Below, one piece after another: positions 1-64,000 of a DNA stretch of 64,000 nt. The notes under the pieces are model-generated. The model was not told where the DNA came from and made no database searches. It saw only the letters and a program-made list of their open reading frames with translations. Numbering within the stretch: position 1 is the stretch's first letter; every line of letters starts with the position of its first letter. The stretch lies in the NCBI GenBank assembly GCA_020137815.1, contig CM035350.1, forward strand, positions 1 through 64,000. Direction: 5' to 3'. Source of the stretch: Hormiphora californensis. Its lineage: Eukaryota; Animalia; Ctenophora. Made by a program: the position numbers and the translations under genes.

Positions 1-752
<752 letters not shown>

Positions 753-1286
753 GATTGATGACAAGATTATTCATTTTAACCATGGTTGCGATATGACACG
801 ACTGGAAGGTCATAAAGACTTCAACCCGGTCTTATTCGACGCGGAATGGTCGGTTTATGGGAGGTCTTACTCGGGACAAAAATCTCTATCTCGCGTCGTT
901 AAGTCGTCATTTGCATATTTATGCACCTCACGGCGTGCCCGAGGGTAGTTTAACATTTGTTTGAGTGCACACCTCCAATTCCGGTTGTAACTGGTCGGGA
1001 AGACCTCCCTGAAGGTCGTGGTGGTGCGGGAAAAATCATGTAGACCCGCTGCGGCTTCAGAAAATTGAGAAAAAGATAGCTATCTTTTTTTTCACTTTGA
1101 AAATAAGACTTTTTTTATAAAAAAGATCCTATTCACGATTTTATGCATATTTTCAATATTTTCACTTCGGCAGTATACCATACGGATGCGACTATCGCCC
1201 TTTTTGAGCGCCTATTAAACCATGTTCCCGACAAGCTAGGAAGCTGAAATTTTGTATGTAAAGCAACCTCAATGATATCTATTAGT

Positions 1287-2733
<1,447 letters not shown>

Positions 2734-3241
2734 TAGTATTTCAAGTGGATCGATGGTTCCGTTCAATAGTTACGAGGGGGTCCCAAACGCTTACTCTGAT
2801 ACATAATAATAATAATAATACTCAAACTTATATCCTGCCCATATTCTACAGGGACAGCAGAGCTTTACAGATGCTACCACTGAAAGAAACTCAGAGCAGT
2901 TAACTAACACTTGACCCACCACCTTTTTGCAAAACACTTAGAGCGAAAACGGCTGGATTTAGAGCTTTTTGTCCCGGGGAAGACCCCCCATAAATCGACT
3001 ATTCTACGTGTAACAGGCTATATAAAATCTTGATTTGAGTATGGGAAGTCATAAATTATGTATAATTTATGTAAAATTTAATGAATATATTGGTATTAAC
3101 TAGTTTTAGAACGTTTTCATGGACATATTTCGACGCAAAATAGTAATTTATGGGGGGTCTTACTCGGGAAAAAAAATCTTCATCTCGCACCGTTCAGCCG
3201 TTATTCGCATATTTATGCACCGATTCATGATTTAATGCATA

Positions 3242-3891
3242 TTCTTAATTATAAAGTACAAATGCGTGGCGTGATGAGTATGACCTATCCACACGTGCAA
3301 ATGGTGGGGGGTTGTTAGGGAGATGGCTGGGGAGGGTTATTGGAGGTTGTGAGGGGATACTGCACGTGCATGTTTTTGGTTGTTTGTTGCGTGTTCCTGT
3401 GTTGTTCCTGTGGTGTTTTGGGGCCGCCATGATTGCCAAAGCCTTTCTGCCTACGTACCCCGTTGATTCTCTACACAGCTACTATTCTACGGATCTTTAT
3501 CATCTGATTCTACATGTTAATCAGCGGGATTTCCCTTGATGTTTATCACCAGCGCTCTACCACTCTACCAACCTCCGTATTCTTTACCCCGACATGGAGA
3601 GACGAAGATCAGTAAGAGGGGGGGGGGCATAGAGACGGGTCGGGTGGGGGGGGGGGGCTGTTATAGGACTTAACAATGGGCTTTCTAGTCTATATTATAA
3701 AGTACAAATGCGTGGCGTGGTGGTGATGATGTAGTATCATCACGTGCAAATAGAGGGGGTTGCCATAGCCCCTACGCAGCGAGTGATTGATGGCTGCACG
3801 TGCGGGTTGGTGCAGCGGGTGAGAGGGGCGCTCCTGGGTGAGGGGGTGGGGGATTCGGGTCAACGGGTGCTCTACTCCAACGGGCTTTCTA
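3242..3891 (+). mobile_element. Two tandem non-autonomous Helitron units
   Basis: Units start TCT..(A)TTATAAAGTACAAATGCGTGGCGTG (about 3243 and 3689) and end GGGCTTTCTAG|T, fitting TC...CTAG termini at an A|T site. Confidence 0.65.
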
Positions 3892-4333
3892 GTTCTTAAT
3901 ATTTCCACTTCGGTTGGTCCTAGAACGTTTTCATGGACATATTCCAGCGAAGAATAGTCGATTTATGGGGGGTCGTCCCCCTGACAAAAAGTCGTATCTC
4001 TCACCGTTTAGTCGTTATTCGCATATTTATGAAATATTCAAATTCGAAAATATGCAGAAATCAGGAAAAGTTCCGAAAAAATAGCTTTTTCTATTTTACG
4101 CCAAAAAGAACAGAAATTTAGTCCAAAAACCAATTAAATAAATTAGTTTGGATGCCCGGGCCCATGTGGTATCACGGAGGTAACACCTTTAGGCTATAAC
4201 TGTCATAAATGATGGATATCGAGAGAGATAAAGTCAAAGTAAATTAGGATAGAAAGGGTGAGATATAATCAAGAAAGACGGAGAGATAAATAAGAGGAGA
4301 GAGAAAAAAGGAAGATATTGTGAAAGAAACAGT

Positions 4334-4381
<48 letters not shown>

Positions 4382-4561
4382 ACCTTTTACCTTTGACAAG
4401 GTTTAGCTGAAGTAGCTTGGAATCCACTTTAGTAATGGACCCGTTGGAATGTTCCTGCTGGTCTAATAGATAACAACAGGAACACTATAGCAAACAAAGA
4501 AGACAATTTAATGAAATAAATGAAAAGAAGAAACTTAAATGAATAGCACTCTCAGTAAGTA

Positions 4562-5521
4562 CTACTGTGTCCCCGAGGAGACCTCCACCACCTCGCCCTT
4601 TTTGATCCTAAACGACTTCCCAGGGCTCCGCTCCTTCTCCTCTTTCAACTTTTTCACAAGGACCGCCCGAGCCGCTCTCTCCTCAGAAGTAAGGTCGGGA
4701 GAGATATAAACTCGGGAAAACACTTCACTCTCTCTAAGTCGTGTCTTCTTACCAAGAATACACGACTGCATCTCCTTACTTGTCAGGGTTAACTTCAGGG
4801 GTCTAGTCTGACCTGCTGAAAATCTCCCCAACCGCTGAGCACGTTTCACAAGAGGTTTCTCCGCGAGTGTTGTCCACAGCTCCGGTAACAGTTCCTCGCT
4901 GTCTCCAGGACTGTCAGTCAGCCCGTGGATGACAATATTACACGACCTATCCTCGCTTGCTGCAGCAACAGCCTTCTGGATCCTACTAGGAGCCAAGGCT
5001 GTCTCGCATTCCCTCTTTAACGCAGATGAGAAGCTATGAATCTCCTCTTTTGCAATAGTCTGTACCTCTGTAATCACTTCCTCTCTCTTCTCCAAGAGCT
5101 GCTCCTGCAGTTTAAGTAACTGCTCCTGGGCACCAACTAGTGCCTTCTGGGCGGAGATAAGATCCTCCTGACGCTCTATGAGCTTCTTCTCTATCTCACT
5201 GCACTTCCTAGCTTCATTAAACTGGCTCCTCATTACAGGGAACAACCTCTCAACCAACAACTTGCCAGTCATCTCCACCCACGCAACTAAATCATTTTTA
5301 TCCACCTTATCTAATTTGTACTTAGAGGGGGCAGATAAAGTGTCCCATAAACTCTCCTCTGCACCATTATACTCTGCACTAAACACGCCCGTGGTGGGAC
5401 GTGCTCCAGCCATCGCAAATAGTTCCTCTATCATCTCCACAGTTTCTACATGTACATTTTCCAGCTCTGAGTCACTAATTGACTTGTTGCCACTAACCAA
5501 GACTCTAGGACTCACACTCAT
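4562..5521 (-). CDS. LINE ORF1-like protein (coiled coil plus RRM-like C-terminus), 319 aa, in an ORF1-only element (about 4379-5610)
   Basis: Motifs RSCNIVIHGL, RLGRF, RPLKLTL and VYISPDLT are typical of invertebrate CR1/L2-group ORF1. Intact and intronless, with (GA)n on both sides and no ORF2. Confidence 0.75.
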   Translation of the reverse strand: MSVSPRVLVSGNKSISDSELENVHVETVEMIEELFAMAGARPTTGVFSAEYNGAEESLWDTLSAPSKYKLDKVDKNDLVAWVEMTGKLLVERLFPVMRSQFNEARKCSEIEKKLIERQEDLISAQKALVGAQEQLLKLQEQLLEKREEVITEVQTIAKEEIHSFSSALKRECETALAPSRIQKAVAAASEDRSCNIVIHGLTDSPGDSEELLPELWTTLAEKPLVKRAQRLGRFSAGQTRPLKLTLTSKEMQSCILGKKTRLRESEVFSRVYISPDLTSEERAARAVLVKKLKEEKERSPGKSFRIKKGEVVEVSSGTQ

Positions 5522-5601
5522 AACGGTGAAAAGTGACCGTTACAACTATAAAGATAAGAGACGGCCGATTTTCAATGCACAAGCGATAAGAACAAGCAAG
5601 A

Positions 5602-6446
<845 letters not shown>

Positions 6447-6449
<3 letters not shown>

Positions 6450-7010
6450 GTTGGTTTCACCTAGTCTTGGACTAGTTCTCTTGACAGTACTAACAAGACA
6501 ATCCACAAACCGAGTGCTTGAGGAGTGAGAACTGACCCCGTCGACGACAGACACTATGACCGATTTTCAGTCCTTCGGGGCGTGCTCTTATTACCCTTTC
6601 TTTTGCATCCCCTGCATGTTTTAATCTTGACACTGTGCGAAGAACAGAGTCTCGCTAGCTTTATACTTTTTTCGGCTTCACGTACTTCCTACACACGTAT
6701 CCGTGTCGGTCAACTCAGACTGTCTGTCTGATGTGATCGTGATCACTGGTCGGCATCCCGTCTTACTCCCCAGGATGTAGGGATCTAGAACCAGCCCAAA
6801 TCCCTTCCATAGTTCTGCCCCTCTTCCCGATCTCAAACTGAAATCTTACACTTTTCAAAATCCCTTTATATCTGAAGCGTTGACAATATGGTGGTACTGA
6901 GCACCTACGTCTCCTTCGGGTCTTTCATATAAATATTATAATAACACGGTGCCGACAGTAGCTGGCTGCTTAGTGGCTATACCGTAATCCTACCAAACCA
7001 AACCAAACCA
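6447..7010 (+). mobile_element. Probable retroposed fragment with an (AAACC)3 tail between two (GA)n tracts
   Basis: Ends ccaaaccaaaccaaacca|gagagag. No recognisable coding motif. Confidence 0.4.
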
Positions 7011-7018
7011 GAGAGAGA

Positions 7019-7152
7019 GGGGGAGTTGGTCCACCTGCCACCACCTCCAATCGGTTTCCCCCGGGCAACGGGGTCACACGGAGTACCTTTTTCCCCATCC
7101 CCTTTTCCCCCTGTTCGATTTCCAGGTCCGTGTGGCCGCGGCTGAGCGTGGC
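7019..7152 (+). ncRNA. HDV-like self-cleaving ribozyme (predicted)
   Basis: P1 GGGGGAG(7019-25)/TTCCCCC(7056-62); P2 GCCAC(7037-41)/GTGGC(7148-52); P3 ACC/GGT with loop TCCAATC; P1.1 CC(7047-48)/GG(7063-64); P4 GGTCACACGGA/TCCGTGTGGCC; J4/2 GGCTGA with candidate catalytic C7142. Confidence 0.75.
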
Positions 7153-7429
7153 TGTGTATCAGAAATACGGAAAAAATCAGAAAATACAAAATACAAAAAC
7201 ATCTTCTTGGCTAGGCGGCCCACAGTGTATCAACGCCAACTACTATTTTCCTACTCCGCCTTCTCCGCCCTCCGGCTCAGGGTTACCAGTGGAACAGGCA
7301 TCTTCCAGCCAACTGTGGACCCCCAACGCCCCTTTATCCACTAACCCACTAACCAATACTGTTTTTGTTCTACTAACGCCCCTAACCCACTTCTTCCATT
7401 TAGAGGGTTCTACCTTGGAGATGATCCAT

Positions 7430-7765
7430 TGGAACGGGGTGGCTTCCTTACTGGAACGGGGTGGCTGTCCTCTCTGGAGCGGGGTGGCTGTCCTCTCTGG
7501 AGCGGGGTCAGCTGTCTTTACTGGAGCGGGGTCAGCTGTCTTTACTGGAGCGGGGTCAGCTGTCTTTACTGGAGCGGGGTCAGCTGTCCTTACTGGAACA
7601 GGGTCAGCTGTCTTTTCTGGAGCGGGGTGGCTGTCTTCTCTGGAGCGGGGTCAGCTGGCTTCTCTGGAGCGGGGTCAGCTGGCTTTTCTGGAACGGGGTC
7701 AGCTGGCTTCTCTGGAACGGGATCAGCTGGCTTCTCTGGAACGGGGTCGGCTATCTTCTCTGGCT
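7430..7765 (+). repeat. 21-24 bp minisatellite (GGAGCGGGGTCAGCTGTCTTTACT); longer array at 58931-59480
   Basis: Direct tandem units, internal to both copies of the non-autonomous element. Confidence 0.9.
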
Positions 7766-7887
7766 CGACATGTAATCATCATCCATTTGTATAAATTATT
7801 ATCTTTTTCACTGCATTTGGTCAGAGCTCCCTAATCTCTGTTCTGCTTGCGAATCTCTCTAATTGTGAGATATCTATCTCTCCTGCT

Positions 7888-8856
7888 ATGAGCGGTAGTA
7901 CAGCCTCTGCTTGTAGTTTCAAAGACCGGCTGAGAGTGTATAGCGATGAAAGGGTACAGAGAAGTGTTTATGGTGAAGTGCAGGGCGAGCTATTTGACCT
8001 GGTACGGGACCTATTTTCACATGCTGGTATTAAGGATTCCTTCCCGAAGAGTTTGACTGCCGGTCGTAGTGTGTGGGACAGCTTGAAGTGTCCGACTAAG
8101 AGTAAGATCAAGGGGATTAAAAAGCCTGAACTAGAGGATTTCACGGAGAAGGTTTGTCGTTTCCTAATGGAGAGGTGTTACCCGCTGCTTGACCGCCTGA
8201 GTAACGAAGTTGAGGACAGTGAGAGGAGGCTATTGGATGGCCAAGAGGAGCTGATTGCTTCTCAGCGAGCACTGGTGGAGGCCCAGGGACAGCTTGTTAA
8301 ACTGCAGTGTGAATTGTTAGAGAAGCGGGATAAGGAGATAGCTGCGGTACAGTCCACAGCAGAAGAGGAAATCAAGACCTTTTCTTCTGTTCTCAAGAAG
8401 CGGTGTGACACAGCCCTAGCTCCGAAGAGAATCAGCACAGCAATTAGCAGTGCAACAGAGGACAGGATGAGCAATTTGATTGTCCATGGGTTGGATGATT
8501 GTAAAAGTGAAAACAACACCGATTTGGAGTTGGATGTTAGGCGCCTGTTTGATAAAATGGGCGAGTGTACTACCAATGTTTGGGGTATGGAGCGTCTCGG
8601 TAGGTTCAAGGAGGGTACTAACCGACCAGTCAAGCTGCGTTTGAGTGACCGGAATTTCCAAGATCGGGTTCTATCCAGCAAGAGTAGTCTGAAGAACTCT
8701 CAAGATTACAAGGATATTTACATATCCCCTGATCGTTCACCAGAGGAGAGAGAGGAGAGGAGGAAGTTGGTTTCTGAGCTGAGGGCGAGGAAGGAGGAGG
8801 AACCTGGGAAGACCTTTGGAATCAGAGGAGGCAAGGTGGTGGAGGTGATGATTTGA
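7888..8856 (+). CDS. LINE ORF1-like protein, 322 aa, in an ORF1-only element (about 7803-10098)
   Basis: Motifs RMSNLIVHGL, RLGRF, RPVKLRL and IYISPDRS; a clear but divergent paralog of 4562-5521. The element ends in an (ATT)n tail near 10087-10100. No ORF2. Confidence 0.75.
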   Translation: MSGSTASACSFKDRLRVYSDERVQRSVYGEVQGELFDLVRDLFSHAGIKDSFPKSLTAGRSVWDSLKCPTKSKIKGIKKPELEDFTEKVCRFLMERCYPLLDRLSNEVEDSERRLLDGQEELIASQRALVEAQGQLVKLQCELLEKRDKEIAAVQSTAEEEIKTFSSVLKKRCDTALAPKRISTAISSATEDRMSNLIVHGLDDCKSENNTDLELDVRRLFDKMGECTTNVWGMERLGRFKEGTNRPVKLRLSDRNFQDRVLSSKSSLKNSQDYKDIYISPDRSPEEREERRKLVSELRARKEEEPGKTFGIRGGKVVEVMI

Positions 8857-9052
8857 GTGTGTGGGCGTGTGTGTGGGACTGATGATAGGTTTTGTTACCG
8901 GATTTTTTGAGCATCAGAGCACAGGACATTTAACTGGATTATTATAGACATTACAACTTATTATATTTTTTAGGGGTTTGCAGCTAAGGTGAACCGCTCT
9001 GATGCTCTGTGTTACTAGGGTTTTTTAGATTCTAGTATTCTACAGGTAATAA

Positions 9053-10050
9053 GGGAATTTTAGTAAAAAAAGGGCCAAGTTTTCAGCAAAATTTTTAACA
9101 AGCTAATTTCTTCACCAATAGGTCCGGATATGTGTCTAGTATCACCAAAAAAGTACACGATAATCGGAAGTGCGCATGCGCGCTGAGCGCGCAAGAAGTA
9201 AATACATGTATTTCTAGCCTGGCACGAAAACCCAAAAACCATCTTAGGAGACGAGTAGAGAAAAAATCAAGGGCACTAGATTGTGTAGCGTCCTCGCATT
9301 AGTGGGGGTAGGTGCTGGAATTAAGTCTCTATCTCATCTGGTTAATTAGATAATTGGATAATTAGATATGCGCATAACCGTATTTTGGCTATATGGCTAT
9401 AGCCACTTAGGAATGGTTTAGAGACTTTTCATTGGTGCCATTTTGTTCAGAAGAAAATTTCAATCTAAGAGTTGTGGAAAAATTTTGAGCCTATCTCTTA
9501 CGGTTTTGGCGTTATTTGCGGTCAAAGTATGCCAAATCAGTCGAAAATGCCAAAAAGTTAGTTAATTGGCCTTCTTTGACCGCAAATTACGCCAAAACGG
9601 TAAGAGATAGGCTCTAAATTTTTCCACAACTCTTAGATTGAAATTTTTTTCTGAACAAAATGGCACCAATGAAAAGTCTCTAAACCATTCCTAAGTGGCT
9701 ATAGCCATATAGCCAAAATACGGTTATGCGCATATCTAATTATCCAGTTATCTAATTAACCAGATGAGATAGAGACTTAATTCCAGCACCTACCCCCACT
9801 AATGCGAGGACGCTACACAATCTAGTGCCCTTGATTTTTTCTCTACTCGTCTCCTAAGATGGTTTTTGGGTTTTCGTGCCAGGCTAGAAATACATGTATT
9901 TACATGTGTTTACTTCTTGCGCGCTCAGCGCGCGTGCGCACTTCCGATTATCGTGTACTTTTTTTTGGTGATACTAGACACCTATCCGGACCTATTGGTG
10001 AAGAAATTAGCTTGTTAAAAATTTTGCTGAAAAAATATACTAAAATTCCC
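9053..10050. mobile_element. About 1-kb palindromic foldback MITE (PIF/Harbinger-like ends)
   Basis: GGGAATTTTAGTA...TACTAAAATTCCC with TAA on both sides. Arms of about 490 bp are nearly perfect. The internal module recurs at 39120-39460 and 52320-52780. Confidence 0.75.
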
Positions 10051-10439
10051 TAACTAAGGGTCTGAGCGTGTATACAAATGCTGATATTATTATTATTATT
10101 TTTCGCTCGAACCCGTTCCTGCTTGTTTTAGGCTGCCTTAGATTCAGACGGTTTGCTTCTTCAGTTCCTGATAAGTTGTCTCTTCTTAGAATTCATTGTA
10201 GCAGATTGGGCTTTGCAGATAGTTTAGGAGGTCTTGTGCTCCGTCACCATGAGCTTTAATCCCACTTTACTTCCCCCTTTTTAATATCATCCCCTTTACT
10301 TAACCCATATGTACATTGTTAAATTTACCCGTATGTACATTGTTCTACCTACTCTACCTTTACTCCGCAGGCCCTCCGGGCCCTCAGATCCAACAGGATC
10401 CGGGTCCGGGGGATTTAACCCTGCTCTCGCATGGGGCCT

Positions 10440-10521
<82 letters not shown>

Positions 10522-10724
10522 GTGTGAGAGAGAGAGAGAGAGAGAGATAAAGATAGACATATTGAAGGATAACAATTAACAATTAACGAGATATGCCGTT
10601 AATTATGGCAGTAGTCTTATTGTGTTACCCCCGTGACACCACATGGGCCCGGGCATCCAAACTAATTTATTTAATTGGTTTTTGGACTAAATTTACAAAT
10701 ATAGAGTTTTAATAAAACGATATA

Positions 10725-10896
10725 CAGTCGGACCCCGATTTAGGGGCCCCCGATTTAGTGGCACCCCGATTTAGGGACAGGATTTTTTTCCCCCGATATA
10801 GGAAATTAACCTTATTTGACCCCGATTTAGTGGACACCCCGATTTAGTGGACAAGAGCCTTTCCCCCGAGGTTGTCCCTAAATCGGGGTCCGACTG
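10725..10896. mobile_element. Tc1/mariner-pogo type MITE
   Basis: TA TSD, TIR CAGTCGGACCCCGATTTAGGG, internal CCCCGATTTAG repeats. Confidence 0.85.
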
Positions 10897-10991
10897 TATT
10901 TGTAAACCTTTTGTAAAGCTGTTTTATACAATAAAAAGGGGTTGCCATAGTGGGTCCCCATAAATTATTTAAACGCTGCTCCATACCGCAG

Positions 10992-12096
10992 AAAGGGTCA
11001 TGATCCATAAAACAATTTCAGATTCTGATTGTTCTATCGATGAGATAGATCCTCTCGATGAGAGAGAAGAGGTATCAAAACCATCGGGAGTGGAACTGGC
11101 TCAGTTCACTAAGAACTACTCCAGACATGTTGCTCAACAGCATCAAGTACCGTCCAGCACGAGTATTTCTGGGAAAGTTTCATATAAGGTGGGTTAGTTT
11201 TGTAAATGGAATTAAATGTTAGTTAATACAACCCAAAACTCATTTGAATTGACTTTATCAACTGACGGTTAATTTTCATGCATGCAGGCTGCAGGGGGTT
11301 GCAAGTCGGACTATTTCGGGACGACAACCATTCATTTTGGGAAAGATTTACAAGCCACATTTTCTCTTGAGTGGCTGCAACTGATGGAACTGATGACCGG
11401 AATCGATTTACGGAAATCTGCTTTATCCATCACTGTTAACTACGACCAAAATGGCAAGTTATTTGTTTTAACTCGCTTAGACGATAGGACTTAGTTAGTG
11501 TTCTTCACAAACAAACCCCTTCGTTTCTCCCTTCTCTAACCCCATTTTTACCCCACAGGTATAACGAACGTGTGTACCTCGGTACCACGCCCCTTGCCGG
11601 CACCACGGTCCACAAAACGAACCATTTCCAATACCTCCATAGGAAAGCATTCGTCACTTCATGACAAGCGGAAACGGGATTCACTGAGCAACAACCCACC
11701 TGTAAAAAAAGCGTTTATCATAACCGACACTGTCTCTCATCCGTATGTGGAGGAAAATGAAGAGAACACTGAAAAAGTGAGAGAGGATGAGAAATCAGGA
11801 AGACAGGAAGCGGCGCTGCATGGGTTTTAAACTCGTTGTCTCGATCGAGGCTTTACAAAACATCCAAGGACCCTTTTGCCACGCCTGAATCCTCTCCAAA
11901 ACGTGAGCAGATTTCCAAAATCCACCATCAACAGTTAGTTCCGGCTGGTGGGGGAGGAGGAGGAGGGGATCTGGTGGATGTTTCTGTTGTACAAGCACTT
12001 ATGAGGGAAGTTCATAACAACAAAAAGAAGATGAAAATCCAACTGGATTGGAAAGTCACAGTGGCTTCGTCAGATGAAGAAGAAGAGGAGAAATGA
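10992..12096 (+). pseudogene. Spliced gene fragment of unknown function (second copy 14422-15433, inverted 3' fragment about 18825-19125)
   Basis: Exons 10992-11188, 11289-11453 and 11559-12096 are in phase. There is a 1-nt frameshift near 11815 relative to the copy at 14895-15433. No recognisable domain. Confidence 0.45.
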
Positions 12097-13030
12097 GAAT
12101 TGATGATGTAGAGGGGATGGAAGGCAGGGGTTAGGACCACCTGCTACCAAGAGTGTAAAGAAGGTGTTCCGGTGTTCACTGTGTGTTTTCTTCTCGTTCA
12201 AAGGGAGAGAACGGAGCAGCACATCAAGATCATTATGAAGACTACATGTAAACACTAAACCTAAACTATTATGACTACAGCACTGGCTAATTTTCAGCAC
12301 AGGATTAACGGGTTGATAGGCACAGGACTTATTGCGACACAAACCCTTCAATGTGTGAAATTTCCTAACCAATTCTCTGGTGGCGCAACGATGCAACTAG
12401 CGGATCATTACGGAAATGCTACATCACTACACTGACAAAAGCCAAGTTTGTTGTAACCGCTTGGATGATAGAGTTGTTAGAATCTGCACAATCAACAACG
12501 ACCATGTGACCGTCTCACCATGATTAACGGCCTTAATTGTGATTGTCCGGTTACCAATCGTCACAGACCCTAGACGGCTTTAACTAAAATCTAATCTTGT
12601 GAGTGCTCTGACACAGTTTGTCACTTAGAAGGGACCCTCAAATACAAACAAACACACTGTAAAAGTTTTAATTAACCCACAATCTCTCACAGTCCTTGGA
12701 CCATTGCTGAATTCCTTCCAACGTTTGAGCAACTAACAAGAATCGCGTATAGCTAGCCCAGATTTGACAAATCGTTCATCGATCGCCCCTTCCAACCCAA
12801 CTCAAGGACCCTTCCACCCTAACCCCAAACGATCACCATTGCCAAGCTCACATCATGACAAACATCAGTTCCACCGCTGTCGTGAGCACGATCTGTGGAT
12901 CTCCCTCTGACGAGCAGAGGGAAGTCAACAACAGGAAGGAGATGAAATACGGATTGGATGGAAGGCACACTCCATCAAGGAACGTAAACAAGACCCCTTT
13001 AAAGAAGGAGGATGAGAGGAGAATGGAGCA

Positions 13031-13637
13031 GGGACCACCTGCTACCAAGAGTGTAAAGAAGGTGTTCCGGTGTTCACTGTGTGTTTTCTTCTCGTTTCAA
13101 AGGGAGAGAACGGAGCAGCACATCAAGATCCATAATGAGCCACAGAACACTAAACTGTACTACTGCAGCACGTGCAAGTACTCAACACTGATTAAACCCT
13201 ACTTTGATAGGCACAAGAAGTTACATGCTAACACTATTGTTAGACCCTTCAAGTGTAGCTACTGTCCCTACCCTACCAAGGCAGGTTCAGATCCCACACT
13301 AGGGCCCATGAGATGAGGACATCACACTGGGGAGAAACCCTTGTGTGTAGTCTGTGTGATAGAGGATTTGTAGAACAGCACAGCCATCCTAGCAAGGACA
13401 CATGAGGACCGCTCACACTGATGAACGGCCTTATATTTGTGATGTTTGTTCCCGGTCCTACAAGCAACTAACGCACTCCGAGTACATCAGAGGAAGCATT
13501 TTGATGATGCGTATGTGTGTGAATTCTGCCAGAAGAGGTTCTCAACTGTCCACCAGCTACAGAGACATCATGAGTCCCATCAGGATAAAAACATGGCGTG
13601 CCCACTACATGGGTGTAGCTTCAGAACAATCAATCAG
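13031..13637 (+). pseudogene. Frameshifted copy of the C2H2 exon
   Basis: Same sequence as 16381-16978 with several small indels near 13270-13400 and 13470. Confidence 0.6.
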
Positions 13638-13740
13638 GTAAGTGAAGAACAGGGCTGAGTAGTAGAAACACAGAGTGTTGCTTCGTAATCAGAGCTGAGT
13701 AGTACAAATATGTAGGAATATGAATCTTTAAAGGGCCTAA

Positions 13741-14292
13741 AAACCCAAATTTTATTTAATTATTTTGAACACTACATCGTAACAAGCATGCTATTGGAGT
13801 CCCAAAAAACATAGGTACACGCCCCACACGCCCAATGTGAGCCCCTCAAGTTGGGGGCCAGTTGGGGTCCCCTTGTAAACGCGCTTGTACTCCTTGAAAT
13901 GCTAACAATATGATCCTCTCTGAAATTTGAAGTTTTGGGTAAAATTTAGCATTGTGTTTCAGGTGAGTACATAATCTTTCTTGTCTCTGTATTCTGGTAA
14001 TTTTTCTCCTAGTTTTGATAGGCTTAAATAATAATTGATGAGAAAGATTATGAAATCTACTAAAACACAAGGATCATTTCTATCCTAAATTTTATATTTG
14101 AGAGAGCATCATATTGTTAGCATTTCAAGGAGTACAACCGCGTTTACAAGGGGACCCCAAATGGGCCCCAACTTGAGTGGCTCCCCCTGGGCTCACCTGG
14201 GGCCCGTGTGGCGTGTACCTATGTTTTTTGGGACTCCAATAGCATGCTTGTTACAATGGAGTGTTCAAAATAAATAAATAAAATTTGGGTTT
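13741..14292. mobile_element. Palindromic MITE-like element (duplicate at 17082-17633)
   Basis: Inverted arms of about 190 bp, AAACCCAAATTTTATTT...AAATAAAATTTGGGTTT. Confidence 0.7.
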
Positions 14293-15429
14293 GTATGGAG
14301 TCTGCACTTTACGCTGAAACTTGACTGTCTTCAGCTTCTAAAATCTACATTATAATCTGCTGTAAGCTGTTTACCAGCACACAGCAGCAGTTGGATGCGT
14401 CAACTGAGACCCCTTTTTTCAGGGAGTGGAACTGGCTCAGTTCACTAAGAACTACTCCAGACATGTTGCTCAACAGCATCAAGTACCGTCCAGCACGAGT
14501 ATTTCTGGGAAAGTTTCATATAAGGTGGGTTAGTTTTGTAAATGGAATTAAATGTTAGTTAATACAACCCAAAACTCATTTGAATTGACTTTATCAACTG
14601 ACGGTTAATGTTCATGCATGCAGGCTGCAGGGGGTGGCAAGTCGGACTATTTCGGGACGACAACCATTCATTTTGGGAAAGATTTACAAGCCACATTTTC
14701 TCTTGAGTGGCTGCAACTGATGGAACTGATGACCGGAATCGATTTACGGAAATCTGCTTTATCCATCACTGTTAACTACGACCAAAATGGCAAGTTATTT
14801 GTTTTAACTCGCTTAGACGATAGGATTTAGTTAGTGTTCTTCACAAACAAACCCCTTCGTTTCTCCCTTCTCTAACCCCATTTTTACCCCACAGGTATAA
14901 CGAACGTGTGTACCTCGGTACCTCGCCCCTTGCCGGCACCACGCCCTACAAAACGAACCATTTCCAATACCTCCATAGGAAAGCATTCGTCACTTCATGA
15001 CAAGCGGAAACGGGATTCACTGAGCAACAACCCACCTGTAAAAAAAGCGTTTATCATAACCGACACTGTCTCTCATCCGTATGTGGAGGAAAATGAAGAG
15101 AACACTGAAAAAGTGAGAGAGGATGAGAAATCAGGAAGACAGGAAGCGGCGGCGGCATGGGTTTTAAACTCGTTGTCTCGATCGAGGCTTTACAAAACAT
15201 CCAAGGACCCTTTTGCCACGCCTGAATCCTCTCCAAAACGTGAGCAGATTTCCAAAATCCACCATCAACAGTTAGTTCCGGCTGGTGGGGGAGGAGGAGG
15301 AGGGGATCTGGCGGATGTTTCTGTTGTACAAGCACTTATGAGGGAAGTTCATAACAACAAAAAGAAGATGAAAATCCAACTGCATTGGAAAGTCACAGTG
15401 GCTTCGTCAGATGAAGAAGAAGAGGAGAA

Positions 15430-15924
15430 ATGAGAATTGATGATGGTAGAGGGGATGGAAGGCAGGGGTTAGGACCACCTGCTACCAAGAGTGTAAAGAA
15501 GGTGTTCCGGTGTTCACTGTGTGTTTTCTTCTCGTTTCAAAGGGAGAGAACGGAGCAGCACATCAAGATCCATAATGAGCCACAGAACACTAAACTGTAC
15601 TACTGCAGCACGTGCAAGTACTCAACACTGATTAAACCCTACTTTGATAGGCACAAGAAGTTACATGCTAACACTATTGTTAGACCCTTCAAGTGTAGCT
15701 ACTGTCCCTACCAAGGCAGGTTCAGATCCCACACTAGGGCCCATGAGATGAGACATCACACTGGGGAGAAACCCTTTGTGTGTAGTCTGTGTGATAGAGG
15801 ATTTGTAGAACAGCACATCCTAGCAAGACACATGAGGACCGCTCACACTGATGAACGGCCTTATATTTGTGATGTTTGTTCCCGGTCTATCAAATCTGTC
15901 AAAGAAAGAGAGCTGTCTTTTTAA
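15430..15924 (+). pseudogene. Truncated duplicate of the C2H2 exon (4 fingers)
   Basis: Near-identical to 16381-16798, then breaks off after CDVCSRS into unrelated sequence. Confidence 0.65.
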
Positions 15925-16123
15925 CTAGAGTTATTTATTTGTGGGGTGGTGTTTGTACACATGTTTGTAAAGAATGGTGACCCTCAAAATACAAACAAAA
16001 ACACTGAAGTTTTACTAATTAACTCCACAACTCTCTACAAGTCCTCTGTTACCATTCTTCTATTTCTCTTTCCATACTCGACTTTTTCCACTAACCCCAA
16101 CTCGCTATATCTAGCTCCCACAT

Positions 16124-16978
16124 ATGACAGAAGCATCAGATCCCCCTCCACCCCCCTCTAGTCTCTACACCTCCCCACCACTAACCCACACTCCCTATTG
16201 TAGCTCACATATGACAGAAGCATCAGATCCACCTCCCTCCGCTCCCCTCTACACCTCCCCTCCCGGGGGAGAGCACCAGGGAGAGGAGGAGTCTGAATAC
16301 GGATCTGAGGAGGAGACACCACCCACATTCAACGGGAACGGTAAACCCAAGACCCCTTTAAAAGAGGAGGATAAGAAATCAGGACCACCTGCTACCAAGA
16401 GTGTAAAGAAGGTGTTCCGGTGTTCACTGTGTGATTTCTTCTCGTTTCAAAGGGAGAGAACGGAGCAGCACATCAAGATCCATAATGAGCCACAGAACAC
16501 TAAACTGTACTACTGCAGCACGTGCAAGTACTCAACACTGATTAAACCCTACTTTGATAGGCACAAGAAGTTACATGCTAACACTATTGTTAGACCCTTC
16601 AAGTGTAGCTACTGTCCCTACCAAGGCAGGTTCAGATCCCACACTAGGGCCCATGAGATGAGACATCACACTGGGGAGAAACCCTTTGTGTGTAGTCTGT
16701 GTGATAGAGGATTTGTAGAACAGCACATCCTAGCAAGACACATGAGGACCGCTCACACTGATGAACGGCCTTATATTTGTGATGTTTGTTCCCGGTCCTA
16801 CAAGCAACTTAACGCACTCCGAGTACATCAGAGGAAGCATTTTGATGATGCGTATGTGTGTGAATTCTGCCAGAAGAGGTTCTCAACTGTCCACCAGCTA
16901 CAGAGACATCATGAGTCCCATCAGGATAAAAACATGGCGTGCCCACTACATGGGTGTAGCTTCAGAACAATCAATCAG
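16124..16978 (+). CDS. C2H2 zinc-finger protein exon (6 complete fingers plus the start of a 7th)
   Basis: CxxC...HxxxH arrays with a TGEKPF linker, ending at a strong donor CAG|GTAAGT. The 5' boundary and downstream exons are uncertain. Confidence 0.8.
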
Positions 16979-19129
16979 GTAAGTGAAGAACAGGGCTGAG
17001 TAGTAGAAACACAGAGTGTTGCTTCGTAATCAGAGCTGAGTAGTACAAATATGTAGGAATATGAATCTTTAAAGGGCCTAAAAACCCAAATTTTATTTAA
17101 TTATTTTGAACACTACATCGTAACAAGCATGCTATTGGAGTCCCAAAAAACATAGGTACACGCCCCACACGCCCAATGTGAGCCCCTCAAGTTGGGGGCC
17201 AGTTGGGGTCCCCTTGTAAACGCGCTTGTACTCCTTGAAATGCTAACAATATGATCCTCTCTGAAATTTGAAGTTTTGGGTAAAATTTAGCATTGTGTTT
17301 CAGGTGAGTACATAATCTTTCTTGTCTCTGTATTCTGGTAATTTTTCTCCTAGTTTTGATAGGCTTAAATAATAATTGATGAGAAAGATTATGAAATCTA
17401 CTAAAACACAAGGATCATTTCTATCCTAAATTTTATATTTGAGAGAGCATCATATTGTTAGCATTTCAAGGAGTACAACCGCGTTTACAAGGGGACCCCA
17501 AATGGGCCCCAACTTGAGTGGCTCCCCCTGGGCTCACCTGGGGCCCGTGTGGCGTGTACCTATGTTTTTTGGGACTCCAATAGCATGCTTGTTACAATGG
17601 AGTGTTCAAAATAAATAAATAAAATTTGGGTTTGTATGGAGTCTGCACTTTACGCTGAAACTTGACTGTCTTCAGCTTCTAAAATCTACATTATAATCTG
17701 CTGTAAGCTGTTTACCAGCACACAGCAGCAGTTGGATGCGTCAACTGAGACCCCTTTTTTCAGGGACGGATGGACCGTTGTCTACCGGAGGTTGTTTATA
17801 ACACCGTGGATTCTAATCAACGCTATACACGGAAATTTTCTTCAAACAACGGGCAGCCACAACGTACTTCGGTCTTCGATGCCAGTCGCCAGACGCCAGA
17901 TAAGTTTATTTTTATCGATCGGCCTCCATAAGTCATGATTATGATTTATGAATAGTGGCTGAACCTCAAATTACAACTCCACCTGCCAAGTACCAAATCA
18001 AAGTTCAAACACTTAATATTCACTGAATATTGAATCTTGAAAATATAAAATTCACTGATCAAGTCCAACAACACGTCCCATTGGTCTGTAAAATATCAAA
18101 TACACCGAACTCAGTGTTCACCCACTTCTCATTTAGTTTCAATCAATATGGTAAACCAGGTTCAGACACGTTGGATTTGCCAATGTGGCTACAAAGGGAA
18201 GGCCGGCATTGGGGTTCTATCCAATCGAAAAGTTGATCACAACAAGATAATGAAGCATAAGTGAGTTATGTGCAGTCAGCAGTGTATCCTGGTATCAAAA
18301 AATCCAAATATTGTTTGTCATTTGATACCAGATTACTAACTATCATCATCTTCCATGTGTACATAATACATTTACTGCTTAATTTTATTTTTACAACAAA
18401 ACACTAATCGCTCTTTCTCTCTCCCTGGGAACAACCCGGCTGTGTGGAGCATTTACGTGCCTCCCCTGGAGGGACAATGTTCCCTCGGTCTACCTCTCCA
18501 GCCCCGTGACACAGCTCCCCCAAGATCTAGAGAAACTACCAACGTGAACGAGATGGATACTAGTGACACTGGCGAGAACAGTGATGGATCATTACCGGTA
18601 CCCTCTACCAGTTCCTCTTGGTTCGATACGGTATGGCTAACTAATTTGTGCAACATTTTGAAATCTTAATTACGATGATAATTCACCAAGATTAAGTAAC
18701 TTATTTCTGATACATGTCTCTCTTGTTCTTCAGGCTCGCATCATGTCAGCCGTTAAGGAAAACAGGGACCTCATCAAAAAAGTAGCACAGGAAGTGGCTC
18801 GGGATAGTATCCACCCAACCACTCACTACCATCATCAATTCTCCTCTTCTTCTTCATCTGACGAAGCCACTGTGACATTCCAATGCAGTTGGATTTTCAT
18901 CTTCTTTTTGTTGTGATGAACTTCCCTCATAAGTGCTTGTACAACAGGAACATCCGCCAGATCCCCTCCTCCTCCTCCCCCACCAGCCGGAACTAACTGT
19001 TGATTTGTTGTTGCTTCACCGCTCTTCCTCGGTGTGGAACAATCGAATCCTGATTGCTGTAAGTCTTGGTGGATTTTGGAAATCTGCTCACGTTTTGGAG
19101 AGGATTCAGGCGTGGCAAAAGGGTCCTTA

Positions 19130-20500
19130 TTTTATGCTGGTCAAAATTGTACACTCCAGTGTCATTCTCAACATCCGCAAACAACTCAGCAACCCCTCCA
19201 CAAGCCTCTTGGACTCATCACCTGCTTTCAACAAACCTCGATAACACCCCTCTGAAGTGTCATTCTCAACATCCGCAAACAACTCAGCAACCCCTCCACA
19301 AGCCTCTTGGACTCATATCCTGCTTTCAACAAACCTCGATACCACCCCTCTGAAGTGTCATTCTCAACATCCGCAAACAACTCAGCAACCCCTTCGCAAG
19401 CCTCTTGGACTCATATCCTGCTTTCAACAAACCTCGCTACCACCCTCTGAAGTGAGTCTATCTCGACAACAACCGGGGGGGGGGCCGGCTGAAGTTTTTG
19501 AAGTTTGAAGTTTTCCACCCTACTTTTTGAGTTTTTGAAGTTTTTGAAGTTGACTTCAAAAACTTCAAAAACTTCAAAAACTCTAAACTACTTTTATATG
19601 CTATCAATACCTTTTATTACACTTGTTTAGGTTAGTTTCATGCTTAATGCATATTGTGGCAAAGTTATCTGTCCTTGTTTGCCCTTTTTCTACCACAAAT
19701 TGGGATATTTACAATGATTCCTAGCCATGAAATCCATGGCACAATTTGGTGTAAAAAATTTAAATTTTTTGTAAAAACAGATTTCATTTTCATTCTATAA
19801 ATCAAAAAATTGCCTAGAAAATGCTAAGAAAGTGTTTAGAAATTATGAAGTAAATTTTCAAAATTTTTTTTGGGGCCACACCCTTTTTGCCAGTTTCAGA
19901 AATTGCAAATTTTTTATGAAGGGAGTAGTGAAAAAAATATGGACACCAAAATCATCAGCGGCCTCGAGTTAGTGGGGGTACGTGCCAAAATGAAGTCTCC
20001 ACCTCATCTAATTCGAGGGATAATGGGATATTTTCATAATTTTGTGTGTGCGCATGACAGTTTTTTGGCTTTAACGGGTTTTAATGGTTTCTGAGTGTCT
20101 ATAGGATTTTTAAAGGGCTGTATCTTGTTCGGAATATGCAAGTTTATATAAGAGTTATGAAGCAACATAGGGCCTATCTCCAACGGTTTAGGAGATATGA
20201 GTTTTTGAAGTTTTTGAAGTTTTTGAAGTTTTCCACCCTAAGTTTCTCTTTGAAGTTTTTGAAGTCGACTTCAAAAACTTCAAAAACTTCAGCCGGCCCC
20301 CCCCCCCAACAACCGATATGCATGTTACTAGGGTTACTCTCACTGTCGCCCTTGCTGAATTCACACGTCCCAATCTGCTATCCGAGAGACCGACCACGCG
20401 ATATCATTACTAACAACACTAATCTTCTTCTCTGACTTTTGTGTAACACGCGGTGTCCCTCCTCCTGGGCATTTTTTGCAAAAGGATATAGAAATCAAGG
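19130..20500 (+). pseudogene. Degenerate LINE ORF2 C-terminal remnant with an internal 99-bp triplication (about 19157-19455)
   Basis: KIVHSSVI...LPPSEVSLSRQQ...SPLLNSH resembles the PPEE..LPR..R...SG.S..LNSY region of some LINE ORF2s. Split by 19475-20306. Confidence 0.35.
19475..20306. mobile_element. G-run-terminated TIR element with TGAAGTTTT subterminal repeats
   Basis: GGGGGGGGGGCCGGCTGAAG...CTTCAGCCGGCCCCCCC, with TSD (C)AACAACC of 7-8 bp. Confidence 0.8.
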
Positions 20501-21197
20501 TTATCTGTACATAAAATGAATATAATAAATTAATTCGAATTGCTTTTAATCATGTATAAAATGTTAATATCATTCCTGTCGCTGAACGTTTTGGGCTAGT
20601 GCCACGGTGACCCCTTAGACTGATCACAAGTGTCCTCAAGAGGCAGAATGTTAATCGTTGCCTAATGCGATCCTGGGCATTCCACGCTATTTGTGGTTTT
20701 TCAGCACTGCCTCTGTGCGCGTTCACTTGAATTTCAGCTCTGTGTTGAACAATTCAATTCAACCCTGTTCCCAAATCATATCACCCTGGTCCCCATATCA
20801 TATATAACTAAGACAACTCCCCTCCCAAATAACTAACCACCCTCTCTCTATATCTAGCCAGGATGTCTGCCCTGTAGGTGCCATTGGACGGACCGCTGCC
20901 CGATTTGGTGTGGCAAGGGAACCTGGTAATCTACCCATCGACGTCCGCTTTCAGTTCCACTTTTCCTAGTGACGTCAATCCTCTGCGCCCATATGTTTTA
21001 ATTTTTCCGGAGCCCAAGCGAGTGGTTTAGGCAGGTAGCTTCTCGCTCGCTCCCCTTTCTTTCTCTAAACCTGTCGTTCCCTTCTTGGGCTCCTCTCTAG
21101 CTCTAGACTTCTTTATGTTTATATTGTGTCAACCGATTTCAGTGGTATTTGGGGCCTATATCGTTATGACCATCTAGTGGCTGTGGGTAGTACAAGT

Positions 21198-21926
21198 GGC
21201 AGGTGCATAGTTGCTCGACAGTCTATTTCTGCTGCAAGCACACAGTTTATCGGTGATTTGACGCAATGGGTGTGATAATATAGATAACCCCGGCTAGTGC
21301 AGGGATGAAATTTGATAACCCCCGACGCAGGAGGGGGTTATCACTAGTTCTCCACGAGGGAGCGAAGCGACCGAGGGGAAGAACGTGTGATAATCCCCGT
21401 AGGGGATTATCAAATTTCATCACTTTACTAGCCGTGGTTATTTGTTATAAACCGACCCCCGGAATTATGAAAGGTGTGAATGGGTACTGACAACAGCGGG
21501 AGGGAATTATTTGATATACCATAGTAGACTGCGGGAAATATCAGCAGGGGGGGGGGTTATAACACATATTCGATGTCTTGAATTTCAAGTTTGGAGCTAG
21601 GGGACCGGTAAAGCAAAAGAGGTGCCTCTCGTATCCCATACCCAATTAGTTGCAGATACCGAATCACTTCACCGATTCGTTTCCCGTATCCCATACCAAA
21701 TTAGTTGCAGATACCGAATCACTTCACCGATTCGTCTCTCGTATCCCATACAGAGATAGAGAGATCACGTGAGAGAAACCCTATTTCTGGCTGCTAGACC
21801 GTATTTCTGGCTGCTAAAATCTATTTCTGGCTGCTTGCAGCCAGAAATAGGTCTAGCAGCCAGAAATAGGTTTAGCAGCCAGAAATAGCAGCCAGAAATA
21901 GACTGTCGAGCAGCTGTGCACCTGCC
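21198..21926. mobile_element. TIR element with 8-bp TSD (Merlin- or hAT-like)
   Basis: TIR GGCAGGTGCA.AG.TGCTCGACAGTCTATTTCT; TSD GTACAAGT on both sides; subterminal TATTTCTGGCTGCT repeats. Confidence 0.8.
21280..21445. mobile_element. Palindrome with GCGAAGC central hairpin, Crypton-like non-autonomous element
   Basis: Inverted arms ATAACC..GGCTAGT...GATGAAATTTGATAA around gagggagcgaagcgaccgag. A similar gccgaaggc hairpin occurs at 24012-24030. The family assignment is inference. Confidence 0.45.
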
Positions 21927-22980
21927 GTACAAGTTAAGCTTTGGGTACAGTGGGTTGTAATAACTATGCCCCCTTTCCGCTTTCAGTTCCACTTTCCTAG
22001 TGACATCAATCCCCTGTGCCCACTTGTATTTGTTTACGGAGCCCAAGAAAGCGGTTTAGGCAGGTAGCTACTCGCTCTTCTCGCTTCCCTTTCTTTCTCT
22101 AAACCTGCCGTTCCCTTCCTGGGATCCACCCTAGTGTTAGACTTCTTTATGTTTAGTTGTTATCTGTTTTGATATAGTGCTTTAGCGACCATTGTTGGTA
22201 TAACTATAGTGGCTGTGAGTAGTTTAAGGTAGGATTTGGGCACAGTGGGTTGTATTATCTATCTCCATTCTCCCTGTTCACTTTTAGCACACTTTCTCAT
22301 AGTAACGTCAACCCCCTGTGCCCCTGTTTACTTTACGGGGCACAAGAGAGTGGTTTAGGCAGGTCGCCGCTCTCCGCTCCCTTGGGAACGCGTGCAGAAC
22401 TCGGATCTTTTCTCTCCTAAGCCTGCTGTTCCCCTCTTGTGCCCCTCCCTAGATGTAGAGTTTTCATTTTGTGTGTCCCTATGTTTATTAAACATTTTGT
22501 TGAACAGTTTATGTACTCATAATGGCGGGGTATTCAATCGAGTTCATTACCATTTTGCTACCCTTATATCTCCCCGCCCTTCTGGGTTCCCGTTGTTATC
22601 TTTATTCAGGTACCCCCTTTTTCCTTAGGTGTGGCAATGCATCCGGAATTAGGGGATCTTACCTGTCCGAGGCGGGCTCACGCCCGCCGTCGGATAGTGC
22701 GTGTATTCGATTGAGAGAGAGAGAAGAGAACCAGAGAGATAGAGATAGAGAGAGGATAGCGAGACTGCTCAGAATAGAGAGAAGAGAGCGAGAGCTCGCG
22801 ATCGAGATCTGCGAGAGCGAGCAGAGAAATCATAGTGATCAGAGAGGGAAAGATAATGATGAAAAAGGGCAAAGGTGTCAGTTTGACAACAAAAGTGGTC
22901 ACCTTTCCAGCCAACTAATTTATGTTAGTTCTTGGCATAATGCAATAATTCTTGTTATGTTGGACATCTCAATTTAAGCA

Positions 22981-61304
<38,324 letters not shown>

Positions 61305-61394
61305 ATAACCACATCATACAAATGGACTGGATGTTTAATTTATTAGTTTTATTAATTGAAACACGTCTTTTTTAATTGTTCAAACCACTTGAAG

Positions 61395-61410
61395 AATAAA
61401 TTAATAAATA
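61395..61410 (+). promoter_or_regulatory. RAD50 polyadenylation signals
   Basis: Two AATAAA hexamers about 90-105 nt after the stop codon. Confidence 0.6.
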
Positions 61411-61435
61411 ACCACCTAAATACACTAGCTATGAA

Positions 61436-63923
61436 TCAAGAGTTCTGAATATCACAGACAAGATCCAGACCAGAAAATAGACTTCCTTCGTCGTGATAGG
61501 GGTTGAATGGTGGGGCAGGAGGAGTAGTCATTGCTCGAGGTGGCGATGGCAGGAATAGAGAGTGTGGGGACTCGAGAATTGAAGGTGATGACGATCGGCA
61601 AAGTGGGGACACAGGCGACAGGAATGAGCGATCTGACTCAGGCGAATCAGCCATAAAGGTATCCTGAATCACATGATGACTGTATATGTTTTCTGGGGTC
61701 TTTCTCACTTCTCTAATCTTCTGAGAATTCGTTCCAATACTATCTCCACTGACTGTTTTTCCTAGCACTTTTGCCATTAGCAATTCGTTTTCTCTCATTA
61801 GCTGAGAGGTAGTGTTGATACCCATGTTTTCAGGGCTGCATCAGGGGCCTCTGGAGCAAAGAGACGTCGTCGAGCCTGGAAAATCTGCTTTACCAATGGA
61901 TCACGTGAGTTTTTCTTTCGTTTTGACGAAGATTTGGGCGTCCGGGGTTTACGTTTAGAGGGAGGGGGTGTTTTTAAAGGCGATAATTCCACACTTTCCT
62001 TCTCATGAGACACCCCTGTGACAAATTTGTCTGTGTTGTCTGCCTGATCAGTAGCTGCAATCCTGATAAGCTCCTCTATAATTGTGTCTGCATTGAACGT
62101 CTCCTCCTCGTCCTCTCTGCGGGTTGGGGTGGACACAATGGTTTGTTGTCCCTCCATCACCTCCACCTCATCGGCTTCTTTGATTTTCCCTGGAGTTCTT
62201 CCCGGCGTTATTAGACCTCTTATAACCTGTGTTAGGAGGTCAGGGGGAGGAGTATCGACAGTTGTTGGGTAATCTGGTTCTACTGCTGGTGTAATGCTTG
62301 CCATGTTTCCATTCACTAGACGCATGAACATATCTGTAGGTATAATCACGTTATCTCCCTGAACCTCTATTAACTGTTGTCGGGGCTCAAAAACACACAC
62401 TTCTTCTTGTTGAATACCAGTGCTATCAGACAATGTCCTAGCAACTTCTTCCGCTCTAAGTCTGTCCTGTTGATATTATCTTGGAAAGGGCATCAATGAT
62501 ATCCGTGGATGCCTCAACTGGCATTTGGGTAGGGAGTGTATCATTGGTCACCTCAACTGGCATTTGGGTAGGGAGTGTATCATTGGTCACCTCAACTGGC
62601 ATTTGGGTAGGGAGGTATATCGAATTCACGCTCCTCAATGTGTTCTTTTGATAGAGACATTATCTTAGAAAGTGCATCAATGATATCCCTAGATGCCTCA
62701 ACTGGTGTTTGAGATAGAGGTACAGTATTGGGTTCCTCAACTGGTGTTTGAGATAGAGGTACAGTATTGGGTACCTCAACTGGTGTTTGAGATAGAGGTA
62801 CAGTATTGGGTACCTCAACTGGTGTTTGAGATAGAGGTACAGTATTGGGTACCTCAACTGGTGTTTGAGATAGAGGTACAGTATTGGGTACCTCAACTGG
62901 TGTTTGAGATAGAGGTACAGTATTGGGTACCTCAACTGGCTGCTCATCCAGTGAGCCTCCTTCCTCTATTTCCACATCAGACACGTTTGTGGTATTGACG
63001 TTACTATACTCCGTGTTATAACCAAGACCCGAATCAATTATTATGGAAGTTGTTACCATGGTAACATCAGGTTCCTCACAGCTATTCCTGTCGCTTGCTT
63101 GCTCAGTTCCTTTGATAGTTCCCACCTCTTTACACTCAGTGCTTAACTCCAAAGTTTCTTTCCCATAGCCAATGTCTTCCTGAGTTGTTGACGGATTTTC
63201 TAAACTCCCATACAATTCTAGGTCAGTCTCGTCCATGTTTTCCAAGACGAGTGGTTTCAGTGTTGCATTATTAGTGGTTTGTTTAGTTATCTCCTTTCCA
63301 GGTTTTTCAGGATGTTCAGAATCTAAACCTGTTGGAATGGAGGTGGGTTAGTTGGATGGAGGTGGGTTAGTTGGGATGGAGGTGGGTTAGTTGGGATGGA
63401 GGTGGGTTAGTTGGGATGGAGGTGGGTTAGTTGGGATGGAGGTGGGTTAGTTGGAATGGAGGTGGGTTAGTTGGGATGAGGTGGGTTAGTTGGGATGGAG
63501 GTGGGTTAGTTGGGATGGAGGTGCGTTAGTTGGATTCATGATTACACTGATATATGATATGTATAAGAAATACCTGGCGTTTTCTTTCTCTTAGATCCCA
63601 TCTTAACTCCAGGCTTAGATCGTTTTCTTACAACCACTGCAAAAAACTTCGGTTATCACAAACACTAATTTAGTGACTAAACATGTTCAGTCAAGCCACT
63701 TCCACAACCGTCAGCCAGAGGATATATTAAAAATATTGTTCCGACCCTGTAAATACTATATCCTATATTTTAACCTGAGTTATTTGCACCGTTGAGAGTC
63801 TCCAGACCATTCAGAATATTAGCTTCGCCAGCCACAGCCTGTCGACATGCTTCTTTACGTTTTATATGGGTTTTGAAGTTGTCTCTTCTTGTGAACGTCT
63901 GCTTACAGTTTTTACACCTAAAT
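61436..63923 (-). CDS. 3' part of a zinc-finger gene with a long acidic, repeat-rich C-terminus; 3 frameshifts in the last exon
   Basis: In-phase exons 63923-63775 (FRCKNCKQTFTRRDNFKTHIKRKEAC, C2HC-type finger), 63636-63574 and 63328-61436. The last exon changes frame near 62620, 62470 and 61825. The 5' part runs off the window. Confidence 0.6.
62695..62940 (-). repeat. Coding 39-bp tandem repeat (PVEVPNTVPLSQT x6)
   Basis: Direct tandem repeats inside ORF 62592-63245. Confidence 0.9.
63335..63535 (-). repeat. Intronic 20-bp minisatellite, about 10 copies
   Basis: Unit AACTAACCCACCTCCATCCC on the sense (-) strand. Confidence 0.9.
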
Positions 63924-64000
63924 CTGAAAAACAGTATTTCATGCGGCCCTGATTTACCGGGCTTCTCGGTAGACGGGTTTCGGGGTGCACAATATGACAG

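What the first reader, a model, noticed from the sequence alone, without database searches (positions are those of the whole stretch)
7019..10443. Ribozyme-headed non-autonomous retroelement associated with (GA)n microsatellites
Seen: two copies (7019 and 57698) begin exactly where a (GA)n tract ends, with a sequence that folds into a complete HDV-like double pseudoknot. The predicted cleavage site 5' of G7019 coincides with the microsatellite junction. The element continues through about 280 nt and a minisatellite, then joins the last codons (LDM*/LDL*) and 3' UTR of the R4-like LINE at 5720-6412. Copy 1 ends at (GA)n. Known: HDV-like ribozymes release the 5' ends of R2/R4-type elements from read-through transcripts, and internally deleted R2 'SIDE' parasites exist at rDNA. 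Inference: this is a promoterless, SIDE-like parasite of a microsatellite-specific R4/Dong element, an arrangement I do not recognise as described.
Basis: partly seen in the sequence, partly recalled or inferred. Interest (0 to 1): 0.85.

Follow-up and report, generated by a model that had tools for sequence, protein, structure and literature searches.

The report
Ribozyme-headed (GA)n-targeting non-autonomous retroelement
This is a short, protein-less jumping gene that borrows the enzymes of a larger relative to insert into (GA)n repeats. It carries that relative's self-cutting-RNA-like head, so it is a new example of a trick already known from insect and worm elements, not a new kind of system.

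Summary
Window 7019-7160 is the 5' head of a young repeat family: about 115 heads genome-wide, at least 35 of them identical. All 30 fetched copies start at the end of a (GA)n tract, and all 21 complete ones end in (GA)n.

The canonical element is 1.1-1.65 kb: head, 24-nt minisatellite, then the last codons and 3'UTR of a LINE. Full-length partners of about 5.85 kb exist, also flanked by (GA)n. They have intact 1227-1243 aa ORFs (RT, CCHC, restriction-like endonuclease) and share the head (93-100%) and the terminal 115 nt (92-96%).

The head fits an HDV-like double pseudoknot. Support comes from compensatory changes between two head variants and a second family with 60% amino-acid identity.

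Self-cleavage is unproven. Rfam finds nothing, and family 1 lacks the usually conserved G in L3.

Window copy 1 carries a 2.3-kb nested insertion (7810-10085) and lacks its last 33 nt. Copy 2's head is split by an 821-bp MITE.

The parts are already described: Dong/(TAA)n and R4 ribozymes, R2 SIDEs, L1Tc relatives. This is therefore a new member of a known kind, probably in a ctenophore. R4/Dong clade membership was not testable.

The scan found the same head before on other DNA of this genome.

The parts
5610..5719 (+). (GA)55 target tract upstream of the LINE fragment
   Evidence: TRF
5720..6412 (+). 5'-truncated copy (last 92 codons plus 3'UTR) of the autonomous (GA)n-specific RLE LINE. It ends with the canonical terminus followed by (GA)n.
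   Evidence: 98.6% identical to the tail of full-length element L047. 84% identical to L035 positions 5173-5866. The translation contains the RLE motifs.
6413..6447 (+). (GA)17 after the LINE fragment
7010..7018 (+). Short (GA) remnant directly upstream of copy 1
7019..7160 (+). Head with the HDV-like ribozyme fold. P1 7019-7025/7056-7062; P2 7037-7041/7148-7152 (+7028-7034/7154-7160); P3 7043-7045/7053-7055; L3 7046-7052; P1.1 7047-7048/7063-7064; P4 7072-7081/7128-7137 (+7069-7070/7139-7140); putative catalytic C7142.
   Evidence: 100% identical in at least 35 genome copies. 115 model hits genome-wide. Fold. Pair counts. Descriptor versus shuffles.
7161..7429 (+). Spacer derived from the LINE 5'UTR
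   Evidence: 81-89% identical to the autonomous 5'UTRs
7430..7763 (+). 24-nt minisatellite, about 14 units here. Copy number varies between copies, giving elements of 1.1-1.65 kb.
   Evidence: Matches the master's 5'UTR 24-nt minisatellite only in reverse orientation, 72-75%.
7764..7809 (+). Junction: last codons (LDM, stop) and the first bases of the LINE 3'UTR
7810..10085 (+). NOT part of the element. Nested insertion of another retroelement: an ORF1-like gene at 7888-8856 and a ~1-kb foldback at about 9020-10050. It is flanked by a ~15-bp duplication of the AT-rich host site.
   Evidence: Absent from canonical copies. ORF.
10086..10443 (+). 3' tail (LINE 3'UTR homologue). This copy lacks the last 33 nt, including the 3' half of the terminal hairpin.
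   Evidence: At least 40 genome copies at 94-98% identity. Terminus comparison.
10444..10547 (+). (GA)52 downstream target tract
57698..57742 (+). Copy 2, head positions 1-45, preceded by (GA)n at 57656-57697
57743..58563 (.). NOT part of the element. An 821-bp terminal-inverted-repeat element inserted in the ribozyme of copy 2, with a CCG target duplication.
58564..59567 (+). Copy 2, remainder: head positions 43-142, spacer, minisatellite, and the first ~60 nt of the tail. It is then truncated and joined to a 236-bp duplicate of 55312-55547.

Best explanation
The finding is a SIDE-like non-autonomous retrotransposon. It is parasitic on a family of (GA)n-specific non-LTR retrotransposons that encode a restriction-like endonuclease (RLE).

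Shown:
- The canonical element (for example L028:1501-2640) has no ORF. It consists of a 142-nt head, about 220 nt of 5'UTR, a variable 24-nt minisatellite, and the last codons plus 3'UTR of the LINE.
- It occurs in roughly 100 or more dispersed copies, always in one orientation inside (GA)n.
- Full-length partners of ~5.85 kb carry one ORF with two N-terminal helical repeats, RT, a CCHC knuckle and an RLE. They share the head and the last ~115 nt.

Inferred mechanism:
1. Copies are transcribed as part of host or read-through transcripts.
2. The head folds into an HDV-like double pseudoknot and cuts just 5' of the G-run. This releases an RNA that starts at the microsatellite/element junction.
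3. The structured 3' end (terminal hairpin plus a conserved GUGCGUGUA motif) is bound in trans by the LINE protein.
4. That protein nicks (GA)n and copies the RNA by target-primed reverse transcription.
5. Variable numbers of G at the 5' junction arise when the cDNA end is joined.

Window copy 1 is an old, damaged insertion (nested element, terminal deletion). Copy 2 is a dead one.
For: Copy number and identity.

Target specificity: 30/30 upstream and 21/21 downstream (GA)n for the short element. Most full-length elements have (GA)n at both ends.

Autonomous partners: at least 15 intact ORFs of 1227-1243 aa. RVT_1 domain. The nearest solved structures are R2 proteins, E 1e-29. The CCHC and KPD...D...EK..KY motifs align to the R2 endonuclease.

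End-biased conservation between the short element and its masters: head 93-98% (100% to L032/L033/L034); spacer 81-89%; proximal tail 74-77%; terminal 115 nt 92-96%.

Fold: all 9 differences between head variants A and B lie in unpaired positions, except G52/C121, which changes together to A/U. The family-2 head (60% aa family, L048) keeps P1, P3, P1.1, J4/2 and P2 and has a completely different but 11-bp P4. Model R1, built from family 1, finds family 2 at E 9e-10.

Pair counts: 93% of cells paired versus 34-48% when the structure is slid. 10 pairs have double changes (4/500 shuffles reach this). Covariation score 0.25 versus 0.12 (0/500).

3' end: consensus fold of 43 pairs, 9 with compensatory changes, shared by the short element, family 1 and family 2.

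Junction G-run: variable, 5-10 G. This is expected where cleavage is at the element's 5' end (PMC3774820).

Precedent: Dong/(TAA)n and R4 ribozymes cut at the junction in vitro (PMC3774820). R2 SIDEs are described (PMC3414825).

RNA: the head is present in marine metatranscriptome assemblies from several studies. The deepest contig starts one letter before 7019.
Against: - No cleavage data exist.
- Rfam's HDV-type models give no hit even at E<=10.
- The nested MFE of the family-1 head is no better than shuffles (z = +0.57).
- Family-1 L3 (UCCAAUC / UCCUAUC) has no G at the position that is conserved in R2-type ribozymes. A G-to-A change at that position accompanies inactivity in the sow-bug element (PMC3774820). 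The role of G25 in HDV itself is from my own knowledge.
- The cleavage-site pair is G-C rather than the G.U of HDV.
- Effectively only three independent lineages underlie the covariation, and alignment A5 was fitted to the model.
- One full-length copy with an intact ORF (L036) has A in place of the catalytic C.
- Contig ends cannot prove RNA ends.
- No sampled master has a tail more than 85% identical to the short element's tail overall.
Confidence: 0.75

Rival explanations
1. The head is a conserved structured 5' RNA element with a non-catalytic role. Candidates are a binding site for the element's own protein (as the R2 5' RNA is), a translation-initiation element, or an internal promoter at the DNA level. 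In this reading the 5' ends are set by transcription initiation, and the HDV-like drawing is partly coincidental.
For: No Rfam hit. Family-1 L3 lacks the conserved G (PMC3774820). The loose descriptor is matched by chance about 4 times per window. Covariation shows only that an RNA structure is kept, not that it cuts. HDV-like folds are also proposed to act as IRES-like elements (PMC6765202).
Against: The full set of HDV-like features sits in the right order and spacing, at the exact first base of the element. This holds in two families whose P4 and distal P2 sequences differ completely. The C-N-R-A junction is kept in variants A, B and family 2. An upstream promoter is impossible, because upstream is always plain (GA)n. 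The relatives Dong and R4 are proven cutters at the same place (PMC3774820).
Confidence: 0.17
2. The short copies are dead internally deleted LINE copies multiplied by DNA-level processes such as segmental duplication or microsatellite-mediated recombination. They are not a trans-mobilised family.
For: Copy 2 in the window does sit inside a local 236-bp duplication. Minisatellite length varies between copies.
Against: Copies lie on all 13 large contigs, each with its own flanks. 5' junction G-counts are variable but the 3' terminus is uniform. The same rearranged structure appears in every copy. 5'-truncated and full-length LINE copies show the same insertion signature.
Confidence: 0.04
3. The HDV-like fold is a chance match in a G/C-rich 5'UTR and has no structural role.
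For: The MFE z-score is not significant. Descriptor matches without the P4 condition occur at chance level.
Against: Only 0.05 hits per window are expected with P4 of 8 bp or more. There are compensatory changes. The head is more conserved than the adjacent 5'UTR.
Confidence: 0.04

Closest known systems
Dong of Bombyx mori, and R4 of Ascaris (R4 clade RLE LINEs)
   Same: A single-ORF RLE LINE inserted in a simple repeat or repeated gene. An HDV-like ribozyme sits at the very 5' end and cuts at the element/target junction. This was shown in vitro for Dong with a (TAA)7 leader (PMC3774820).
   Different: The target here is (GA)n, not (TAA)n or 28S. The host is probably a ctenophore. The N-terminus has two helical repeats and no C2H2 finger. 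Family-1 L3 lacks the conserved G. Clade membership is untested. A numerous non-autonomous derivative exists here.
R2 SIDEs of Drosophila (PMC3414825)
   Same: Short elements made of the master's 5' ribozyme joined to its 3'UTR. They are propagated by the master's TPRT machinery and have variable 5' junctions.
   Different: R2 SIDEs sit in 28S rDNA, are rare, and are simple 5'/3' joins. This element is dispersed in microsatellites and outnumbers its master. It carries a variable minisatellite that is inverted relative to the master's 5'UTR repeat.
L1Tc/ingi-clade elements of trypanosomatids (Pr77 hallmark; PMC4035085)
   Same: A conserved region carrying an HDV-like ribozyme is shared among dispersed members of one retrotransposon clade and releases their RNAs from cellular co-transcripts. 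That the clade's non-autonomous members (NARTc, SIDERs) carry it is from my own knowledge.
   Different: The master there is an APE-type LINE, with no microsatellite specificity and different hosts.
Kibi, (TC)n-specific LINEs of fish (Kojima and Fujiwara 2004, cited in PMC3812793)
   Same: The same microsatellite target, (TC)n = (GA)n.
   Different: PMC3812793 lists Kibi as an APE-type element; its placement in the Tx1/L1 group, and the absence of a reported ribozyme head, are from my own knowledge. The shared target specificity is convergent.

Membership tests
HDV-like self-cleaving ribozyme | Nested double pseudoknot in the order P1-P2-P3-L3-P3'-P1'-P1.1-P4-J4/2-P2', with P1 of about 7 bp starting at the cleavage site | tested here: met
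   All helices can be drawn in family 1 (variants A and B) and family 2. 93% of cells are paired versus 34-48% when the structure is slid.
HDV-like self-cleaving ribozyme | Catalytic C in J4/2 (C-N-R-A context) between P4 and the P2 3' strand | tested here: met
   C7142-U-G-A in variant A, C-U-A-A in variant B, C-U-G-A in family 2. Two copies have A instead: L036 and the decayed L049.
HDV-like self-cleaving ribozyme | P1.1: two L3 cytosines pair with the two G that follow the P1 3' strand | tested here: met
   CC/GG is invariant in all lineages.
HDV-like self-cleaving ribozyme | Conserved G near the 3' end of L3 (G25 of HDV; a conserved L3 site in R2 ribozymes, PMC3774820) | tested here: not met
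   Family-1 L3 is UCCAAUC / UCCUAUC, with no G. Family-2 L3 is GCCCAGU, which has it.
HDV-like self-cleaving ribozyme | Match to curated covariance models | tested here: not met
   No Rfam hit at gathering score or at E<=10. From my own knowledge, Rfam's models cover few retrotransposon ribozymes and cannot encode pseudoknots.
HDV-like self-cleaving ribozyme | Covariation supporting the helices | tested here: met
   G52-C121 changes to A-U between variants. P4 and distal P2 are wholly replaced in family 2. P1 pair 6 changes from A-U to G-C. Only about 3 independent lineages are available.
HDV-like self-cleaving ribozyme | Self-cleavage yielding a 5'-OH product | not testable with these tools
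   Only assembled contigs of RNA libraries were available. One deep contig starts at 7018/7019, but contig ends are not RNA ends.
SIDE (short internally deleted non-LTR element) | Lacks an ORF, but keeps the master's 5' end and 3'UTR | tested here: met
   The head is 100% identical to variant-A masters. The terminal 115 nt are 92-96% identical.
SIDE (short internally deleted non-LTR element) | Amplified as a family, with the master's insertion signature | tested here: met
   About 100 or more copies, the same (GA)n target and orientation, variable 5' junction.
SIDE (short internally deleted non-LTR element) | Derived by simple internal deletion | tested here: not met
   The minisatellite block matches the master's only in reverse orientation. 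The proximal tail is only 74-77% identical to any sampled master.
RLE-encoding non-LTR retrotransposon (R2 group) | RT followed by a CCHC knuckle and a PD-(D/E)xK endonuclease; single ORF; no APE domain | tested here: met
   RVT_1. R2 proteins are the best solved matches. The C-terminal alignment to the R2 endonuclease includes the KPD, DV and EK..KY motifs.
R4/Dong clade | RT phylogeny groups it with R4 and Dong rather than R2, HERO, NeSL or CRE | not testable with these tools
   No reference R4/Dong/HERO/NeSL sequences could be obtained.
R2 clade sensu stricto | N-terminal C2H2 zinc finger(s) plus Myb; 28S rDNA target | tested here: not met
   No C2H2 motif in the N-terminal 320 aa. The target is (GA)n.

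The most novel reading that the evidence does not exclude
This may be the first described pairing of a microsatellite-specific RLE LINE with a highly successful ribozyme-headed SIDE that is dispersed genome-wide rather than confined to rDNA, in an early-branching animal (ctenophore). Its dominant ribozyme variant would work without the L3 guanine thought to be near-essential in HDV-type active sites. If so, it is a natural active-site variant, and evidence that the ribozyme/RLE-LINE partnership dates to the base of animals.
Probability: 0.3. Interest if true: 0.55.

Novelty: new member of a known kind. Interest (0 to 1): 0.4.

Why it matters
It adds a (GA)n-specific, apparently very active RLE LINE and a parasitic short derivative to the known set of ribozyme-headed retrotransposons, in a lineage (probably Ctenophora) where none has been characterised.

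The system offers several practical uses:
- A compact pair of cis elements to study: a 142-nt 5' head and a ~115-nt 3' end.
- A natural test of how much the HDV-type L3 can vary.
- A microsatellite-targeting RT/endonuclease with an unusual N-terminal DNA-binding region, of possible interest to people engineering R2-like insertion tools.

For genome annotation, it explains about 100-200 'HDV-like ribozyme' hits next to (GA)n in this genome. These are transposon heads, not host regulatory devices.

Tried and rejected
- Rfam at gathering score and at E<=10 gave nothing relevant.
- Plain MFE folding is uninformative for family 1 (z = +0.57) and mildly supportive for family 2 (z = -2.1).
- A home-made HDV descriptor without P4 is non-specific, with about 4 chance hits per window. 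The other five window hits (44715, 63523 on +; three on -) have P4 of 6 bp or less. I treated them as chance.
- L031 and L034, which looked like candidate masters because an RT ORF follows the head, are short elements with unrelated LINE insertions or decayed repeats.
- L040 and L041 are 5'-truncated masters, not new heads.
- I looked for relatives in other species to gain covariation. 
- Reads: only assembled contigs of marine metatranscriptomes were available. They show presence in RNA libraries but not RNA ends.
- The N-terminal domain gave a confident AlphaFold model of two helical modules (pLDDT about 90). Foldseek matches to Myb-type domains (RTBP1, Sap1, TRF1/2) are all at E>1, and Pfam found nothing. 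'Myb-like' therefore remains a guess.
- The clade could not be assigned.
Full report
**What is in the window**

G7019 follows a short (GA) run, and G57698 follows a long (GA)n tract plus two extra G. From those points the two stretches are homologous.

The region 5610-10547 is a nest of insertions in (GA)n tracts, in this order:
- (GA)55
- a 693-bp 3' fragment of a LINE (5720-6412)
- (GA)17
- a 562-bp unrelated repeat (6448-7009)
- a (GA) remnant
- the element at 7019-10443
- (GA)52

**It is a large, young family, strictly in (GA)n**

The 142-nt head (7019-7160) has at least 35 perfectly identical copies among 113 candidates in the 110.7-Mb assembly. A covariance model built on it finds 115 heads. 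The tail (10085-10443) has at least 40 copies at 94-98% identity among 227 candidates.

All 30 fetched loci have (GA)n directly upstream. All 21 whose 3' end lay inside the fetched DNA end with the same terminus followed by (GA)n.

The number of G between the last A of the repeat and the AG of the head varies: 5, 6, 7, 8 or 10, with 7 the mode.

Head and tail coordinates pair up into elements of 1.1-1.65 kb, differing in minisatellite length. L028:1501-2640 is a canonical copy.

**The two window copies are damaged**

Compared with canonical copies, copy 1 contains a 2,276-bp foreign insertion at 7810-10085. This is an ORF1-like gene (7888-8856) plus a ~1-kb foldback, flanked by a ~15-bp duplication of the AT-rich site. 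Copy 1 also lacks the last 33 nt of the tail.

Copy 2 has four defects:
- an 821-bp inverted-repeat element at 57743-58563, with a CCG duplication, inside the head
- two point changes, one of them in P3
- a tail that stops at 59567
- a junction there to a 236-bp duplicate of 55312-55547

**Autonomous partners exist**

Some heads are followed by long ORFs. A protein search of the genome found more than 20 full-length copies. At least 15 have uninterrupted frames of 1227-1243 aa.

In the fetched loci, complete elements span about 5.85 kb, and most are flanked by (GA)n at both ends.

The ORF has the following features:
- two conserved ~60-aa helical repeats at the N-terminus
- an RVT_1 domain
- a CCHC motif and a C-terminal region that aligns with the restriction-like endonuclease of solved R2 proteins, including the KPD, DV and EK..KY motifs
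- no APE domain and no C2H2 finger

The 5'UTR of about 1.7 kb holds the head, a spacer, and a 24-nt minisatellite of about 40 units.

A second family (L048, 60% amino-acid identity, two heads in the genome) is also flanked by (GA)n.

The window's fragment at 5720-6412 is a 5'-truncated copy 98.6% identical to the tail of L047. Other 5'-truncated copies exist.

**Relation of the short element to the masters**

| Segment | Identity to masters |
|---|---|
| Head | 93-98%; 100% to L032/L033/L034 |
| Spacer | 81-89% |
| Proximal tail | 74-77% |
| Terminal 115 nt | 92-96% |

Both ends are thus much better kept than the interior.

The short element's minisatellite matches the masters' 5'UTR minisatellite only on the opposite strand, at 72-75% with the same 24-nt period. 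Homology to the master resumes about 9 nt before the stop codon. The element is therefore a rearranged derivative rather than a clean deletion, and may be chimeric.

**The 3' end**

The last ~115 nt fold into a consensus structure of 43 pairs. Nine pairs show compensatory changes across the short element, four family-1 masters and family 2. The structure includes a terminal hairpin with a UYAC loop, followed by a conserved GUGCGUGUA motif.

This is the likely recognition site for the reverse transcriptase. That is an inference by analogy with R2, whose protein binds its 3'UTR RNA (PMC3774820, PMC3414825).

**The head as an HDV-like ribozyme**

The helices listed under 'parts' can all be drawn. 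The evidence beyond drawing is as follows.

(i) Head variants A (the short element and some masters) and B (most intact masters) differ at 9 positions. Seven are unpaired. The other two are G52 and C121, which change together to A and U.

(ii) Family 2 keeps the core: P3 ACC/GGU, the P1.1 CC/GG pairs, the sequence GCUGAG around the putative catalytic C, and the P2 core. Its P4 is different in sequence but has 11 bp, and its distal P2 is also different. P1 pair 6 switches from A-U to G-C.

(iii) Model R1, built from family 1 alone, detects family 2 at E 9e-10.

(iv) On the resulting alignment, 93.2% of cells pair, against 84% in shuffles and 34-48% with slid partners. Ten pairs have changes on both sides; 4 of 500 shuffles reach this.

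(v) A descriptor that includes P4 of 8 bp or more is expected 0.05 times per window.

The caveats are real:
- Only about three independent lineages are available, and the alignment was fitted to the model.
- Rfam gives no hit.
- The MFE is unremarkable.
- Family-1 L3 has U where R2-type ribozymes keep a G. The sow-bug R2, which carries a G-to-A change at this site along with a C-to-A change at another conserved L3 site, is inactive in vitro (PMC3774820).
- Because of the G-run, P1 can form in two registers, so the cut could lie one base further 5'.

**RNA**

Parts of the head occur in contigs of marine metatranscriptome runs from several studies. When laid on 6850-7435, some contigs carry (GA)n upstream. 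The deepest one starts one letter before 7019.

This is compatible with both read-through and processed RNA. However, contig breaks at a multi-copy junction are expected anyway, and DNA carry-over cannot be excluded.

**Host**

The assembly size (110.7 Mb, 45 contigs, 13 large ones) fits the cydippid ctenophore Hormiphora californensis, which I recall from memory. In addition, an 82%-identical protein fragment sits in a Pleurobrachia bachei gene model. The host identity remains unverified.

**Comparison with what is known**

- For Dong, cleavage right after a (TAA)7 leader was shown in vitro (PMC3774820).
- Where cleavage is at the element's end, 5' junctions are variable (same paper), as seen here.
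- R2 SIDEs are ribozyme plus 3'UTR parasites (PMC3414825).
- In trypanosomatids, elements of the L1Tc/ingi clade share the ribozyme-bearing Pr77 hallmark (PMC4035085).
- RLE LINE clades other than R4 also contain microsatellite-specific families, namely HERO and the (TG)n-specific Togen (PMC4640811).
- (TC)n is the target of the APE-type Kibi (PMC3812793).

Each ingredient is therefore described. What may be new is the combination: a (GA)n-specific RLE LINE, an abundant dispersed SIDE with an inverted minisatellite, the host lineage, and the L3 variant.

Two earlier follow-ups in this scan reached the same reading of this head on other pieces of the genome. I count that as agreement, not evidence.

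**Verdict**

Self-cleavage and clade membership remain open.

Noticed in passing
window 7810-10085: A nested retroelement sits inside copy 1. It has an intact 322-aa ORF1-like gene (coiled coil plus C-terminal domain, no Pfam hit) at 7888-8856 and a ~1-kb near-perfect foldback at about 9020-10050. It ends in (ATT)n and has a ~15-bp target duplication. A 39%-identical ORF lies at 4562-5521 on the minus strand.
   Followed up: partly
window 57743-58563: An 821-bp element made almost entirely of two long inverted arms, with a 3-bp (CCG) target duplication, is inserted in the ribozyme of copy 2.
   Followed up: partly
window 55548-57655: An element with ~50-bp terminal inverted repeats and internal 16-nt satellites is inserted in a (GA)n tract. 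It and copy 2 lie between two 236-bp direct repeats (55312-55547 and 59558-59793, 98% identical).
   Followed up: partly
window 6448-7009: A 562-bp repeat ending in (CCAAA)3 lies between two (GA) tracts just upstream of copy 1. Metatranscriptome contigs match it at 90-97% identity.
   Followed up: no
L048:1563-7801 (G000:C8:7406362-7412600): A second (GA)n-specific RLE LINE family, 60% amino-acid identical, has only two heads in the genome. Its 3'UTR contains three ~290-bp tandem units. Its ribozyme L3 carries the canonical G.
   Followed up: partly
L036:1537-1679: A full-length master with an intact 1232-aa ORF has A in place of the putative catalytic C. It is a natural 'dead-ribozyme' copy.
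   Followed up: no
L035:1919-2874: The masters' 5'UTR holds about 40 units of a 24-nt minisatellite with a higher-order period of 313 nt. The short element carries its reverse complement.
   Followed up: partly
P0008 (EukProt EP00116 Pleurobrachia bachei): A Pleurobrachia gene model fuses kinase/SH3 domains with an RT that is 82% identical to this LINE. This is probably an annotation artefact, and it shows that the family is present in a second ctenophore.
   Followed up: no
window 60250-61300: Exons of a RAD50-like gene (C-terminal ATPase part) lie downstream of copy 2.
   Followed up: no
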